Shown here: one piece after another, positions 1-64,000 of the stretch
How positions within the stretch are numbered: position 1 is the stretch's first letter
Layout: each line of letters begins with the position of its first letter
The notes under the pieces: model-generated
Seen by the model: only the letters and a program-made list of their open reading frames with translations
Database searches by the model: none
Told to the model about the DNA's origin: nothing
NCBI GenBank assembly: GCA_963768295.1
Contig: CAVYHN010000016.1
Span: 15,803 to 79,802 of the forward strand
From: an uncultured Gammaproteobacteria bacterium
GTDB taxonomy: Bacteria; Pseudomonadota; Gammaproteobacteria; GCA-001735895
Direction: 5' to 3'
Length of the DNA: 64,000 nucleotides
Position numbers and translations under genes: made by a program

Positions 1-2
1 CG

Positions 3-158
3 GTAATACTACCGTTCGCGCTGGGATTGCTCTGGATCGTATCGCCGGCGCTGGTTTTCATCATCGGCGCGCTGTTCGCATTTGCCTCGCTGATGCTGTC
101 GCAAATGGTGCCGGGTGCGCCGGAACGGGGTATGGAAACGGTTTTCTCGCACGGCTGA
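3..158 (+). CDS. 3' end of a membrane-protein CDS (partial, runs off the window start)
   Basis: Open frame from position 3 to the TGA at 156-158. Hand translation gives a hydrophobic tail, VILPFALGLLWIVSPALVFIIGALFAFASLMLSQMVPGAPERGMETVFSHG*. No family recognised. Confidence 0.3.
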   Translation, partial: VILPFALGLLWIVSPALVFIIGALFAFASLMLSQMVPGAPERGMETVFSHG

Positions 159-303
159 GAGACGGGCGTTCCCCAGGTCTACCGGCAATCGGATTGAATT
201 CCTGTTAACGGTCTGAACCAGCCTGGCTTATCATCTGGCGCAGTCTGCGCTCAGGGTAAAATGATCCAGCGCGATGGCGTGCAACAGAAAAGGGAGAAAC
301 AAT

Positions 304-1095
304 ATGTCGACCAAACGACTGCAAGACCGGGTGTGCATCGTGACCGGCGCCGCTTCGGGAATCGGCCGGGCCATCGCCATCCTGTTTGCCGCTGAAGGCG
401 CGCAGGTCGTCATCCTCGATCCCCGGGAGGAACCGATCGAGGGTGGTGAATCGACGCTGGAATGCATCCAGCGGGCGGGTGAGAGGGCGAAAGCATACCC
501 GGTCGACGTATCGGACTGGGAGCAGTTAGATCGTGCGGTTACTGAAGTCATCGACGCCTTTGGCGCCTTGCACGTTATGGTCAACAACGCCGCGATTTAC
601 ACCGGCACAAACTTGCTGGAAACCACGCAACAGGACTGGGACCGGGTCATGGCCGTCAATCTGCGTGGTGTTTTCAACGGCTGCAAGCGCGCAGTGCAGC
701 AAATGCTGACGCAGGAGCCGGTGGGCGAAGCGCGCGGCCGTATCGTCAATATTTCCTCCCAGCACGGCATGATTGCCTGCCCGGGTGATATCGCCTACGG
801 GGTCAGCAAGGCCGGCTCGGTCTATATCACGCGTCAGATTGCGGCGGATTATGCGGCGCAGGGAATCATCTGCAACGCCGTAGCGCCCGGCAAGATCCTG
901 ACCGGCCGCACAGATGCGATCGACGAAGCTTCGATGCACTATGCGCGCTCGCGTACCCCGATGGCGGGGGCGCCGCTGGCTCGACTGGGCAAGCCCACGG
1001 ACGTCGCCAGCGCGGCCCTGTTTCTGGCCAGCGATGAATGCACCTATGTCAACGGCGCCAACCTGATGGTCGACGGCGGCTGGAGCGCGGCCTGA
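304..1095 (+). CDS. short-chain dehydrogenase/reductase (SDR) family oxidoreductase
   Basis: N-terminal Rossmann motif TGAASGIGRAIA, NNAAI and YxxxK (YGVSKAG) catalytic motifs, ~263 aa. RBS AAAGGGAGA before the ATG at 304. The listed ORF starts 30 nt upstream, but the MSTKRL start fits SDR N-termini. Confidence 0.85.
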   Translation: MSTKRLQDRVCIVTGAASGIGRAIAILFAAEGAQVVILDPREEPIEGGESTLECIQRAGERAKAYPVDVSDWEQLDRAVTEVIDAFGALHVMVNNAAIYTGTNLLETTQQDWDRVMAVNLRGVFNGCKRAVQQMLTQEPVGEARGRIVNISSQHGMIACPGDIAYGVSKAGSVYITRQIAADYAAQGIICNAVAPGKILTGRTDAIDEASMHYARSRTPMAGAPLARLGKPTDVASAALFLASDECTYVNGANLMVDGGWSAA

Positions 1096-1188
1096 AGCGA
1101 GGAAAAAGTTACGCGCCGGTTCGTGCGGGGCGCGAAATGATTGCCCGGATCTAAGGCTGCAAGGCCTTCCGAAACCGCTGCCGGGGGT

Positions 1189-3444
1189 TCATTTTTGAGA
1201 CATGTTGATGACCCAGGGTGCCTCAGGTAACGAATCTGCCCGCAGCCGCTGCTGGCATTGGGTTGCGTAGAAGCGCGCAGGACCGTCGTGCGGAAAAGTC
1301 TTCAGTATCGATTTGAATACCTTCGACGCCGCTTTCCAGTTGGCGGCCAGGAACAATTCGATTCCGCTTGCGAAGCGCTCGCATAATTCGGTTTGTTGCC
1401 CGGTCGCCTCGCTCGTCAGGCTGAGTATCTCGAAGATCGGCAGCGCCTCGGTTTTTCCGACAAAAACAAATTGCCCGATCGGGCGCAGCAGCAACCCGTC
1501 GATGCCCTCGATGGTCGATGCGGTGGCGAGAACCTGCGAGCCCACGTGCTTGTTCAGGCCCTCGATACGTGACGCCGTGTTGGCACAATCACCGACGATG
1601 CTGTAGACGAAATGACCGCCTCCCCCGGAATGCCCGACGTAAACCTCGCCGGTCTCGAGGCCGATACGCAGTGAGGTCTCGAAAGCATCGTGCCTGGCCT
1701 TGAAGTCTTCGATCGCATCTGCGGCCTGCAGCGAGGCGAGGATGGGTTTGCGGCGTATCTCGGGATCCGATTCATCGCCGGTCCAGGCGCACATGATGGC
1801 ATCGGCACGAAACTCGGTCACGGTCACGTCATGATCACTCAAAGGCCTGGCCAGGGTATCGAAATAATCGTTTAAAAATTCGGCCAGCTCTCCCGGCCGC
1901 ATGTGTTCGGCGATGGTGGAGAAACCTTGCATATCGGTCGCGAGGCAGGTGCTGAAGGTGACCTGGTCGATATTTTCCGGTTTCAATTCGTTGCTGGTCA
2001 GGGCCCTGGATACCTCGGCCGGAACGTACAGACTGATCGCCTCGCTGATGTGCTTGACCTTGTGACGTTGCTGCAGGTACTGGGCTAACAGGCCGACAAT
2101 CAACGCCAGCGGAAACTGCAGCAGTATTGGCGTGGCCAGGGGCAGCCATAGCTGGTTACCGTCGAACTGGACTTGCGCATGATAGGCGTAAACTGCAGCC
2201 ACAACGATGGACGCGGGTACGCCCAGGCTGGCCGGAGTGAAGTAGATCACCATGGTGATCAACAGGCCGAAGCAAAACAGGATTGCGAGCGTCATGATTG
2301 CGTCCGGACTTTGTAGCGATTCGTCGTGTAGCAGGTTGCCGAACGCGGTCGCTGCTATTTCGACGCCGCTCAAATCGATACTGTTTTCATCGGTGAACAC
2401 CGTATAAAAGCGATCCGGTTGTCCCGGGTCGTACAGATCCGAGAAGCCGACGAAGACAACCTGGTTGGTCAAATCCAGCTGATCGGCGCTGATGTTCTGA
2501 TCAGGCCCCCTGATGATGGCATGGTAGGGCACGGTTCTTATGGTCCCCGGCGGTCCGTAAAAGTTGAGGTAGCGCTCGTTGCTGCCGGTATACATGGCCA
2601 CCAGTGCGTGCAGCAGGCGCCTGGTTTCCGCGGACTCGGCGGTAACCCAGGGTTGTGCAAGTTCCGCGCTAAGATTGTCGACGAGGGTTGGCCGGTCGCT
2701 GATGACACCGCGAATTCCGGTCATCAATCCGGCCAGGTCAGCGGCGGTAGATATCTGCGCAGCCGATTCGGGCAACTCGATATGTGTTGCCAGACCGCTA
2801 CTGTCGAGTAGGCGTCTAAACGGGGCATAGGCTTTCAGCGCGTGCAGCTGGAAGCCGACCGCGGGCATTGTCGGCACTTCGCGCGCGCTGCTTTTGAATA
2901 CCCAGAATTCATGCACCGCGGCCTCGAGCTTGGGCAACGGAAATGGTCCCAGGCCCCTGGCCGCCTCGGCCAGTGGGGCTACCGGGGAAAGCAGTTCCTC
3001 GACCCAGACGCTGCCGCGGATTTTACCCGAGCTGTCTTCGATTGGTTGTCGTTTGCCGGTCAGGTGCTGAAACAGGACCACGCGCTCGGAGCGTCTGACC
3101 GATTCGGCAAATAATTGCTCGTCCATGACGGATCTCGGCTTGTGAAAATCGATATCGAATACAATTGTCGAGGCACCCCTTTCAACCAGGCCATCGACCA
3201 GCTTGCCGTGGATGGAGCGTGGCCATTCGCGTGGCAAATCCGAAATATCCAGGCGCCCGCCGGTCAAGCCATCGATAGCGATGACGGTAACCCCGGCCGG
3301 GGCCTCGATCGCGCCGCGGATATGGAACAGCCAGTCCAGTCCGATACTGCGTTCGAACAGGGTGCCGTAGGACGACAGGCCGAGCAGGCTGCCGGCAAAT
3401 CCTATCGCCCAGCCCAGCAGCAGGCCTTTAAAAAGGCGCCGCAT
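1189..3444 (-). CDS. CHASE2 sensor domain-containing adenylate/guanylate cyclase
   Basis: 751 aa. The N-terminal ~400 aa have a CHASE2-like periplasmic sensor architecture flanked by TM segments (LLLGWAIGFAGSLL; ILFCFGLLITMVIYF...). The C-terminus carries a class III nucleotidyl cyclase domain (FSTCLATDMQGFSTIAEH...VGDCANTASRIEGL). Confidence 0.8.
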   Translation of the reverse strand: MRRLFKGLLLGWAIGFAGSLLGLSSYGTLFERSIGLDWLFHIRGAIEAPAGVTVIAIDGLTGGRLDISDLPREWPRSIHGKLVDGLVERGASTIVFDIDFHKPRSVMDEQLFAESVRRSERVVLFQHLTGKRQPIEDSSGKIRGSVWVEELLSPVAPLAEAARGLGPFPLPKLEAAVHEFWVFKSSAREVPTMPAVGFQLHALKAYAPFRRLLDSSGLATHIELPESAAQISTAADLAGLMTGIRGVISDRPTLVDNLSAELAQPWVTAESAETRRLLHALVAMYTGSNERYLNFYGPPGTIRTVPYHAIIRGPDQNISADQLDLTNQVVFVGFSDLYDPGQPDRFYTVFTDENSIDLSGVEIAATAFGNLLHDESLQSPDAIMTLAILFCFGLLITMVIYFTPASLGVPASIVVAAVYAYHAQVQFDGNQLWLPLATPILLQFPLALIVGLLAQYLQQRHKVKHISEAISLYVPAEVSRALTSNELKPENIDQVTFSTCLATDMQGFSTIAEHMRPGELAEFLNDYFDTLARPLSDHDVTVTEFRADAIMCAWTGDESDPEIRRKPILASLQAADAIEDFKARHDAFETSLRIGLETGEVYVGHSGGGGHFVYSIVGDCANTASRIEGLNKHVGSQVLATASTIEGIDGLLLRPIGQFVFVGKTEALPIFEILSLTSEATGQQTELCERFASGIELFLAANWKAASKVFKSILKTFPHDGPARFYATQCQQRLRADSLPEAPWVINMSQK

Positions 3445-3590
3445 AAGCCCTAGGGGTTATAAGGTTTACTGTCTTTCTTATTTTCACGGCAATCGAATCT
3501 ACCCTATCTGCGGGTTTAAATCAGCTTCGATCAGGAATTTGTTTATTTGACCCATTCTGGGGCTGGCATGCTTTATTTCGGGGACTTTGG

Positions 3591-6500
3591 GTGCGGCAAC
3601 TTGAGCCAGGTTGTTTTTGCCAGGTGATGAGTATAGGATTGGGTGTCAAAATAATGACAAATCCAGATCATAGCAACAATAACAATGGATCGGTCGCAAA
3701 AAAGAAAATTGAGGGTGGGGTCATGAGCGTTAAACAGGTACCCAGCGATTCTGGGGATGTGCCATCGGTTTCATGCTGGCCTGAATCAAGGCTGTTTTTC
3801 GTGGTGCTATTCCTGTTTTTTGCATTAACTTTGAGCGGCAAGGCCCGGGCCGAATGCACCGAGGCCGTCGGCCAGTTCGTCGATATTCATGGCGAGGTCG
3901 AAACCCAGGCCGAGGACGGTGGTGACTGGGCTAGCGCCACCATAAAGACCGCGCTGTGCGAAGGCAGTTCGATCAGGGTCGGCGAACAGAGCCGCGCCGC
4001 CATCGCGCTGATCAACGACGCCGTGCTGCGGATCGACGAGAATACCACGATGCGCCTGGTGGATATAGTCGAGGGAGAGGCAGAAGAAGAGCGTTCCCTG
4101 CTCGATATCATCAAGGGCGCGATCCATTCGTTCAGCCGCAAGCCCAGAAAGTTATCGATCAATTCCCCTTATCTGAATGGCTCCATCGAGGGAACCGAGT
4201 TTGTCTTCCGCGTTACCGATGAGCAGTCGGAAATAACCGTATTCGAAGGCACGGTCGTGGCCGCCAACGATCAGGGCAGCGTCGCGGTTTCCGGCGGCGA
4301 AGCAGTCAGCGCCGGCCAGGGGCAGGCACCGCAAGCGCGCACCGTGGTGCGACCGCGCGATGCCGCGCATTGGTCGTTGTACTACCCACCCGTTTTCGCA
4401 ACCGGCGGCGACCAGGCCGCGGATGTTTCAACCGAACTGCGACAGGCGGCGGATGACCTCGCGGCTGGCCGGGTCGACCAGGCACTTCCGAAACTCGACC
4501 AGGCCATTGCTGCAGGCACGAATGCCGGGCTTGCCTATGCATTGCGTGCGGTGATCAACGTGGTACAGAATCAACTCGATGCGGCGCTTGCCGATGCCAG
4601 GCAGGCGGTGGCGTCGAGTCCCGACAGTGCCGCCGCCCTTGTTGCCCTGTCGTACGCGCTACAGGCCGGCTTCCAGATTAACGAGGCCCGCGACACGCTG
4701 CTGCAGGCCGTGGCGAAGCAACCCGAAGATGCGCTTGCGTGGGCGCGACTGGCGGAATTGCAGCTCATGCTCGGGGACAAACAGCAGGCGTCTGAAGCCG
4801 CGCAACGGGCAGTCACGCTGGCGCCGGACCTCGGCAGAACGCAAATTACGCTCGGTTTTACGGCGTTGGCCGAGTTCCGTGCGGAGGATGCGCGAGCTGC
4901 ATTCGAAAAAGCGATCGTGCTCGATTCGGCCGATCCCTTGCCGCATCTCGGCCTCGGTCTCGCCAAAATCAGTGCCGGCGAACTCGAGCAGGGGCGCGCG
5001 GATATCGAGGTCGCGGTCGGACTCGGATCCAACGATGCCCTGTTGCGCGCCTACCTCGGCAAGGCCTACTTCGAAGAAAAACGTGCGCCGCTGGATAGCC
5101 GGCAGTTCGATATCGCGAAACAGCTGGATCCCAATGATCCGACCGCCTGGTTGTATAGCGCTATCGCCAAGCAGACACAAAACCGCCCGGTCGAGGCCGC
5201 ACAAGACCTGGAGCAATCGATCGCGCTGAATGATAACCGTGCGACCTACCGGGGCCGCTTACTGCTTGACAAGGACCGGGCCGCACGGGGATCTTCGCTG
5301 GCACGTGTCTTTAAGGATCTGGGCTTTAATCAAACAGGTATAGCTGAATCGACCAAGTCGCTCGGCGCGGATCCCGCCAATGCTTCGGCACATCGCTTCC
5401 TGTCCGACTCCTATCGTGAAACTTCACACCGTACCGAAATTTCACGAGTCAGCGAATTGCTACAGGCCCAGATGCTGCAGGATCTGAATATCAATCCCGT
5501 TCAACCCAGTATTAGCGCTACAAACTTGAATATCGTGACGGCCGGGGGGCCTTCTGCGGCGGGGTTCAATGAATTTACCCCGTTGTTCGAGCAAAATCGG
5601 ACTCAGCTTAACGCCAGCCTAATGGCTGGAAATAACGAGACGAGAGGCGGAGAGGCGGTTATATCGACGGTGTATGATCGCTTTTCAATCAGTGGCGGCG
5701 CTTTCGACTTCGAAACTGACGGTTTCCGACCCAACAACGATACCTCTCACCAAATATCGGGGCTCTTTGCTCAATGGGCCGTATCACCGACGGTAAATCT
5801 CCAGGCTGAAGTCGGCCGGCGAGAGACCGAGTATGGCGATATCGCCATGCACTTTGATCCGGATGATTTCGATTCGACCTCCAGACGCACTCTGGATGTC
5901 GACACTGAGCGGGTAGGGATGCGTATCGCACCGAATAATAATTCCACAATATTACTGTCAGCCATCCGCGCAGATCGCGATGGCTTTGCCCACCAGGAGG
6001 AAGAGCTGGAGCTGTTTCCCGGATTCAGTCTTGATATCGTTTTTGACGGGTTGCTGGATGAGGAAGTTACCCAATACGACGTGGCGTATATCTACCATCA
6101 GTCAGGTTTCAATTTCACGACGGGCGTCGCCTATACCGAGAGTGATCGTCTTGATACATTTACCTTTTCTGATGTGCCAGTCGCGTTTTTTGATGATCTG
6201 GAAACTGAACAGATTGATCTTGTAGACGCGCGCGTTTACGTCTACGGCAACATCACATTATTACCGGGCGTAGTTGGTACGGTTGGTCTCAGCTACCAGG
6301 ACTACGATCAGGATCAGGTGTATAACTATACAGACCAGACAGGTTTTCTTCCGCCGTCTTCTGCTGAATCTGACCTGGACTTTGACGAGGTTAACCCTAA
6401 GCTCGGGATTCGCGCTGAAGTCATGGATAACCTGGAGCTGCGGGCGTCTTATTTCGAGGTCGTCAAGCCGGCCTTGTCGAGTAACCGCACGCTGGAGCCG

Positions 6501-7139
6501 ACCCAGGTGGCCGGCTTCAACCAGTTCTTTGATGACCCCAACGGGACCAAGTCGAAGCGCTACGGCCTGGGTCTGGACGGGAAAGCGTCCTCGACCTTCA
6601 GCTACGGCGTGGAGCTCACCCGTCGGGAGATCGAAGGACTGGTCAGCCCGCTCGGCGCCGAACCGTTTTTCGAGGACAGGGATGAGTGGCTGCACCGCGC
6701 CTACGCCTACTGGACCCCCGTCGACAGACTGGCCGTGGATTTCAGCCTGGAATATGACCGTTCCGAAAACCAGGACGATTCGGCGGTTTCAGGCGTAAGG
6801 CCGACCCAGGTCGATACCCACAGTTTTCCTGTTTCGATACGGTATTTTCATCCTGGAGGTACTTTCGTGGGAGTCAGGACCACCTATGTCGACCAGAAGG
6901 TTGAGGCGGAAAGCGATTATCAATACCAGACAGGCAGCAGTAATTTCACGCTTGTCGACCTGGTGGTTGGATACCGCTTACCGAAGCGAAAAGGCATCAT
7001 GAGTCTCAGTTTCCAGAATGTGTTCGACGAGGAATTCGATTATCTCGACGACAGTTACCGGTCTTTTCAGGACGAGCCGAGCGCCGGGCCGTATATTCCA
7101 GATAGCAGCGTTATGGGACGACTGACGTTAAGTTTTTAA
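3591..7139 (+). CDS. giant outer-membrane protein: signal peptide + FecR domain + TPR repeats + C-terminal β-barrel
   Basis: 1182-aa ORF. Signal peptide FFVVLFLFFALTLSGKARA. A FecR-like domain (IRVGEQSRAAIALINDAVLRIDENTTMRLVD...TEFVFRVTDEQSEITVFEGTVVAANDQGSVAVSGGEAV) is followed by many TPR-like Ala/Leu-rich repeats (aa ~300-560). The C-terminal ~600 aa are rich in alternating hydrophobic/aromatic β-strands and end in ...GRLTLSF (terminal Phe, OMP signature). True start is uncertain: ATGs at 3591, 3627, 3654 and 3723 are all possible. Confidence 0.7.
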   Translation: MRQLEPGCFCQVMSIGLGVKIMTNPDHSNNNNGSVAKKKIEGGVMSVKQVPSDSGDVPSVSCWPESRLFFVVLFLFFALTLSGKARAECTEAVGQFVDIHGEVETQAEDGGDWASATIKTALCEGSSIRVGEQSRAAIALINDAVLRIDENTTMRLVDIVEGEAEEERSLLDIIKGAIHSFSRKPRKLSINSPYLNGSIEGTEFVFRVTDEQSEITVFEGTVVAANDQGSVAVSGGEAVSAGQGQAPQARTVVRPRDAAHWSLYYPPVFATGGDQAADVSTELRQAADDLAAGRVDQALPKLDQAIAAGTNAGLAYALRAVINVVQNQLDAALADARQAVASSPDSAAALVALSYALQAGFQINEARDTLLQAVAKQPEDALAWARLAELQLMLGDKQQASEAAQRAVTLAPDLGRTQITLGFTALAEFRAEDARAAFEKAIVLDSADPLPHLGLGLAKISAGELEQGRADIEVAVGLGSNDALLRAYLGKAYFEEKRAPLDSRQFDIAKQLDPNDPTAWLYSAIAKQTQNRPVEAAQDLEQSIALNDNRATYRGRLLLDKDRAARGSSLARVFKDLGFNQTGIAESTKSLGADPANASAHRFLSDSYRETSHRTEISRVSELLQAQMLQDLNINPVQPSISATNLNIVTAGGPSAAGFNEFTPLFEQNRTQLNASLMAGNNETRGGEAVISTVYDRFSISGGAFDFETDGFRPNNDTSHQISGLFAQWAVSPTVNLQAEVGRRETEYGDIAMHFDPDDFDSTSRRTLDVDTERVGMRIAPNNNSTILLSAIRADRDGFAHQEEELELFPGFSLDIVFDGLLDEEVTQYDVAYIYHQSGFNFTTGVAYTESDRLDTFTFSDVPVAFFDDLETEQIDLVDARVYVYGNITLLPGVVGTVGLSYQDYDQDQVYNYTDQTGFLPPSSAESDLDFDEVNPKLGIRAEVMDNLELRASYFEVVKPALSSNRTLEPTQVAGFNQFFDDPNGTKSKRYGLGLDGKASSTFSYGVELTRREIEGLVSPLGAEPFFEDRDEWLHRAYAYWTPVDRLAVDFSLEYDRSENQDDSAVSGVRPTQVDTHSFPVSIRYFHPGGTFVGVRTTYVDQKVEAESDYQYQTGSSNFTLVDLVVGYRLPKRKGIMSLSFQNVFDEEFDYLDDSYRSFQDEPSAGPYIPDSSVMGRLTLSF

Positions 7140-7216
7140 AATTAAGGCAATGCATAAATAACCAAAACGGACATTTCAATACCAAATTTATTTGAACCGA
7201 AGAGGGGTACCTATAC

Positions 7217-8227
7217 ATGAACAGAGTAATAAAATATTGCGGGCTGATTGGCTTTGCTGCGATTTTCGGATTGTCGAACGTTGCATTTGCAGCGTGTACC
7301 TTCGACCCTGATGTTACCAGCCCTTTTTCAGTCCCGGACGGGGTATCTGATCTCAGCGGGCAGGGTAATTTTACCTGTGCCGACTTTATCGGTTCCGGCG
7401 GAGTAGCCATGACCGAGGTGACTGGCGTCGTTTTTGAGCGAGACGGCGACTGGATATTGCCCGAATCCGCGCGGATTACAGAGAACGGTTTTGTGACTAA
7501 TACCCCGGATCAGATCGTGCTGTTTCCACAGGGTAACGGTTCCCGCTGTAATTTCTCATACCTCAGGAACAATGCGGTACAAGGGACGGGTCTGGGTATC
7601 GGGGGCAATGTCGACAGAAATGACTCGGTTGCCTGTACCGATGGAATTGTTAATTCCGAAGAGGCCCCTCCTCTTCCCGAACCCGATCTTGTAACCACAA
7701 CAGATGCGTGCACGGTCACACTGGATGCATTCTTGCCTAGTGGTGGGACGGTTGATGAAGGTGACTTCACTTACTTCACTGGTTCGAACCTGGACGGAAC
7801 CATACAGGCTATCTGTAGTGCCGATGGTACTCCTCAGAATGAATGCGTGCGGGGATGCCCCAAGTTCAGAAATATCGAAGCATTGCAGGATGCGGGTTAC
7901 TGCCATGCTAATGCCGATGGCTCGATTCCACTGGAGGATACGAATATACCTTCTGCTTTCGATGAATATACCGATGACAAGCGTTGTACGCCCTGTCTGA
8001 CGGCAGCCCAGGCCGAATCAGATCCGGAACTCTCGGGCTTCGATACCGGTGGGCTGAAGCTTTGCTGGGAGTACACGAATAGTGTGGGTAATTTCACTTA
8101 CAGGTCCCACAAGCCGGTACGGTCGCAAACCACCGAGACCGATCTATTTAATGAATGTTACCAAACCACAACCACGGTCAACTTTTTCGGCAGGGAGATT
8201 ACCAAGACAATCACCACCTGCGACTAG
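7217..8227 (+). CDS. secreted cysteine-rich protein of unknown function (possible lipoprotein)
   Basis: Signal peptide MNRVIKYCGLIGFAAIFGLSNVAFAAC, cleaved by SPase I at AFA/A or lipidated at the Cys. About 16 Cys over 336 aa, Thr/Asp/Gly-rich, no recognisable catalytic motif. It lies 77 nt downstream of the giant FecR-TPR-barrel gene and is followed by a strong terminator. Confidence 0.6.
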   Translation: MNRVIKYCGLIGFAAIFGLSNVAFAACTFDPDVTSPFSVPDGVSDLSGQGNFTCADFIGSGGVAMTEVTGVVFERDGDWILPESARITENGFVTNTPDQIVLFPQGNGSRCNFSYLRNNAVQGTGLGIGGNVDRNDSVACTDGIVNSEEAPPLPEPDLVTTTDACTVTLDAFLPSGGTVDEGDFTYFTGSNLDGTIQAICSADGTPQNECVRGCPKFRNIEALQDAGYCHANADGSIPLEDTNIPSAFDEYTDDKRCTPCLTAAQAESDPELSGFDTGGLKLCWEYTNSVGNFTYRSHKPVRSQTTETDLFNECYQTTTTVNFFGREITKTITTCD

Positions 8228-8312
8228 AAGTGTGGTTTTAAAGTACAATATTGCAGGTTGTATAAATGGAATCGAAACCGGAATCGAAGACACCTGATCG
8301 ACTCTAGCTACA

Positions 8313-8338
8313 GGGCCCCGCGAGGGGCCCTTTTTATT
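8313..8338 (+). terminator. rho-independent terminator
   Basis: GGGCCCCGCGAGGGGCCC perfect hairpin followed by TTTTTATTT. Confidence 0.7.
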
Positions 8339-8509
8339 TACTAGTCCCGATATAATTGGATTCGTATTCCCATGAGTGGGCCAAAAGGTATAAAGGGTCG
8401 GTGAAAAATGCGATTTATTTAGATTTGTCGCTGGGCGCTTTTTTTATTTTTCGGATGCGAATGTAAAGGAAGTTTGGCGCTTCCCCTCTTTATATTGTTG
8501 TCGATATTG

Positions 8510-9379
8510 CTAGGGCGAAACGACGCAACGATTGCTGAGGATGCCGAGACCCTCGATTTCGACCGCAACCTCGTCGCCCGCCTGCAACCAGATCGGTGGA
8601 TCGCGAAACGCGCCGACGCCATGCGGGGTGCCAGTGGCGATGATGTCCCCGGGCAGCAGGGTGAAAGCCGCACTGAGGTACTCGATCAGGTAGGGGATGT
8701 CGTAAATCATTTCGCGGGTGTTCGAGTCCTGCATGACCTGGTCGTTAAGCCAGCATTTGATCGACAGCCGGTGCGGGTCCGGGATTTCATCGCGTGTCAC
8801 GAGGTAGGGGCCGAGCGGGCAAAAAGTATCCAGGCATTTGCCGCGCAGCCACTGGTCGCCGGGCTTGAACTGCAGGTCGCGCGCGCTGACGTCGTTGCAA
8901 TTCATGTATCCGGCGACATAGTCATAGGCGACCTCGGCATCGACGTTGCGCGCGGTCTTGCCGATAACCACGGCGAGCTCGGCCTCGTAGTCGACCTGGT
9001 CGGTGAGGTCGGTGGACCAGCGGATGTCTTCACCGCTGCCAATCACGGCCGACGGATACTTGCAAAACATCGTCGCCAGTTCGGGCACGCCGATATCGGC
9101 CTCGCGAATGTGGTCCATGTAGTTCAGGCCGATGGCGACGATCTTGCTGGGATTGGGCACCGGCGATAGCAGCCTGGCGGAATCGAGCGGCAGTTCGCCA
9201 GCGGCATTCTCCAGTGCTGCACGCGCGGTTTGCATCGCCGCCCCACCGAGCTGCAGAAAACGCAGCATATCGTCCGGCAGCGTGCCGCCGCTGGCCTCGC
9301 TCAAATTGATGATCTGATCGTCCCTGACCGCGCCGAGATGAACCCGGTTATCGGATACCTGATAGCTGACCAGTTTCAT
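8510..9379 (-). CDS. fumarylacetoacetate hydrolase (FAH) family protein (2-keto-4-pentenoate hydratase / HpcE-like)
   Basis: 289 aa. FAH-family signature regions: IVAIGLNYMDHIRE, DYEAELAVVIGK, CLDTFCPLGPYLVT. Confidence 0.8.
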   Translation of the reverse strand: MKLVSYQVSDNRVHLGAVRDDQIINLSEASGGTLPDDMLRFLQLGGAAMQTARAALENAAGELPLDSARLLSPVPNPSKIVAIGLNYMDHIREADIGVPELATMFCKYPSAVIGSGEDIRWSTDLTDQVDYEAELAVVIGKTARNVDAEVAYDYVAGYMNCNDVSARDLQFKPGDQWLRGKCLDTFCPLGPYLVTRDEIPDPHRLSIKCWLNDQVMQDSNTREMIYDIPYLIEYLSAAFTLLPGDIIATGTPHGVGAFRDPPIWLQAGDEVAVEIEGLGILSNRCVVSP

Positions 9380-9830
9380 ATCGATTTGCTCCCTGGGTTA
9401 CCGCCCGCATGTGCGCGTAAACGATGCGACCTGCGACAGTTTCGTGAAAAATGCCGCAGGGGTTTATGATTGTCGGCCGCGCCGCTGATAATGAGGGCGT
9501 CTTACGCCGGATAGTGTATTGAAATTCCAGCCTAAATCTATCACTCAATGGTTACGTTAGTTCTTTGCCGACAGCGGGTTGGTCGGTGGCCTGAATGCGT
9601 TACCCGTTACCACGGTAACGGTTCACATCGGCGGTAACGTCGCGCTGCTGGAGCTGGCGGAGAACCGTTTGTATGACGTCAGGCTGGCAATGATGTCGCC
9701 ACCGCGGCCGCAGTCTGCGAGAATTGCCGTGCTTGTGATCGACGATGAAACCTTGGTCAAACTGCATTGTGAGCGCGCCAGCCGCAATAAATTGAACAGC
9801 ACGGTCGTTATTCGCGGAAATGTAGATACT

Positions 9831-12656
9831 TCAACCGGTGTTGCGCAGCCCGGCCGCAATCGCATTGATCGAACTCAGTAACGCCGACTGCCACTGCAGG
9901 CGATCGGCTTCGGGCTGAGTTTCATCGCGATATTTTTTGAGCAGTTCTATCTGTAAATAGGCGAGGGGATCGAGGTAGGGATCGCGCCGCGTCAGCGACA
10001 GCGTCAGTACCGGGTCGTTGGCCAGTAACTCGTCTATCTCGGCTATCTGCAGCACGGTCGCGATACTGCGCTCGTTTTCCCGATGGATCATGCCGTAGAT
10101 CAGGGTCGCCAGTTTCTTATTCTCGCAAAGCTTGCTGTATTCGAGCGCGATGCGCATATCGGATTTGAACAGCGACATTTGCAGGTTGCTGATCATCGCC
10201 GTGAAGAAAGGCCATTGCCGGTTCATTTCGTGCAACTGCCTGAGGCGATCGTCATCTGCCGCTATCCAGTTTTCGATGGCGGCGCCGACGCCATACCAGG
10301 CCGGCATCGTGGTGCGTGAAATGCTCCAGCCGAACACCCAGGGGATCGCGCGCACCGATGATTTGGACAGGTCGCCCTTGCGTCGATGCGACGGACGTGA
10401 ACCGATGTTCATCAAGCCGATTTCGCTGACCGGGGTGGTTTCATAGAAGTACTCGAAGAATCCCGCAGTGTCGTCGGTGAGCCGTCGATAGCTTTGTTCG
10501 GACAGCAGCGACAGTGCCTGCATCGCGGCATGATATTGTTCGTAGTTCGCCTCATCCTGGCGCTGCGACAGCATGCTCGCCTTCATCAGGCCGGTGATAC
10601 CCATCGCCAGTTCATAGTTGGCGGTTTCGGCATTGCCGTATTTGTGCGACAGGACTTCACCCTGTTCGGTAAATTTGATTTGCCCAAGCACGGTATGCGG
10701 CGGCTGCGACATGATCGCATCGTGCGTAGGACCGCCACCGCGGGTAATGGTGCCGCCGCGTCCGTGAAAAATTCGGCATTGCATGGCGTGCCGCGCGGTA
10801 ATCTCAACCACTTTCTGCTGTGCCTGGTAAAGCCCCCAGGCGGCCGACATGATGCCGCCGTCCTTGCAGGAATCGGAGTAACCGAGCATGACTTCCTGAC
10901 GGCCGCCGGTTTGACCCAGCAGCTCACGGTAAACCTCGTTTTGCAGCAGTGCGTCGAGCACAACGTCGATATGCGCGAGATCGTCGATGGTTTCGAACAG
11001 GGGCGAGATTTCAAGGCTGCAAAAGTAAGCCTCCCCCTGGCGGCCTGCGAGCCCCGCGAGAAAGGCCAGGTACATGACTTCCATGATATGGCTGGCGCTA
11101 TGCGTCATCGATATCACGTAACTGCCGATACAGCGCCGGCCGATTTTCTGGCGCATGTCGTAAATCATGTCCAGCACGGCAAGCGTTTGCCGGTTTTCGT
11201 CCGCCAGCAGGGCACGGTCGAACTCGGGTTTTATGTCGTCCCGGATCTGTGCTGCCAGCAGTTTCACGCGCTCAGTTTCAGCGAGCGTCCGGTAGTCGAG
11301 GCCAGCCGATAACTGCAGGATTTCGCTGACGGCGTCGGTATGCCGGGCGGACTCCTGGCGCACATCCAGGCTGACCAGGTGAAAGCCGAAGGTTTCGGCG
11401 ATACGTATCGCATCTTTCAGATCGCCGTTGGCAGCGGCGTACTCTCCGTGGCTCATCAGGGAGTCCCGAATCGAGTAAAGGTCGTCGAGAAAGTCCTGCA
11501 GGCTGGCATAACCCTGCTCGGCATCCGGCGTTTCCCGGTCGCGCATCTGGTTACGTACGATCGCCAGGTTCTTCTTCAGCCGGTGATGCATGTGATAAAG
11601 CTTGCGCCGGTACACCTCCTCCTCGAACTGGTCGCGGCGTTGATCGAAGGACCCAAAGCCCATGGCTTCATCCCGTTGCAGCCGCTGCAGGAATTCCTCA
11701 CTCGGGCTGAACCAGCGGGTCGACATGGTCAAAACCTGGGTCAGCCGATAAATCTGACGCACGTGTTCGCCGAGAATTTCTTCGGCCTGCATCAGCAGGG
11801 CCATACGCGTGGTGTCCGGGGTGACGAATGGATTGCCATCGCGGTCACCACCAATCCAGGAGCCGAACTCGATGAAACTGGGGACGTTTACCACCGGATT
11901 GCCGAACTCGTCCTCGCCATATATCCGCGTGATCGCCCGCTCGAGATGTCGATAGTCGATCTTGACCGCTTCAAACAGGCTCAGCTGAAAATAGTGCAGG
12001 CCCATCTTGATTTCGTCGGCCACGCTGGGTTTGCTGCCACGAACTTCGTTGGTTAACCACAGGGTTTCGATCTGCAGTTGCAGCGCGTCGACCAGGTCGT
12101 CACGTTCGAACTGACTCAGGCGTGGGTCGGTCAAGTGGTCGATAATTTTGAAAACCTCACGCTGGTGATGCATCACGGTGCGCCGCCGCGATTCGGTCGG
12201 ATGCGCGGTAAACACCGGTTTGTACAACAGGTCGTCGAACAGGGTCTGAAGCTCGTCTCTACTCACACCCTGATCCTTGAACTCCTCGATAGTGTGGTTG
12301 AACGAACCGACCCAGGCGGCATGCCCCTGTTGCCGTACCGAAACCCGGCGCAGGCGATGCAGAAAATCCTCCTCGGCGATGTTGACCAGGTTGAAATAGA
12401 TCGCAAAGGCGCGGATAACCTGGTTGATTGCCGGCGCACTGAGGCCCGCGATCAACTTCATCAATTCCTTGCGTTTGGGCTCGCTATCGCGCTTGCGCAG
12501 CTGTATGAAACCGGTGCGCAGCGCTTCGACCGCATGAAAGACTTCGGGGCTTTCGTTTTTGAGCAGCACGTTACCGATCAATTTGCCCAGCAGTTTGACG
12601 CGCGAGCGCAGCTGCTTGTCCGATTTCGCATGAAAGCTGATGGCAGGGATGGTCAT
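9831..12656 (-). CDS. ppc: phosphoenolpyruvate carboxylase
   Basis: PEPC hallmarks VRAIPWVFGWSISR, FHGRGGTITRGGGP and the C-terminal ...LRNTG. The listed ORF starts at 12752, but the MTIPAIS start at 12656 fits PEPC N-termini; the upstream extension is non-homologous. Confidence 0.95.
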   Translation of the reverse strand: MTIPAISFHAKSDKQLRSRVKLLGKLIGNVLLKNESPEVFHAVEALRTGFIQLRKRDSEPKRKELMKLIAGLSAPAINQVIRAFAIYFNLVNIAEEDFLHRLRRVSVRQQGHAAWVGSFNHTIEEFKDQGVSRDELQTLFDDLLYKPVFTAHPTESRRRTVMHHQREVFKIIDHLTDPRLSQFERDDLVDALQLQIETLWLTNEVRGSKPSVADEIKMGLHYFQLSLFEAVKIDYRHLERAITRIYGEDEFGNPVVNVPSFIEFGSWIGGDRDGNPFVTPDTTRMALLMQAEEILGEHVRQIYRLTQVLTMSTRWFSPSEEFLQRLQRDEAMGFGSFDQRRDQFEEEVYRRKLYHMHHRLKKNLAIVRNQMRDRETPDAEQGYASLQDFLDDLYSIRDSLMSHGEYAAANGDLKDAIRIAETFGFHLVSLDVRQESARHTDAVSEILQLSAGLDYRTLAETERVKLLAAQIRDDIKPEFDRALLADENRQTLAVLDMIYDMRQKIGRRCIGSYVISMTHSASHIMEVMYLAFLAGLAGRQGEAYFCSLEISPLFETIDDLAHIDVVLDALLQNEVYRELLGQTGGRQEVMLGYSDSCKDGGIMSAAWGLYQAQQKVVEITARHAMQCRIFHGRGGTITRGGGPTHDAIMSQPPHTVLGQIKFTEQGEVLSHKYGNAETANYELAMGITGLMKASMLSQRQDEANYEQYHAAMQALSLLSEQSYRRLTDDTAGFFEYFYETTPVSEIGLMNIGSRPSHRRKGDLSKSSVRAIPWVFGWSISRTTMPAWYGVGAAIENWIAADDDRLRQLHEMNRQWPFFTAMISNLQMSLFKSDMRIALEYSKLCENKKLATLIYGMIHRENERSIATVLQIAEIDELLANDPVLTLSLTRRDPYLDPLAYLQIELLKKYRDETQPEADRLQWQSALLSSINAIAAGLRNTG

Positions 12657-12803
12657 GTTCGAGCCCGGTGTCTGTAATTGCCGGAGTATACCAAAGCGGA
12701 ATCGGCGCTTTGTCGCAAAACCGCAGCGGCTGAATGCATTAGCGACCCGCAAAAAATCCGTTGAGGCTGGCTTTGCGCTGATGGCTGCGGTATAAATCCG
12801 GAC

Positions 12804-14262
12804 ATGTTGCTCTATTCTCCAGAAACGGTTTATCAGCTCGACAAGGCCGCCGTGGTCAGCGATGGTTTTGCCGAAATCGAATTGATGCAGCGTGCCGGGC
12901 GCAGCGTCTGGCGAGCATTGCAGGCGCGCTGGCCGCAGGTTGAAAAGATAACCGTATTCGCTGGTTGCGGTAATAACGGCGGGGATGCGTTCGTGGTTGC
13001 GCTGTGCGCGCGCGCGCAGGGCGTCGCGGTGCAGTTACTGGTCCAGGGCGATTTGTCGCGGCAGTCGGAAACCTCGCGTCATTTCGCCGCGCTCTGGCAG
13101 CAGGATGGCGGGACCTTCGAGGATTGGCAGGGGCAGGAACTGAGCGGGGATGTCATCGTCGACGGCCTGCTCGGGATCGGCCTGCAGCGCGAGCTGAACG
13201 CGCCGTGGCAGGACTTGATCAATACGATCAACCGCCAGGCGTCACCGCGGGTTGCGATCGACATTCCCTCGGGCCTCAACGGTTTAACCGGTAATCCGCA
13301 ACCGGTCGCGGTTACGGCACAGCTGACCGTGACTTTTATCGGCGCCAAAACCGGACAGTACCTGGCCGATGGCCCGGATTACTGTGGCGAACTGATCTTC
13401 GAAGACCTCGGAGTGTCGGCGCGCGCGCGCGCCGAGGTCGCCGCGCAGCTGGAAATTGTCGACTCCTGCCAGCTGCCGGCGCCACGCAAAAAGAATTCAC
13501 ACAAGAACCACTACGGCAATTTACTCATCATCGGTGGGGACCAGGGCATGAGCGGGGCGGTTACGCTGGCCGCAAGGGCCGCGCTGCGCAGCGGCGCCGG
13601 CCTGGTGACCGCGCTGGTGCATCCCGAGTGTCGCGCCAATCTCGCCGCGTTTCCGGAAATCATGGTGCAGGGCTGGGATGCGCTTGCAGCGAAGTTGCCG
13701 CAGGCCAGCGTGGTGATCGTCGGCCCGGGGCTCGGGGATAGCGCAGAGGCCGGCAGACTATTGCAGCGATTGCAGCAGGTGTCAGTCCCGATGGTGGTCG
13801 ATGCCAGCGCCCTGCAGGCAGATTTCCTGACCGTCGCTGGGGTCGGAGCAATGCGTGATTACACCTCATCCCGGAGAAGCCGCGGCGCTGATGTCCTGTT
13901 CGACGGCCGAGATTCAGGGCGATCGCCTGGCGGCCAGCGCCGGGCTTGCCGAGCGGTTCCGTGCCACCTGCGTGCTCAAGGGCTCCGGCACGCTGATCGC
14001 GCAAGCGGACGAATTGACGGCGATCAATACGCATGGCAATGCGGGCATGGCAAGCGCCGGCATGGGCGACGTGCTGAGCGGGATCATTGGCGCATTCATC
14101 GGGCAGGGCCTGTCGCCGTTTGCCGCGGCGCGCTCGGCGGTTTTGATTCACGCGCTGTGCGCCGAGTCCTTTAGTCTCGAGCAGGATCAAATCGGTCTCA
14201 TCGCCAGCGATATCATAGAGCGCATTCCACGCGTCGTCAGGCAGTTGCGGGATGCCGGCTAG
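12804..14262 (+). CDS. nnr: bifunctional NAD(P)H-hydrate repair enzyme Nnr (YjeF_N epimerase + YjeF_C dehydratase), with an apparent frameshift
   Basis: YjeF_N motifs (VFAGCGNNGGDAFVVA) are in frame 0 up to ~13850. The YjeF_C part (ITPHPGEAAAL...LKGSGTLIA...GNAGMASAGMGDVLSGIIGAF) continues in frame +1 from ~13855 (ORF 13855..14262). The two halves can only be joined by a -1/+1 shift between 13831 and 13855. Confidence 0.7.
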
Positions 14263-14713
14263 CTCGACCTTGTTAGTTCGCAGTGAAACCGAAATGCGTG
14301 ACCTCGGCGCCCGCCTGATCGCGGCCTGCGACCGCGGTGGCGTGATCACGCTCAAGGGCGACCTCGGTACGGGCAAAACCACGCTGGTGCGCGGCGCGCT
14401 CGAGGCCGAGGGAATTGACAGCGGGGTGCGCAGCCCGACCTATACGCTGGTCGAATACTATCCGCTGGAAAGCTTCGCCGTGGCGCATTTCGATTTGTAT
14501 CGGCTCGCCGATGCCGAAGAACTCGAGTATCTCGGCTACCGCGACTATCTGAACCCCGAAACCCTGTGCTTTATCGAATGGCCGCAGCGCGCCGGTGAAT
14601 ATCTGCAGACGATCGATCTCGAAATCACAATCGAATACGATCCCGAAGGCCGCCGTGTGTGCCTGACGCCGAAATCGGAGTGGGCCCGGGACCTGGTTTC
14701 GCGCCTGAACTAA
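14252..14713 (+). CDS. tsaE: tRNA threonylcarbamoyladenosine biosynthesis protein TsaE
   Basis: P-loop GDLGTGKTTLVRG, ~150 aa, sitting in the conserved nnr-tsaE-amiB order. Confidence 0.85.
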   Translation: MPASSTLLVRSETEMRDLGARLIAACDRGGVITLKGDLGTGKTTLVRGALEAEGIDSGVRSPTYTLVEYYPLESFAVAHFDLYRLADAEELEYLGYRDYLNPETLCFIEWPQRAGEYLQTIDLEITIEYDPEGRRVCLTPKSEWARDLVSRLN

Positions 14714-14785
14714 CCCGTTTAGCCCCGATTCCTCAAGTTTTTTTTAGAAAGGGTCACTATCTAATTAATAAATATAGAAAAATCG

Positions 14786-14814
14786 TTGATTTTTTATCAC
14801 GGATTTACTATAAA
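14786..14814 (+). promoter_or_regulatory. candidate sigma70 promoter for amiB
   Basis: TTGATT-(17 nt)-TATAAA, ~35 nt upstream of the amiB ATG, in an AT-rich intergenic stretch. Confidence 0.4.
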
Positions 14815-14847
14815 TAAGCTTCAGGTAAGGGCATAAAAACGGGAATC

Positions 14848-16023
14848 ATGGACCCATTTGCTAAAACAAGGCGACTTTTTCTTAAGCGGGTAACCCGCTA
14901 TGGGCTTTCGCTCGCCTTGCTGGCGGGTGCCAAACCTGCGCTTGCGCAGTCGAAAACGGCGCTGACCGGTATCCGTATCTCGCAGTCTACCGACGACCAT
15001 ACCCGGGTGGTATTCGACCTGACCGGGGACTTCGAACACAATTTATTTACGCTGAACGACCCGCACCGGATCGTCATCGACCTGCATGATACCCGCGAAA
15101 GCGAGGCGATCGAGATCAGCGACAAGGCCACAACCCTGATGCGCGGCATCCGCTCGGCCAGCAAGGATGGCGGGCGCCTGCGCGTGGTGCTCGACCTGCG
15201 GGGCAAGGCGCGTCCGCGAAGCTTCGAATTGAAGCCCGACGGCAAGGCGGGTCATCGACTGGTGGTCGACCTGCACGCTACCCACCTGAGTCCAACCCCG
15301 ATCAAGACCAGTCAACAGGAGCGCAGCAAGCACAAGAAACAGTTCGTTATCGCGCTCGACCCCGGTCATGGCGGTCGCGATCCCGGCGCCATCGGCAAGA
15401 AGGGCACGCGTGAAAAAGACGTTGCGCTGTCGGTCGCCAAGAAACTGAAAACCCTGATCAATCGCGACTCGGGTTACCGTGCAATACTCACCCGCGACGG
15501 CGATCGATTCGTTACCCTGCGCAACCGGGTCAAGAAGGCGCGTGAAGCCGAAGCCGATATCTTCGTTTCGCTGCATGCGGATTCGTTCCACAAATCGAAT
15601 GTCAAGGGTGCGTCGGTGTATGCGCTGTCTCTGAGCGGGGCCAGTTCGGAAGCGGCGCGCTGGATCGCGGAGAAGGAAAACGCTTCCGATCTGATCGGCG
15701 GTATCAGCCTCGACGACAAGGATGATTTAATCGCTTCGGTGCTGCTCGACCTGTCGCAGACCGCGACGATTCAGGACAGCCTGGAACTGGGCTCCGATGT
15801 GCTGCAAAATATCGGCAAGGTTTCCAGGCTCAATAATCGCCAGGTACAGCAAGCCGGATTTGCGGTGTTGAAAGCCCCGGATATGCCGTCGATTCTGATC
15901 GAAACTGCGTTTCTGTCAAATCCGGCCGAGGAAAAGAAACTGCGTAATCCCAAGCATCAGCACAAACTCGCCAAAGCGGTTTTCAGCGGCATTAAGAACC
16001 ATCTCAAGAATCGTCAGGCCTAG
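14848..16023 (+). CDS. amiB: N-acetylmuramoyl-L-alanine amidase (AmiB/AmiC family, AMIN + Amidase_3 domains)
   Basis: Signal peptide, then an N-terminal AMIN-like region. Amidase_3 motifs LDPGHGGRDPGAIG, SLHADSF and ETAFLSNP. Confidence 0.9.
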   Translation: MDPFAKTRRLFLKRVTRYGLSLALLAGAKPALAQSKTALTGIRISQSTDDHTRVVFDLTGDFEHNLFTLNDPHRIVIDLHDTRESEAIEISDKATTLMRGIRSASKDGGRLRVVLDLRGKARPRSFELKPDGKAGHRLVVDLHATHLSPTPIKTSQQERSKHKKQFVIALDPGHGGRDPGAIGKKGTREKDVALSVAKKLKTLINRDSGYRAILTRDGDRFVTLRNRVKKAREAEADIFVSLHADSFHKSNVKGASVYALSLSGASSEAARWIAEKENASDLIGGISLDDKDDLIASVLLDLSQTATIQDSLELGSDVLQNIGKVSRLNNRQVQQAGFAVLKAPDMPSILIETAFLSNPAEEKKLRNPKHQHKLAKAVFSGIKNHLKNRQA

Positions 16024-16149
16024 CCGCATACTGCATCGATTCCCCGCATGACAGTGATCCGAATAATGTCAGGGTCCTGGCCGAAAACTAAAAGTACACA
16101 CTTCACCCACTAAGTACATCGGTTTGGCGTTACCAAGCAATTTGCTAAA

Positions 16150-16962
16150 TCAGGGCTCGAGACCGTTTTGTGCAACCGGCGGGCTGGTCTGTCTTTCGGA
16201 CACAAACTTACGTACCGCGTCCCGGTAGTCGGGAAAATCCACGATGTCGTTGTGCGCGGCGCCTGCGATCATCTGGTAGTCGAGCGATGCCCGGGTAAAA
16301 CTTCGTTTTAGCGCCAGCGTATGCGCCAGCTTGACTTCCCGGTCGAACTCGGCACTGGTAATCAAAACCGGTATGTCGATAGCGCCGGCGCGGGCAGCGG
16401 AATCGAAGCGATCCCTGATCAGGTAGCGTACCGGAAACAGCGGATACATTTTCCGTCCAATTTCGGCGATGCTGTCATAGGGCGTCAGCAGGATCAGTTT
16501 TTCCAGTGAGCGATTGGCTGCCAGATACACCGCGACGCCGCTGCCCAGGCTGCGTCCGTAGGCGGTAATGGATTCATGCCGGGGCGATACTGAATCGTAA
16601 ATCGCCAGTGCGTCCGCAAAAAATCCTGCCTCGCTGGGGCTGCCCTCGCTGTTGCCATAACCGCGGTAATTGATCAGGTAGACGCTATAGTCGCGAAACA
16701 CATCTTCGAAAAATCCGCGCCGATGGGTGATCAGTTCGGAGTTGCCGCCAAAGTAGATGACCGCCCTGGCTTTGCCGGGGTTCAGTATCCAGCCGCGCAG
16801 CCGCGTTCCCTGGTTGTCAACAACCACTTCCTCGGCGTTGAAATTGGGATCGACCGGCACCGGGAAGTAAATCAGCTTGCGCTGAAACACATATAGAAAC
16901 GCTGCCAGCAGCAGGTAGATGCCGATCAACACCAGGGCGATGGAGGTGATTTCTTGCATGGG
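16150..16962 (-). CDS. α/β-hydrolase fold protein with N-terminal TM anchor
   Basis: TM segment IALVLIGIYLLLAAFLYVF; hydrolase core VIYFGGNSE...YRGYGNSEG...GRSLGSGVAVY (GxSxG nucleophile elbow). The start is taken at MQEITS, the internal Met of the listed ORF. Confidence 0.7.
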   Translation of the reverse strand, partial: PMQEITSIALVLIGIYLLLAAFLYVFQRKLIYFPVPVDPNFNAEEVVVDNQGTRLRGWILNPGKARAVIYFGGNSELITHRRGFFEDVFRDYSVYLINYRGYGNSEGSPSEAGFFADALAIYDSVSPRHESITAYGRSLGSGVAVYLAANRSLEKLILLTPYDSIAEIGRKMYPLFPVRYLIRDRFDSAARAGAIDIPVLITSAEFDREVKLAHTLALKRSFTRASLDYQMIAGAAHNDIVDFPDYRDAVRKFVSERQTSPPVAQNGLEP

Positions 16963-17046
16963 GAATTTTCGTAATCCCGGGCGGGATTTTCTGGTATTCT
17001 CTGCGTCCAAACTTTGTGCACCCATATAGTACCCAAGCAACGATCT

Positions 17047-17994
17047 ATGAACAAACTCGAACAGTTGAAATCCATGACCCAGGTGGTGGCCGATACCGGC
17101 GACCTGGACGCGATGGTGCAGTACCAGCCGCAGGACGCGACCACCAATCCCTCATTGCTGTTAAAAGCCGCCGACTTACCGCGCTATCAGCCGTTGCTGG
17201 ACGAGGCCCGGCGCTGGGGCCGCGAACAGGGCGGCAGCCCGGCCTCGCGGGCCGCCGCCGCCGCTGATTACCTGGCGGTCAGCATCGGCCTCGAAATCCA
17301 GAATATCGTGCCGGGCCGGGTTTCCACCGAGGTCGATGCGCGCCTGTCTTTCGACCGCGAAGCAACCATCGCGCGCGCGCGACGGATCATCGAGCTTTAC
17401 GAAAGCCGGGGCAGCAATCGCAATCGCGTGCTGATCAAGATTGCCTCCACCTGGGAAGGTATTCAGGCCGCGCGCGAACTCGAGCAGGAAAATATCAACT
17501 GCAATCTGACCCTGTTATTCGGGTTTGAGCAGGCGGTGGCCTGCGCCGAAAGCGGTGTTTATCTGATTTCGCCGTTTGTCGGTCGCATTCTCGACTGGCA
17601 TCTGGCGGCCAGCGGTCAATCTGCGATAGCGGCCGAAATGGACCCGGGCGTATTATCGGTTACCCGCATTTACAACTACTACAAACAACACGGCTATGAC
17701 ACCGTGGTGATGGGGGCGAGTTTTCGCAACACCGGTGAAATCGAGCAGCTCGCGGGTTGCGATCGACTTACCATAAGCCCGCAGTTAATGCAGGAGCTCG
17801 CGGCTGACGAATCCCTGCTGACCCGCAAGCTGGACCCGGAGCAGGGCGCCGACGGCATGGAAAAAATCAGCCTGGATGAAAAATCTTTCCGCTGGATGAT
17901 GAACGAGGATGCAATGGCGACCGAAAAGCTGGCCGAAGGCATCCGCCTGTTCACCCGTGACCAGGAGAAGCTGGAGTCGCGGCTGGTAGCCTGA
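17047..17994 (+). CDS. tal: transaldolase
   Basis: [42 protein letters not shown] matches the transaldolase B N-terminus; ~315 aa. Confidence 0.9.
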
Positions 17995-18003
17995 ATACCC
18001 CCA

Positions 18004-19779
18004 GTGCCGCAAATCCAGACCCTCCCTTCCCACCTGATAAACCAGATTGCCGCTGGGGAGGTTGTCGAACGTCCCGCTTCGGTGGTAAAGGAACTGGTTG
18101 AGAACAGCCTCGACGCGGGCGCGGGTTCGATCACGATCGAAATCGATGCCGGCGGTACTCGTCTGATCAGGGTCAGCGATGACGGTTGCGGTATCGATTG
18201 CGATCAACTCGCGAGCGCATTGTCGCGTCACGCCACCAGCAAGATCGGCAGTCTCGAGGACCTGGAAAATATCAGTTCCCTGGGGTTTCGCGGCGAAGCC
18301 CTGCCCAGCATTGCTTCGGTGTCACGCCTCAGCCTGGTATCGCGCCTGCCGGAGGCCGATTGCGCCTGGAAGCTGCAGGGCCGGGAGGAAACCAGGCCGA
18401 TTCCCGACCCCCTGCCGCAGGGCACCCAGGTGGAAGTGCTGGAACTGTTTTACAACGTGCCGGCGCGCAAGAAATTTTTACGCACCGAAAATACCGAGTA
18501 CAAGCACATCGAAAGCCTGTTCAAGAACATGGCGCTGAGTCACCCCGCGGTCGCGTTCCGGCTGGTGCACAACCAGAAGGTGGTTTACCAGTTGCCATCG
18601 GTGCAAACCGCCGACGACCAGCTCCGCCGGCTGGCGTCACTCTGCGGCAAGAGCTTTGCCGAAAGCCTGGTGGAAATCGATGTCAGCAGCGATAGTTTGC
18701 GCCTGCAGGGATGGGTTGCCTTGCCGACTTTCAATCGCAGCCAGGCGGATATGCAGTACTTTTTTGTCAATCAGCGCATGGTGCGCGACAAGTTGATCAG
18801 CCATGCGGTGCGCCAGGCTTATCAGGACGTCCTGTTCCATGGCAGGCACCCCGCCTACGTGCTCTCGCTGACCATGAATGCGGCCGAACTCGATGTCAAT
18901 GTGCACCCGCAAAAACACGAGGTTCGCTTCAGGAATTCGCGCATGGTGCACGATTTTCTGTTTCGCAGCCTGCACCAGGCGCTGGGGAAGATCCAGCCCG
19001 AGCAGCAGATCGAATCACCCGGATTTGCCCTGGCCGATGAGGTTTCGGCGTCGCCGACGACCCAGTCCGGCTTGAGTTTCCAGGCGTATGCGCAGGGTGA
19101 TCGCTCGGCTTCGGTCCGCGAGCAAATGCAGTCCTACGCGGCACTGTTGAATCCGGCGACCGGTGCGGATGTCTCGCCATCTGCAGATCCGTCGCTACCG
19201 CCGCTGGGTTACGCCATCGCGCAGTTGAAAGGCATCTATATTCTGGCGGAAAACAGCGATGGCCTGATCGTGGTCGACATGCACGCGGCGCATGAACGTA
19301 TCGTCTACGAACGCATGAAGCAGAACGCGGACCAGGAAGACGTGATCGCGCAGCCGCTGCTGGTGCCGATCAGCTTCAACGTCAGTCAGGCCGAGGGCGA
19401 CCTGGTCGAGGAAAATGACGCATTCTTCCGCCATCTCGGTTTCAGCGTGGAGCGCCTCGGACCCGAGCAGGTCCGGGTGCGCGCCGTGCCGGCGCTGCTG
19501 AAAAATGCCGACAGTGAGCAGTTGTTGCGCGACGTGCTCGCGGACCTGGTCGAGCACGGCAGGTCGCAGCGAATCCAGCAGTATCAGAATGAAATGCTGG
19601 CAACCATGGCCTGCCACGCCTCGGTGCGCGCCAATCGTTTGCTCTCGATCGACGAAATGAACGCTTTACTGCGTGATATCGAACAAACCGAGCGCAGCGG
19701 CCAATGCAATCATGGGCGTCCGACCTGGAAGCAGCTCAGCCTGGACCAGCTCGACAAGCTGTTTATGCGCGGGCAGTAG
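18004..19779 (+). CDS. mutL: DNA mismatch repair protein MutL
   Basis: N-terminal GHKL ATPase motifs (INQIAAGEVVERPASVVKELVENSLDAGA; DDGCGI), a long linker, and a C-terminal dimerisation domain. Confidence 0.95.
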   Translation: MPQIQTLPSHLINQIAAGEVVERPASVVKELVENSLDAGAGSITIEIDAGGTRLIRVSDDGCGIDCDQLASALSRHATSKIGSLEDLENISSLGFRGEALPSIASVSRLSLVSRLPEADCAWKLQGREETRPIPDPLPQGTQVEVLELFYNVPARKKFLRTENTEYKHIESLFKNMALSHPAVAFRLVHNQKVVYQLPSVQTADDQLRRLASLCGKSFAESLVEIDVSSDSLRLQGWVALPTFNRSQADMQYFFVNQRMVRDKLISHAVRQAYQDVLFHGRHPAYVLSLTMNAAELDVNVHPQKHEVRFRNSRMVHDFLFRSLHQALGKIQPEQQIESPGFALADEVSASPTTQSGLSFQAYAQGDRSASVREQMQSYAALLNPATGADVSPSADPSLPPLGYAIAQLKGIYILAENSDGLIVVDMHAAHERIVYERMKQNADQEDVIAQPLLVPISFNVSQAEGDLVEENDAFFRHLGFSVERLGPEQVRVRAVPALLKNADSEQLLRDVLADLVEHGRSQRIQQYQNEMLATMACHASVRANRLLSIDEMNALLRDIEQTERSGQCNHGRPTWKQLSLDQLDKLFMRGQ

Positions 19780-19780
19780 C

Positions 19781-20713
19781 ATGTCCGCAGCCAGGGTAAT
19801 CTTCCTGATGGGGGCCACTGCCACCGGTAAAACCGATCTTGCGCTCGCTATCGCGGACCGCTTCGACGTCGAGATTATCAGTGTCGATTCGGCGCTGGTT
19901 TATCGCGGCATGGACATCGGCACCGCGAAACCGCCTGCAGAGGCTCTGCACAAGGTGCCGCATCACCTGATCGATATCCTCGACCCGGCAGAGCCGTTTT
20001 CGGCCTGGGACTTTGTTCAGCAAAGCCAGCGCCTCGCGGCCGAGATTAGTGCGCGCGGCCGCATTCCGCTGCTGGCGGGCGGCACGATGTTGTATTACCA
20101 GGCCTTTGAACGCGGATTGAACCGCTTGCCCGAGGCTGATGAAAGCCTGCGCCGGCGGCTGGATCAGGAAGCGCGGCAGCTTGGCTGGCCGCGCATGCAC
20201 GAAAAACTGGCGGCGATCGATCCCGTCAGCGCCAGTCGTATCAAACCCACCGACGCGCAACGAATTCAACGTGCGCTCGAGGTTTTCGAGATATCCGGTG
20301 AACCACTGTCCAGGCTACAGCAGGATGAATCAACGGGGTACGATGGCCCGATCGAAAAAATTATCCTCGCGGTCAATGACCGCGCGGCGCTGCATCAGCG
20401 GATCGCGGCGCGCTTTCTACAGATGCTGGAGCAGGGACTGATCGACGAAGTATCGCGGCTCAGGCAGCGCGGCGATCTGAACCTGTCGATGCCGTCGATG
20501 CGCTGTGTCGGCTACCGCCAGGTCTGGCAATATCTCGATGCCGAGCTGTCGCACCAGCAAATGGTTGATAAGGCGCTAGCGGCGACTCGCCAACTGGCCA
20601 AGCGCCAGATCACCTGGTTGCGAAAACAACCGCCGGAACTGAGCTTTGATTGCCTGAATTACCGTAAAGATGCTATATTCGCCCGAATTGAGGCTGCAGT
20701 TTCGCGGTCTTGA
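19781..20713 (+). CDS. miaA: tRNA dimethylallyltransferase
   Basis: P-loop IFLMGATATGKTDLAL and DSALVYRGMDIGTAKP. The start overlaps the mutL stop; the listed ORF carries a non-homologous upstream extension. Confidence 0.9.
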   Translation: MSAARVIFLMGATATGKTDLALAIADRFDVEIISVDSALVYRGMDIGTAKPPAEALHKVPHHLIDILDPAEPFSAWDFVQQSQRLAAEISARGRIPLLAGGTMLYYQAFERGLNRLPEADESLRRRLDQEARQLGWPRMHEKLAAIDPVSASRIKPTDAQRIQRALEVFEISGEPLSRLQQDESTGYDGPIEKIILAVNDRAALHQRIAARFLQMLEQGLIDEVSRLRQRGDLNLSMPSMRCVGYRQVWQYLDAELSHQQMVDKALAATRQLAKRQITWLRKQPPELSFDCLNYRKDAIFARIEAAVSRS

Positions 20714-20812
20714 CCGGAACGATTTTAAGCGAAGGGAATCATAGACTCTGCCGCAGGGTAATATTCGCTTTGCAAGGCAGATTTACAATAATAACTTTAA
20801 GGAGTACCGATT

Positions 20813-21073
20813 ATGTCCAAAGGGCAAATGTTACAAGAACCCTACCTGAATGCTTTACGCAGAGAGCATGTACCGGTTTCAATCTTCCTGGTTAATGGAA
20901 TCAAGTTGCAGGGGCAGATCGAGTCATTCGATCAGTTTGTCGTGCTGCTTAAGAATAATGTCAGCCAAATGGTATACAAGCACGCAATATCCACGATTGT
21001 TCCAGCGCGCAACGTTCATATCGATCATCCTCATGCAGAAGAAAGCGAAACTGAGGGCGAGGGCAACCGTTAA
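20813..21073 (+). CDS. hfq: RNA chaperone Hfq
   Basis: [46 protein letters not shown], Sm1/Sm2 motifs, 86 aa. Confidence 0.95.
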
Positions 21074-21111
21074 GGATGCGCTACAGGATATGACCCGGAC
21101 CGGAGGTCCCG

Positions 21112-22425
21112 TTGTTTGAATTTGAGCGTCCGCGTGGTGGCGAGCGAGCGCTCCTGGTCCATATCAATTTCCCCCATCAGCCCGACCAGGATGATCTGAA
21201 CGAATTTGTCGAATTAGTACGCTCTGCCGATGTGGTCGATCTAGAGCTAATTGTCGGCAGTCGTCAGCAACCCTCGGCGAAGACTTTTATCGGCAAGGGG
21301 AAACTCGAAGAAATTGCAGCCCGGGTCAAGGCGCAAGAGATCGACGTGGTGCTGTTTAATCACCCCTTGTCGCCCTCGCAGGAAAGAAACCTGGAATCGG
21401 CGCTGCAGTGTCGCGTACTCGATCGTACCGGCCTGATCCTCGATATTTTTGCGCAGCGCGCGCAGTCATTCGAGGGTAAGCTGCAGGTCGAACTGGCCCA
21501 GCTCAAGCATCTGTCGAGCCGACTGGTCAGGGGCTGGACCCATCTCGAGCGGCAAAAAGGCGGCATCGGCCTGCGCGGGCCGGGTGAAACCCAGCTCGAG
21601 ACCGATCGGCGATTGCTGGGTAAACGGATCAAGTACCTGAACAACCGTCTGGACAAGGTAGCGCGCCAGCGCGAACAGAGTCGGCAGGCGCGTACCAAGG
21701 CGGATATCCCCACGGTATCGCTGGTGGGTTATACCAATGCCGGCAAATCGACCCTGTTCAATGCCTTGACCGACGCCTCGGTCTACGCCGCGGATCAACT
21801 GTTCGCAACCCTCGATCCAACCCTGCGTAAACTGCAGTTAAGCGAGCAGCAGGACATTATTCTGGCCGATACGGTAGGCTTCATCCGCCATCTGCCGCAT
21901 GACCTGGTGGCGGCCTTCCGCGCTACCTTGCTGGAAACCCGCGAGGCCGACCTGATTTTGCATATCGTCGATAGTTCGGATGACAGCCGTCAGGAGAAAA
22001 TCGAGGCGGTCGACCGGATTTTGCACGAAGTTGGTGCCGGGGAAGTGCCACAGTTACTTGTTTACAACAAAATCGACGTGCTTGGCATGTCTCCGCGAGT
22101 CGACCTGGACGAGCAGGAGCGGCCGTGGCGGATCTGGCTTTCGGCCCAGGAAGGCCGTGGCTTCGACGAATTGGTCGAGACTCTGCGCCAGCGGTTTTGC
22201 CAGCAAAGCGCGGGCTATCGCCTGCAATTATCAGCCAGCGAAGGCCAGATCAGGGCCTATTTGTTCGAAAGCGGCGCAATAGATTCCGAAAATTATGAAA
22301 ATAATGGCGATATACGCTTGAAACTGCGGCTAACGCCCGCACTATTGAAGCGTTTACAGCGTAAGTTCGGGATTTCTGCTGATCGGCTTGAAGTGCTCGC
22401 AGATACGCTTGCAGGAGCAGCCTGA
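21112..22425 (+). CDS. hflX: GTPase HflX
   Basis: HflX N-domain, then G-domain motifs GYTNAGKSTLFN and DTVGF; conserved position after hfq. Confidence 0.9.
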   Translation: MFEFERPRGGERALLVHINFPHQPDQDDLNEFVELVRSADVVDLELIVGSRQQPSAKTFIGKGKLEEIAARVKAQEIDVVLFNHPLSPSQERNLESALQCRVLDRTGLILDIFAQRAQSFEGKLQVELAQLKHLSSRLVRGWTHLERQKGGIGLRGPGETQLETDRRLLGKRIKYLNNRLDKVARQREQSRQARTKADIPTVSLVGYTNAGKSTLFNALTDASVYAADQLFATLDPTLRKLQLSEQQDIILADTVGFIRHLPHDLVAAFRATLLETREADLILHIVDSSDDSRQEKIEAVDRILHEVGAGEVPQLLVYNKIDVLGMSPRVDLDEQERPWRIWLSAQEGRGFDELVETLRQRFCQQSAGYRLQLSASEGQIRAYLFESGAIDSENYENNGDIRLKLRLTPALLKRLQRKFGISADRLEVLADTLAGAA

Positions 22426-22498
22426 AGCGCATTACAATCCGCAATCTTTGTGCGTCCGCTATCTACACTAAATACACTTTTCGCTTTCGGAGTAAATT

Positions 22499-23647
22499 AT
22501 GCCCTGGAATGAACCAGGTAAAGACAAGGATCCATGGGGACAACGTAATAACGATGGCCCACCGGATCTGGACGAGTTATTCAACAACCTGAAAAACAAG
22601 TTCGGCGGCCTGCTCGGCGGCGGCGGTAAGGGGAGAATTCCCAAGGTGCCCGGTGGCTCGAGCAACCTGTCCGGATTTATCGGGTTCATCGCGATTGCCG
22701 TGCTGGTGGTCTGGGCGCTGACGGGTATCTATATCGTCGACGAAGGCTGGAACGGGGTCGAAACCCGTTTCGGTGAGAGAAGCGGCGTTACCCAGGCCGG
22801 GCCGCACTGGCATCTGCCTTACCCGATCGAAGATGTCGAATTGATCGACGTCGCCAATATCCGCACCGCGCGCAAGAATTCCAAGATGCTGACCAGCGAC
22901 GAAAACATCGTCGTCATGAGTATCGAAATTCAGTACAACGTCAAGGATGCGCAGGATTTCGCCTTCGAAGTATTCGACCCGGATCTGACGCTGCAGCAGA
23001 CCGCGGAAACCGCGATCCGCGAAGTGGTCGGCAATAACGACATGGACCTGATTATCACCGCCGGTCGTGCGGTCGTCGGTAGCGCTACCAAGGAAATCAT
23101 GCAGGAGATTCTGGACAATTATAGAACCGGGATCAACGTGGTCCAGGTCAACATGGACGAGGCGCAACCGCCGGAAGAAGTACAGGAAGCTTTCGAAGAC
23201 GCCATCAAGGCGCGCGAGGACGAGCAGCGCATCATTAACGAGGCCAATGCCTACCGCAACGATGTGGTGCCCAAGGCCCGAGGTGAGGGCCAGGGGCTGC
23301 TGGAACAGGCGGAAGCCTACAAGACGCGCGTGGTTAAATCCGCGCAGGGTGAAACCAGCCGTTTCAACCAGTTGCTCGCGGAATACCAGCGCGCGCCCGA
23401 GGTTACCCGGGAGCGCCTGTACATAGACACCATCGAGTCGGTTATGGCGCGTTCGCCCAAGGTTATGCTGGATGTCGAAAGTGGCAACAACCTGCTGTTC
23501 CTGCCCCTCGATCAGCTTATGGGTCGTGCGGCATCGAGTTCCGGCCCCTTGAAGGGCCTCAGTGAAGGCAGTAGTGGTGCGCAGACGCTGATGGATGAGT
23601 TCCAGCGTAATGCGAGCCGCAACCGTGAACGGGAGACACGCCAATGA
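22499..23647 (+). CDS. hflK: FtsH protease modulator HflK
   Basis: Gly-rich N-terminus, TM helix, SPFH/band-7 domain; overlaps hflC by 4 nt. Confidence 0.9.
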   Translation: MPWNEPGKDKDPWGQRNNDGPPDLDELFNNLKNKFGGLLGGGGKGRIPKVPGGSSNLSGFIGFIAIAVLVVWALTGIYIVDEGWNGVETRFGERSGVTQAGPHWHLPYPIEDVELIDVANIRTARKNSKMLTSDENIVVMSIEIQYNVKDAQDFAFEVFDPDLTLQQTAETAIREVVGNNDMDLIITAGRAVVGSATKEIMQEILDNYRTGINVVQVNMDEAQPPEEVQEAFEDAIKAREDEQRIINEANAYRNDVVPKARGEGQGLLEQAEAYKTRVVKSAQGETSRFNQLLAEYQRAPEVTRERLYIDTIESVMARSPKVMLDVESGNNLLFLPLDQLMGRAASSSGPLKGLSEGSSGAQTLMDEFQRNASRNRERETRQ

Positions 23648-24516
23648 CCGCTAATATTCGATTCGGGTTTATCCTGCTAGCCGTGGTCGCGGTAATAATT
23701 TACATGTCGACCTTCATCGTGCATGAGCGCGAACTTGCGATCAAGTTCAAGCTGGGTGAAATCGTCGAGGCAGACTACCAGCCGGGCCTCTATTTTCAGA
23801 TCCCGATCATCAACAATGTTATCAAGTTCGATAGCCGTATTTTGACCATGGATACACCGTCAGAGCGCTTTTTGACGGTGGAAAAGAAAAACGTCATCGT
23901 CAACTCCTTCGTCAAATGGCGTATTACCGACCCGAAGACCTTTTATACTTCGACCGGCGGTGATCAGCGCCGCGCAATCGCGCGCATGTCGTCAATCATC
24001 AACGATGAACTGAAAGGCAAGATCGCGTCGCAGACCATGCGTGAAGTCATTTCCGGTGAACGTGCGATCATCATGCAGGAAGTGACCGACAAGGCGGCGG
24101 TCAAGATCGAGGATCTCGGCATCCAGCTGATCGACGTGCGCGTCAAGAAAGTCGAACTGCCGGACAATGTCAGTAGCAACGTCTACCGGCGGATGGCGAC
24201 CGAACGCCAGACCGTGGCCAAGCAGTTCCGCTCCCGCGGTGAAGAGCAGGCCAAGCAGATTCGCGCCAATGCCAACCGTCAGCGTGAGGAAATTCTGGCC
24301 GAGGCTTACCGTAAATCAGAAGAGATCAGGGGTTTAGGGGATGCGACCGCGGCCAAGACCTATGCCGACTCGTACAACCAGGACAAGGAGTTCTATTCCT
24401 TCTACCGTAGTCTGAAAGCTTATGACTCAAGCTTTGGCAATAATCAGGATATCATCCTGCTGAGCCCGGATTCCGACTTCTTCAAGTATTTCAAAGATTC
24501 TACATTACCGAAGTAG
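23644..24516 (+). CDS. hflC: FtsH protease modulator HflC
   Basis: N-terminal TM helix plus SPFH domain, immediately after hflK. Confidence 0.9.
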   Translation: MTANIRFGFILLAVVAVIIYMSTFIVHERELAIKFKLGEIVEADYQPGLYFQIPIINNVIKFDSRILTMDTPSERFLTVEKKNVIVNSFVKWRITDPKTFYTSTGGDQRRAIARMSSIINDELKGKIASQTMREVISGERAIIMQEVTDKAAVKIEDLGIQLIDVRVKKVELPDNVSSNVYRRMATERQTVAKQFRSRGEEQAKQIRANANRQREEILAEAYRKSEEIRGLGDATAAKTYADSYNQDKEFYSFYRSLKAYDSSFGNNQDIILLSPDSDFFKYFKDSTLPK

Positions 24517-24541
24517 ACGGGACGTTGCTATAAAGCTAAGA

Positions 24542-24572
24542 ACGGGCGACCAGAGGGGCGCCCGTTTTTTTG
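24542..24572 (+). terminator. rho-independent terminator after hflC
   Basis: ACGGGCG...CGCCCGT hairpin followed by TTTTTTTGGGGGG. Confidence 0.5.
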
Positions 24573-24580
24573 GGGGGAAA

Positions 24581-24772
24581 ATGAACTGGGCAGATTTTTG
24601 GGCGGCAATGGCGCTGGTGCTGGTGCTCGAGGGCTTGATTCCCTTCATTAGCCCACAGGGCTATAAGAACATGGTCCAGCAAATGGCAACCATGTCCGAA
24701 CAAATGCTAAGAAATGTTGGTTTGGTGCTTATAATCATGGGTCTGCTATTCCTCTATCTGGTGCGTGGTTGA
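24581..24772 (+). CDS. DUF2065 small membrane protein (YjeT-like)
   Basis: 63-aa two-TM protein (ALVLVLEGLIPFISPQ), in the conserved position between hflC and hisZ/purA. Confidence 0.6.
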   Translation: MNWADFWAAMALVLVLEGLIPFISPQGYKNMVQQMATMSEQMLRNVGLVLIIMGLLFLYLVRG

Positions 24773-25974
24773 AGGTGGCCGAAAAGTCGAACAAACGCTG
24801 GTTACTGCCCGACGGGGTGCAGGAAACCCTGCCGCCTGACGCCAGCGCGGTCGAATCACTGCGTCACGATATTCTGCAAATTTTCCATAACTGGGGCTAC
24901 GACCTGGTTATGCCGGCCATGATCGAATACATGGATTCGTTACTGACCGGAACGGCGCATTCGCTGGATACGCGGACCTTCGCCCTGGTCGATCAGCTGT
25001 CAGGCAAGCAAATGGGCGTGCGCTCCGACATGACGCCCCAGGTGGCGCGGATCGACGCGCACCTGTTGGCGGATAATGCCCGGCAACACCGCGTGTCGAG
25101 GCTTTGCTACTGCGGACATTTGCTGCACGCGATCGGCGATGGCATCAATTCTAGCCGCACACCGCTACAGATTGGCGCCGAAATTTTCGGCAGCGATGCC
25201 GTCAGTGCCGATGTCGAAGTGGTTAGTTTGATGGTGGCAACCCTGCATGCGGTCGGTTTGCAGGAGATGTCGCTTGATATAGGTCATGTCGGGATATTTC
25301 GCAGCCTGGTAAAAAATACGGGGCTCGATGACGAACAGGAAAATCGCCTGTTCGACATGCTGCAGCGCAAGTCGATTCCGGATTTACAGGTCTACCTGCA
25401 GAGATTGCCGCTGGATGACCGCCAGCGCGACCAGTTTTATCAACTGGCATTGCTCAATGGTGACGCCTCGGTGATCGACGAGGCACGCCGGCTGTATCAC
25501 GACGCGCGCGATGAATTGTTTGTCACGCTGGACACGATGACTAAAGTGGTGGAGTCGCTGCAGTTGAAATACCCGGCTACGTCAATTCATTGCGATTTGT
25601 CGGAACTGCGCGGTTATAGTTATCACACCGGGCTGGTGTTTGCCGCATTTTTACCCGGCCAGGGCCGGGAGATTGCCCGCGGCGGGCGCTACGACGATGT
25701 CGGCAAGGTATTCGGCAATGCCCGACCCGCGACCGGATTCAGTGCCGACTTACTGAATCTTTATCAGCTCTGTAGCGTTCGGGGGCAGTTAGCCAGCGGC
25801 ATACTGGTGCCGGACAGCGATGATCCTGGACTGGCGCAGTTGATTCAGCGGTTGCGAGCGCAGGGCGAACGCGTCGTGGTCGATTTGTCGCAGGGCAAGA
25901 GCAGCGCTGCCGACCAGCAGTGCGAGCGACAGGCGGTGCCGGACGACGGCGCCTGGACAGTAATAGAGGTTTAA
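24769..25974 (+). CDS. hisZ: ATP phosphoribosyltransferase regulatory subunit HisZ
   Basis: Class-II aaRS-like HisRS paralogue (LPDGVQETLP...RYDDVG), ~400 aa, directly upstream of purA as in Pseudomonas. Confidence 0.8.
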   Translation: MKVAEKSNKRWLLPDGVQETLPPDASAVESLRHDILQIFHNWGYDLVMPAMIEYMDSLLTGTAHSLDTRTFALVDQLSGKQMGVRSDMTPQVARIDAHLLADNARQHRVSRLCYCGHLLHAIGDGINSSRTPLQIGAEIFGSDAVSADVEVVSLMVATLHAVGLQEMSLDIGHVGIFRSLVKNTGLDDEQENRLFDMLQRKSIPDLQVYLQRLPLDDRQRDQFYQLALLNGDASVIDEARRLYHDARDELFVTLDTMTKVVESLQLKYPATSIHCDLSELRGYSYHTGLVFAAFLPGQGREIARGGRYDDVGKVFGNARPATGFSADLLNLYQLCSVRGQLASGILVPDSDDPGLAQLIQRLRAQGERVVVDLSQGKSSAADQQCERQAVPDDGAWTVIEV

Positions 25975-27276
<1,302 letters not shown>

Positions 27277-27316
27277 GTCTTCGCTTTTACCCTGATTTTG
27301 TGCTAAATCAGTAAGC

Positions 27317-29617
27317 TTGAGGAGTCAACGGATTACAGAACGAATGATTGACAGTATCAAACTGTTATTTTCGATAGTCTTCGTGCTTTTTAGCGTCGAG
27401 CTTCACGCGAGTCAGCAGCTCTGGCAGTCAACGCAGATGCAGACTCGTGGTAACGAAGCGGGGGAGGGCTATTTCACCGCCGATAACACGCTACTGCGAG
27501 CCCGACTTGGGCAGGCACCGGATGAAATTCTTGCCGATCGCTCTTACCTTATCGAGTTACCCATGCCAGATGGCAGCCTGGAAAGCTTTGCCATCGTTGA
27601 ATCGCCTATCATGCACGCCGACCTGGCGCAGCGCTATCCCGAGATCAAAACCTATAGGCTATACGGCATCGACGGTTCGATTGCTTCCGGTCGAGCCGAT
27701 ATGACCCAAAAAGGTTTCCACGCCATGCTGCAATCCTCACACGGCCTGGTCTTCATCGATCCCGATGAAACATCAAACACGAATCGATATCGTTCGAGAC
27801 GGCGCAATGACCAACCAGCACAGGGATTTTCCTGTGGCGTGCACCGAATAGGATCGAACCTGTTCGATCAACCCGAAACATTGGCTCGGCCCAGGAATCG
27901 GCTAGTAGGAAGTTTTCTGACGTACCGGCTCGCGGTTGCGGCTACCCAGGAATATGTTGCTGCCGTGGGGGGGACCATAGCGGCTGCGCAGGCTGAGATT
28001 GTCACCGCGATCAACCGGGTGAACGTATTCTATGAGCGGGATCTAGGGATTCGGTTGTTGTTAGTAGGCAAAAACGATTCTCTGTTAGAGCGCGCCGACG
28101 ATACCTGCCTTACTAACAACAACGCCGTGGCCATGCTTGGTGAAAACCAGCTCTGGATCGATGGCATCATAGGTAGTTCGAGCTATGACGTCGGTCATGT
28201 ATTCGCTACCAGTTCCGGTGGGGTAGCCGTTATCGAATCGGTTTGCGATGCTAATTTCAAGGCGGGCGGTGTGACCGGCTTGTCTAACCCGACGGGTGAC
28301 AGATTTTATATCGATTACGTTGCGCACGAAATTGGTCATCAGTTCGGAGCGGAGCACGTGTTTAACGGCACCACGAATAGTTGCGATGAAAACCGCGTCG
28401 CCGCTAGCGCAGTCGAACCGGGCAGTGGCAGCACAATTATGGGGTACGCAAGCCCGACCCTCGGCCCAGGCCCATTATGCGGCGGCGAAAACTTGCAGGA
28501 CGCCGCCGATGCGACATTCCATGCCGGGTCTATCTCCCAGATAGACGCCTTTACCGGAGCCATTGGAAATTGTTATATCCCGGTTGCAAATGGCAACAGC
28601 GATCCGACGCTCAGCACCATAAGCAACCGGGTAATCCCAAAAGATACGCCCTTCAGACTCGACAATCCCACGGCCATGGATGCGGACCCCGGTGACAGTT
28701 TAAGCTATCAATGGGACCAGATCGACGCTGGTGGCACCGCGACCACGGCCGCGACCTTCGGGCAGGATCTGGGCGACAATCCCCTGTTCAGAAGTTACCC
28801 GCCCCAGCCTGTTTCTTACCGGGATTTCCCGGCGCTCGGGACCCAGCTGCAGGGAATGTACGACGAGGCCGAAGTCATGGCCTGCAGTTCCAGGAACCTG
28901 AATTTTCGCCTGACCGTGCGCGATAATGCCAGCGGTCAGACTACCGATGATGTCCAGATAACCGTTAACCGGAATGCCGGGCCATTCGCAATTACCTCGC
29001 TAAACACCGTGCAAACCCTGGATCTGGTGGCGGACGCGCCGTTTACCCTCGACTGGGATGTCGCGAATACAGGCGCCGGTTCGCCAGTCAACTGCGTCAA
29101 CGTGGATATCGAATTGTTGACATTCGATGACGCCGGCTACACCAATTATTCGGTACACCCGATCCTCGCCGGCACCCCAAACGACGGCACCGAGGATATA
29201 AACATCACGCCGACGACCGATTCTCACCCGCGCGCCCGGATTCGCGTCAAGTGCAGCGATAACGTGTTTTACGATATTTCCGATGCGGATCTGAATCTGG
29301 TCGGCTCCAACCCGCCGGCGATGTTCGGCGATACCGACAATGTGACCTTTTTCAACAGTGGATCAACCCTGGTGGGCTTGCCGCCGGTCTGTGGAGTGCC
29401 GAGGTCGGCATCTGCCGATCGCGCGCCTGCCAGTAATGCGGAACTGGTAAACGTATTTTATTCCGAAGACAACGCTTCTCGAACCGCCGCGCGGGAATGT
29501 ATCCCTGGCTCGGTTTCAAGATCGTCCAACGGTGATGCGTCTTCTTTCGGCTATAGCTGGTTGCTGATGCTGGGAGGTCTTGCCGCGTTCAGGCGGGTCT
29601 GGCGCCGTCAGGGCTGA
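27317..29617 (+). CDS. secreted zinc metalloprotease, metzincin (reprolysin/M12B-like), with a C-terminal TM + Arg-rich sorting-signal-like tail
   Basis: Signal peptide LLFSIVFVLFSVELHA; extended zinc motif HEIGHQFGAEH (HExxHxxGxxH); ~350 aa of C-terminal β-rich domains; final 25 aa SSFGYSWLLMLGGLAAFRRVWRRQG (hydrophobic helix + RRxxRR). Start is uncertain between 27317 and 27344. Confidence 0.75.
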   Translation: MRSQRITERMIDSIKLLFSIVFVLFSVELHASQQLWQSTQMQTRGNEAGEGYFTADNTLLRARLGQAPDEILADRSYLIELPMPDGSLESFAIVESPIMHADLAQRYPEIKTYRLYGIDGSIASGRADMTQKGFHAMLQSSHGLVFIDPDETSNTNRYRSRRRNDQPAQGFSCGVHRIGSNLFDQPETLARPRNRLVGSFLTYRLAVAATQEYVAAVGGTIAAAQAEIVTAINRVNVFYERDLGIRLLLVGKNDSLLERADDTCLTNNNAVAMLGENQLWIDGIIGSSSYDVGHVFATSSGGVAVIESVCDANFKAGGVTGLSNPTGDRFYIDYVAHEIGHQFGAEHVFNGTTNSCDENRVAASAVEPGSGSTIMGYASPTLGPGPLCGGENLQDAADATFHAGSISQIDAFTGAIGNCYIPVANGNSDPTLSTISNRVIPKDTPFRLDNPTAMDADPGDSLSYQWDQIDAGGTATTAATFGQDLGDNPLFRSYPPQPVSYRDFPALGTQLQGMYDEAEVMACSSRNLNFRLTVRDNASGQTTDDVQITVNRNAGPFAITSLNTVQTLDLVADAPFTLDWDVANTGAGSPVNCVNVDIELLTFDDAGYTNYSVHPILAGTPNDGTEDINITPTTDSHPRARIRVKCSDNVFYDISDADLNLVGSNPPAMFGDTDNVTFFNSGSTLVGLPPVCGVPRSASADRAPASNAELVNVFYSEDNASRTAARECIPGSVSRSSNGDASSFGYSWLLMLGGLAAFRRVWRRQG

Positions 29618-29982
29618 CAGTGTGTCTTAATGATGGCGTTGTATTTTAGCGCGTAACTGCGCGCCTTTTGCATCAATCGCAGATGTTCGTCGCTGCGCAC
29701 CACGTCGGAAATACCCTCGATCAACTGCACCCCGCAGCTCTCTTCGTACTGCAGGCTGTCTTCCTTGCTGATGCCTGGAATATTGACCGAGCGCGTGGCC
29801 AGGCCGAGCAGGCGAAAGTCGTTCATTTTAACCGCCTGGTTGGCGTCCGCCTGGGGATCGGCTGCATCCAGCCACTGCAATTTCTGTACGTAGGGTTCGA
29901 TCTGGCTGGAAGAAGATGCGCAATTTGCCAGCAGCAGGCAGCTCACTGCAATCACAACCGGGTAAATCCTGAATAATCGCAT
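29608..29982 (-). CDS. small lipoprotein of unknown function
   Basis: Starts at MRLFRIYPVVIAVSCLLLANC (lipobox LLANC), 124 aa. The upstream part of the listed ORF overlaps the tRNA-Leu gene and is not coding. Confidence 0.5.
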   Translation of the reverse strand: MRLFRIYPVVIAVSCLLLANCASSSSQIEPYVQKLQWLDAADPQADANQAVKMNDFRLLGLATRSVNIPGISKEDSLQYEESCGVQLIEGISDVVRSDEHLRLMQKARSYALKYNAIIKTHCQP

Positions 29983-30015
29983 TAAGGCAAATCCATCCCG
30001 ATAATGTCTTGTTGT

Positions 30016-30102
30016 TGGTGCCCAGGAGAGGACTTGAACCTCCACGACCTTTCGATCACTAGCACCTGAAGCTAGCGCGTCTACCAATTCCGCCACCTGG
30101 GC
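30016..30102 (-). tRNA. tRNA-Leu (anticodon CAG)
   Basis: Reverse complement is GCCCAGGTGGCGGAATTGGTAGACGCGCTAGCTTCAGGTGCTAG...GGAGGTTCAAGTCCTCTCCTGGGCACCA. It folds as a cloverleaf with the long variable arm typical of Leu, anticodon loop TTCAGGT, and an encoded CCA. Confidence 0.9.
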
Positions 30103-30179
30103 ATGGCGCGGGAATATACACCACACCTAGTTGCTCGGCAAATGTTTCTATATACTCGCGGTCTTAAAGTGGATGACCT

Positions 30180-32447
30180 ATGTCAAAAAAGCCCAAGACT
30201 ACCCCCCAAGACCCCTTTCACAAACGCGAAAGCGCCAGGTACGAAAGCCCGATAGCCAGCCGCGAGCATTTGCTCGAGTTGATCAAGTCGCAGAAGGTGC
30301 CGCTACCCCAGGAGCATATTGCCGAGGCGCTCGGTTACAGCGACGAAACCCAGCTGGAAGCCCTGCGCCGCCGATTGCAGGCGATGGTGCGCGATGGCCA
30401 GCTGTTTCGCAACCGCCGTGGCGGATACCTCAGTTTCGATCATATGGACCTGGAAAAGGGCTACGTGATGTCACACCCGGACGGCTTCGGTTTCGTCAGG
30501 CCTGATTCGGGCGGCAAGGACATTTTTCTGCCGGCGCGACAAATGCGCACCCTGATGAACGGCGACCGGGTGGCGCTGAAGATTACCAGTTTCGACGAGC
30601 AGCGCGGACGCTCCGAGGGCGCCTTGATCTCGGTGCTGGCGCGCGCCCATGAAACCCTGGTCGGAAGATATCACCACGAAAGTGGTATCGATTTTGTCGT
30701 GCCGGACGACAAACGCCTGGTGCAGGATGTCTTGCTGAATAGGGAAGTCGGACACAAGGCCGGCCCGGGCGATATCGTGCTGGTGCGTATCACCGAGTAT
30801 CCGTCGAATCACAGCCAGCCCATCGGTCTGATCGAGCGGGTACTGGGGCAGGAAAACGCGCCCGGCATGGAGGTGACGATTGCGGTTAACACCCATCATA
30901 TCCCGCATCAATGGAATGACCAGGTGCTGCAATCGATCAGGGCCCTTTCCGACCAGGTGGCTGAAAAAGATAAACAGAGCCGGCGCGACCTGCGTGAACT
31001 CAAGTTTGTCACCATCGATGGCTCCGATGCGCGTGATTTCGACGACGCGGTCTATTGCGAAGCCCTGGACGATGGGCATCGCCTCTATGTCGCCATAGCC
31101 GATGTGGCGCATTACGTCGCTATCGATTCCGCGCTCGATCGCGAGGCCATCGAGCGCGGCACTTCGGTTTACTTTCCGGGTGAAGTGATTCCGATGTTGC
31201 CCGAAATCCTGTCTAACGGATTGTGCTCGCTGAACCCCGATGTCGATCGCCTGTGCCTGGTATGCACGATGGATATCGATGAGCAGGGCAGCATCAAGCA
31301 GTTTGATTTTTTCGAAGCGGTTATTCACTCGCATGCACGCCTGATCTATGACGACGTGGCGGCGGTCGTTTTCGATGGCGACAAGCCTGGTGACACGATT
31401 GCGGGCGTGTTCAACGAGTTACACGAGCTTAGACAGGTTTACAGCGCGCTGGCGAAGGCGCGGCGCCGGCGTCACGCGATCGAATTTGAAACCCGCGAAG
31501 TCATATTCCAGTACAACCAGGAACGAAAAATCGACGCCATCGTGCCCTATCAGCGCAACCAGGCGCACATGCTGATCGAAGAATGCATGATCGCGGCCAA
31601 CATATGTGCCGCGCGCCTGCTGAAAAAGGAAAAACTGCCAACGCTTTACAGGATTCACGAAGGCCCCAATCTCGACAAGCTGCCCAACTTGCAGGAATTT
31701 CTGACCAGTTTCGGTATCACGCTGAACAGCGAGAATCCTACCCCTGCCGATTTTGCGGAAATTGTCGAACAGGCGCGCCAGCGTCCGGAGTCCGACATGA
31801 TTCAGACCGTGGTGCTACGCACGTTGTTGCAGGCGAGCTACAGTCCCGACATCAAGGTTGGCCATTTCGGCCTGGCGCTGAAGGACTATGCCCATTTCAC
31901 CTCGCCAATTCGGCGTTATCCCGACCTGCTGGTGCACCGAGCCATCAAGCACTGGATAAAGCACAAGGATAACGCTGGATTTGCCTACGACCTGGCGCAG
32001 ATGACCGCGCTCGGAGAATCCTGCTCGCGCTATGAACGCCGTGCCGACGACGCAACCCGCGATGCCGCCGACTGGCTTAAATGCGAATTCCTGCAAAAAC
32101 ATATCGGCAACCAGTACAGCGGAATTGTCACCTCGGTTACCAATTTCGGCCTGTTCGTGCAACTCGATGATTTGCTGATCGACGGGCTGGTGCATGTGAC
32201 CGCCCTGAAGCGTGACTATTATCATTTCGATCCCGCGCATCACCGCCTGGTCGGCGAACTTACCGGTCGCCACTATCGGCTTGGCGACCGGTTGATGGTC
32301 GAAGTCGTCAGGGTTAATATGGAGGATCGTAAGATTGATTTCGACCTGGTCACCGTCATCGGCGAAAGCCCCGATATCGAACCCCGGCGCAAGGGCAGGA
32401 AAGGTAAATCCAGGAACAAGGGAAAACCCCGTCGCAAATCCCGATGA
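30180..32447 (+). CDS. rnr: ribonuclease R
   Basis: RNB catalytic domain (DGSDARDFDDAVY), cold-shock/S1 domains, Lys/Arg-rich C-terminal tail; 755 aa. Confidence 0.95.
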   Translation: MSKKPKTTPQDPFHKRESARYESPIASREHLLELIKSQKVPLPQEHIAEALGYSDETQLEALRRRLQAMVRDGQLFRNRRGGYLSFDHMDLEKGYVMSHPDGFGFVRPDSGGKDIFLPARQMRTLMNGDRVALKITSFDEQRGRSEGALISVLARAHETLVGRYHHESGIDFVVPDDKRLVQDVLLNREVGHKAGPGDIVLVRITEYPSNHSQPIGLIERVLGQENAPGMEVTIAVNTHHIPHQWNDQVLQSIRALSDQVAEKDKQSRRDLRELKFVTIDGSDARDFDDAVYCEALDDGHRLYVAIADVAHYVAIDSALDREAIERGTSVYFPGEVIPMLPEILSNGLCSLNPDVDRLCLVCTMDIDEQGSIKQFDFFEAVIHSHARLIYDDVAAVVFDGDKPGDTIAGVFNELHELRQVYSALAKARRRRHAIEFETREVIFQYNQERKIDAIVPYQRNQAHMLIEECMIAANICAARLLKKEKLPTLYRIHEGPNLDKLPNLQEFLTSFGITLNSENPTPADFAEIVEQARQRPESDMIQTVVLRTLLQASYSPDIKVGHFGLALKDYAHFTSPIRRYPDLLVHRAIKHWIKHKDNAGFAYDLAQMTALGESCSRYERRADDATRDAADWLKCEFLQKHIGNQYSGIVTSVTNFGLFVQLDDLLIDGLVHVTALKRDYYHFDPAHHRLVGELTGRHYRLGDRLMVEVVRVNMEDRKIDFDLVTVIGESPDIEPRRKGRKGKSRNKGKPRRKSR

Positions 32448-33181
32448 GCACAAGTTTTATCTACGGCATCCATGCGATATCGCGCCGGCTGGAGCAGGCG
32501 CCGCAGCATTGCCGCAGGCTTTACTGTGCGGATAAACGCAGCCCGCGCTTACTGCGGTTGATAGAACAGGCGGGCAAAGCGAAGGTCGAGGTAAGCCTCG
32601 AGACCCGGGCGCAGCTATCCGCACGTTGCGCGACCGACAAACACCAGGGCTGTGTGCTGGAGACGGTTGTCACCGAGCCGCTGGCGAGTTTCGAGCAGTG
32701 CCTGGCGGCGATCGACGATCAAACCCTGCTGCTGGTGCTGGACGGGATTCAGGATCCGCATAATCTGGGTGCCTGCCTGCGCACCGCCGACGCCTGCGGC
32801 GTCGACGCAGTTATCATCCCCAGGGACCGCGCGGTCAAGCTGAATGCGACGGTGCGCAAGGTGGCTGCCGGCGGCGCAGAAACCGTGCCGCTGATCGAAG
32901 TGACCAACCTGGCGCGCTGCCTGAAAGATTTGAAACAGGCCGGGGTGTGGATCTACGGCAGCAGCGATAGCGCCAGCGCCAGCCTGTATCAGCATGATTA
33001 TGCCGGCCCCATCGCGCTGGTCATGGGCGCCGAGGGAGCGGGGCTGCGCCGCCTGACGCTGGAGTCCTGCGATCACCTGGTTAAACTGCCGATGCTGGGG
33101 CAGGTCGAAAGCCTCAATGTCTCGGTTGCCACCGGCGTCTGCCTCTACGAAATTCTGCGCTCGCGCTCGGCAAAGCACTGA
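32444..33181 (+). CDS. rlmB: 23S rRNA (guanosine2251-2'-O)-methyltransferase RlmB
   Basis: SpoU/TrmH family motifs (LVLDGIQDPHNLGACLRTADACG; LVMGAEGAGLR); overlaps the rnr stop by 4 nt. Confidence 0.9.
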   Translation: MSTSFIYGIHAISRRLEQAPQHCRRLYCADKRSPRLLRLIEQAGKAKVEVSLETRAQLSARCATDKHQGCVLETVVTEPLASFEQCLAAIDDQTLLLVLDGIQDPHNLGACLRTADACGVDAVIIPRDRAVKLNATVRKVAAGGAETVPLIEVTNLARCLKDLKQAGVWIYGSSDSASASLYQHDYAGPIALVMGAEGAGLRRLTLESCDHLVKLPMLGQVESLNVSVATGVCLYEILRSRSAKH

Positions 33182-33206
33182 GCGTATCCCTGTGCAGATG
33201 TTGTCA

Positions 33207-33365
33207 TCCCGCGACCCGCTGTCATCCCGCGACCCGCTGTCATCCCGCGACTTGATCGCGGGATCCAGTGCATCAGTATTATCCAAATGATTCTGGATAC
33301 CGCGGCCAAGCCACGGTATGACAGTCTGAATTGCTTGCGGGGCTGTGAATTTTTACTCTGAGTAA
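33207..33365. repeat. REP/MITE-like palindromic element cluster (copy A)
   Basis: TGTCATCCCGCGACCCGC half-sites ×2, then the perfect palindrome ATCCCGCGACTTGATCGCGGGAT, then CTGGATACCGCGGCCAAGCCACGGTATGACAG, plus a CTGTGAATTTTTACTCT motif shared with copy C. Confidence 0.7.
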
Positions 33366-33498
33366 GATCTTGCTGTTGCGGCTTCAGGCTTGCTCGGGTA
33401 CAATCCGCGCTCCTTGATTTGGAGTGCCTCGAGGGCGCTTTGAATCACTCCTTGCTCCACAGGACTGTTCCTGGGGGCATTACCCCATGGGGAGAACA

Positions 33499-34122
33499 AT
33501 GCGACATTACGAAATTGTGTTTCTGGTCCACCCTGACCAGAGTGAACAGGTGCCTGCGATGGTGGAACGCTATCGCACGATGATTACCAGTTCCGGTGGC
33601 ACAGTCCATCGCGAAGAGGACTGGGGGCGCCGCCAGCTCGAATTCCCGATCAAGAAAATTCACAAGGCGCACTACGTGCTGATGAACATCGAGTGCAGCC
33701 AGGAAATTCTCGATGAGCTTGAATCCGCATTCCGCTTCAATGACGCGGTGCTGCGTCATCTGACCCTGAGTTGCAAGGCCGCCGAAACCGAAAAATCGGC
33801 GATGATGAAAGAAGTGGAGCGCGAGGAGTCGAGCAAGACTAGCGATCGCAAGCCTGCCGCGAGCAGCGAAGAATCCGGGGTCACCGCAGCGGTGGCGGTG
33901 ACTGCAGAAGCAGCCGAAGCGGCGACTACAGAAGTAGCCGAAGCGGCGACTGCAGAAGCAGCCGAAGCGGCGACTGCAGAAGCAGCCGAAGCGGCGACTG
34001 CAGAAGCAGCCGAAGCGGCGACTGCAGAAGAAACCAAAACGGCGACCACCGAGGACGTCGTTGCCGAAACCGAAGCGGCTGATGAAGTCGAAAAGGTTGC
34101 TACCGAAGCAGGAGTAGAATAG
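33499..34122 (+). CDS. rpsF: 30S ribosomal protein S6 with extended repetitive acidic C-terminal tail
   Basis: [25 protein letters not shown]... is a canonical S6 N-terminus. The C-terminus carries a perfect 24-nt tandem repeat ×5 encoding (TAEAAEAA)n. Confidence 0.9.
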
Positions 34123-34124
34123 CC

Positions 34125-34358
34125 ATGTCACGTTATTTTCGACGCAAGCGTTTTTGCAAGTTCACCGCGGAAGGCATCGAGCAGATCGACTACAAGGATC
34201 TGGAAACCCTGAAAGAGTACATCACCGAAACCGGTAAAATCGTGCCGAGTCGCGTTACCGGCACCAAGGCCAGGTACCAGCGTCAACTGGCGACCGCGAT
34301 CAAGCGCGCAAGGTTTCTTTCCCTGCTGCCCTATACCGATCAGCACAAACTGAGATAG
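34125..34358 (+). CDS. rpsR: 30S ribosomal protein S18
   Basis: [47 protein letters not shown]... Confidence 0.95.
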
Positions 34359-34363
34359 CCCTG

Positions 34364-35311
34364 GTGGGTGTCACCATGTTGGCACTGGCAAGATATACCC
34401 TGAAAGGACCATACCAGGCGGCCGCAGTGGTCGGCCTGCTGGCGATTATCGCGGTATTTATAGTGCCTGTCCTGGGTTACACACCCGTCAGCGTAGTGCT
34501 GGCGTTTGTGACAAACTTGCTGGCTGTCGTACTGGTCGGGTTGATAATCCTGACCCAGGGTTCCGTCGCTGGTCTGAAGGTGATCGCGGTCTCGGCGCTG
34601 GTGTTGTCGCTGGCGGCCTGGATGGGACTGAATTCGGCGGAGCCGGGTTTGTCGATGGCACTGTTGCAATGGCTACCCGTGATTGTGCTGGCCCAGATTC
34701 TGCGCACCAGCAACTCGTTGGCGTTGACGCTGCTGGCCGGCGTCGCGATTGGCGTTCTGGTAATTGCACTTCAGTACCTGTTCTGGACGGATCTGGAGTC
34801 CAGCTGGTTCGCGCAGATAGTCCAGCGCCGCGCGGGCGAAGCGCAGATAGCCAGGGAAGAGGCCGAGCAACTGGCGCAGTTCGTTCGGTTGATGATGCTG
34901 TTACTGGCATCGAGCCTTTACCTGATGTACATCCTGGTAGTCTTTATCGCCAGGTGGCTGCAGGCGAAACTCGCGGAGTCGCAGGGATTCGGTCAGGAAT
35001 TTCGATCCCTGACCCTGGGCAAACCGGCTGCCCTGGTTGCGGTTGTGGTCGTGCCGCTGGGCTTGTTGCTGCAGCAGCCATGGTTGATTAGTTTTGCTTT
35101 TATTGTAGTTATTGCTTTTATGTTCCAGGGCATTGCCGTCGTGCATTCCCGGCTGGCGAGCAGGAAACATGCCCTGGGCCTGTTTGTGCTGTTTTATGTG
35201 TTGCTGGTGTTCACCTGGCAGATTACGGGAATCTTGACCGCGATCACCGGGATTATTGATAACTGGCTGAACTTCAGGAAGAAACCTGAAAACCCGAATA
35301 ACGTTAATTGA
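34364..35311 (+). CDS. DUF2232-type polytopic membrane protein (PA4933-like)
   Basis: ~8 TM helices; occupies the rpsR–rplI slot as in Pseudomonas. Confidence 0.6.
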   Translation: MGVTMLALARYTLKGPYQAAAVVGLLAIIAVFIVPVLGYTPVSVVLAFVTNLLAVVLVGLIILTQGSVAGLKVIAVSALVLSLAAWMGLNSAEPGLSMALLQWLPVIVLAQILRTSNSLALTLLAGVAIGVLVIALQYLFWTDLESSWFAQIVQRRAGEAQIAREEAEQLAQFVRLMMLLLASSLYLMYILVVFIARWLQAKLAESQGFGQEFRSLTLGKPAALVAVVVVPLGLLLQQPWLISFAFIVVIAFMFQGIAVVHSRLASRKHALGLFVLFYVLLVFTWQITGILTAITGIIDNWLNFRKKPENPNNVN

Positions 35312-35330
35312 TTGAGAAAGAGGTGATCCG

Positions 35331-35783
35331 ATGGAAGTTATCCTGATGGAAAATATTGAAAATCTGGGTTCGATAGGCGACAAGGTCAGCGTCAAGGCTG
35401 GGTTTGCGCGCAACTACCTGGTGCCGCACGGTAAAGCCAAGATGGCGACCGCCGAAAATCTGGCTGAATTCGAAGCGCAACGCGCCGAGCTGGAGAAAGC
35501 CGCGGCCGAGGCCAGTGCAACCGCGGAAAAGCGTAAACAGGCGATTGAAGCCATGGGCGCCATCGAAATTACCGCACGCGTTGGTTCCGAAGGTAAATTA
35601 TTCGGTTCGATTGGTGTCGCGGACGTTTGCGATGCCATCGAAGCGCTGGGCGGCGATGTGCAAAAAAGCGAAGTGCGCATGCCTGAAGGCGCGCTGCGGG
35701 TTGTCGGCGAGCATATTGTCGATATCCACCTGTACACCGACATCGATACCCAGGTTACGGTCAACATTACCGGCGAAGAATAA
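35331..35783 (+). CDS. rplI: 50S ribosomal protein L9
   Basis: MEVILMENIENLGSIGDKVSVKAGFARNYLVPHGKA. Confidence 0.95.
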   Translation: MEVILMENIENLGSIGDKVSVKAGFARNYLVPHGKAKMATAENLAEFEAQRAELEKAAAEASATAEKRKQAIEAMGAIEITARVGSEGKLFGSIGVADVCDAIEALGGDVQKSEVRMPEGALRVVGEHIVDIHLYTDIDTQVTVNITGEE

Positions 35784-35804
35784 ATCTCCGAAATGTATTT
35801 TTGT

Positions 35805-35831
35805 AAAAGGCTGCTACTTTAGCAGCCTTTT
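35805..35831 (+). terminator. rho-independent terminator after rplI
   Basis: AAAAGGCTGCTA-CTTT-AGCAGCCTTTT, a perfect hairpin. Confidence 0.75.
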
Positions 35832-35896
35832 ACATTTCGACGCCGCTGAAAAAGGTTTATCATTAGCGCCCATGTCGAAGTTCCTGAACCCAGCAA

Positions 35897-37291
35897 ATGT
35901 CTGAAATTACTTCCCGAGTGGCTGAACTCAGCCAGCGCGTGGACGACCTCAAGGTCCCGCCGCACTCGCTGGAGGCGGAGCAGTCGGTCATCGGCGGGCT
36001 TATGCTGGACAACCGCTCCTGGGACGATATCGCCGACATCGTCAATGAACAGGATTTTTACCGCCACGACCACAGCCTTATTTTTCGGGCCATCCACGCA
36101 CTCGTCGAAGACGATAAGCCCTATGACGTGGTGACCGTCTCCGAATGGCTGGGTTCCAGGGGCGAGCTCGAAAACATCGGCGGCCTGGCCTACCTCAGCA
36201 TCCTCGCCAACGACACCCCGACCGCGGTTAACGTCAAGGCTTACGCCAATATCGTGCGCGAATACTCGGTCTTGCGCAGCCTGATCAAAATCGGCAACGA
36301 AATCTCCGCCAGCGCCTACAATTCCGACGGCCGGCCAAGCAGAGAGTTGCTGGACGACGCGGAACGCAAGGTATTCATGATCGCCGAGCAAAGCGCCGGC
36401 AATCGCGACGGTTTCGAGGCGATCACCGATTTGCTCGGGCGGGCGGTTAAACGCGTCGAGGAAATGTATCGCAATAAGGAAGCGATCACCGGTATCGCTA
36501 CCGGTTTCAACCTGTTCGACGACAAGACCTCGGGCTTGCAGAAATCGGACCTGATCATCGTTGCCGGACGCCCGTCGATGGGTAAGACCAGTTTTGCGAT
36601 GAATATCGCCGAAAACGCGGCGCTGCACAATGAGAGAGCGGTCGCTGTGTTCAGCATGGAAATGCCGGGCGAACAGCTGGCGCTGCGCATGATGTCATCG
36701 CTGGGGCGCATCGATTCGCATAACCTGAGGACCGGACGACTCGACGATCACGACTGGCCGCGACTGATTTCGTCGGTCAATATGCTGTCCAAGGCCAAAC
36801 TGTTTATCGACGACACCCCCGCGTTAACCCCGACCGAATTGCGCGCGCGCACACGCCGACTGAAACGCGAGCACGGGCTCGATCTCGTGGTCATCGACTA
36901 TCTGCAGCTGATGCAGGTCGCCGGCACCACCGAAAACCGGGCAACCGAAATATCGGAAATATCACGTTCATTAAAAGCACTCGCCAAGGAATTGAACGTG
37001 CCGGTGGTTGCACTGTCTCAGCTAAACCGTAGTGTCGAACAGCGCCCCGACAAGCGCCCGGTCATGTCCGATTTACGCGAGTCGGGCAGTATCGAGCAGG
37101 ATGCCGACGTCATTTTGTTTATTTATCGAGACGAAGTTTACAACCAGGATACCGCCGACAAGGGTGTCGCCGAACTCCTGATCCGCAAGCAGCGAAACGG
37201 CCCCATCGGCATGGTCAAACTGGCTTTCCTCGGGCAATACACACGTTTCGAAAACCTGGCTTTCGACGAATACGGGGGCGAGTTTGAATAG
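35897..37291 (+). CDS. dnaB: replicative DNA helicase DnaB
   Basis: N-terminal DnaB domain (PPHSLEAEQSVIGGLML), Walker A GRPSMGKTSFAMN, RecA-like core; no intein. Confidence 0.95.
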   Translation: MSEITSRVAELSQRVDDLKVPPHSLEAEQSVIGGLMLDNRSWDDIADIVNEQDFYRHDHSLIFRAIHALVEDDKPYDVVTVSEWLGSRGELENIGGLAYLSILANDTPTAVNVKAYANIVREYSVLRSLIKIGNEISASAYNSDGRPSRELLDDAERKVFMIAEQSAGNRDGFEAITDLLGRAVKRVEEMYRNKEAITGIATGFNLFDDKTSGLQKSDLIIVAGRPSMGKTSFAMNIAENAALHNERAVAVFSMEMPGEQLALRMMSSLGRIDSHNLRTGRLDDHDWPRLISSVNMLSKAKLFIDDTPALTPTELRARTRRLKREHGLDLVVIDYLQLMQVAGTTENRATEISEISRSLKALAKELNVPVVALSQLNRSVEQRPDKRPVMSDLRESGSIEQDADVILFIYRDEVYNQDTADKGVAELLIRKQRNGPIGMVKLAFLGQYTRFENLAFDEYGGEFE

Positions 37292-38372
37292 CCATGGAAC
37301 GAACCGGCATCCACGTGCAATCGTCGACCTCGCAGCTCTAAAGCACAATTACCGGTATTTAAAAAGCGCAGCAGGCGGCAATCGTTTGATTGCCGTGGTC
37401 AAGGCCGACGCCTATGGCCATGGCGCGGTGGCAGTCGCGCGTGCGCTCGAAGCTGCGGATGCTTTCGCGGTGGCCGCGGTCGGCGAAGCGAGCGCGCTGC
37501 GGGAAGCGGGCATCAAGCAGAAAATTCTGGTGCTGGGCGGTTTTACGACCGCGGTCGAATTGCAGACCTGTATCGGCCTCGGCATCGATCCGGTATTGCA
37601 CCACCAGTTTCATCTCGATCGCCTGCGGGACGGCGGCGATCTGGGCGACCTCGATGTCTGGTTGAAAGTCGATTCGGGAATGGGCCGCCTGGGGTTTTCC
37701 CTCGACAGAGCCCGCGCAGCGATCGATGCGCTGCATGACCTTCATACGCTGGGCAACATTCGCCTGATGACACACCTGGCCAACGCCGACGATGCCGAAA
37801 GCTCCTACACCGAGCTACAGATAGAAAACATCAATTCGCTCGATCTGGATGCCTATGAATGGGGCATCGCCAACTCAGCGGGTGTTCTCGGCTGGCCGCA
37901 GGCACATCGCCTGTGGGCGCGTGCCGGGATTGCGCTCTACGGCGCGGATCCGATGTCCGATCGCGCGACCGCCGAGCGCGAGCTGCGACCGGTGATGACG
38001 ATGAAATCGGTGGTGCTTGCGATCAATCCGCATGCGCAGGGCGACCTGATCGGTTATGCAAATACCTACACCTGCCCCGAAAATATGACTATCGCCGTGA
38101 TTGCAGCCGGTTACGCGGATGGCTATCCGCGCCATAAGGTCGATACCGCGCAGGTTGAAATCCATGGTCAGCTCTGCGCTGTGGTCGGCAGGGTGTCGAT
38201 GGATATGATAACGGTCGACGTAAGCAAGCTGCCGCGAGTCAGTGTCGGCGATGAAGTCACGCTGTTCGGCAGCGCACCGCATGTCAACGATCTGGCGGAT
38301 TGCTCGCAAACCATCGCCTACGAAGTCCTGTGCAACGTCGGCGCCCACGCCAAACGCGAATACCTCGACTAG
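37284..38372 (+). CDS. alr: alanine racemase
   Basis: PLP-binding VVKADAYGHG. TTG start overlaps the dnaB stop. C-terminal domain ...VGRVSMDMITVD. Confidence 0.85.
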   Translation: MNSHGTNRHPRAIVDLAALKHNYRYLKSAAGGNRLIAVVKADAYGHGAVAVARALEAADAFAVAAVGEASALREAGIKQKILVLGGFTTAVELQTCIGLGIDPVLHHQFHLDRLRDGGDLGDLDVWLKVDSGMGRLGFSLDRARAAIDALHDLHTLGNIRLMTHLANADDAESSYTELQIENINSLDLDAYEWGIANSAGVLGWPQAHRLWARAGIALYGADPMSDRATAERELRPVMTMKSVVLAINPHAQGDLIGYANTYTCPENMTIAVIAAGYADGYPRHKVDTAQVEIHGQLCAVVGRVSMDMITVDVSKLPRVSVGDEVTLFGSAPHVNDLADCSQTIAYEVLCNVGAHAKREYLD

Positions 38373-38429
38373 TTACGCGCAGTTCCGGGGCCAGCCAGCC
38401 CGCGGGTGAAATAACCTTAACCTACAGCA

Positions 38430-38650
38430 ATACACTGTCATCCCCCAGCGAGCAATATTGTAATCCCGAGGCGAGTAATATTGTCCACCCACCGCGAGTA
38501 ATACCGTCATCCCCAGGCGAGTAATACCGTCATCCCCAGGCGAGTAATACTGTCATACCGCGGCTCGACCGCGGTATCCAGCCCGGTTTGAATGCCCGCT
38601 GAATTCCTGGATCCCGCGATCAAGTCGCGGGATGACAAGTTGTTGAAAAG
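38430..38650. repeat. REP/MITE-like palindromic element cluster (copy B)
   Basis: Five or so tandem ~22-nt half-site repeats (GCGAGTAATACCGTCATCCCCAG), then TGTCATACCGCGGCTCGACCGCGGTATCCAG, and an inverted partner CTGGATCCCGCGATCAAGTCGCGGGATGACAAG (BIME-like head-to-head pair). Confidence 0.7.
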
Positions 38651-38700
38651 ACTCTGGTAAAATGGCCCAAATATCCGTAGAATCGCGCCTTCCGAATTAT

Positions 38701-38777
38701 GCGCCTGTAGCTCAGCTGGATAGAGTACTCGGCTACGAACCGAGCGGTCGGGAGTTCGAATCTCTCCAGGCGCGCCA
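38701..38777 (+). tRNA. tRNA-Arg (anticodon ACG)
   Basis: GCGCCTGTAGCTCAGCTGGATAGAGTACTCGGCTACGAACCGAGCGGTCGGGAGTTCGAATCTCTCCAGGCGCGCCA; anticodon loop CTACGAA; canonical cloverleaf with CCA. Confidence 0.9.
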
Positions 38778-39159
38778 TCCATAAAAAGAGCCCCCGCAAG
38801 GGGGCTTTTTTTATGGATGGCTTGTGTGGGGTCCAGATGAGAACTCCGAGTTCGACAAAATCGCCCGGAGCGATTTTGGACGCGCGTCAGCGCGGCCCCG
38901 GAGGGCGGCGCAGCCGACCACAGGGGTGCGGCACAAGGATGTGCCGCACAATCTCTCCAGGCGCGCCATCCATAAAAAGAGCCCCCGCAAGGGGGCTTTT
39001 TTTATGGATGGCTTGTGTGGGGTCCAGATGAGAACTCCGAGTTCGACAAAATCGCCCGGAGCGATTTTGGACGCGCGTCAGCGCGGCCCCGGAGGGCGGC
39101 GCAGCCGACCACAGGGGTGCGGCACAAGGATGTGCCGCACAATCTCTCCAGGCGCGCCA
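38778..39159 (+). repeat. two perfect tandem copies of a 191-bp unit, each ending in the 19-nt tRNA-Arg 3' end (att-like)
   Basis: Unit 1 = 38778-38968; unit 2 = 38969-39159, apparently identical (I found no differences by eye). Each unit holds a terminator hairpin (AAAAAGAGCCCCCGCAAGGGGGCTTTTTTT), the palindrome GTGCGGCACAAGGATGTGCCGCAC, and a terminal AATCTCTCCAGGCGCGCCA identical to the tRNA 3' end. ORFs 38824..39183 and 39015..39251 are artefacts of this repeat. Confidence 0.8.
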
Positions 39160-39748
39160 ATTTTAGTCGCTGTAAAACAATAGTTTATAAAAGCTTTTTA
39201 ATGTTATTTCTAAGCTATTATTTCTTAAGTGTCTATCGTCTATTAGCTTAATCCCATAACCTCAAGCAAAAGCAGACGCTCAAAAATCTGCGATGAGAGG
39301 CAATAGACGATCCAATTGAGACACCCGGAAAATCGAAAAGCGGTCATTTTTAATCTAACCGGGCAGATATTGACACGGTTGGTCCTCGACCTGGTATTTG
39401 GCTCAACTTTAATTTGTTGAGCAGGAAGTAGCGCAGGCCTGCAATTCCAAAGCCCCTGGCCGCAGATTCTTGTAAGACTGAATTTTTCGTGTTGTGACTA
39501 TTTACAGAACACCCACGTCTATAGTTGAACCTCCCTGCTTAAAACCAAGGTTTTATGCTGGGCCTGGAAATTCGGAACCCGTTGATCTAACTGGACGATA
39601 GATTACATGCGTGGACATTGAATCATGCAGGTTAGCATTGATTTTCAGGATACGGAGGAAGGTACCGAGAAGTCACAGATGACTAAACCCGGTATAAATA
39701 TTCTGATGCGCTCCTTAACTTGCGCAACTGTATAAGAGAAGGCAATAC

Positions 39749-41569
39749 ATGCTGAAAAGAATCCTGCTTCCTACCATTCTCCTGCTGCTGGCATATGGTT
39801 TCTGGGTAAGTTCCGATTTTAAGACCATCGCCGCGGGTATATCCCTGTTTCTGTTCGGCATGCTTTCACTGGAGGAGGGATTTCAGGCCTTTACCGGCGG
39901 CACGCTCGAGCGACTGCTGCGACGCACCACATCTTCCACCGGAAAGAGTTTGCTGTTCGGGGTCTTCAGTACCACGCTGATGCAGTCCAGCTCGCTGGTG
40001 TCGGTTATTACGATCTCCTTTCTCAGTGCCGGTCTGATCACGCTGACTGCCGGTATCGGTATTATCTTTGGGGCCAACCTGGGAACCACCACGGGCGCCT
40101 GGCTAATCGCCGGTTTCGGTCTCAAGGTCAATATCGCCGCCTACGCGATGCCGATGCTGGTATTCGGCGTGATTCTGATATTTCAGTCCTCGAGGTCACT
40201 CAAGGGCATCGGCTACATCCTGGCTGGCCTTGGTTTTCTGTTCCTTGGCATTCACTATATGAAGGAAGGCTTCGAGTCCTACAAGGACACAATCAATCTG
40301 GCCGAGTATGCGGTTGCGGGTTATCCAGGCGTGCTACTGTTCACCACCCTCGGTATCTTTGCCACCGTCGTCATGCAATCGAGCCATGCGACCCTGGTAC
40401 TGACGATTACAGCTCTCGCCGCCGGTCAGATTACCTATGAGAACGCCCTGGCGTTGGCAATTGGAGCCAACGTCGGTACTACCATAACCGCGATTCTGGG
40501 AGCCATGAGCGCCAATGAAGCCGGCAAACGCCTGGCCGCTGCGCACCTTGTCTTCAACATGGTGACCGGCGCGATTGCGATTATTTTTATCTACCAACTG
40601 GTTGCGCTGGTCAATGGAATGTCGGCCCTGGTAGGGATTGCCGACGATGACTACACGCTGAAACTCGCCGTGTTCCACTCGGTGTTCAATGTTATTGGCA
40701 TTGTCGTAATGCTGCCGCTAATCAATCGGCTGGTTGTTGCGCTGGAGAAATATATTCCGGAGAAGCGACCCGAAGTGGACCAGCCCAAATACCTGTCTGA
40801 TTCGTCAGCGGCGTTTCCGGGTACCGCGGTAGAGGCGGTTCGCCTGGAGACCTTGCGAGTTTACGAGGCGGCGCTGCGCATCATCATCGACGGGCTCGGG
40901 ATGAAGGCCGCGGACGTGCTATCTAGCAACAACCTGGAGCAGGTTCTCCAGGCACAAAACCGAATCCATCAATTCGATATCGACGCGATGTACGAGAGAC
41001 ACATCAAGGGCATATACAGCGCTATCGTCGTTTTCATCAGCGACACGACTTTTTCGCGCCGGGAAGAGCAATCAGCTGACCTGCGGTGGCTGCGAGACGC
41101 CAACATTCACCTGGTGGAAGCGGTCAAAGATACCGCTCAATTGCAGGAGAACCTGATTTTCTATACCGGGTCGGAAAACCCGGAAATGCGGGCTGCCTAT
41201 AACAGGATTCGAATGCAGGTAGGATTGATAATCCGCGACCTCGAAGAGATGCGCGCATCCACTGCCGGCGTGATCGATGTATTGTCGCTGGACGCCCTCA
41301 AGCTGTTGGTCGAAGAGGACCAGAATCGCATTAATCAGACCCTGACTGAACTGATCGGCAAGCGCGCCATCAGCCCGGCAATGGGATCATCATTGATTAA
41401 TGACAGCGTATTTGCCCACGACATTTGCATGAATTTGATCAGTGCCGCACAGAACCTGTTTGTTACCGGCGAGCAACACCTGACACAGGCAGCACACGAT
41501 GTCGTACTCGACAAAAGCGATCTTAGCAAAATTGGAACACAGGCCAGTGCGGAAAGCCTGCACAGGTAA
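39749..41569 (+). CDS. Na/Pi cotransporter family protein (NptA/YjbB-like, with C-terminal PhoU-like domain)
   Basis: Duplicated Na_Pi_cotrans motifs (GANLGTTTGAWL; GANVGTTITAIL), ~8 TM, C-terminal cytoplasmic helical domain; 606 aa. Confidence 0.8.
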   Translation: MLKRILLPTILLLLAYGFWVSSDFKTIAAGISLFLFGMLSLEEGFQAFTGGTLERLLRRTTSSTGKSLLFGVFSTTLMQSSSLVSVITISFLSAGLITLTAGIGIIFGANLGTTTGAWLIAGFGLKVNIAAYAMPMLVFGVILIFQSSRSLKGIGYILAGLGFLFLGIHYMKEGFESYKDTINLAEYAVAGYPGVLLFTTLGIFATVVMQSSHATLVLTITALAAGQITYENALALAIGANVGTTITAILGAMSANEAGKRLAAAHLVFNMVTGAIAIIFIYQLVALVNGMSALVGIADDDYTLKLAVFHSVFNVIGIVVMLPLINRLVVALEKYIPEKRPEVDQPKYLSDSSAAFPGTAVEAVRLETLRVYEAALRIIIDGLGMKAADVLSSNNLEQVLQAQNRIHQFDIDAMYERHIKGIYSAIVVFISDTTFSRREEQSADLRWLRDANIHLVEAVKDTAQLQENLIFYTGSENPEMRAAYNRIRMQVGLIIRDLEEMRASTAGVIDVLSLDALKLLVEEDQNRINQTLTELIGKRAISPAMGSSLINDSVFAHDICMNLISAAQNLFVTGEQHLTQAAHDVVLDKSDLSKIGTQASAESLHR

Positions 41570-41587
41570 CCCCGGAATGGAGAAGTT

Positions 41588-41839
41588 TTGATGAAGAGAA
41601 AAAAACTGCTGAAGACCCTGTCCAGGCTGCTCGATATGAAAGGGCGCAAGCAGCGCGAGCACCGAGACGAATTAAAAGTGTTGCTTAGAAAGCTCAAGAA
41701 AAAGAAAGTTGAACTGGAAGAAAAAATGCGACTGGAGCAAGACAAACGCAAGCGTGATCGCCTGGACAAGGAACTCGAAATTATAAATGCGCAACGCATT
41801 AAAGGCTTGAAAACGCTGGGGGAGCTAATGCAGGATTAG
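41588..41839 (+). CDS. small highly charged coiled-coil protein of unknown function
   Basis: 83 aa, ~45% K/R/E/D (KRKKLLKTLSRLLDMKGRKQREHRDELKVLLRKLKKKKVELEEKMRLEQDKRKRDRLDKELE). It starts 18 nt after the transporter stop and is preceded by GGAATGGAGAAG (RBS-like). Confidence 0.4.
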   Translation: MMKRKKLLKTLSRLLDMKGRKQREHRDELKVLLRKLKKKKVELEEKMRLEQDKRKRDRLDKELEIINAQRIKGLKTLGELMQD

Positions 41840-42039
41840 CCGCGGCTGCGCGGGCCGACCCCATGCTTGCGTCGCGCCGTGGGTTCACTTGGGCGGCAGG
41901 CTCTTCTGTTTGCCTGAGGCCCGTTTCTGGCCCCTCTGCGGAGCGCCGGATCGGCACATCCCCGTGTTTCGCGGCACCGGCACATCCCTGTGCATTGCGC
42001 CATCCAAAGAAAGAGCCCTCTTTAGGGGACGTTTTTTCC

Positions 42040-42385
42040 TACTGTCATACCGCGGCTTGACCCGATGCGTCGGACCGGCGATATCCAGCGACATTAAAAA
42101 TATTTTAGCCTGATGAAGGCACTGGATCCCGTGGTCGAGCCCACTACTGTCCGGTTTAGAAATTGTTGAGGCGATAAGAGCCTCGTAGTATCGGGTCTTT
42201 CGCATTTTTTGCATATAGGGACTGTGAAATTTTACTCTCCAAACTTGTCATACCGCGGCTTGACCGCGGTATCCAGAAATCCAATGGAATCAAGCTCTGG
42301 ACCCCGCGGTCAAGCCGCGGGGTGACAATTAATACAATAAACGGATGCTTAACCGGACAGTAGTGGGTCGGGCCGCGGGATGACA
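42040..42385. repeat. REP/MITE-like palindromic element cluster (copy C)
   Basis: TGTCATACCGCGGCTTGACCGCGGTATCCAG with inverted partner CTGGACCCCGCGGTCAAGCCGCGGGGTGACAA, a third half-site GGCCGCGGGATGACAG, and the shared ACTGTGAAATTTTACTCT motif. Confidence 0.7.
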
Positions 42386-42417
42386 GCAATACGATTTTTA
42401 CGCGCTTCAATATGGCC

Positions 42418-42486
42418 CCGCAGGGGTGCGGTACAGGAATGTGCTGCTTCGGCACGCCGCGCGCAATCTCTCCAAGGCGCGCGGCC
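42418..42486 (+). repeat. degenerate third copy of the tRNA-Arg-associated repeat end (att-like)
   Basis: CCGCAGGGGTGCGGTACAGGAATGTGCTGCTTCGGCACGCCGCGCGCAATCTCTCCAAGGCGCGCGGCC, compared with CCACAGGGGTGCGGCACAAGGATGTGCCGCACAATCTCTCCAGGCGCGCCA in the 191-bp units. Confidence 0.55.
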
Positions 42487-42629
42487 TAGTCGATTTTGAG
42501 ATATTGGGCCTGTACTTGAAATACTAGTCTGTTTCCTAAAACTCGGATGCTTTCTGTACCTATAACTCCTTGTTATCATATTGAACTTCCGAAATACTAT
42601 CTTTGGCTGTTATTGTTGGGGGCTCTGGT

Positions 42630-43343
42630 ATGCAAGTTAAATTACGAAACAGAATTTGGTGGTGCGCAATCCTGTCTTTCGCAGCGACCATCGTTGAAGC
42701 GGCCGAAATGCCGAATCGAATCGGCACAATTCTTCGCATCCAGGGTCAGGTCGTGGAACAACCGCAGGGTTTTGCAAGCCGGCCACTGTACCTCGGCGCT
42801 CCGGTTCATGCCCAGAGTAAAATCAAAACTGGACCGGATGCGCGGCTCGAAATCCGTTTCATAGACGGCTCGAAAATGATGTTGGGGGAGTGGGCCCATG
42901 TCAGTCTGAATATCAATATCAAGGATTACCGCCCCAGGCAACAGCAGTCGGCACAGACCGGTGAGTCTGCGCCCGAGGCACAAGAATCTAACTCGATGAC
43001 AGTCAATATCCTGTCCGGCACCTTCAGGTTCGTCACCGGTCTGATTGCCAAGATCAATAATCGGAGTGTGCGTTTCGGAACCCAGGTGGCAACGATCGGC
43101 ATTCGCGGCACTGATTTTTTTGGCGGCCCGTTGGCGGCCGGTATGCCGCCGGGCGAGATACATTATGGTTTCATGATCCTGGACGGCGCCATCGACATAA
43201 ATAATCGACACGGGAGAGTGACTTTGGACAGTCCCCAGGAAGGAACATTTCTGCCCATGAAAGGGCACAAGGCGCCAACCCCGCCAGCAACCTGGAAGCA
43301 ACCGGCAATCGACGAGGCTTTTGCCTCGATTGCGTTTAACTAG
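42630..43343 (+). CDS. FecR-domain periplasmic protein (standalone)
   Basis: Signal peptide MQVKLRNRIWWCAILSFAATIVEAA. FecR-like β-rich domain (RIGTILRIQGQVVEQ...ATIGIRGTDFFGG), similar to the FecR segment of the giant protein and to the 55542 paralogue. Confidence 0.6.
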   Translation: MQVKLRNRIWWCAILSFAATIVEAAEMPNRIGTILRIQGQVVEQPQGFASRPLYLGAPVHAQSKIKTGPDARLEIRFIDGSKMMLGEWAHVSLNINIKDYRPRQQQSAQTGESAPEAQESNSMTVNILSGTFRFVTGLIAKINNRSVRFGTQVATIGIRGTDFFGGPLAAGMPPGEIHYGFMILDGAIDINNRHGRVTLDSPQEGTFLPMKGHKAPTPPATWKQPAIDEAFASIAFN

Positions 43344-43424
43344 TCGGCAGCCCGTGAATGCGATCGAGGCGCCTTCCGTCTATGACCGCCGGGAAAATGC
43401 GCGTGTATCCCGAGACCCTGGTTA

Positions 43425-44252
43425 TTACTGTTTCAATAGTGCCTCGGTTAAGGCTGACCGGGGATCGGCGAGTCCGTCGATAACATTAAAGTGGTGTTGC
43501 CCTGGCGTCAGATGAACCGAGGTCTTTACTCCGAACCCGGTCCAGATATTGGCCAGTAATTCTGATTGGCGCACAAATTCCGGGCGCTCGTCCGCGCCGA
43601 CCCAGCAAACAAGTTCGACGTTTTTGATGGGCTGGTTAAGGGCGGCACTCTCAGCCTCGGCTTCGGCTGCGTCCATGCGAAAATCGTCGTTCATTTGCGT
43701 CTTCAGCAGTGGGCGCAAATCGTGCAGACCCGAGATCGAAACGACGCGATCGATGCGCGCCCTGACATCTGCCGCCAGCGGGCTGTCCCGGCAAATCATG
43801 CGGGTTACCAGGTGACCGCCGGCGGAATGTCCTGTCAGCCTGACCGGGCCGCTGATCATCGCCGCCGCTTTGCTGATAGCCGCCCCGGTCTGACGCGTGA
43901 TTTCGCTGATTGAAACTGTCGGCGCCAGGTCATAGGAGGGCAGCGCCACCGCCCAGCCTCGTTGCACCGCGCCGTTTGCCAGATGCGACCAGACGGATTT
44001 GTCGAACGCCCGCCAATAGCCGCCATGGATAAAGACCACCAACCCGCGGGGCTGATCTTGCGGGCGAAACAGATCGAGTGTTTGGCGCGCGCTGTCGCCG
44101 TAAGCGATATCGATTTCGGCCAGACGTTTTGCAGCCATGGCTTGACGAAACTCGAGCGCTGCCCGGGCCCACCTGGACGAAAAATCATCCGCGCCTTCGA
44201 TATAGGCGCCGTTGGCGTAGGCGTCGTTCCAGTCCTCGATTTTTACGCTCAT
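43425..44252 (-). CDS. α/β-hydrolase, AFMID-type kynurenine formamidase candidate
   Basis: HGGYW oxyanion-hole motif and GHSAGGHL nucleophile elbow, as in eukaryotic-type arylformamidase. Divergent from kynureninase, 67 nt away. Confidence 0.55.
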   Translation of the reverse strand: MSVKIEDWNDAYANGAYIEGADDFSSRWARAALEFRQAMAAKRLAEIDIAYGDSARQTLDLFRPQDQPRGLVVFIHGGYWRAFDKSVWSHLANGAVQRGWAVALPSYDLAPTVSISEITRQTGAAISKAAAMISGPVRLTGHSAGGHLVTRMICRDSPLAADVRARIDRVVSISGLHDLRPLLKTQMNDDFRMDAAEAEAESAALNQPIKNVELVCWVGADERPEFVRQSELLANIWTGFGVKTSVHLTPGQHHFNVIDGLADPRSALTEALLKQ

Positions 44253-44319
44253 CGATTGTTGTCTTTGGTAAGATTGTTAGGGTAGCCTTATACCCTGTAA
44301 TCCCCAGGAATGCATCACC

Positions 44320-45513
44320 GTGACAGACTTCGCCAATACCAAATCGCTGTTCCATTTGCCACCGGACCTGGTTTACCTGGATGGCAACTCGCTCGGGCCA
44401 TTGCCGAAAGCCGCCGTCGCCAGGGTCGGCAGGACGATGCAGGAGGAGTGGGGTGACATGCTGATTACCGCCTGGAACCAGGCGGACTGGATGAACCAGC
44501 CGTCGCGGGTCGGCGATCGCGTGGGCCGGCTGATCGGCGCTCCAGCTGGTAGCGTGGTGATGGGCGACACGCTGTCAATAAAAGTCTACCAGGCGCTGGC
44601 CTCTGCGCTCGAGATCAACGCCGGTCGCAGCATTATCCTGTCTGATAGCGGCAATTTCCCGACCGATCTCTACATGGCGGAGGGGCTCATCAAGTCGCTC
44701 GACAAAGGGCACGAGCTCAAACTGGTCGAGCCGGAAGAAGTCGAAAGCTTGCTGAGCCAGGATGTCGCGGTTTTGATGCTGACCGAAGTCGACTACCGGA
44801 GCGGTCGCCTGCACGATATGAAATCGCTGACCGCTAAGGCTCATGAAATGGGTATCCTGACGATCTGGGACCTGGCCCATTCTGCCGGAGCTTTACCGGT
44901 GGACGTCGGCGGCACTGACGTCGATTTTGCCATTGGCTGCTCTTATAAATACCTCAATTCTGGCCCGGGCGGTCCGGCCTTTATCTACGTCGCGCCCCGG
45001 CTGGCCGACCAGGTGCAGCCCGCGCTGTGCGGCTGGCTCGGCCACGAAGCGCCGTTCGCTTTCGATCTCGACTACCGGCCCGGCGCGGGCATCGAGCGCA
45101 TGCGCGTCGGCACGCCGCCCATTCTGCAACTGACCGCGCTGGAAGCCTCGCTGGATATCTGGGACCTGGTCGATATGAACGACCTGCGCGTACGGTCTAT
45201 CGAATTATCCGATCTTTTCATCGAACTCGTCGAAGCCAGTTGTCCCGATCTCGAACTGGCCAGTCCGCGTAACGCCAGCCGACGCGGCAGCCAGGTCTCG
45301 TTTCGTTTCGAGCATGGCTATGCCGCGATGCGGGCGTTGATCGAGCGGGGGCTTATCGGCGATTTTCGCGCGCCCGACGTCATGCGTTTCGGATTCACCC
45401 CGCTCTATATCGATGCCGAGGACGTACGCAAGGCCGCCGCGATCATCGAGGACGTAATGGCCAACCGGCTGTGGGACAGTGCCGAATACTTTGTGCAGTC
45501 GACGGTGACTTGA
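44320..45513 (+). CDS. kynU: kynureninase
   Basis: PLP-dependent class V fold. The N-terminus LPPDLVYLDGNSLGPLPKAA...DMLITAWNQADWMNQP is typical of KynU; 397 aa. Confidence 0.8.
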   Translation: MTDFANTKSLFHLPPDLVYLDGNSLGPLPKAAVARVGRTMQEEWGDMLITAWNQADWMNQPSRVGDRVGRLIGAPAGSVVMGDTLSIKVYQALASALEINAGRSIILSDSGNFPTDLYMAEGLIKSLDKGHELKLVEPEEVESLLSQDVAVLMLTEVDYRSGRLHDMKSLTAKAHEMGILTIWDLAHSAGALPVDVGGTDVDFAIGCSYKYLNSGPGGPAFIYVAPRLADQVQPALCGWLGHEAPFAFDLDYRPGAGIERMRVGTPPILQLTALEASLDIWDLVDMNDLRVRSIELSDLFIELVEASCPDLELASPRNASRRGSQVSFRFEHGYAAMRALIERGLIGDFRAPDVMRFGFTPLYIDAEDVRKAAAIIEDVMANRLWDSAEYFVQSTVT

Positions 45514-45873
45514 TCTCACGAGTAGCGAATTCTTCAGAACTCTAGACAACAGTGACTTTCGAAGCGTGAAACTCTTTTGGAATGTGAGCATTGGATCGCC
45601 ATAAGTTTATAATAATCAATAATTAATAAGATTAATTTAATGTGTTTTCTCAAATAATATAATTGTATTTTTATTTTTCAATGACGCGTTGATGTCTCCA
45701 TGCAGTATTTCATAAATAAATCCTGGAAAATGATTCGATACCTTCCTGTTCGATTCTCTGGTTGATTTTTATTGCACTACATAATGTATACATTAAGGTG
45801 GGGATAGTGCGAATAAGTCAGTTTTCAGTAGATTTAAGTGACAACTAAGCGAGATCAAATGGCAGGTCAACAG

Positions 45874-46953
45874 ATGCAGGTTGCATTAATCAAGGGTGAC
45901 GGGATCGGTATCGATGTGGCCGACGCCGCGCTTGAGCTGGTCGATGCAGCCCTGGGAAAAACTTCCGCTACTCGCCTTTATTACCAGGAAATACTCGCTG
46001 GTGCCGGTTATTTTCGTGAAACCGGCCGCGATATCGAAGAGCGGGGCGAGGAGGCCGCGGGCCGCGCGGACGCCATCTTCCTGGGCGCGATCGGTTTGCC
46101 CGCAGTCAGGCACCCGGATGGCACCGAGATTTCGCCGCACCTGCGCCTGCGCGATCGCTACCAGCTGTATGCCGGGGTGCGGCCGGTCAGGGCTTATCCC
46201 AATGCGCCGCAGCGCCTGGCGGACCCTCGCGCCCGCGATATCGACCTGGTCATCCTGCGTGAATCCACCGAGGGGCTGTTTTACTCGGCCGCGGTGCATG
46301 GTCGCAGCGAGGTGATCGATGACAGCGAAGTGCGCGATGTCCTCAGAATCACGCGCGCCACCACCGAGAAACTGCATCGCTTCGGTTTCGAGCTGGCGCG
46401 CAAACGCAAGCAGCGCGGCAGCCGGGGCATACTGACCTGCGTCGACAAGGCCAATGTGTTTACCTCGATGGCCTTTTTCCGCAAGATTTACGCTGAAATT
46501 GCGCCGGAATTCCCGGATATCCAGACCGATTACAACTACGTCGACGCGCAGGCGCTGGATTTTATTCGGCGTCCCTGGGATTTCGACGTACTGGTCACCG
46601 AAAATATGTTCGGTGATATTCTGTCTGACCTCGCCGGCGGGCTGGTGGGCGGCATGGGCATGGCCGCCTGCGCCGAAATTGGCGACGAGACCGGGCTGTT
46701 TCAGCCCGCCCACGGCAGCGCGCCCGATATCATGGGCCAGGACAAGGCCAACCCGTTGGCGGCGATACTGAGTGGGGCGCTGATGCTGGATTATCTGGCC
46801 GACAAGGCGGATGATCCGAGTCTTGCCGATGCCGCGAATTTAATCGAAGGCGCGGTTGAACGCGGATTCGTCGAAAACCGCTTGCGCCCGGTCGAGTTTG
46901 GCGGCGACATGGGCACCCGCGCGATAACTAACGAATTGTGCGGCCTGTTATGA
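45874..46953 (+). CDS. isopropylmalate/isocitrate/tartrate dehydrogenase family (β-decarboxylating dehydrogenase)
   Basis: MQVALIKGDGIGIDV is a canonical N-terminus for this family; substrate-binding region LRLRDRYQLYAGVRP; NAD and metal motifs. The listed ORF begins at a GTG at 45838; ATG 45859 and ATG 45874 are alternatives. Confidence 0.75.
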   Translation: MQVALIKGDGIGIDVADAALELVDAALGKTSATRLYYQEILAGAGYFRETGRDIEERGEEAAGRADAIFLGAIGLPAVRHPDGTEISPHLRLRDRYQLYAGVRPVRAYPNAPQRLADPRARDIDLVILRESTEGLFYSAAVHGRSEVIDDSEVRDVLRITRATTEKLHRFGFELARKRKQRGSRGILTCVDKANVFTSMAFFRKIYAEIAPEFPDIQTDYNYVDAQALDFIRRPWDFDVLVTENMFGDILSDLAGGLVGGMGMAACAEIGDETGLFQPAHGSAPDIMGQDKANPLAAILSGALMLDYLADKADDPSLADAANLIEGAVERGFVENRLRPVEFGGDMGTRAITNELCGLL

Positions 46954-47006
46954 GCGAATCCTTGATTGCCCAGCCCTGAAAACCTGACAGTCACTGGAGG
47001 TAAGGC

Positions 47007-47291
47007 ATGTACGTTGTCATCGTTGAATTTACCACTTACGCGCAACATGCCGCGGCTTTCCGCCAGCGCGTGATCCGCCAGGCCAGCGACTCGCTCGAAC
47101 TCGAACCGGATTGTCATGTGTTCGATGTCTGCAACGACCCCGAGAGGGATAATTTCGTGCTGCTATACGAGGTTTACACCGATCGCAGCGCCTTCGATGC
47201 GCATCTTGCCTCGCCCCATTTTCTCGATTTCAACGCTACGGTACAGGCCTGGGTCAGCGACAAAAAGATATCTACCTTCGAGCGCCTGTGA
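47007..47291 (+). CDS. antibiotic biosynthesis monooxygenase (ABM) domain protein
   Basis: 94 aa. MYVVIVEFTTYAQHAAAFRQRV...FVLLYEVYTDRSAFDAHLASPHF is the ferredoxin-like ABM fold signature. Confidence 0.65.
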   Translation: MYVVIVEFTTYAQHAAAFRQRVIRQASDSLELEPDCHVFDVCNDPERDNFVLLYEVYTDRSAFDAHLASPHFLDFNATVQAWVSDKKISTFERL

Positions 47292-47455
47292 AGGGACCTC
47301 GGCTGCCCTTCGCTGATCCGATAACGCAAAAATCCGGACGCTGGGCTAACCAGGAGCGGCCTCGATTTTACTGATCCGGTAAGCCTCTTAACAGTCTGAT
47401 TCTGGACACCCGTTAGCGTCAACGATTCGACGCTATACAGCGAAATTTCTCTGCT

Positions 47456-48370
47456 ATGCTCAGTAGCATTATGCAAAACGCTGAACTGAATATGGACCAG
47501 CCCGTGACGCTGGAGCAACTCATCGGCAAGGGCCAGGACCTGCCCAGCCTGCCTGAAATCTACCTGCGCGTCTCGCAACAGCTCGAAGACGAAAACACCA
47601 GCGTGCAGCAGATCGGCGACACGGTGCAAAACGACCCGGCGATAACCACGCGCGTTCTGAAAATGGTCAACAGCGCCTATTATGGTCTGCCCAACCAGGT
47701 CGCTTCGGTCGCCCAGGCGGTCTCGCTGATGGGTCGTGAGCGGCTTAAACATATCCTGATCGGTTCGGTGCTGCGGGGTGTTTTCAGCGGTCACGATAAT
47801 CCCGCTTTTTCGATGCAGGCGTTCTGGCAGCATAGTATCAAGACCGCGATCATCGCGCGTCAACTGGGGCGACAGATCAGCCAGATCGAAGAAGCCGAAG
47901 CCATGTTTACCGCCGGATTGTTGCACGATATCGGCAAGTTGCTGTTAATCAAGAAATTTCCCGAGCGCATGCTGGCGGCCGAGGAATATATGATCCTGAA
48001 ACGGGTTGATATACTGAGCGCCGAGCTCAACCAGGTCGGTCTGACTCACACTGCCGTCGGCGAAGCCCTGATGCATCACTGGGGCTTGCCGCAAATGCTG
48101 ATCGATTGCGCCAGCAGCCACCACGAGGCTGTGCACGACGGGCCGAATCGATTCGCTACCCACCTGATCTATCTGGCCAATAAGCTGAGCGAATACGTGC
48201 CGCCGCTGGATGACGAGGAAACCCAGAATATTCTCGACGATATCGAGAACTGGGATCAGGGTCAGCTCAGTCTGGAGCAGATAGCGAGCGCCTGCCAGAA
48301 CGCCGACGAAATGGTGTTCGAAGTCATGGAATCACTCGGCATGGTGGCAATCGAAATCAGCAGCGACTGA
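47456..48370 (+). CDS. HDOD domain signal-transduction protein
   Basis: LPSLPEIYLRVSQQLEDENTSVQQIGDTVQNDPAITTRVLKMVNSAYYGLPNQVASVAQAVSLMG, with a degenerate HD region; 304 aa, no output domain. Confidence 0.75.
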   Translation: MLSSIMQNAELNMDQPVTLEQLIGKGQDLPSLPEIYLRVSQQLEDENTSVQQIGDTVQNDPAITTRVLKMVNSAYYGLPNQVASVAQAVSLMGRERLKHILIGSVLRGVFSGHDNPAFSMQAFWQHSIKTAIIARQLGRQISQIEEAEAMFTAGLLHDIGKLLLIKKFPERMLAAEEYMILKRVDILSAELNQVGLTHTAVGEALMHHWGLPQMLIDCASSHHEAVHDGPNRFATHLIYLANKLSEYVPPLDDEETQNILDDIENWDQGQLSLEQIASACQNADEMVFEVMESLGMVAIEISSD

Positions 48371-48382
48371 TCGCGCTGAGGA

Positions 48383-49282
48383 CTAGGGGTGCCCGGTTTT
48401 TCCGATTTCGGACAGCCAGATTCCGCCGAGCACCAGGCCCAGCGCCAGCGCATGGTAAAGCTCGAAAACCTCGTTTAAAAATATCACCGCCATGATCGAT
48501 GCAAACACCGGCACCAGGTTGACGAACACGCCGGCGCGACCTGGCCCGATCAGGGCCACCCCCTGAATAAAGAATATCTGTGCGATCAACGATGGCAGTA
48601 CTGTAACCAATAGAACCAGAAACCACCCGGTCTGTGAAGGCATGATCCAGCCTTGTTGCCAGGTCTCGAACGCTACCAGTGGCAAAGACGCAAGCCATGC
48701 GGCCGAGGCCATGATGGCGAACAAACCCAGCGCGCTGACATTGGGGCGGCGGGTCAGGCCGATAGAATAGGCGGCATAGAAGAAACAGGCGATCAGCATG
48801 AACAAATCACCCCGGTTGACCGACAGTGCCGCGAGCTCGCCGAGATCTCCGCGCGCGGCCACGATGGCGACGCCAAGCAGGGTAACGCCAACGCCGGCAC
48901 CCTGAATGCGGCTGATTGGATGGCGTAATATCAGCAGGCTGCCGAGCAACACGAAAATTGGAATCGAGCCCTGCAAAATGCCGATGTTGATTGCGCTGGT
49001 ATGGTGGCCTGCGACATAAAACAAGGCATTGAAAACGGTAAAGCCGCAGCTACCCATCAGGCCCAGGAACAGGAGGTGTCGGCGCAGGATCGGCCAGTCC
49101 CTGGCGATATGCTTGCGCGCAATCAGCAGCAGAATCAGAATCACGCCGAGCCAGCGAAAGGTCACCAGTTGCATCGGCGAAATTTCGCCTACCGCGAGTC
49201 GACTGATAATGGCGTTCAAGCCCCAGCACAGGGTGGTGATGATGAGCAGCGCGTAGGCTTTAAGGTGATGACTCGAAATCAT
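48383..49282 (-). CDS. DMT superfamily transporter (EamA, 10 TM)
   Basis: Two EamA repeats, 299 aa, all helical. Confidence 0.75.
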   Translation of the reverse strand: MISSHHLKAYALLIITTLCWGLNAIISRLAVGEISPMQLVTFRWLGVILILLLIARKHIARDWPILRRHLLFLGLMGSCGFTVFNALFYVAGHHTSAINIGILQGSIPIFVLLGSLLILRHPISRIQGAGVGVTLLGVAIVAARGDLGELAALSVNRGDLFMLIACFFYAAYSIGLTRRPNVSALGLFAIMASAAWLASLPLVAFETWQQGWIMPSQTGWFLVLLVTVLPSLIAQIFFIQGVALIGPGRAGVFVNLVPVFASIMAVIFLNEVFELYHALALGLVLGGIWLSEIGKTGHP

Positions 49283-50121
49283 GCCCTGATGCTCGCGCCG
49301 CGAATGAGCTCGCGATGCAGGGTATAGAGACCGCTGGCGACGATAATGCTGATCCCGAAAACGCTTTTCAGGTCGGGAACTTCAGCCCATACCAGGTAGG
49401 CGATGCCGCCGCTGAATACGATTGTCAGGTATTTCAGCGGCGCCAGGATGCCAACCGCAAGATGCTGGTAGCTCAGGGTCATCAAGTACTGCGCCATCCC
49501 GCCAAACAGCCCGACCAATAGCAGCAGTAGCAGGTCGTTCAGCGGGGGTTGCTGCCAGCCCTGGATGAGAATGCCGACGCTGCTGACCAGCACCCCGGTG
49601 ACGGTAAAATAAAAGGTGATGCAAACCGGGTCGTCGATCTTGCCCAGGTGGCGAATGATGATGGTTGTGCAGCCGATCAGGAACGCGGCGGTGAGCATGT
49701 ACAGGCTACCGCTGGCGAGCATGTCGGCACCCGGACGCACCACGATCAACATGCCGACGAAGCCGATGATAATCGCCGTCCAGCGGCGCAGGCCGACCTT
49801 TTCGCGCAGCAGGATGACCGACAGCGCGGTCATGAACAGCGGCGCCGTGTGCAGTATCGAGACGGCTTCGGCCAGCGGCATCAGTGAAAATGCGTAAAAC
49901 GCAAAGGCCATGGCGCCGATACCCATTACGCTGCGCAACAGGTGCAGGCCCTTGTGGCTGGTTCTGAGAATGCCCGGCCCGCCGCGCATCACGATAATGA
50001 CCGCCACCGGAATCAGCGCCACGGCGCAGCGAAAAAACATGATTTGCGCGGTCGGGTAAAACGCGCCCAGCCACTTCACGCTCGCATCCATCAGCGAAAA
50101 CAACAGGATGCTCATCATCAT
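49279..50121 (-). CDS. DMT superfamily transporter (EamA, 10 TM), tandem paralogue
   Basis: 280 aa, EamA repeats; 4-nt overlap with the downstream paralogue. Confidence 0.75.
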   Translation of the reverse strand: MMMSILLFSLMDASVKWLGAFYPTAQIMFFRCAVALIPVAVIIVMRGGPGILRTSHKGLHLLRSVMGIGAMAFAFYAFSLMPLAEAVSILHTAPLFMTALSVILLREKVGLRRWTAIIIGFVGMLIVVRPGADMLASGSLYMLTAAFLIGCTTIIIRHLGKIDDPVCITFYFTVTGVLVSSVGILIQGWQQPPLNDLLLLLLVGLFGGMAQYLMTLSYQHLAVGILAPLKYLTIVFSGGIAYLVWAEVPDLKSVFGISIIVASGLYTLHRELIRGASIRA

Positions 50122-50185
50122 CGCGCTGAACCCGATTAGCGGGCTTTCGGCTGGGCGGATGACGGAAAATTGGTTGCTGGAAACC

Positions 50186-51913
50186 TTAGCGCTCCTGTTT
50201 GCCGAGAATCAGGTCGGCGGCTTTTTCGGCGACCATCATGACCGGCGCATTGGTATTACCCGAAATGAGCGTCGGAAAGACCGATGCGTCGACTACCCTG
50301 AGCCGTTGCGTGCCGTAGACCCGGCACTGGTTATCGACGACAGCGGATTTTTGATCGGTGCCCATCATACAGGTCGAAGTAGGGTGAAACACGGTTGAAC
50401 TGCGTGCGCGAATATCTGCAATTAAATCGGCGTCACTATGGACCTCGACACCGGGCGTGATTTCCTCCTCGATTATCTCCGCGAGTTGCGGGCAGCTGGC
50501 CAGTTTGCGCAACAATCGCACACCCTCGAGCATCTGGGTCACGTCTTCCTCATGCGACAGGTAGTTGGGGTAAATCTTGACTGCCTCGAAGGGATCGGTC
50601 GAATCGATTTGCAGGTGACCGCGGCTCAGCGGCTGAATCTGGCCAATCGAATTGACGAACCCGGGGTAGGGGTCGGGTTGCATCAGCGGTCGTCTGCCCG
50701 GCGGCGCCGCGGTGTAAGACATCGGGTTGAAATAGGTCTGGATATTCGGGCGCGGTCGCGAAGGGTGGCTTTTGATAAATCCGCCGGCCTGGTTGATGCT
50801 GAGCGACAGCATGCCTTTTCTGAACAATACGTACTGCATCCCGGCCAGCATTTTTCCCCACCAGGGATAAAGTTGATCATTCAGGGTTGGCACGCGCGAG
50901 CGGTAGTAGTAACAGCAATCCAGGTGATCCTGCAGATTGTGACCCACCCCGGGTAATTCAACCACCGGCTCGATGCCAAAATTCTTCAGCAGCGAAAGTT
51001 CGCCGATGCCCGATAGCTGCAGAATTTGCGGGGAGTTGATCGCGCCGGCGCTGACGATGACTTCACGCCGCGCCTTGACCTGGCGAGGTTGCCCTGCCTG
51101 CATGAATTCAACCCCGTCGGCAGTGCTGTTGCTAAACAGGATGCGCGTCACGTGCGCCTGCGTGATGACGTCGCAATTATGGCGCTTGAGCGCAGGATGC
51201 AGATAGGCGCGCGCTGCCGACATGCGTCTGCCATCGCGCGTGGTTATCTGGTAGTAACCTACGCCTTCCTGGGTTGCACCATTGAAATCCGGATTGAACT
51301 CGAAACCGCAGTGTTGCGCGGCGGCAAAGAAACGCTGGCACAGGGGATGATGCTGACTGCTGACATTGCTGACGTGCAGTGGACCGTCGGCGCCCCGGTA
51401 TTGATTGCCGCCGTCGCCGCAGGTTTCCGCTTTCTTGAAGTAGGGCAGGACATCGTCCCAGCCCCAGCCCTGGTTTCCGCGATCGCGCCAGTCGTCGTAA
51501 TCAGCCGGCTGACCGCGGATGTATACCATGGCGTTAATTGAACTGGATCCGCCCAGCACCTTGCCGCGTGGCCAGTAGCTTTGGCGATTATTGATGCCGG
51601 GGTCCGGCTCGGTCGTATACATCCAGTTGACCGCAGGGTCATAGAAGGTCTTGCCGTAACCGATCGGGGTCTGGATCCAGAAGCGCTTGTCTCTGCCGCC
51701 CGCCTCGAGCAGCAAGACGCTGTGCTTGCCGTTTTCGCTGAGGCGGTTGGCGAGCACACAGCCCGCGGAACCGGCACCGATAATGACGTAATCGAACTCG
51801 AGTTCCACGCTGCGACCCGGGTGAAAATGAAACAGGATTATAGTCGTTAGAACTGTCGGGTAAAGCAAAAACCATGGCCACAACGGCTTTCGCCAAAGCA
51901 GCGCATGATGCAT
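50186..51913 (-). CDS. GMC family FAD-dependent oxidoreductase (choline dehydrogenase-like)
   Basis: DYVIIGAGSAGCVLANRLSE...LLLEAGG ADP-binding βαβ motif and a GMC C-terminal HxxxG...MG active-site region. The listed ORF extends to 52021 and would overlap the divergent gene. The Met start at 51913 or the GTG at 51808 is more plausible; a hydrophobic N-terminal segment is possible. Confidence 0.75.
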   Translation of the reverse strand: MHHALLWRKPLWPWFLLYPTVLTTIILFHFHPGRSVELEFDYVIIGAGSAGCVLANRLSENGKHSVLLLEAGGRDKRFWIQTPIGYGKTFYDPAVNWMYTTEPDPGINNRQSYWPRGKVLGGSSSINAMVYIRGQPADYDDWRDRGNQGWGWDDVLPYFKKAETCGDGGNQYRGADGPLHVSNVSSQHHPLCQRFFAAAQHCGFEFNPDFNGATQEGVGYYQITTRDGRRMSAARAYLHPALKRHNCDVITQAHVTRILFSNSTADGVEFMQAGQPRQVKARREVIVSAGAINSPQILQLSGIGELSLLKNFGIEPVVELPGVGHNLQDHLDCCYYYRSRVPTLNDQLYPWWGKMLAGMQYVLFRKGMLSLSINQAGGFIKSHPSRPRPNIQTYFNPMSYTAAPPGRRPLMQPDPYPGFVNSIGQIQPLSRGHLQIDSTDPFEAVKIYPNYLSHEEDVTQMLEGVRLLRKLASCPQLAEIIEEEITPGVEVHSDADLIADIRARSSTVFHPTSTCMMGTDQKSAVVDNQCRVYGTQRLRVVDASVFPTLISGNTNAPVMMVAEKAADLILGKQER

Positions 51914-51932
51914 AATCTGGGCGCTAAGCCTG

Positions 51933-52802
51933 ATGGAGACAAAGTTGAAGTTCAGCCTCGAAGAATTCCGCGCCTGGGAGAACAAGTGCGTGACCCTGGT
52001 CGGTATGTCCGGCGTCGGCAAATCCTATCTGTCGGCCAAGCTGCGCGGCAGTCACTGGTTTCACTATTCGGGCGATTACCGCATTGGCACCCGTTACCTG
52101 GATGAACATATCATCGATATGCTCAAGGCGCAGGCGATCAAGGTCCCGTTTCTGCGGGAGTTGTTGCGCAACGACTGGATCTACATCAAGAACAATATTC
52201 GCGTCAACGACCTGGGCCCGGTACTGAGTTTTGTCGGTAAACTGGGTAACCCGGAACTGGGTGGTGTCGAAATCGGTGAATTCATCGAACGCCAGGCGAT
52301 TTATCGTCAGGCGGAAGTCGATGCGATGTACGATATTCCGCATTTTATCGAGAAGGCCCGAAACATTTATGGCTATGAGCATTTCGTCAACGATGTCGGC
52401 GGTAGCCTGTGCGAGCTCGATGAGCCCGGCGTGATAGACATCCTGGTCGAAAATACGCTGATTCTGTATATCCAGGTAACCAATCAGGCGCAGGAGCAGG
52501 TTTTGATCGAACGCGCGGTCTCCGATCCCAAGCCGCTGTATTACCGGCCGGAATTCCTGCAGCAGCACCTGGAGATGTATTTCGACGAAAGCGGGCTCGA
52601 GTACGCCGCCCAGATCGACCCCGACGCGTTTGCGCGCTGGGTGTTTCCGCACCTGTTCCATTCGCGCCTGCCGCGCTACGACGACATCGCGAGTCTCGGC
52701 TACACCGTGACCTCGGAAGAGGTTGACGGGGTAAAAGACGACGCGGATTTTCTGCAATTGCTGGAAATGGCGATCGCGAGACAGCAGGGAGGTGATGCCT
52801 GA
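51933..52802 (+). CDS. shikimate-kinase-like P-loop NTPase/kinase of unknown substrate
   Basis: Walker A VTLVGMSGVGKSYL near the N-terminus; a GGS ligand-binding loop (NDVGGSLCE) and a lid-like region laid out as in AroK/AAA_18 kinases, but ~289 aa with insertions. RBS-less; its stop overlaps the metA ATG (TGATG). Confidence 0.5.
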   Translation: METKLKFSLEEFRAWENKCVTLVGMSGVGKSYLSAKLRGSHWFHYSGDYRIGTRYLDEHIIDMLKAQAIKVPFLRELLRNDWIYIKNNIRVNDLGPVLSFVGKLGNPELGGVEIGEFIERQAIYRQAEVDAMYDIPHFIEKARNIYGYEHFVNDVGGSLCELDEPGVIDILVENTLILYIQVTNQAQEQVLIERAVSDPKPLYYRPEFLQQHLEMYFDESGLEYAAQIDPDAFARWVFPHLFHSRLPRYDDIASLGYTVTSEEVDGVKDDADFLQLLEMAIARQQGGDA

Positions 52803-53866
52803 TGCCACTGGTCGCGCACAACGATTTACCCACGTTTTCCAAGCTGCAGCAGGAGGGCTTGCGCGTGCTGGCGCCGGGGCTTGCCAACCAGCAGGATATT
52901 CGCGAACTGCACATCGGGCTGCTCAATATGATGCCCGATGCCGCGCTGGAAGCTACCGAAAGGCAGTTTTTACGCCTGATCGGAGAGAGTAACCCGATCG
53001 CGCAGTTTTTTGTGCACCCGTTTACGCTGGACGCCTTGCCGCGCGCGGCCAATGCGCGAGAACACATTGACCAGCATTACGATAGCTTCGAGCAGATTAA
53101 GCGGCAGGGCCTGGATGCGCTGATTATCACCGGCGCCAACGTAATCGGCGCCGACCTGTCCGCGGAAGTTTTCTGGGATGATCTTATCGAAGTCGCGGAC
53201 TGGGCGCATGCAAACGTCACCTCGACGCTTTGTTCCTGCCTCGCCACCCACGCCGTTCTGGATTTTCGTTACGGGCAGAAGCGGGAAAAACAGCGTAGCA
53301 AGAAATGGGGCGTGTATCGGCACCAGGTCGTCGCGCCGGCGCATCCCCTGGTAGCCGACATCAATTCGGTGTTCGACGTGCCCCATTCGCGCTGGAACAG
53401 CGTCTATCGAGAACAGTTCGAAGCGGCGGGTTTGCGAGTCCTGGCGACCGCCGACGACGGCAGTGTGCATCTCGCCACCAGCCCCGATGGCTTCCGCAGC
53501 GTGTTTTTCCAGGGGCATCCGGAATACGACACGGTTTCACTGTTGAAGGAATACAAGCGTGATGTGAACCTGTACATCGCCGGGGAACTCGAATCTTATC
53601 CGCCGATGCCGGATAATTACTTCAGCCATTTCAGCGCCGCGGTTTTCCGCGAGTATCGGTATCGCATCGATAAAAGTCTTTTGAAACAGACGCCGGTTCC
53701 CGAGTTCCCGGAGCACCTGGTGTTAGACCGGTTAAAAAACACCTGGCAGGACACGGCGAGCGCGGTTGTCGGTAGATGGATCGGGCTGATCTATCAGTAC
53801 ACCAATGTGAATCGCCTCCAGCCCTTCATGGACGGGGTTAATATCGACAATCCGCTGGAGCTGTAG
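52802..53866 (+). CDS. metA: homoserine O-acyltransferase (MetA family, O-succinyl/O-acetyl)
   Basis: Co-linear with E. coli MetA: IRELHIGLLNMMP, LDALIITGANV, HVTSTLCSC (catalytic Cys), PHSRWN, GHPEYD. RBS AGGGAGG. Confidence 0.8.
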   Translation: MPLVAHNDLPTFSKLQQEGLRVLAPGLANQQDIRELHIGLLNMMPDAALEATERQFLRLIGESNPIAQFFVHPFTLDALPRAANAREHIDQHYDSFEQIKRQGLDALIITGANVIGADLSAEVFWDDLIEVADWAHANVTSTLCSCLATHAVLDFRYGQKREKQRSKKWGVYRHQVVAPAHPLVADINSVFDVPHSRWNSVYREQFEAAGLRVLATADDGSVHLATSPDGFRSVFFQGHPEYDTVSLLKEYKRDVNLYIAGELESYPPMPDNYFSHFSAAVFREYRYRIDKSLLKQTPVPEFPEHLVLDRLKNTWQDTASAVVGRWIGLIYQYTNVNRLQPFMDGVNIDNPLEL

Positions 53867-53899
53867 CCGCGCCCGGGACCCCGCCGGAGGGGATCCGCT

Positions 53900-54571
53900 T
53901 TAGTAAGACCCCCAGGCATCCTGTTTTTTCCAGCGAATTCGCGTCACCAGAATGCCGATCACGAACGCGATCAGGGAGACGGCTCCGCCGCGTATGAACC
54001 AGTCGAGTTTGGTGCTGTCGTTGAGTTCGGCGTTGATCTCCGTTAGCTGCTCCTTTTCCTGCCGCAGCTCATCTAGTACCGTTTGCAGGGTTTTGTTCTG
54101 TTCGAGGATGTTGAGCGTATCCCGGGCCGCGTTGCGCACTTCCGCAAGTTCCTGTTCCGAGGCGCGCAGGGTCTCTTTAAGCGCCTGGTTATCATTTTTC
54201 TCCTGCGCCAGCGACTGTTTGAGTTCGGCGATTTCGTTCGTCTGGGTATCGAGGCGCGCACGCTGCTGATCGAACCTGACTCTCAGTTCCTGCAGGCTCT
54301 GGCGAGCGGCCGGGATTTCCATCAGAAAGCGGCTCAGCACGTAACCTTTTTTATTGTCCTTGGTTTCCACCAGCGAGTATTGCGAGGCCAGGTCTTCCTC
54401 CAGTACGGTGACAGATTCGCCGCTGCCCAGCATGCGCACGATACTGTTCGAAGTACTGGTACCGCTGCGCATGGTGACTTCGAATTCATCGGTAATATAT
54501 TTAACTTCGGCGGCATACGCCGGGCCTGCGATAGAAGCGGATAAAAGCGCTGTTAGTAAAACTCGTTTCAT
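53900..54571 (-). CDS. SH3-domain / coiled-coil membrane-anchored periplasmic protein (TIGR04211, YgiM-like)
   Basis: Signal peptide MKRVLLTALLSASIAGPAYA, an SH3b-like N-domain, a long coiled coil, and a C-terminal TM (AVSLIAFVIGILV) + RIRWKK. Confidence 0.65.
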   Translation of the reverse strand: MKRVLLTALLSASIAGPAYAAEVKYITDEFEVTMRSGTSTSNSIVRMLGSGESVTVLEEDLASQYSLVETKDNKKGYVLSRFLMEIPAARQSLQELRVRFDQQRARLDTQTNEIAELKQSLAQEKNDNQALKETLRASEQELAEVRNAARDTLNILEQNKTLQTVLDELRQEKEQLTEINAELNDSTKLDWFIRGGAVSLIAFVIGILVTRIRWKKQDAWGSY

Positions 54572-54584
54572 TAAATGGCTCACC

Positions 54585-55373
54585 TTAAAAACGATGGAAA
54601 AAGTCCACCGAGTAAACGTTGCCGGTAACCTCACCGGACGGAGTATCGTAATCGTAGCGGTTGACCGAAAGGTCCAGGCTGTTCAGCGCATTGATAGCGA
54701 AGCTTGCGCCGAACGTAACAAATGTATTGTCACAATCTTCCGCCGAAGTGTTCCAGTTCCAGTTGCCATAGCCGGATCCGTAAGCGCCGGAACAATAGGA
54801 GCGCGCGGTAAAAGCACCGTCGCCCGCACCCAGGTTGGTATAGAGCAACAATTCGGGCGTGTAGCGATAATCAAAATTGATGAAATAACTGCTGGCGTCA
54901 GAATCATCTGCGGCATCGCGCCTGCCGGATTTTAATCCACCGCGCAGGCTGCTGCGATCGTTGAGGCGATACGACATCGACAAAATCAGGCTCGTGGTCG
55001 AGGCGTCCATTGCGTCTTCGGACAGATACTCTTCGAGATGACGTAAAGCAATCGAATAGGTCGGCACCCGGAAGCCGGCCCTTGGCGTGTAGCTATAGGT
55101 CCCTTGCAGGAACAGCTCTTCGCCGGACAGATCGTTGTTATCGGCATAGTCATAGGCTGAAATCTCGGCCTGGAAATCGACAATTGCGTTGCGCGACAAG
55201 CCTTTTGAAATCAATGTTGCACCGGTCAGGTAGAAATAGCTATCCGACTCGTTTTCGATATCGGTGCCGCCGAGACCCGTTTGCAGCGTGTAAACGGGCG
55301 GCACGGCATACAGATTCGAAGATAGCAATAATATCGCTGATCCAGCAATCAATCTCATCGCTGTAGTAACCAT
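54585..55373 (-). CDS. small outer-membrane β-barrel protein (OmpW/porin-like fold, family unknown)
   Basis: Signal peptide AILLLSSNLYA; alternating amphipathic β-strands; C-terminal ...VDFFHRF (terminal Phe); 262 aa. Confidence 0.55.
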   Translation of the reverse strand: MVTTAMRLIAGSAILLLSSNLYAVPPVYTLQTGLGGTDIENESDSYFYLTGATLISKGLSRNAIVDFQAEISAYDYADNNDLSGEELFLQGTYSYTPRAGFRVPTYSIALRHLEEYLSEDAMDASTTSLILSMSYRLNDRSSLRGGLKSGRRDAADDSDASSYFINFDYRYTPELLLYTNLGAGDGAFTARSYCSGAYGSGYGNWNWNTSAEDCDNTFVTFGASFAINALNSLDLSVNRYDYDTPSGEVTGNVYSVDFFHRF

Positions 55374-55541
55374 GAATCAGTCCTGTGGCGATTTTCGCCT
55401 GGTGGCTTGTGTTTTGGCATCATTATTGTCAGCCTTGCGGCGAGTTGCAACCGTAAAAACAGCTTTAACTGCGGTTGTGCACAATTTACATTCTACGGGT
55501 AAGTCACTAAAGTATGTCCGATTATTTGGCAGGAAATCCTG

Positions 55542-56270
55542 ATGCGTAACGATGTTGACGACCCACGGCGAGAGTTTGTGCTTACGGCTTTGTCGCTCGG
55601 CCTGTTTGCCGGGGTAAATCTGGCTGGTCTGTTTCAGGCGGGCCACGCGCGTGGCGACATACCCGAAAAATTACCGCCGGGTCGTTCCATTTATCAGCTG
55701 CAGGGGGCGGTGACTGTCGATGGCAGGCCGGCCGACATCAACACGCCAATCGGACCCGGTTCGGTCGTCAGGACCGGTCGTAAAAGTCGCATTATCTTTG
55801 TCGTCGGCGCGGACGCGTTTATTTTGCGCAGCGATAGTGAACTCGAAATGAAAACCAGTGACGGGGTGATCATCGAGAGTATGAGGGTTTTATCGGGCAA
55901 AATTCTGTCGGTCTTCGGCCGTCGTGAAAAGCCACACACGATTACCACCACTACGGCAACTATCGGGATACGCGGCACGGGAATATATCTTGAATCCGAA
56001 GCCGACCGTTCTTACGTGTGTACCTGCTACGGGCAAACGCGCATCGTCGCCACTGCCGACGCCAACGTTAGCCGGGACGTGGTTTCGGAACATCATGACA
56101 GTCCGCTTTACGTGCTGCCCTCAGCCGGCAATGGCGAACTTATCGTGCCAGCTCCCTTTATCAATCATACCGACTCCGAACTGGCCCTGATCGAAGAGCT
56201 GGTTGGCAGGACCACACCGTTTGCCTACAGCGGCGGGGGCTACGAAGTGCCGAGAAAACGCAGCTACTGA
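55542..56270 (+). CDS. FecR-domain periplasmic protein with Tat-like signal
   Basis: PRREFVLTALSLGLFAGVNLAGLFQAGHA is Tat-like (RRxFVL). FecR-like core TATIGIRGTGIYLE, paralogous to the 42630 protein and to the N-terminus of the giant 3591 protein. Confidence 0.55.
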   Translation: MRNDVDDPRREFVLTALSLGLFAGVNLAGLFQAGHARGDIPEKLPPGRSIYQLQGAVTVDGRPADINTPIGPGSVVRTGRKSRIIFVVGADAFILRSDSELEMKTSDGVIIESMRVLSGKILSVFGRREKPHTITTTTATIGIRGTGIYLESEADRSYVCTCYGQTRIVATADANVSRDVVSEHHDSPLYVLPSAGNGELIVPAPFINHTDSELALIEELVGRTTPFAYSGGGYEVPRKRSY

Positions 56271-56275
56271 AAATG

Positions 56276-57169
56276 CTATTCGCTTGCCGCGGGTGCTGTT
56301 TCAGGCTCGCTGGTCAGCGCTTTATCCACCGTTTTATAAGGCGTAATCAGGATCAACATGCCGAATTCAGGGTTGTCGAGGTAGTGCAGGTTTTTGCTGC
56401 GCATGCGGCGATGTTCCTGCAACCTGTGATTGTTCAATATACGCGTGTCGGCCGCGTAGGCTGCGAGATACTGATCCTGCGGCGCATTACTCGACACCGT
56501 GTCAACCGACAGACGCGGGCGCCTGAAAACCAGGTCGGTATAGGCGTGCAGATAGCGCGATAATGTGATGGTAATCTTGCCCTCGAACTCATACAGGCCC
56601 TGGTGAGTTCGCAGCGCCTGTTGTTCGAGCAGTTGAAGTTCCATCGCTTCCAGGGTCTGTTCGTCGAATTCAAAGTTTTTGTCGGCACCCGCTTCTTCGC
56701 TTGCGCCGCGTGGGATACTTTCGAGCAGCTCCATCTGGTTGTCGATCGAAGTATACTCGTTGCCGTAAATGCGGCCGCCCCTGAGCCAGATCGGCAGCGC
56801 CTGTTCGAGCTCGACCCCCGGTTGGCGCCAGGCAACATGCAACAGCTTTTCATAGCGCGTTGATTCGACTAGCCTGTTAACGATGTCAAGCAGCCTGAAG
56901 TCGGCGTCCGAGAGTATTTTGTAACCGAGCTCGCGCGCCGCGACCACGCTCTTGGTCGAAGACAGGTCGAGCATTTTTTCGGGTTTGCCGGGAGAGCTGA
57001 CTGGCAGGATGAACTCGCGGCTCCTCGGCGCCTTGATGTTTTTGAATACCACCAGTTCTACATCGTACAGCGGCAGGGGTTCGGCGCCTGCTGCGTTTTC
57101 GGATTGCGCCTGAACGCCACCTGGAAACAGGGCGGCGAGGCCTAACAAGGTCAGATATTTATGCTTCAT
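56276..57169 (-). CDS. periplasmic protein, CsiV-like (peptidoglycan-associated, found next to mfd in many gammaproteobacteria)
   Basis: Signal peptide MKHKYLTLLGLAALFPGGVQA; 297 aa. It begins 1 nt after the mfd stop on the same strand, so it is probably co-transcribed. The family assignment comes from this position and the composition, not from a diagnostic motif. Confidence 0.4.
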   Translation of the reverse strand: MKHKYLTLLGLAALFPGGVQAQSENAAGAEPLPLYDVELVVFKNIKAPRSREFILPVSSPGKPEKMLDLSSTKSVVAARELGYKILSDADFRLLDIVNRLVESTRYEKLLHVAWRQPGVELEQALPIWLRGGRIYGNEYTSIDNQMELLESIPRGASEEAGADKNFEFDEQTLEAMELQLLEQQALRTHQGLYEFEGKITITLSRYLHAYTDLVFRRPRLSVDTVSSNAPQDQYLAAYAADTRILNNHRLQEHRRMRSKNLHYLDNPEFGMLILITPYKTVDKALTSEPETAPAASE

Positions 57170-57170
57170 A

Positions 57171-60100
57171 CTAGTCTGCGGTCAGTTTTTTGAGCAGGGT
57201 TTCAAGCTGGTTGAAACGTGATTCAAGTTCAACATTTTGACAGCTAATACGCAAGGTTTGTTTCCCGTCAAAACGATACTGCTGGGGATCGGCCTGAATC
57301 AACTCGATGATTTTTAGCGGATCGATATTGGGATTGGGATTGAAGACTATTTTCCCGTTTTGTTCGCCGACATCGATTTTCTCGATCCCGAGCGCCAGCG
57401 TCAGCAGCTTGATACGGGTAACCCTGAACAGGTTTTTCAGGGATTCCGGTAACAGGCCGAAACGATCAATCAGCTCGATCTGGAGTTCACGCAAGCCATG
57501 GTCGTCACTCGCCGAGGCAATACGCTTGTACTCGATCAGGCGCCCGTGTATGTCGGGTATATAGGATTCCGGAATGAGTGCCGGAATATGAAAGTCGACT
57601 TCGGAGGCCCGCATGATTGGCTGGTCGAAGTCGATCGGCAGATTCGATTTGAGCGACTGCACCGCGCGATCCAGCAATTCCGCGTAGAGGCTGAAGCCGA
57701 TTTCGGTAATTTGGCCGCTTTGCTCGTCACCAAGGATTTCACCAGCGCCGCGAATTTCCAGGTCATGTGTGGCCAGGGTAAAACCGACGCCGAGATCCTC
57801 CAGCGATTCGATCGCCAGCAGGCGCTTTTGCGCATCGGCGGTCATCGCCTGCTCGGGCGGCACGATCAGGTAGGCATAGGCGCGATGATGGGAGCGGCCG
57901 ACACGTCCGCGTATCTGGTGCAGTTGCGCCAGTCCAAGCTTGTCGGCGCGATTGATGAATATCGTATTCGCGGTCGGCACGTCGATGCCGCTTTCGATAA
58001 TGGTGGTGCATACCAGCAGATTACAGCGATGGTGGTAGAAATCCAGCATCACGGTTTCCAGATCTTTTTCCTTCATACGTCCGTGCACGATACCGATGCG
58101 CGCATCGGGCAACAATTCCTGCAAATCCTGCGCGGTTTTTTCAATCGTCCTGATTTCATTGTGCAGGAAGTAAATCTGCCCGCCGCGCTTGAGCTCGCGC
58201 TGGCAGCCTTCGATGATCGTGTCCTGGTTCCACCTCGAAACAAAGGTCTTGATGGCGTGCCGCTGCATCGGCGGGGTGGCGATAATCGACAGGTCGCGCA
58301 TTCCCGATAGCGTCATATTCAAGGTTCGCGGTATCGGCGTCGCGGTCATTGTCAGCAGGTCGACGCTGGCGCGCAGGGCCTTCAGTTTTTCTTTATGACG
58401 CACGCCGAAACGATGTTCCTCGTCGACAATCACCAGGCCCAGGTCGCGGTACTTGATGGCGTCGGACAACAGCTTATGGGTGCCGATCACGATATCGATT
58501 TTGCCGGCGGCGATTTGCATCAGCGTTTCGTCGAGCGCTTTCCGGGCGGTAAACCGGGTCAGGCTGGCGATGCGAATCGGCCAATCGGCAAATCGATCGA
58601 GAAAGTTCTGGTAGTGCTGTTGCGCCAGCAGCGTCGTCGGCACCAGGACGGCGACCTGGGTGCCGGCATTTGCCGCGACAAAGGCCGCCCGCATGCATAC
58701 CTCGGTCTTGCCGAAACCGACATCGCCACAAACGATTCGGTCCATTGGCCGTGCTGACTGCATGTCCGCTATCACCGACTCGATCGTGGTTTCCTGATCG
58801 GGAGTCTCCTCGAACGGAAACTCGCTGGCAAACGCGTGATATTCGTCGATATCTACCTGGTGAGCGAAACCCTTCATGGCTTCCCGTCGAGCCTGAATAT
58901 CGAGCAGTTCGACGGCAATGTCGTGAATCTTCTCCTGCGCTTTTTTGCGCGAGCGCTGCCACTGTTCGGTGCCAAGCCGGTGCAGCGGGGCGCTGTCTTC
59001 GCTGGCGCCGGCATAGCGGCTGATCAGGTGCAACGAGCTAACCGGTACGTAGAGTTTGTCCTGGTTGGCGTACTCGATGCAGAGGAACTCGGTGGCAATG
59101 CCGGACACGGTCAGTGTCTTAAGCCCCTGGTAACGACCTACGCCATGATCTTCGTGCACCACCGGTGCACCCGGCTGCAAATCCGCGAGGCTCTGGATGG
59201 TCGACTCTGCGTCGCGGGTTTTACGATATCGGCGGCGCCGTTTCTGTACGGCGCGTTCGCCGAACAATTGATTCTCGGTGATGACCGCGAAACCCCTGCC
59301 CTCCAGCGTCATGCCGTTTTGCAAAGCCGAGGCGGTGAGGTAGTAGCGATTGTCTGCGCGCGTCAGGAATTCGGCCCAGCTGTCTACCTGGCTGGCATGG
59401 ACCCCATAGTGATGCAGCATTTCGTTGACGAATTCGCGTCGTCCCGGAGATTCGGCGCTGATCAGGATCCGCTCGAACGCCGGCTTTTCGATAAATTTGC
59501 GTAGCGCCTTGTCCGGCTGGTCGGCATTCGCTTGCAGGGTTAGTTGCGGTATCGCCTGCGTCTCGCAATTGATGTTCGAGCGATCCACCTGTTCCAGCTT
59601 GAAGGCCGAAAACAGCAGGCAGGAAAAGTCCGCGATTCTTGCCTCTAGCGTCTGCATATCGAGAAACAGTTGGGCCGGTTCCAACAGCGGCCACTCGAGG
59701 TTGTAACGGCGTGACTGGTAGCGTTCTTCGACCTGTTGCGCAAAGCTCGCGGCATGTGTCAGGGCGGCATCGTCGATCAGCAGTCGGCTCTGCCGCGGCA
59801 GGTAGTCGAACAGGCTGACCAACTGGTCGAAAAACAGCGGCAGGTAATACTCGACCCCGGGCGACGAAATACCGGCCGAAATATCGACGTATACCGGGCA
59901 GGTATTGGGATCGATTTCGAAGGTTTCCCTGAAGCGCAGGCGAAAGCGCTTGATGCCAGCCTCGTCGAGCGGGTACTCCTGTGCCGGCAGCAGTTTGATT
60001 TCATCGACCTTGTCGATCGAAAGTTGTGTTTCTGGATCGAAACGGCGAATCGTTTCAATTTCATCGTCGAAGAAGTCGAGCCGGAAAGGTGTCGAACTGC

Positions 60101-60629
60101 CCATCGGGAACAGGTCCATGATGGAGCCGCGGGTACTGAACTCACCATGCTGTTCTACCTGGGACACGGCGCTGTATCCGTATAACGCGAGGCGCTCACG
60201 CAAATCCCCGGGTTCGATGCGCTCTCCGGTTTGCAGGTTGAGCGATCTTTGCTGGATGAATTCGGGTGGTGAAACCTTTTGCAGCAAAGTGCTTATCGGC
60301 AGGATCAGTACGCCGGCACTCGCCGTGGATATAGACGCCAGGCATTGAATTCGCTCCGAGACGATATCCTGGTGCGGCGAAAATTGATCGTAGGGCAGGG
60401 TTTCGAGATCCGGGAATCGAAATATCCGCGCTAACCCGGGATTGAAGAATTGAATTTCCTGTTCCAGCTGTTCGGCGTCGGTCATGTCACAGCAGACGAT
60501 GACCGACAGCCCCTGGTAGAGGCCGATCTGTTCGCAGAGCAGCAGGCCACGGCTGCTGCCGTAGAGTTGGCCGACGCGCAGCTTGCGCGTGGACTCAGGC
60601 GCCGGAGTGTCGAGAAATTGGCTAGGCAT
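57171..60629 (-). CDS. mfd: transcription-repair coupling factor
   Basis: 1152 aa. UvrB-homology N-terminus, RNAP-interaction domain, SF2 translocase with Walker A GDVGFGKTEV and DEEHRFG, and a TRG motif. Confidence 0.95.
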   Translation of the reverse strand: MPSQFLDTPAPESTRKLRVGQLYGSSRGLLLCEQIGLYQGLSVIVCCDMTDAEQLEQEIQFFNPGLARIFRFPDLETLPYDQFSPHQDIVSERIQCLASISTASAGVLILPISTLLQKVSPPEFIQQRSLNLQTGERIEPGDLRERLALYGYSAVSQVEQHGEFSTRGSIMDLFPMGSSTPFRLDFFDDEIETIRRFDPETQLSIDKVDEIKLLPAQEYPLDEAGIKRFRLRFRETFEIDPNTCPVYVDISAGISSPGVEYYLPLFFDQLVSLFDYLPRQSRLLIDDAALTHAASFAQQVEERYQSRRYNLEWPLLEPAQLFLDMQTLEARIADFSCLLFSAFKLEQVDRSNINCETQAIPQLTLQANADQPDKALRKFIEKPAFERILISAESPGRREFVNEMLHHYGVHASQVDSWAEFLTRADNRYYLTASALQNGMTLEGRGFAVITENQLFGERAVQKRRRRYRKTRDAESTIQSLADLQPGAPVVHEDHGVGRYQGLKTLTVSGIATEFLCIEYANQDKLYVPVSSLHLISRYAGASEDSAPLHRLGTEQWQRSRKKAQEKIHDIAVELLDIQARREAMKGFAHQVDIDEYHAFASEFPFEETPDQETTIESVIADMQSARPMDRIVCGDVGFGKTEVCMRAAFVAANAGTQVAVLVPTTLLAQQHYQNFLDRFADWPIRIASLTRFTARKALDETLMQIAAGKIDIVIGTHKLLSDAIKYRDLGLVIVDEEHRFGVRHKEKLKALRASVDLLTMTATPIPRTLNMTLSGMRDLSIIATPPMQRHAIKTFVSRWNQDTIIEGCQRELKRGGQIYFLHNEIRTIEKTAQDLQELLPDARIGIVHGRMKEKDLETVMLDFYHHRCNLLVCTTIIESGIDVPTANTIFINRADKLGLAQLHQIRGRVGRSHHRAYAYLIVPPEQAMTADAQKRLLAIESLEDLGVGFTLATHDLEIRGAGEILGDEQSGQITEIGFSLYAELLDRAVQSLKSNLPIDFDQPIMRASEVDFHIPALIPESYIPDIHGRLIEYKRIASASDDHGLRELQIELIDRFGLLPESLKNLFRVTRIKLLTLALGIEKIDVGEQNGKIVFNPNPNIDPLKIIELIQADPQQYRFDGKQTLRISCQNVELESRFNQLETLLKKLTAD

Positions 60630-60646
60630 TTCTGCCGGGCAGGCGG

Positions 60647-61315
60647 CTACTCCTGGGCTGGTTTAGCGGTGGTCAGGCCCAGGATTTCCCAGTTCTGCAT
60701 ACCACCGCGGTACCACTTGATTTTGTCGGCGGGATAGCCGAAACCCAAAAGGTTTTTGATGTTGTTGGGCGATTGTCCGCACCACATGCCGTTACAGAAC
60801 ATGACCAGCACACGGGCATTCCTGAAATCCCATAAACCTTCGAGGTTCCTGGCGTTGAAACGTTCCTCGAGGATTTCACCGATCGAGATCGGGTCGGCAC
60901 CCTTGGCCGGGTTGAGGCTGGTCCAGGGAATATTGATTGCGCCGGGAATCGTGCCCTTGGCAACCCAGGCAGGTGTGCGCGAATCGATCACGACAATGCT
61001 GGAGTCGCCTGCGCTCATGCGCTTGAGATAATCCAGCATTTCCAGTTCGGCGATGGTTTCGACGCCGGGCGCGAGAACTACGGGCTGGATACAAAATGGG
61101 GGGCATTTACGCGAAGTCTTGGCGAACGCCGGGTTAACCGTGTTTTTCTGGTTTTGATTACGCATGACGACGACATCGGATTCACCGTGTCTGACCGTAA
61201 CACTTTCGATTTCACTGGTGATGTTGACCTCGGCCGCCTGCAGCCTGGCACCGTGCAATGCCAGCGAAATGCCGCAGCCGAGAATCAGAACTTTAATCAT
61301 GTTCATTACTGGCAA
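60647..61315 (-). CDS. secreted rhodanese-domain protein (sulfurtransferase-like)
   Basis: Signal peptide MIKVLILGCGISLALHGARLQA; rhodanese fold with active-site loop CNGMWCGQS; 222 aa. Confidence 0.65.
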   Translation of the reverse strand: MPVMNMIKVLILGCGISLALHGARLQAAEVNITSEIESVTVRHGESDVVVMRNQNQKNTVNPAFAKTSRKCPPFCIQPVVLAPGVETIAELEMLDYLKRMSAGDSSIVVIDSRTPAWVAKGTIPGAINIPWTSLNPAKGADPISIGEILEERFNARNLEGLWDFRNARVLVMFCNGMWCGQSPNNIKNLLGFGYPADKIKWYRGGMQNWEILGLTTAKPAQE

Positions 61316-61386
61316 CTCCGGTTAAACCAGAATGAATCTGGTTGCGATTACTTGGGTCGGTTGGACTGGATTATTATTATTTGGTT

Positions 61387-61683
61387 CTATTTCGGCATTA
61401 TCAGGGTGTTCAGATCGATGGTATGTAACACGACCCGATGCTCGAAATATACCCTGAATGATCCGTAAACCCATTCGGTGATCGGGGGTTCCCCAACCGG
61501 GCCATAACGCTCGTCGGGTTCACCGAATTTACCCAGTACGTCATCCATGCTGATGCCCCGTTTCGGCATCACCTGCTTGCCGCTCGACGCAACATGGCCC
61601 GGGATGACTAGCTCATCGCCGGCGCTTGCAGGTTGCAGGATCAAACTGCAACCCAGGAGTAGCAAATAAAGTCCCGTGCGCAT
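61387..61683 (-). CDS. small secreted protein of unknown function
   Basis: Signal peptide MRTGLYLLLLGCSLILQPASA; 98 aa. Confidence 0.4.
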   Translation of the reverse strand: MRTGLYLLLLGCSLILQPASAGDELVIPGHVASSGKQVMPKRGISMDDVLGKFGEPDERYGPVGEPPITEWVYGSFRVYFEHRVVLHTIDLNTLIMPK

Positions 61684-61805
61684 GTTTTTAAATCTCCAAA
61701 TACTAATGCATGTAACTATAGCACGCCCTTGTGCGGTGACAAGTGTGCAGCAATTCGCATCGGCTGTGGTGGTGGCACACCCTTATTCATGGTTTAATCC
61801 GCCGC

Positions 61806-63053
61806 ATGAATTTTCCGCTCGAAATTTTTGTCGGCTTACGTTATACGCGCGCCAAGCGTCGCAATCATTTCATCTCCTTCATATCGTTGATATCGATGTT
61901 CGGTATAGCGCTCGGAGTCATGGCTCTGATCGTGGTGCTGTCAGTGATGAACGGATTTGAAAAAGAATTGCGCGGGCGCATCCTGGGCATGGTTTCGCAT
62001 GTCACGGTGTCGAGTTTTCGCGGGCCGCTGCAGGACTGGCAATCCCTGCGTGAGGAAAGCATGGAGCATCCGCATGTCATTGGTGGTGCTCCCTATACAG
62101 AAGCCGAGGCGATGATTTCGAATCTGTCGTCGGTCAGCGGTGCGCTGGTGCGCGGTATCGATCCACAACACGAAACCGAAGTTTCGGAAATTCATCAGCA
62201 TATGGAATTCGGTGCGCTCAGCGATCTGGTAGCGGGGGAGTACGGCATCGTGCTTGGCAGCGGCCTGGCCAATTCACTCGACGTCGTTCCGGGCGATCGA
62301 GTCACCATGGTTACCCCGCAGGCGACCGCGTCGCCGTTAGGGTTTCTGCCGCGTCTGCGCCGTTTCAAGGTGGTCGGGATATTCGAAATCGGAGTCTACG
62401 AGTATGACCGCAGCAGCGCGCTGGTGCATTACCAGGATGCCAGCAGGCTGTTCCGGCTGGACGGCGGCGTTAGCGGTATTCGTCTGAAACTGGACGATCT
62501 CGACCTGGCGCCCCTGGTGCGTAATGATCTCAAGCAAAGCATAGGGCTGCAGTACTGGGTATCGGACTGGACCCTGCGCCACAGCAATTACTTCAAGGCG
62601 GTGCGCACCGAGAAGACGGTCATGTTTATTATTCTTTCGCTGATCGTTGCCGTGGCGGCCTTCAATATCGTTTCGACACTGGTGATGGTGGTGACTGACA
62701 AGCAGGCGGATATCGCGATACTACGTACTCTCGGCATGTCGCCGCTGTCGATCATGTGGGTGTTCATGGTGCAGGGGACCCTGATCGGATTGATCGGCAC
62801 CTTGATGGGGCTGGTCAGCGGGGTGGCGGTCGCGTCGCATATCGATGTCATCGTGCCCGCGCTGGAGCAATTCTTTCATACCCAGTTTCTGCCGCGCGGC
62901 GTTTATCCGATCACCGATCTGCCCTCGGAGATGAAACAGTCCGACATCATCAGGATTACGCTGCTGTCGTTTGGGGTATCGGTGATCGCGACGCTATACC
63001 CGGCCTTACGCGCCTCGAAAACGCGTCCGGCCGAAGCGCTCAGCTATGAGTAG
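61806..63053 (+). CDS. lolC: lipoprotein-releasing system permease LolC/LolE family
   Basis: MNFPLEIFVGLRYTRAKRRNHFISFISLISMFGIALGVMALIVVLSVMNGFEKELR matches LolC/E N-termini; MacB-like periplasmic domain; C-terminal FtsX 3-TM. Confidence 0.85.
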   Translation: MNFPLEIFVGLRYTRAKRRNHFISFISLISMFGIALGVMALIVVLSVMNGFEKELRGRILGMVSHVTVSSFRGPLQDWQSLREESMEHPHVIGGAPYTEAEAMISNLSSVSGALVRGIDPQHETEVSEIHQHMEFGALSDLVAGEYGIVLGSGLANSLDVVPGDRVTMVTPQATASPLGFLPRLRRFKVVGIFEIGVYEYDRSSALVHYQDASRLFRLDGGVSGIRLKLDDLDLAPLVRNDLKQSIGLQYWVSDWTLRHSNYFKAVRTEKTVMFIILSLIVAVAAFNIVSTLVMVVTDKQADIAILRTLGMSPLSIMWVFMVQGTLIGLIGTLMGLVSGVAVASHIDVIVPALEQFFHTQFLPRGVYPITDLPSEMKQSDIIRITLLSFGVSVIATLYPALRASKTRPAEALSYE

Positions 63054-63065
63054 GCGGGAGGTCTC

Positions 63066-63749
63066 GTGTCGTCGCCGGTAATCGAAGCGAGCGCGGTTAC
63101 GAAGGTCTTTCGCCAGGGCAAAATCGACGTCGAGGTGCTCAAGGGCGTCGATTTCAGTGTTGCCGCGGGTGAAAGCCATGCCATCCTCGGCGCCTCGGGT
63201 GCCGGCAAATCAACCCTGATGCACTTGCTTGGCGGCCTCGATCATGTCAGCGGTGGTGAAATCAGGGTTGCAGGCAGTTCCCTGGCGCAGCTGTCCGAAG
63301 CCGCTCTCGGTCGTTTGCGCAATCGCCACCTGGGTTTTATTTACCAGTTTCATCACCTGTTGCCGGAATTCAGCGCGCTGGAGAATATTGCCATGCCGCT
63401 GCTGATCAGGCGTATATCGCGCCGTGCAGCCTGCGATGAAGCGCGCGACTGGCTTGATAAAATAGGTCTCGAACAGCGCGCCGAGCACAAGCCTGGTGAG
63501 CTGTCGGGCGGGGAACGTCAACGCGTGGCGTTGGCGCGGGCGCTGGTAACCCGACCGGATTGCCTGCTCGCGGACGAACCGACCGGCAACCTGGATCAGC
63601 AAACCGCGGCGCAGATGCTGGAATTGATGCTCGGCCTGAACCGCGAACTCAATACTTCGCTGGTAGTCGTGACCCACGATCTCGCTATCGCCGCACGCAT
63701 GCAGCGTCGCTGGCACATGCTCGACGGTGTCCTCAGCGCGGAATCCTGA
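63066..63749 (+). CDS. lolD: lipoprotein-releasing system ATP-binding protein LolD
   Basis: Walker A GASGAGKSTL, ABC signature LSGGERQRVALARAL, Walker B CLLADEPTGNLD; GTG start. Confidence 0.9.
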   Translation: MSSPVIEASAVTKVFRQGKIDVEVLKGVDFSVAAGESHAILGASGAGKSTLMHLLGGLDHVSGGEIRVAGSSLAQLSEAALGRLRNRHLGFIYQFHHLLPEFSALENIAMPLLIRRISRRAACDEARDWLDKIGLEQRAEHKPGELSGGERQRVALARALVTRPDCLLADEPTGNLDQQTAAQMLELMLGLNRELNTSLVVVTHDLAIAARMQRRWHMLDGVLSAES

Positions 63750-64000
63750 AACCGCCGTATCTCGTGCCGGCGCCAGTATTGAACAAGCTTTCAAAATGGG
63801 AACCTGATTTCAGGCTAATTGTTGTTTCAGGAAACTGGACCAGGCTGGCGCTGGATTCGAGTTGCTGCCAGATAAGGGTTCACCGCTTTTCGGTGGCCCG
63901 GCGATGGCGATTAATATTGTGCAAACGTCTGGCGCGCGCCTTGATGTGGCTCAGGATACGCAAATGCCACAGCACTCTAACCAGCACAAACGAGGAGACT

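Follow-up and report, generated by a model that had tools for sequence, protein, structure and literature searches.

CHASE2 is a common bacterial sensor domain with a poorly understood input. The NsrA-CyaK system of Sinorhizobium meliloti, reportedly described together with CyaD1/D2 and Clr by Garnerone et al. in the Journal of Bacteriology in 2018, is, to our knowledge, the one studied case of an outer-membrane protein that feeds this domain. A three-gene locus in a 64-kb stretch of DNA from an uncultured gammaproteobacterium (hereafter, the window) raises the question of whether a unit of this type also operates outside that legume symbiont. The locus consists of a minus-strand gene for an inner-membrane CHASE2-sensor class III nucleotidyl cyclase (ORF1, 1189..3444, 751 aa), a divergent plus-strand gene for an NsrA-like outer-membrane receptor (ORF2, 3723..7139, 1138 aa), with a signal peptide, a FecR domain, a TPR region, a conserved linker and a 22-strand barrel, and a plus-strand gene for a secreted disulfide-rich protein (ORF3, 7217..8227, 336 aa).

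Here we present evidence that the trio is probably an envelope-spanning signalling unit related to NsrA-CyaK, with two features beyond that system, namely, a guanylate cyclase signature and a cysteine-rich protein in the downstream slot. An earlier note on this DNA had proposed a self-contained envelope signalling or export unit with a cyclic-nucleotide readout, and the present analysis supports the signalling reading. For an NsrA-CyaK-type module that signals across the envelope, we put the probability at roughly 0.65.

Gene boundaries and transcription signals

The three ORFs and the domains previously assigned to them were borne out by the ORF listing and Pfam searches. The start of ORF2 had to be corrected: GTG 3591, which gave a protein of 1182 aa and a divergent gap of 146 nt, is only the mechanical start of the ORF (3591-7139). 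ATG 3723 is preceded by the Shine-Dalgarno sequence GAGGGTGG, the deposited protein for ORF2 has 1138 aa (100% coverage), the counterpart in the syntenic locus L085 is also called at 1138 aa, and upstream of 3723, conservation takes the form of non-coding blocks and is not in frame. Together, these observations make ATG 3723 the most likely start, with a predicted product of 1138 aa and a divergent gap of 278 nt (3445-3722).

Alignment of this intergenic region (3445..3722) with those of L085 and L005 revealed two blocks conserved in close relatives. The palindrome GTCAAAATAATGAC (3645..3658), which lies some 65 nt ahead of the ORF2 start codon, is unchanged across the window, L085 and L005 in diverging flanking sequence, and is a candidate operator; GTCA-N6-TGAC occurs at a single site in the 64-kb window, with 0.68 expected by chance. 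No sigma-70 consensus promoter was found in positions 900-8700, including the intergenic region, and no Rfam family matched in positions 1-10000. ORF3 begins 77 nt downstream of ORF2, as originally reported, and is probably co-transcribed with it. The terminator proposed to follow ORF3 is present as an intrinsic-terminator-like hairpin and T-run (8312..8341, plus strand) that closes the ORF2-ORF3 unit; the hairpin (8312-8331) has an 8-bp stem with seven G-C pairs and a 4-nt loop, and is followed by the T-run, TTTTTATTT.

Periplasmic regions of ORF2 and homology to NsrA

The predicted signal peptide of ORF2 (3723..3851, plus strand, residues 1-43) includes a hydrophobic stretch at residues 19-43 and a modelled helix at residues 21-36. 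Under the AxA rule, cleavage would occur after A41-R42-A43, with the mature protein starting at E44-C45; C45 is invariant among 30 homologues. No transmembrane helix was detected in ORF2 beyond the leader. The FecR-type beta-sandwich domain (3870..4343, plus strand, residues 50-207), already recognised in the first reading of the sequence, matches Pfam FecR (PF04773, E 1.6e-10) and is modelled as beta-strands. The TPR or helical-repeat region (4368..5477, plus strand, residues 216-585) matches TPR_1, TPR_2, TPR_16, TPR_19 and other families, is modelled as continuous helical hairpins and has a mean column conservation of 0.76; NCBIfam TPR-protein models match ORF2 in this part only, far below their cut-offs. 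The linker (5478..5597, plus strand, residues 586-625) harbours the pattern EFTPLF[EQ][RQ]N that was used in the genome scan. With a conservation of 0.85, it is one of the two best-conserved stretches of ORF2, the other being barrel loop 915-942, yet it is modelled at low confidence (pLDDT <50 for residues 595-622; mean pLDDT 75 and pTM 0.61 for the complete AlphaFold model).

By profile comparison, ORF2 is a distant, full-length homologue of S. meliloti NsrA: hhalign of the two families covered the whole length (probability 99.94%, E 1.3e-36, 996 aligned columns). The pairwise identity is about 22-27%, with E 1.5e-12 for the FecR region (26% identity), E 1.5e-8 for the TPR region, and a weak match for the barrel alone (22% identity, E 0.044). 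ORF2 combines the features of an NsrA-like receptor, that is, a signal peptide, FecR, TPR and C-terminal barrel regions, an aromatic end, homology to NsrA and an adjacent CHASE2 cyclase. In S. meliloti, CyaK and CyaD1/D2 need NsrA for signal perception (PMC7529298, PMC13001267), and NsrA responds to a protein ligand, the ribosomal protein uL2 (PMC7529298).

In both systems, the gene beside that of a CHASE2 class III cyclase encodes an outer-membrane protein of some 1200 aa, in which a signal peptide, FecR and TPR precede a barrel of some 600 aa whose last residue is Phe. On S. meliloti pSymB, the CHASE2 cyclase gene directly follows a 1224-aa ORF that contains FecR and TPR and has ...VKVRF at its C-terminal end. 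The nsrA ORF has its full 1224 aa in strain AK21; in strain B399, it is truncated at 761 aa and lacks the barrel. An NsrA-like protein paired with a CHASE2 cyclase is also annotated in Rhizobium sp. BG4 and Methylocystis. The gene order differs: the window genes are divergent, but nsrA and cyaK share a strand and overlap.

The FecR-TPR-barrel fusion had been considered unusual; instead, it is the architecture of the characterised NsrA. A scan of species-representative genomes yielded at least 588 confirmed ORF2 relatives, and thus this locus and its full-length relatives place the NsrA-type design in at least 588 species-level genomes, including those of purple sulfur bacteria, ammonia oxidisers (Nitrosomonas), methylotrophs and sulfate reducers. 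A word-indexed search with ORF2 produced 2501 matches; most of the best 120 listed span the full length, at about 1100 aa, with identities of 51% or more. Some database records label ORF2 homologues 'TonB-dependent receptor'.

Linkage of the receptor and cyclase genes

A CHASE2 cyclase is encoded in the flanks of 57 of the 78 loci with ORF2 relatives and adjoins the barrel gene in 31 of the 36 loci flanked on each side by 5 kb or more, across several proteobacterial classes. Its orientation varies: it may precede the barrel gene on the same strand, diverge from it or follow it. The complete trio recurs, with rearranged gene order, in L005, L006-L008, L012, L035, L048, L085 and L086. The earlier note had let its reading stand or fall on a predicted barrel, the FecR domain and the co-occurrence of the trio in other genomes, and all three were found.

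The statement that CHASE2 sensors and FecR proteins are known genomic neighbours agrees with the published linkage of CHASE2 cyclases to FecR outer-membrane proteins (PMC7529298, PMC9239204). In two other known cases, the genes for a CHASE2 sensor and a secreted protein with a FecR domain are likewise paired. The Burkholderia 'BiofilmReg' operon encodes a LysM-FecR protein and a CHASE2 histidine kinase (PMC5192318), and differs in its kinase output and in its peptidoglycan-binding FecR partner. In the CHASE2 cyclase clusters of Campylobacterota, the TPR protein and the outer-membrane protein with FecR each have a gene of their own (PMC9239204), unlike in ORF2, where these parts are fused.

Barrel type of ORF2

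The C-terminal half of ORF2, previously proposed to be a beta-barrel, is modelled as such by AlphaFold, and the sequence ends in ...GRLTLSF. This TonB-dependent-transporter-like barrel (5598..7136, plus strand, residues 626-1138, terminal Phe) comprises 22 modelled strands, with most blocks at pLDDT 80-95. The 50 listed Foldseek matches in the PDB are all TonB-dependent transporters, including Fiu, PiuA, FptA and FecA (E values between 1e-15 and 1e-12, with some 535-620 aligned columns), and TonB_dep_Rec_b-barrel (PF00593) matches the C-terminus of ORF2 with E 9.4e-13. The Plug domain (PF07715) gave no match in ORF2 at E up to 0.1, and the 40-residue linker is all that precedes barrel strand 1. 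ORF2 thus has the 22-strand PF00593 barrel of TonB-dependent transporters, with no N-terminal plug detected. The barrel hairpin tips at residues 761-780 and 861-880 are hypervariable (conservation 0.27 and 0.17), and the loop at residues 915-942 is conserved (0.85).

The PF00593 match and the transporter fold, along with the names of some homologue records, could indicate that ORF2 is merely a channel for diffusion, or else an uptake protein of TonB-dependent transporter ancestry, with the cyclase and ORF3 as unrelated neighbours. We consider this very improbable. Because no plug domain was detected, TonB-dependent gating is unlikely, and ORF2 was rejected as a working TonB transporter; furthermore, the conservation of its FecR and TPR regions exceeds that of the barrel, the great majority of the fully flanked loci have a linked cyclase, and the homologue NsrA has a demonstrated signalling role.

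The fold also bears on two known systems. As in FecA-FecR-FecI, a 22-strand barrel of the TonB-transporter type and a FecR-type periplasmic domain would signal inward from the outer membrane, but here, the barrel and FecR belong to one polypeptide, which lacks the plug, the N-terminal signalling domain and the anti-sigma transmembrane segment; an ECF sigma factor is missing, and a CHASE2 cyclase would act as the receiver in the inner membrane. Neither an ECF sigma factor nor a plug-bearing TonB receptor was found among the genes examined around the locus. A classical FecIRA system, which would combine an ECF sigma factor and a membrane-spanning FecR anti-sigma factor with a TonB transporter bearing a signalling domain, had already been discounted in the earlier note and is rejected here for want of the sigma factor among these genes and of a plug in ORF2.

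PgaA, BcsC and Slam, to which ORF2 had been likened, also have a TPR region in the periplasm and, C-terminal to it, a barrel in the outer membrane. PgaA and BcsC, however, have 16 strands and Slam has 14; none of them is known to carry a FecR domain, and they sit among genes for polysaccharides or surface lipoproteins, not beside a cyclase gene. The 22 modelled strands and the uniform transporter matches among the 50 listed led us to reject an exporter of the PgaA/BcsC/Slam type.

Predicted nucleotide specificity of the linked cyclase

ORF1 contains a CHASE2 domain (2263..3342, minus strand, residues 35-394; PF05226, E 1.7e-23), presumably periplasmic given the usual CHASE2 topology, and a cyclase catalytic domain (1510..1950, minus strand, residues 499-645; Pfam Guanylate_cyc, E 3e-11), with a hydrophobic block at residues 377-458 between them. 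Its identity with S. meliloti CyaK is 26% (E 3e-17). All catalytic residues are preserved, including the metal ligands D504 and D548 and the transition-state residues N622 and R626.

The base-specifying pair, read from a residue table of 57 linked cyclases, is E544/S615. Guanylate cyclases carry Glu-Cys/Ser at these positions, Cya2 carries Glu-Gly, and adenylate cyclases carry Lys-Asp/Thr (review, PMC6005667). In ORF1, E544 takes the place of the Lys that class III adenylate cyclases of the CyaK type combine with Asp or Thr(Ser), and the pair conforms to the Glu plus Cys, Ser or Gly of class III guanylate cyclases. CyaK itself has Lys/Ser and is of the adenylate type, in contrast to the guanylate-type ORF1. 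The best solved match of the catalytic domain is 2W01 (E 5.2e-13), the guanylyl cyclase Cya2 of Synechocystis PCC 6803. Like ORF1, Cya2 combines CHASE2 with a class III cyclase and has Glu, aligned with that of ORF1, at the position of the adenylate cyclase Lys; at the second specificity position, Cya2 has Gly where ORF1 has Ser. Given Glu544 and Ser615 in place of Lys and Asp/Thr, the product of ORF1 is more likely to be cGMP than cAMP; the Glu/Ser pair is a guanylate cyclase signature, as distinct from a measured activity.

The NsrA-linked cyclases of rhizobia and Methylocystis retain Lys, and the linked cyclases of Nitrosomonas have Asp/Arg at the base-specifying positions. The adenylate cyclase Lys is often missing from the cyclases linked to ORF2 relatives; therefore, the true messenger may be cGMP or some other nucleotide. 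The gcyA/gcyB/gcyC-cgrA cGMP system of R. centenum, with its 'non-catalytic cyclase subunits', is a candidate relative (PMC4681086).

The cysteine-rich protein in the downstream slot

ORF3 contains 15 Cys, of which 14 are conserved, and belongs to a small, fast-diverging family. It matches no Pfam or NCBIfam family, and no structural relatives were detected. Searches from ORF3 with hmmsearch and jackhmmer retrieved clusters 5 and 34 only, the next-ranked proteins, which also occupy the downstream slot, being not significant; Pfam searches with six representatives of five downstream-slot clusters gave nothing usable. The identities of ORF1, ORF2 and ORF3 are 82, 89 and 69% in L085, and 49, 57 and 25% in Thiocapsa; judging from these values, ORF3 evolves faster than both other genes. 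At its C-terminus, ORF3 has a three-stranded sheet (8123..8224, plus strand, residues 303-335; strands 303-310, 314-323 and 326-335). The invariant C314 and C335 mark the start and end of the last two strands and would form a disulfide.

The slot directly downstream of the barrel gene is usually occupied by a hypervariable, Cys-rich protein with a signal peptide; these fast-evolving companions are undescribed. A Cys within the last four residues is present in 41 of the 59 downstream-slot ORFs, compared with 56 of 520 other ORFs (Fisher p 2.8e-22), and ORF3 shares a C-terminal Cys-containing motif with otherwise unrelated downstream-slot proteins. This motif could be convergent, or could be a sorting tag instead of a docking element. 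Many of the Nitrosomonas downstream proteins have lipoprotein-like N-termini. The nsrA loci examined lack a Cys-rich third gene, and therefore, the role of ORF3 is not transferable from NsrA. ORF3 is predicted to be secreted and disulfide-bonded, and its most likely role is that of a barrel partner, namely, a plug, cap or co-receptor. In SusC-SusD, TbpA-TbpB and LptD-LptE, a large barrel is encoded beside a secreted or lipoprotein partner that caps it, plugs it or supplies ligand binding. The likeness of ORF2-ORF3 to these pairs, whose partners showed no sequence or fold relationship to ORF3, lies in the gene arrangement, and the complex here is putative.

The same features could suggest an export machine, in which the ORF2 TPR region captures the Cys-rich protein, the wide plug-less barrel brings it to the surface, the C-terminal Cys motif serves as an export tag, and the cyclase only regulates or reports. 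A periplasmic TPR region and a C-terminal barrel next to a putative substrate gene recall Slam, a TPR-plus-barrel protein with a surface-lipoprotein substrate encoded nearby; hypervariable proteins with only a short C-terminal motif in common resemble cargo with a sorting signal, and both the lipoprotein-like N-termini in Nitrosomonas and the lack of a detected plug in a 22-strand barrel fit this scheme. We nevertheless regard export as unlikely: the barrel is of the TonB-dependent transporter type rather than the 14- or 16-strand exporter type, the characterised homologue NsrA is a signal receptor without such a neighbour gene, and the tight linkage to a CHASE2 cyclase would be needless for an exporter. 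Moreover, seven disulfides imply periplasmic folding, and folded ORF3, at roughly 33 kDa, would be a bulky substrate for a barrel.

ORF3 could also be an autocrine or kin signal, namely, a secreted protein ligand sensed from outside by the ORF2 barrel, in a self-recognition or quorum-type circuit with cyclic-nucleotide output. The NsrA ligand is itself a protein, uL2 (PMC7529298), ORF3 and the external hairpin tips of the barrel are both hypervariable, as in a co-evolving ligand-receptor pair, and the two genes are adjacent and probably co-transcribed. Such a circuit appears quite unlikely, however, because the sole route across the outer membrane encoded here is ORF2 itself, and in Nitrosomonas, the counterparts resemble lipoproteins that are anchored, not signals that diffuse.

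A signalling module of the NsrA-CyaK type with ORF3 as a barrel partner can be extended, tentatively, to a widespread three-part receptor. Hypervariable disulfide-rich proteins or lipoproteins with the conserved C-terminal Cys motif might dock into or cap the plug-less barrel and set its recognition, with the FecR end driving a CHASE2 cyclase of non-canonical base specificity (Glu/Ser here, Asp/Arg in Nitrosomonas). If so, CHASE2 domains in general would sense a protein partner rather than a small ligand, and the downstream-slot proteins would define a new family of modular surface co-receptors. Should ORF3 be a plug or co-receptor, the locus would offer a tractable model for protein-contact signalling across the whole Gram-negative envelope; otherwise, it would be another NsrA-type module.

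Proposed signal path and candidate receptors of the messenger

In the proposed mechanism, ORF2 would be exported by the Sec pathway and its 22-strand plug-less barrel inserted in the outer membrane, with the TPR array and N-terminal FecR-type domain extending into the periplasm. ORF1 would be a homodimeric class III cyclase of the inner membrane, and the FecR end of ORF2 probably makes contact with its CHASE2 domain in the periplasm. ORF3 would dock on the barrel through its C-terminal Cys-containing sheet. A surface cue, which for NsrA is a protein, would alter the barrel, and the change might pass through the TPR and FecR regions to CHASE2 and activate the cyclase in the cytoplasm.

The gene for the cNMP-binding protein that reads the messenger would lie elsewhere: tblastn searches, with Crp-like and cNMP-binding neighbours of related loci as queries, found no cNMP receptor in the 64-kb window. 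Such neighbours occur at related loci, including Crp/Fnr-like proteins in 18 loci (assigned by sequence motifs, without a domain scan), a glutaminase-STAS-cNMP_binding protein in nine, and a cNMP_binding protein in L086.

Gene content and organization of the module

All three genes described in the earlier note are present. ORF1 (1189-3444, minus strand, 751 aa) encodes a protein with a CHASE2 domain (residues 35-394, Pfam E = 1.7e-23) and a class III cyclase domain (residues 499-645, Pfam E = 3e-11). The plus-strand ORF2 product matches FecR and a run of TPR families in Pfam, and its C-terminal third, which ends in ...LTLSF, matches the TonB-dependent-receptor barrel (PF00593, E = 9.4e-13). 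ORF3 (7217-8227, plus strand) encodes a 336-aa protein with 15 cysteines that has no match in Pfam or NCBIfam. The 77 nt between ORF2 and ORF3 and the strong terminator behind them, a hairpin followed by a T-run at 8312-8331, are likewise as described.

The size of ORF2, earlier put at 1182 aa with a divergent spacer of 146 nt, has to be revised. GTG at 3591 is merely the first possible start. A ribosome-binding site, GAGGGTGG, lies upstream of ATG 3723; the deposited protein has 1138 aa, as does the product called in L085, a syntenic relative; and the alignment of 3591-3722 with relatives consists of non-coding blocks. We therefore take ORF2 to be 1138 aa long and the spacer 278 nt. The palindrome GTCAAAATAATGAC at 3645-3658 is invariant in the window, L085 and a further related locus, L005, with the flanking intergenic sequence diverging. 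It may be the operator of a dimeric regulator acting on ORF2-ORF3, and is the sole GTCA-N6-TGAC site in the window, with 0.68 expected by chance.

A second intergenic block shared by the same three loci (3480-3525, TCACGGC...GAATCTACC.TAT...AAATCA) lies nearer the ORF1 start. Third-position GC drops along the module: within ORF2 it is 0.70 for the FecR part, 0.67 for the TPR part and 0.61 for the barrel, and for ORF3 it is 0.54, compared to 0.71-0.79 in the flanking genes. Weak codon bias, or the exchange of barrel and partner as one cassette, could account for the low values of region 5478-8227.

ORF2 and ORF1 are related to NsrA and CyaK

The fusion of FecR, TPR and barrel, which the earlier note considered unusual, is common. 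A word-indexed search with ORF2 returned 2501 hits, the best 120 of which have identities of 51% or more and for the most part cover the full length (about 1100 aa), and a genome scan with one genome per species confirmed at least 588 relatives. The carriers listed include Chromatiaceae (Thiocapsa), Methylococcaceae, many Nitrosomonas, Methyloversatilis, Rhodocyclaceae, Rhodospirillales and Desulfobacterales.

NsrA is an outer-membrane receptor of Sinorhizobium meliloti required for signal perception by the CHASE2 adenylate cyclase CyaK; residues 600-1200 of NsrA have been drawn as a beta-barrel (PMC7529298; PMC13001267). On pSymB of strain AK21, a 1224-aa ORF, which contains FecR and TPR and whose C-terminal region ends in ...VKVRF, is directly followed by a gene for a 649-aa CHASE2 cyclase, and the same gene pair is annotated on plasmids of Rhizobium sp. 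BG4 and Methylocystis. Pairwise similarity of ORF2 to NsrA is low but collinear, with 26% identity in FecR (E = 1.5e-12), 24% in TPR (E = 1.5e-8) and 22% in the barrel (E = 0.044). Profile-profile comparison of 30 sequences of the window family with three alphaproteobacterial ones gave a probability of 99.94% (E = 1.3e-36) over 996 columns, nearly the whole length, and ORF1 matches CyaK at E = 3e-17. Judged by sequence, the window pair belongs to the NsrA/CHASE2-cyclase kind, all of whose testable sequence-level defining features it possesses. It differs from NsrA-CyaK in gene order, in the guanylate-cyclase-type residue pair (Glu/Ser) of its cyclase, in having a conserved Cys-rich third gene, and in host organism. 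Interest now centres on this third component and on the non-canonical cyclases, in environmental bacteria of a very wide range. The earlier note's broader point that CHASE2 sensors and FecR-domain proteins are known genomic neighbours agrees with reports from Campylobacterota, where a cyclase is found alongside a FecR outer-membrane protein, a TPR protein and a phosphodiesterase (PMC9239204), and from Burkholderia, where a LysM-FecR protein is paired with a CHASE2 histidine kinase (PMC5192318).

In S. meliloti B399 (L001 6851-9136), nsrA is truncated to a 761-aa ORF without the barrel region, with cyaK only 250 nt downstream, whereas the AK21 ORF (L004 6851-10525) has the full 1224 aa; either nsrA is naturally mutated in B399, or the assembly may be in error. 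The gene divergent from the nsrA-like gene of Rhizobium sp. BG4 (L003 6241-6780, minus strand) is annotated as 'Pycsar system effector family protein', which is unexpected next to a cyclase module.

Barrel type and conservation of ORF2

The AlphaFold model of ORF2 (mean pLDDT 75, pTM 0.61) comprises a beta-sandwich (FecR, residues 50-207), helical repeats (TPR, 216-585), a linker (586-625) with a low-confidence stretch (595-622), and 22 beta-strands (626-1137), most blocks of which have pLDDT of 80-95. Among the 50 PDB matches listed by Foldseek, there are only TonB-dependent transporters (Fiu, PiuA, FptA, FecA, FhuA and similar), with E-values of 1e-15 to 1e-12 over about 535-620 columns. The modelled barrel of ORF2 is of the TonB-transporter type, but no plug domain was detected, the Plug family giving no Pfam match. 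PgaA and BcsC barrels have 16 strands and the Slam barrel has 14; given the 22-strand model, both types were rejected for ORF2, and the strand count and transporter matches do not bear out the earlier likening of the fusion to PgaA/BcsC/Slam exporters.

Across 30 homologues, mean column conservation varies sharply along ORF2: 0.71 in the FecR domain, 0.76 in the TPR region, 0.85 in the linker and 0.57 in the barrel overall, within which the hairpin tips at 761-780 and 861-880 fall to 0.27 and 0.17 and the loop at 915-942 reaches 0.85. This pattern of a predicted conserved periplasmic face and variable external tips fits a surface receptor with inward signalling.

Linkage of the barrel and cyclase genes

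We collected 80 related loci and grouped their ORFs into clusters. Of the 78 loci with an intact barrel ORF, 57 have a CHASE2 cyclase gene in the flank; among the loci with 5 kb or more on either side, 31/36 do. Most commonly (34 loci), the cyclase gene is directly upstream of the barrel gene on the same strand, with a gap below 500 nt. L011, L026, L032 and L038 share the divergent arrangement seen in the window, and in some loci the cyclase gene follows the barrel gene with one gene of about 300 aa between. The linkage thus outlasts rearrangement, which argues for a functional pair.

Searches with Crp-like and cNMP-binding neighbours from the related loci found no cNMP-binding protein in the 64-kb window. 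Crp/Fnr-like proteins, assigned from sequence without a domain scan, are encoded in 18 loci, and L086 encodes a small cNMP_binding protein. A glutaminase-STAS-cNMP_binding protein, encoded in nine loci (cluster 4; e.g. L006 14201-16165), may serve the cyclic nucleotide as a metabolic effector.

In Chromatiaceae, including Thiocapsa (L006 4661-7576, L010, L048; cluster 12), a Trans_reg_C + AAA_16 protein of about 1000 aa, possibly a dedicated regulator, is encoded between the divergent cyclase and barrel genes. Four Nitrosomonas loci (L047, L052, L060, L076) contain two paralogous barrel genes within a few kb, and the gene downstream of these, where visible, encodes a small, Cys-containing protein. 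At 9519-9821 (plus strand), the window holds remnants of a second CHASE2 cyclase. They correspond to residues 1-80 (at 60% identity) and residues 615-661 of a Lys/Thr-type cyclase of 661 aa that is intact in L085 between the FAH-family and PEP carboxylase genes; some 530 internal codons appear to be missing from the window copy.

Nucleotide specificity of the cyclase

Among solved structures, ORF1 is best matched by 2W01, that of Cya2, a guanylyl cyclase from Synechocystis that is likewise linked to CHASE2 (PMC6005667). The base-specifying pair is Lys-Asp/Thr in adenylate cyclases, Glu-Cys/Ser in mammalian guanylate cyclases and Glu-Gly in Cya2 (PMC6005667). In an alignment of 57 linked cyclases with CyaK and Cya2, the catalytic residues of ORF1 are D504, E544, D548, S615, N622 and R626; the metal and transition-state residues are intact, and the adenylate-cyclase Lys is replaced with Glu. 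The Glu/Ser pair is common to 17 aligned cyclases, including that of the window. Lys is retained in five: the three linked to NsrA-type genes (Sinorhizobium, Rhizobium, Methylocystis) and those of L028 and L029. A Nitrosomonas-rich group, encoded upstream of the barrel gene (L040-L084; e.g. L040 5475-7655), has Asp/Arg at these positions (pattern DDDRNR in 19 sequences), a pair with no assigned specificity to our knowledge. Judged by the Glu/Ser sequence signature of ORF1, cGMP is somewhat the likelier product.

The Cys-rich protein and the downstream slot

By sequence comparison, ORF3 is assigned to a small family: an indexed search returned 34 hits, and among 1.84 billion representative clusters 57 were matched by its profile. 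The protein has 14 conserved cysteines and an AxA-type leader, and its model (mean pLDDT 83.8) consists of two beta-rich domains joined by a Pro-rich linker, with a C-terminal three-stranded sheet (residues 303-335), in which the invariant C314 and C335 mark the start and end of the last two strands; no resembling solved structure was found. Family members are encoded immediately 3' of the barrel gene in the window and in L005-L008, L012, L035, L048, L085 and L086, and nearby, not directly downstream, in L016 and L020. ORF3 diverges faster than its neighbours: identity to the window for ORF1, ORF2 and ORF3 is 82%, 89% and 69% in L085 and 49%, 57% and 25% in Thiocapsa (L006, L048).

In 59 cases, the barrel gene is followed within 400 nt by an ORF on the same strand. 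These ORFs form many unrelated sequence clusters, mostly of 110-370 aa, which sequence searches from ORF3 did not join to it, so we describe a shared positional class with a C-terminal motif and do not claim homology. A signal-peptide-like N-terminus is predicted in 48/59, and in some from Nitrosomonas the N-terminal sequence is lipoprotein-like. Cys occurs in the last four residues of 41/59, compared to 56/520 other ORFs (Fisher p = 2.8e-22), a conservative contrast because several of the latter that bear the motif are additional copies close to these loci. The downstream ORFs are also richer in Cys (3.6% against 1.5%), and their typical C-terminus is ...C-x-[YW]...G-[GR]...C-[YWF]. The alphaproteobacterial NsrA loci lack such a Cys-rich third gene.

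By homology to NsrA-CyaK and by its anatomy, ORF2 would be an outer-membrane receptor whose conserved periplasmic arm (TPR and FecR) would touch the CHASE2 domain of ORF1, such that an event at the cell surface would turn on the cyclase, and a receptor whose gene lies elsewhere would read the cyclic nucleotide, probably cGMP. Most simply, ORF3 would be a stoichiometric partner of the barrel, which with 22 strands and no plug would have to be closed in some way; the conserved, poorly modelled linker 586-625, the loop 915-942 and the C-terminal sheet of the partner are candidates for closure. The main rival explanation, that ORF2 exports ORF3 and the C-terminal motif is an export tag, is disfavoured by the TonB-transporter type of the barrel, the NsrA precedent and the linkage to the cyclase. 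Ranking behind export is the possibility that ORF3 is a secreted ligand.

Nine stretches of a 3726-aa metagenomic protein, P0195, match the N-terminal domain of ORF3 (profile positions about 48-132), which suggests that this domain is a reusable surface or adhesin-type module.

Follow-up and report, generated by a model that had tools for sequence, protein, structure and literature searches.

A candidate RtT-like tail array and a composite islet behind a tRNA-Arg gene of an uncultured gammaproteobacterium

Repeats and islands behind bacterial tRNA genes

Islands integrated at tRNA genes by P4-like tyrosine integrases are bordered by attL and attR sites that duplicate a 3' segment of the tRNA; CIME-type elements are what is left of such islands after decay or accretion. 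Repeats of another kind lie distal to tyrT/tyrV of Escherichia coli and correspond to RtT RNA (RF00391; rttR/tpr; Bosl and Kersten 1991, cited in PMC3318445 and PMC4986893). PMC4986893 describes Northern blots showing RtT-family RNAs beside other tRNAs in Actinobacillus. Our E. coli reference locus contains a 178-bp unit repeated 3.1 times, is annotated as rttR/tpr and yields four RF00391 matches; its repeat (405-963) overlaps 19 nt of tyrV (945-963).

The window analyzed here, a 64-kb stretch of DNA in its entirety, derives from an uncultured marine gammaproteobacterial lineage, the nearest named genome being that of the Olavius algarvensis Gamma 3 symbiont (80% amino acid identity in alr). 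Its tRNA-Arg(ACG) gene is followed by perfect tandem repeats and a partly AT-rich islet. The reading that we consider probable, on comparison with loci fetched from relatives (L numbers below), is that of a native RtT-like tail array into which a younger island remnant and an NptA operon were inserted.

The tandem unit, its fold and its conservation

38701-38777, + strand: intact tRNA-Arg(ACG) (ARAGORN; Rfam tRNA, 64 bits)
38775-38821, + strand: tRNA terminator hairpin (GCCATCCATAAAAAGAGCCCCC/GGGGGCTTTTTTTATGGATGGC), intrinsic and bidirectional-looking, with compensatory changes in relatives
38822-38968, + strand: putative RtT-like unit 1 (covariance model R1, 124.5 bits; alignments; covariation)
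39013-39159, + strand: putative RtT-like unit 2, matching unit 1 throughout (100% identity; TRF; covariance model R1)

An earlier note on this DNA had described a perfect 191-bp tandem repeat that re-creates the final 19 nt of the tRNA and carries a terminator hairpin and a palindrome in each unit, and this anatomy holds. TRF delimits a 191-bp unit present in 2.1 copies with 100% matches (38759-39159). Three copies, and no more, of the 19-mer AATCTCTCCAGGCGCGCCA, the 3' end of tRNA-Arg, lie in the 64 kb, against a chance expectation of 0.06: core copy 1 is the end of the tRNA gene itself (38759-38777), and core copies 2 (38950-38968) and 3 (39141-39159) terminate units 1 and 2, respectively. 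A terminator hairpin stands directly 3' of each of the first two cores, its second copy (38966-39012) being identical to the first, and the palindrome GGGGTGCGGCACAAGGATGTGCCGCAC is found in the window only in the two 191-bp units. The 172-bp spacer consists of this terminator and a hairpin-rich element closing with the 19-mer. In unit 1, the 5' strand of the acceptor/T-stem is decayed; GAUGAGAA and GAGTTCGA, the latter being the T-arm 5' half, are present, as are hp1 (38856-38878), hp2, hp3 in split form and with an additional hairpin, and the palindrome hp4 (38926-38949), after which comes core copy 2.

This architecture matches that of the E. coli RtT repeats in several respects. Both loci carry same-strand tandem units of ~180 to 190 bp 3' of a tRNA (178 bp x 3.1 in E. 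coli, 191 bp x 2.1 here), and every unit finishes with the exact final 19 nt of the cognate tRNA, CCA included. The T-arm 5' half (GGUUCGA) is followed by a hairpin insert of ~70 nt, AAUC and the tRNA 3' end, and a helix that pairs the tRNA-derived 3' end with a 5' strand is predicted to close the element, with the same order of motifs in the Rfam consensus. Collinearity extends beyond the tRNA-derived parts and embraces GAUGAGAA, AGGUUCGA, a GUCA-loop hairpin CG(u)CGC-GUCA-GCG(a)CG and CCCGAAGGG. The two systems differ in that the tRNA here is tRNA-Arg(ACG) of a marine lineage, every unit here has its own strong intrinsic terminator in front of it, which E. coli lacks, hp1 and hp4 are unlike their E. 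coli counterparts, and no tpr-like ORF is conserved across the indels of the units.

Global alignment of the unit to the RtT consensus gave z = 7.1 (0/2000 shuffles), and alignment of the insert alone gave z = 4.9 (1/5000). Conversely, the covariance model R1, which was built only from units of this lineage and whose E-values are rough, returned the four E. coli RtT copies as its top four full-length matches (E = 0.004 to 0.16), with the tyrT and tyrV genes themselves not among the top matches. The Rfam RF00391 model gave no match, whether over 37500-43500 (E<=1), over 38690-39200 (E<=10) or on the canonical units of L087 (E<=10). The units fall short of its gathering threshold (45 bits), and pairwise local alignment to a K-12 RtT copy was not significant. 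The case for RtT homology thus depends on reciprocal matches that are weak and whose E-values are rough, and we infer from the shared architecture that the units are RtT-like elements of the same "tRNA-tail" design as the E. coli tyrT/RtT repeats.

The units might instead be nonfunctional debris, i.e., decayed pseudo-tRNA-Arg copies with REP-like palindromes that owe their similarity to gene conversion or recent spread and resemble RtT by convergence, since both would come from tandem tRNA genes. We regard this alternative, which the silence of the Rfam RtT model favors, as unlikely though not negligible. The 5' part of the units does resemble tRNA pieces (GAGTTCGA...AATCTCTCC being a split T-arm), the full tRNA 5' part is fused to the unit insert in L004, palindromic elements do insert into units, and a strong terminator stands ahead of each unit. 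Moreover, the closing helix is degraded in the window's own copies and absent from their minimum-energy fold. However, the motif order is collinear with RtT outside the tRNA-derived parts as well, and the hairpins keep their pairing through double changes.

The lineage consensus comprises GAUGAGAA, AGGUUCGA (copied from the T-arm 5' half), four hairpins and the exact tRNA final 19 nt from T-loop to CCA; the hairpin-rich element measures ~128 to 147 nt per unit and is preceded by an intrinsic terminator. Its 5' strand, CCUG-C-GGGA-UCA-GAU, is predicted to pair with the tRNA-derived 3' end in a minihelix-like closing stem. The consensus unit has a folding energy of -60.8 kcal/mol (z = -3.15), and RNAalifold finds the closing helix plus five hairpins, with double changes at 15 of 51 pairs. 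On an alignment of only 11 to 13 units, several from close relatives, 98% of cells are paired (28 to 49% in slid controls), and six pairs have changed on both sides versus 0.9 in shuffles (0/500). G-U outnumbers A-C among single changes, which favors the tRNA strand. The closing helix is almost invariant, and covariation is therefore uninformative on it.

Conservation also counts against debris. Terminator and unit are 80 to 91% identical (blastn) to those of L005, L007, L008, L009 and L012 (alr at 62 to 69% amino acid identity; L012 partial) and of L081-L088, whereas alr reaches only ~70 to 78% nucleotide identity in the same pairs. The alr-tRNA-Arg synteny is kept in L001-L012, and the spacer unit follows tRNA-Arg even in relatives with alr (alanine racemase) only 64 to 72% identical, in one to three tandem copies that have often diverged. 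The 172-bp spacer thus appears to be native, conserved DNA rather than an integration scar. No promoter-like site was found for the units, and a strong intrinsic terminator precedes each of them, so that expression would need read-through; the units are probably transcribed from the tRNA promoter in this way, and their RNA would probably be trimmed by tRNA-processing enzymes recognizing acceptor/T-stem and CCA.

The perfect second copy, as seen in the assembly, could be an artefact in a genome with one unit. The 100% identity over 191 bp fits this explanation, as do the many contigs of relatives that break at this tRNA, where assemblers evidently struggle. We nevertheless judge it rather improbable: identical tandem copies are usually collapsed by assemblers, not invented; the window's contig is 299 kb long; and independent assemblies hold two-unit arrays, with two diverged tandem units in L087 and a second unit that is partial or cut by the contig end in L081, L082, L084 and L088, the L084 contig stopping at the terminator that opens it.

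A composite islet in an integration hotspot

39160-39235, + strand: putative remnant, ~75 nt, of an integrase-proximal (attL) island arm (match to L097 arm)
39236-39611, no strand: orphan AT-rich noncoding DNA, GC ~0.44 (GC profile, no ORF, no similarity)
39612-41859, + strand: apparently relocated operon with native 5' region, Na/Pi cotransporter gene and conserved charged 82-aa ORF (Pfam; similarity to L090 and L092)
41929-41996, + strand: miniature palindromic element of 68 nt with two hairpins, lying as an insertion 5' of GCG (84.6% identity to L086)
41997-42037, + strand: core 3' end (GCGCCA, 41997-42002) and a terminator of a second type, here called terminator' (80%-identical terminator copy; homologous to L083 4264-4323 and to L086)
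42040-42385, no strand: REP/REPIN cluster, apparently native to the array (repeats and inverted repeats; same position in L083 and L086)
42366-42486, + strand: degenerate partial RtT-like unit with hp3, an hp4-like hairpin and core-like AATCTCTCCAAGGCGCGCGG at 42465-42484 (model R1; L083 orthologue)
42603-43343, + strand: window-specific FecR-domain gene (Pfam PF04773)

The suggestion of integration at this tRNA was well founded. Tyrosine integrases lie directly beside tRNA-Arg in L002, L097 and L103, attR copies of the tRNA 3' half occur in L081, L082, L084, L086, L088 and L008, and the cargo of the segment is polymorphic: L083 lacks it, L090 has the NptA module without 41860-43449, and L001, L008 and L085 carry other cargo. 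The tRNA thus appears to be an integration hotspot. As in tRNA islands generally, variable cargo sits beside the tRNA, most of it transporters (NptA here; SulP, MFS and NfeD/SPFH in relatives); the relatives' integrase is immediately 3' of the tRNA, a fragment of the tRNA 3' part marks the opposite end of their islands, and the window retains an arm remnant directly 3' of a tRNA-end copy. Within this remnant, 39195-39223 matches the L097 arm at 26/29 positions and at equal offset from CCA (score 43 versus a shuffle maximum of 28; 0/2000), and a weaker match is seen to the L083 arm. The DNA directly 3' of the third 19-mer is therefore taken as homologous to the integrase-proximal arm of the relatives' islands. 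The window differs from those islands in having no recognizable right arm and, as the earlier note had stated, no integrase (tblastn with the L002, L097 and L103 integrases over 64 kb, E<=0.1). On the left, its repeat is formed by the tail of an RtT-like unit and not by the tRNA; on the right there is just GCGCCA, preceded by an inserted palindromic element; and its identity block spans 19 nt, whereas the relatives' islands duplicate ~45 nt of the tRNA (anticodon loop to CCA), which suggests that the 19-nt core may not be a competent att site.

The islet had been portrayed as a single AT-rich element of ~3.3 kb closed by a degenerate third repeat. Its first ~590 bp are indeed AT rich (GC 0.43 to 0.45 over 39100-39850 versus 0.55 to 0.62 in the flanks), and 39236-39611 has neither an ORF of at least 50 aa nor similarity to any fetched locus; the NptA region, at GC 0.52 to 0.58, does not fit the description. 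The operon consists of a 5' region (39612-39748), the Na/Pi cotransporter gene (39749-41569), which Pfam PF02690 confirms, and the 82-aa ORF (41591-41839). The 120 nt 5' of NptA are 75% identical to L092, and 39750-41859 is 95% identical at the nucleotide level to L090, the two breakpoints being the start codon itself and 41859. The gene pair is kept in L090-L095 in other contexts: behind a core remnant in L090, among LysR, RimK, CorC and sigma-factor genes, in combinations that differ between the loci, in L092, L093 and L095, and in a further, different setting in L091; in most relatives, the operon is located elsewhere. The islet thus seems to be a mosaic rather than one element.

As for its right closure, the insertion would be bounded on the left by the perfect 19-mer at 39141-39159 and on the right either by GCGCCA alone or by the degenerate ancestral core at 42465-42484. 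The nearer of these junctions, at 41997-42037, had been overlooked; it lacks the 5' part of the core, combines GCGCCA with an 80%-identical terminator and appears to belong to the native array. The REPs and the degenerate copy at 42418-42486 are real (83% identity in a 30-nt match and 93% in a 15-nt match; model R1 matches 42366-42468 with 24.2 bits, E = 0.001). L083, however, shows the order tRNA-terminator-unit-core-terminator'-REPs-partial unit without the islet, its orthologous partial unit lying at 4419-4457, and the degenerate copy is thus ancestral and not the closing repeat of an insertion.

These data bear on an explanation that takes the units for attL/attR duplications from repeated site-specific insertion at the 3' end of the tRNA, the element being a mini-island or CIME-like and mobilized in trans, and 39160-42417 for a single decayed island with the third repeat as its closing end. 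We deem it very improbable, and for the units it is largely refuted: the 19-nt direct repeats of the tRNA end, the arm remnant behind the third core, the relatives' integrases, an arm remnant that in L083 also follows the core of the partial unit and the tandem duplication of tRNA and arm beside the L097 integrase speak for it, but the unit, single or tandem, occurs in distant relatives without the islet and 3' of the attR tRNA 3' half in five metagenome contigs (L081, L082, L084, L086 and L088), which makes it chromosomal flank, model R1 matches only tRNA-Arg loci (64-kb window and 12 other loci scanned), the unit was not found in viral contigs, and the 19-nt block, the ancestral right repeat and the NptA breakpoints do not fit. 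A CIME or integrase-in-trans satellite was likewise rejected; it would need two functional att sites, and the right att is not intact.

A two-layer history

The favored history, a native tail array with later insertions, would comprise two layers. The older one would be tRNA-Arg(ACG) followed by an array of tRNA-tail units, most likely derived from decayed tandem tRNA copies. One unit would have been duplicated very recently in this genome, yielding 191 bp at 100% identity, probably when the direct repeats on either side, whether the 19-nt core by itself or the core together with the terminator, underwent slippage or unequal exchange. In the younger layer, a tyrosine-integrase island of the relatives' family may have joined the last 19-mer, either because the latter served as a secondary att site or through core-to-core recombination. 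This island would then have decayed, leaving only ~75 nt of its integrase-side arm together with ~375 bp that are AT rich. The NptA and 82-aa operon now occupies the gap, and rightward the native array resumes with the split core, terminator', REPs and the degenerate unit.

A broader proposal, which we advance as a long shot, is that RtT-type elements are ancient and widespread tRNA-minihelix-capped RNAs derived from tandem tRNA copies, their 19-nt copies acting as secondary or decoy integrase sites so that islands accrete behind the array and spare the tRNA. If so, the junction of an island arm with a unit core, as found both in the window and in L083, would be a snapshot of accretion behind a tail array.

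The segment 41860-43449, which includes the FecR-domain gene, has no counterpart in L090, the closest relative; there, a hydrolase gene directly adjoins the 82-aa ORF. The right-hand region shares REP doublets with REP/REPIN systems; the 191-bp unit itself is, unlike these, not dispersed, its locus being the only one found by model R1 in the window and the scanned fetched loci. The 68-nt element is variously inserted: besides the window copy at 41929, the L086 copy splits the 19-nt core, and the L007 and L085 copies lie in the hp1 loop.

The tRNA-Arg tail and its repeat units among relatives

The locus is as the earlier note described it: ARAGORN called the tRNA, Tandem Repeats Finder the repeat, and the three 19-mers, the palindrome and a degenerate copy were all recovered.

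38701-38777, tRNA-Arg(ACG) (ARAGORN)
38759-39159, tandem repeat of a 191-bp unit, 2.1 copies, 100% matches (Tandem Repeats Finder)
41997-42037, second degenerate copy, overlooked in the earlier note: GCGCCA, then the terminator at 80% identity
42418-42486, degenerate copies of the 3' part of the unit

The 64 kb of the window contain exactly three copies of the last 19 nt of the tRNA (AATCTCTCCAGGCGCGCCA, the 19-mer or core), versus 0.06 expected by chance, and a pattern search found the unit palindrome confined to the two units. A GC content of 0.43-0.45 is limited to ~39100-39850. Gene order is rpsF...dnaB-alr-tRNA-Arg upstream (alr, alanine racemase), and genes for a Na/Pi cotransporter (NptA), an 82-aa ORF, a FecR-domain protein, a hydrolase, kynureninase and an isocitrate/isopropylmalate-type dehydrogenase follow downstream. 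Searching the region against Rfam, at E<=1 and again at E<=10, returned the tRNA and spurious hairpin matches only (mir-9457, STnc50, WsnRNA46); the WsnRNA46 match at 42232-42339 remained below threshold (44 bits versus 65) and is probably just a REP palindrome. REP/REPIN sequences of the family GTCATxCCGCGGCTTGACCGCGGxATCC form inverted doublets at 38551-38640 and 42043-42385. A 23-bp tandem repeat of REP half-sites (x5.3; ACTGTCATCCCCAGGCGAGTAAT) occupies 38434-38556, between alr and the tRNA-Arg promoter, with an analogous 23-bp array at the equivalent position of the related locus L083. An AT-rich spacer (GC 0.31) separates the kynureninase and dehydrogenase genes at 45550-45850.

Relatives were sought by scanning species-representative genomes with alanine racemase. 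The closest named genome is that of the Olavius algarvensis Gamma 3 symbiont (80% at the amino acid level), followed by uncultured Gammaproteobacteria (61-75%), and alr-tRNA-Arg synteny is kept among them. The post-tRNA sequence (terminator and first ~100 nt of the 172-bp spacer) is 80-91% identical in the loci L005, L007, L008, L009 and L012. A metagenome scan with a unit-derived pattern added eight further contigs, and viral contigs yielded no match to the unit junction pattern. The whole unit (terminator, spacer, four hairpins and 19-mer) follows tRNA-Arg in L083, L085, L007 and L008. In L081, L082, L084, L086 and L088 it sits after attR, i.e., after ~45 nt of the tRNA 3' end preceded by AT-rich island DNA, and is thus chromosomal flank rather than island DNA. 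Its occurrence after both tRNA-Arg and attR across relatives argues that the unit is an old, lineage-conserved feature; its conservation is stronger than that of the neighboring housekeeping gene alr. Two diverged units are found in L087, and the second unit is partial or truncated at the contig end in L081, L082, L084 and L088. L083 carries, in order, one unit, the core, a second-type terminator (terminator'), a REP pair and a partial unit, and therefore equals the window minus the duplicated unit and the NptA segment.

These comparisons overturn two claims of the earlier note. The 191-bp units had been taken for att scars, but they are native, conserved in relatives and located on the chromosomal side of attR. 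The repeat at 42418-42486, described as closing an island, belongs instead to the ancestral array, as the L083 order reveals. Many contigs of relatives (L005, L006, L007, L010, L099, L100, L102 and L104) stop at tRNA-Arg or within about 440 nt after it, all except L005 within ~225 nt, a pattern that points to repeats or sequence variation as the cause of assembly breaks at this hotspot.

Unit anatomy and likeness to RtT RNA

Alignment of 13 units gave a 170-nt consensus with the following parts.

Part 1, extended terminator hairpin
Part 2, GGUACCUGCGGGAUCAGAUGAGAACUCCAGGUUCGA
Part 3, hairpin 1, CAAAAUCGCCCGGAGCGAUUUUG
Part 4, hairpin 2, CGCGC-GUCA-GCGCG
Part 5, GCCCCGAAGGGG
Part 6, hairpin 4
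Part 7, C plus the 19-mer

Within it, GAGTTCGA...AATCTCTCC is the tRNA T-arm, its T-loop split by the block of hairpins. In the RNAalifold prediction, CCUG-GGGA-GAU pairs with AUC-UCUC-CAGG of the 19-mer as a closing helix around five hairpins, and 15 of the 51 pairs of that alignment show compensatory double changes. In a trimmed alignment 98% of cells pair (28-49% in slid controls), and both-side changes affect 6 pairs versus 0.9 in shuffles (0/500). Single changes on the tRNA strand are mainly G-U, with fewer A-C. The closing helix is near-invariant among units, so covariation speaks for the hairpins and is uninformative on this helix. The window's own units have a degraded 5' strand, and the closing helix does not form in their fold.

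Knowledge of the 178-bp repeats of Escherichia coli tyrT and of RtT RNA dates back to the late 1970s to 1991. The tyrT-tyrV locus of K-12 contains 3.1 copies of the 178-bp unit (95% matches); the array takes in the final 19 nt of tyrV, is annotated as rttR (RtT RNA) and tpr, and gives four matches to the Rfam family RF00391. In the Rfam consensus, the closing helix of RtT is built with a tRNA-derived 3' strand, as predicted for the units of the window lineage, and is followed by GAUGAGAA, AGGUUCGA, two hairpins, CCCGaAGgg and a 3' region before the 3' end of the tRNA, an order of parts like that of the units. The second RtT hairpin, CGucGC-gucA-GCgaCG, has its counterpart in hairpin 2 of the unit. 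Unit and RtT consensus sequences align collinearly (z=7.1, 0/2000 shuffles), also after removal of any tRNA-derived parts (z=4.9, 1/5000). A covariance model (R1) built from window-lineage units only was run with filters off on the 2-kb E. coli locus, where its top four full-length matches are the four RtT copies (E=0.004, 0.008, 0.023 and 0.16); the tyrT and tyrV genes are not among these four. Conversely, the RF00391 model did not match the units even at E<=10, and local alignment of the unit to a K-12 RtT copy alone was not significant, significance being confined to the family-consensus comparison and the covariance search. We therefore call the units RtT-like in design: they may be distant homologues of RtT, but by RF00391's own threshold they are not members of that family.

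The repeats are best read as a new and diverged form of the tRNA-tail repeat known from RtT/tyrT rather than as att scars. Release of RtT from the primary transcript of tyrT has been described (Bosl and Kersten 1991, as cited in PMC3318445), and Northern blots of Actinobacillus show RtT-family RNAs beside tRNA genes for Asn and Lys (PMC4986893). Here, the construction known from E. coli tyrT stands on tRNA-Arg of a distant uncultured gammaproteobacterial lineage. Being conserved there, with covarying hairpins and below the reach of the Rfam model, it suggests that the RtT design predates the annotated family and extends beyond it. This widening to another tRNA and lineage is the main value of the analysis, along with a caution for genomic-island annotation: direct repeats of tRNA ends beside tRNA genes are not automatically att scars.

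Other accounts of the units were rejected. Protein coding across them (ORFs 38813-39031 and 38824-39183) conflicts with a 191-bp period that is not a multiple of 3 and with 21-52-nt indels between units of relatives. An IS200/IS605-type or MITE insertion in the T-loop (3' of TTCGA, with subterminal hairpins) is contradicted by hairpins that abut the ends, a conserved position and a lack of further copies when R1 was run on the window and 12 loci. A bacterial T-loop intron, an idea raised by the related locus L004, fails on the anticodon arm missing from most units and the acceptor 3' end missing from the L004 copies. The P2-type pairing UUCG:CGAA of the Rfam structure is broken by CGCA and CUCG variants.

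Proposed origin of the units and of the perfect duplication

In L004, the hairpin block lies within an otherwise complete tRNA 5' part, in an array of three or more repeats that has a promoter of its own. The repeat (7207-7709, period 208) joins the 5' part of tRNA-Arg, as far as the T-loop, to the hairpin block and a truncated 3' end; ARAGORN called no tRNA on this contig. L097 (3324-3600) has a complete tRNA-Arg and a 68-nt island arm duplicated in tandem (period 145), directly before a tyrosine integrase gene. Both look like intermediate stages of a testable origin model suggested by these data, in which a tandem pseudo-tRNA would have shed the D arm and the anticodon arm and acquired an insert in the T-loop.

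Unit number varies in the lineage, from the diverged pair of L087 and the partial second units elsewhere to the fresh tRNA and arm duplication of L097. For the 100%-identical pair of the window, the simplest account is that slippage or unequal exchange took place very recently between 19-nt cores (or core plus terminator); that its perfect second copy is an assembly error seems to us improbable.

Island remnant and relocated transporter

Tyrosine integrases directly follow tRNA-Arg in L002 (PF00589), L097 (alr 89%) and L103. In relatives, an arm of ~68 nt, TCTTxAAxCCCTTG...CAAGGGTTTTTTAATGTTACTCCTAAGCTGTTATTTTCC, separates CCA from the integrase 3' end. Window positions 39195-39223 match the L097 arm at 26/29 nt and equal distance from CCA (score 43; shuffle mean 16, maximum 28, 0/2000), and L083 has a similar remnant after its last partial unit. 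As the earlier note stated, no integrase remains: no relic is detectable anywhere in the 64-kb window, and a pseudogene sought in the AT-rich 39160-39748 was not found. The arm match and the missing integrase together argue that an island of the family seen at this tRNA in relatives had become attached to the third 19-mer before it decayed. The earlier proposal of an island at the tRNA end thus survives in this arm remnant and the integrases of relatives, without the repeats as its att scars. Either integration into the 19-mer or recombination of one 19-mer with another could have produced the join; the route calls for caution because the islands of relatives share ~45 nt with the tRNA. This part of the history is ordinary.

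The segment 39160-42417, previously considered one element, is a mosaic in a recombination hotspot, as judged from the NptA breakpoints, the other contexts of NptA and the differing cargo of relatives. Positions 39750-41859 are 95% identical at the DNA level to L090 (GCA_947259305.1), whose NptA protein is 97% identical; an exact-protein look-up of the window NptA returned no record. The similarity starts exactly at the NptA start codon, upstream of which the AT-rich DNA of L090 is unrelated and a remnant of the core, GCAC-AATCTCTCCAGGCGCGC, is present. The 82-aa ORF adjoins the hydrolase gene in L090, which therefore lacks window 41860-43449 with its 68-nt palindromic element, GCGCCA plus terminator', REPs, partial unit and FecR gene. 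In more distant relatives (NptA 83-90% identical), NptA and the 82-aa ORF stay paired but have no tRNA or core nearby; the context is LysR/RimK/CorC/sigma-factor in L092, L093 and L095 and a different one in L091; the 120 nt directly upstream of NptA are 75% identical to L092. Other relatives differ in the cargo that separates the tRNA array from the hydrolase-kynU-icd backbone. In the window, the unit array thus holds, as insertions, the remnant of an island that lacks an integrase and a transporter operon that has been relocated.

The Lys/Arg/Glu-rich 82-aa ORF (41591-41839) always follows the Na/Pi cotransporter gene in L090-L095. It has no Pfam match, is 75-91% identical in relatives where tblastn detects a homologue, and probably encodes a real, uncharacterised partner protein. 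The FecR-domain gene (42603-43343) has no homolog in any related locus compared and no adjacent sigma factor among the ORFs examined. At 47292-47393, the window lacks 2.2 kb present in L090 (9354-11535; a 171-aa ORF and a HisKA histidine kinase). A 68-nt double-hairpin miniature element with two GCACATCCCTGTGC-type hairpins occurs at window 41929-41996, in L007 (11267-11446), L085 and L086. The element looks mobile, as its sites differ by genome (within unit hairpin 1, within the 19-nt core, or at window 41929-41996; in every case 5' of GCG).
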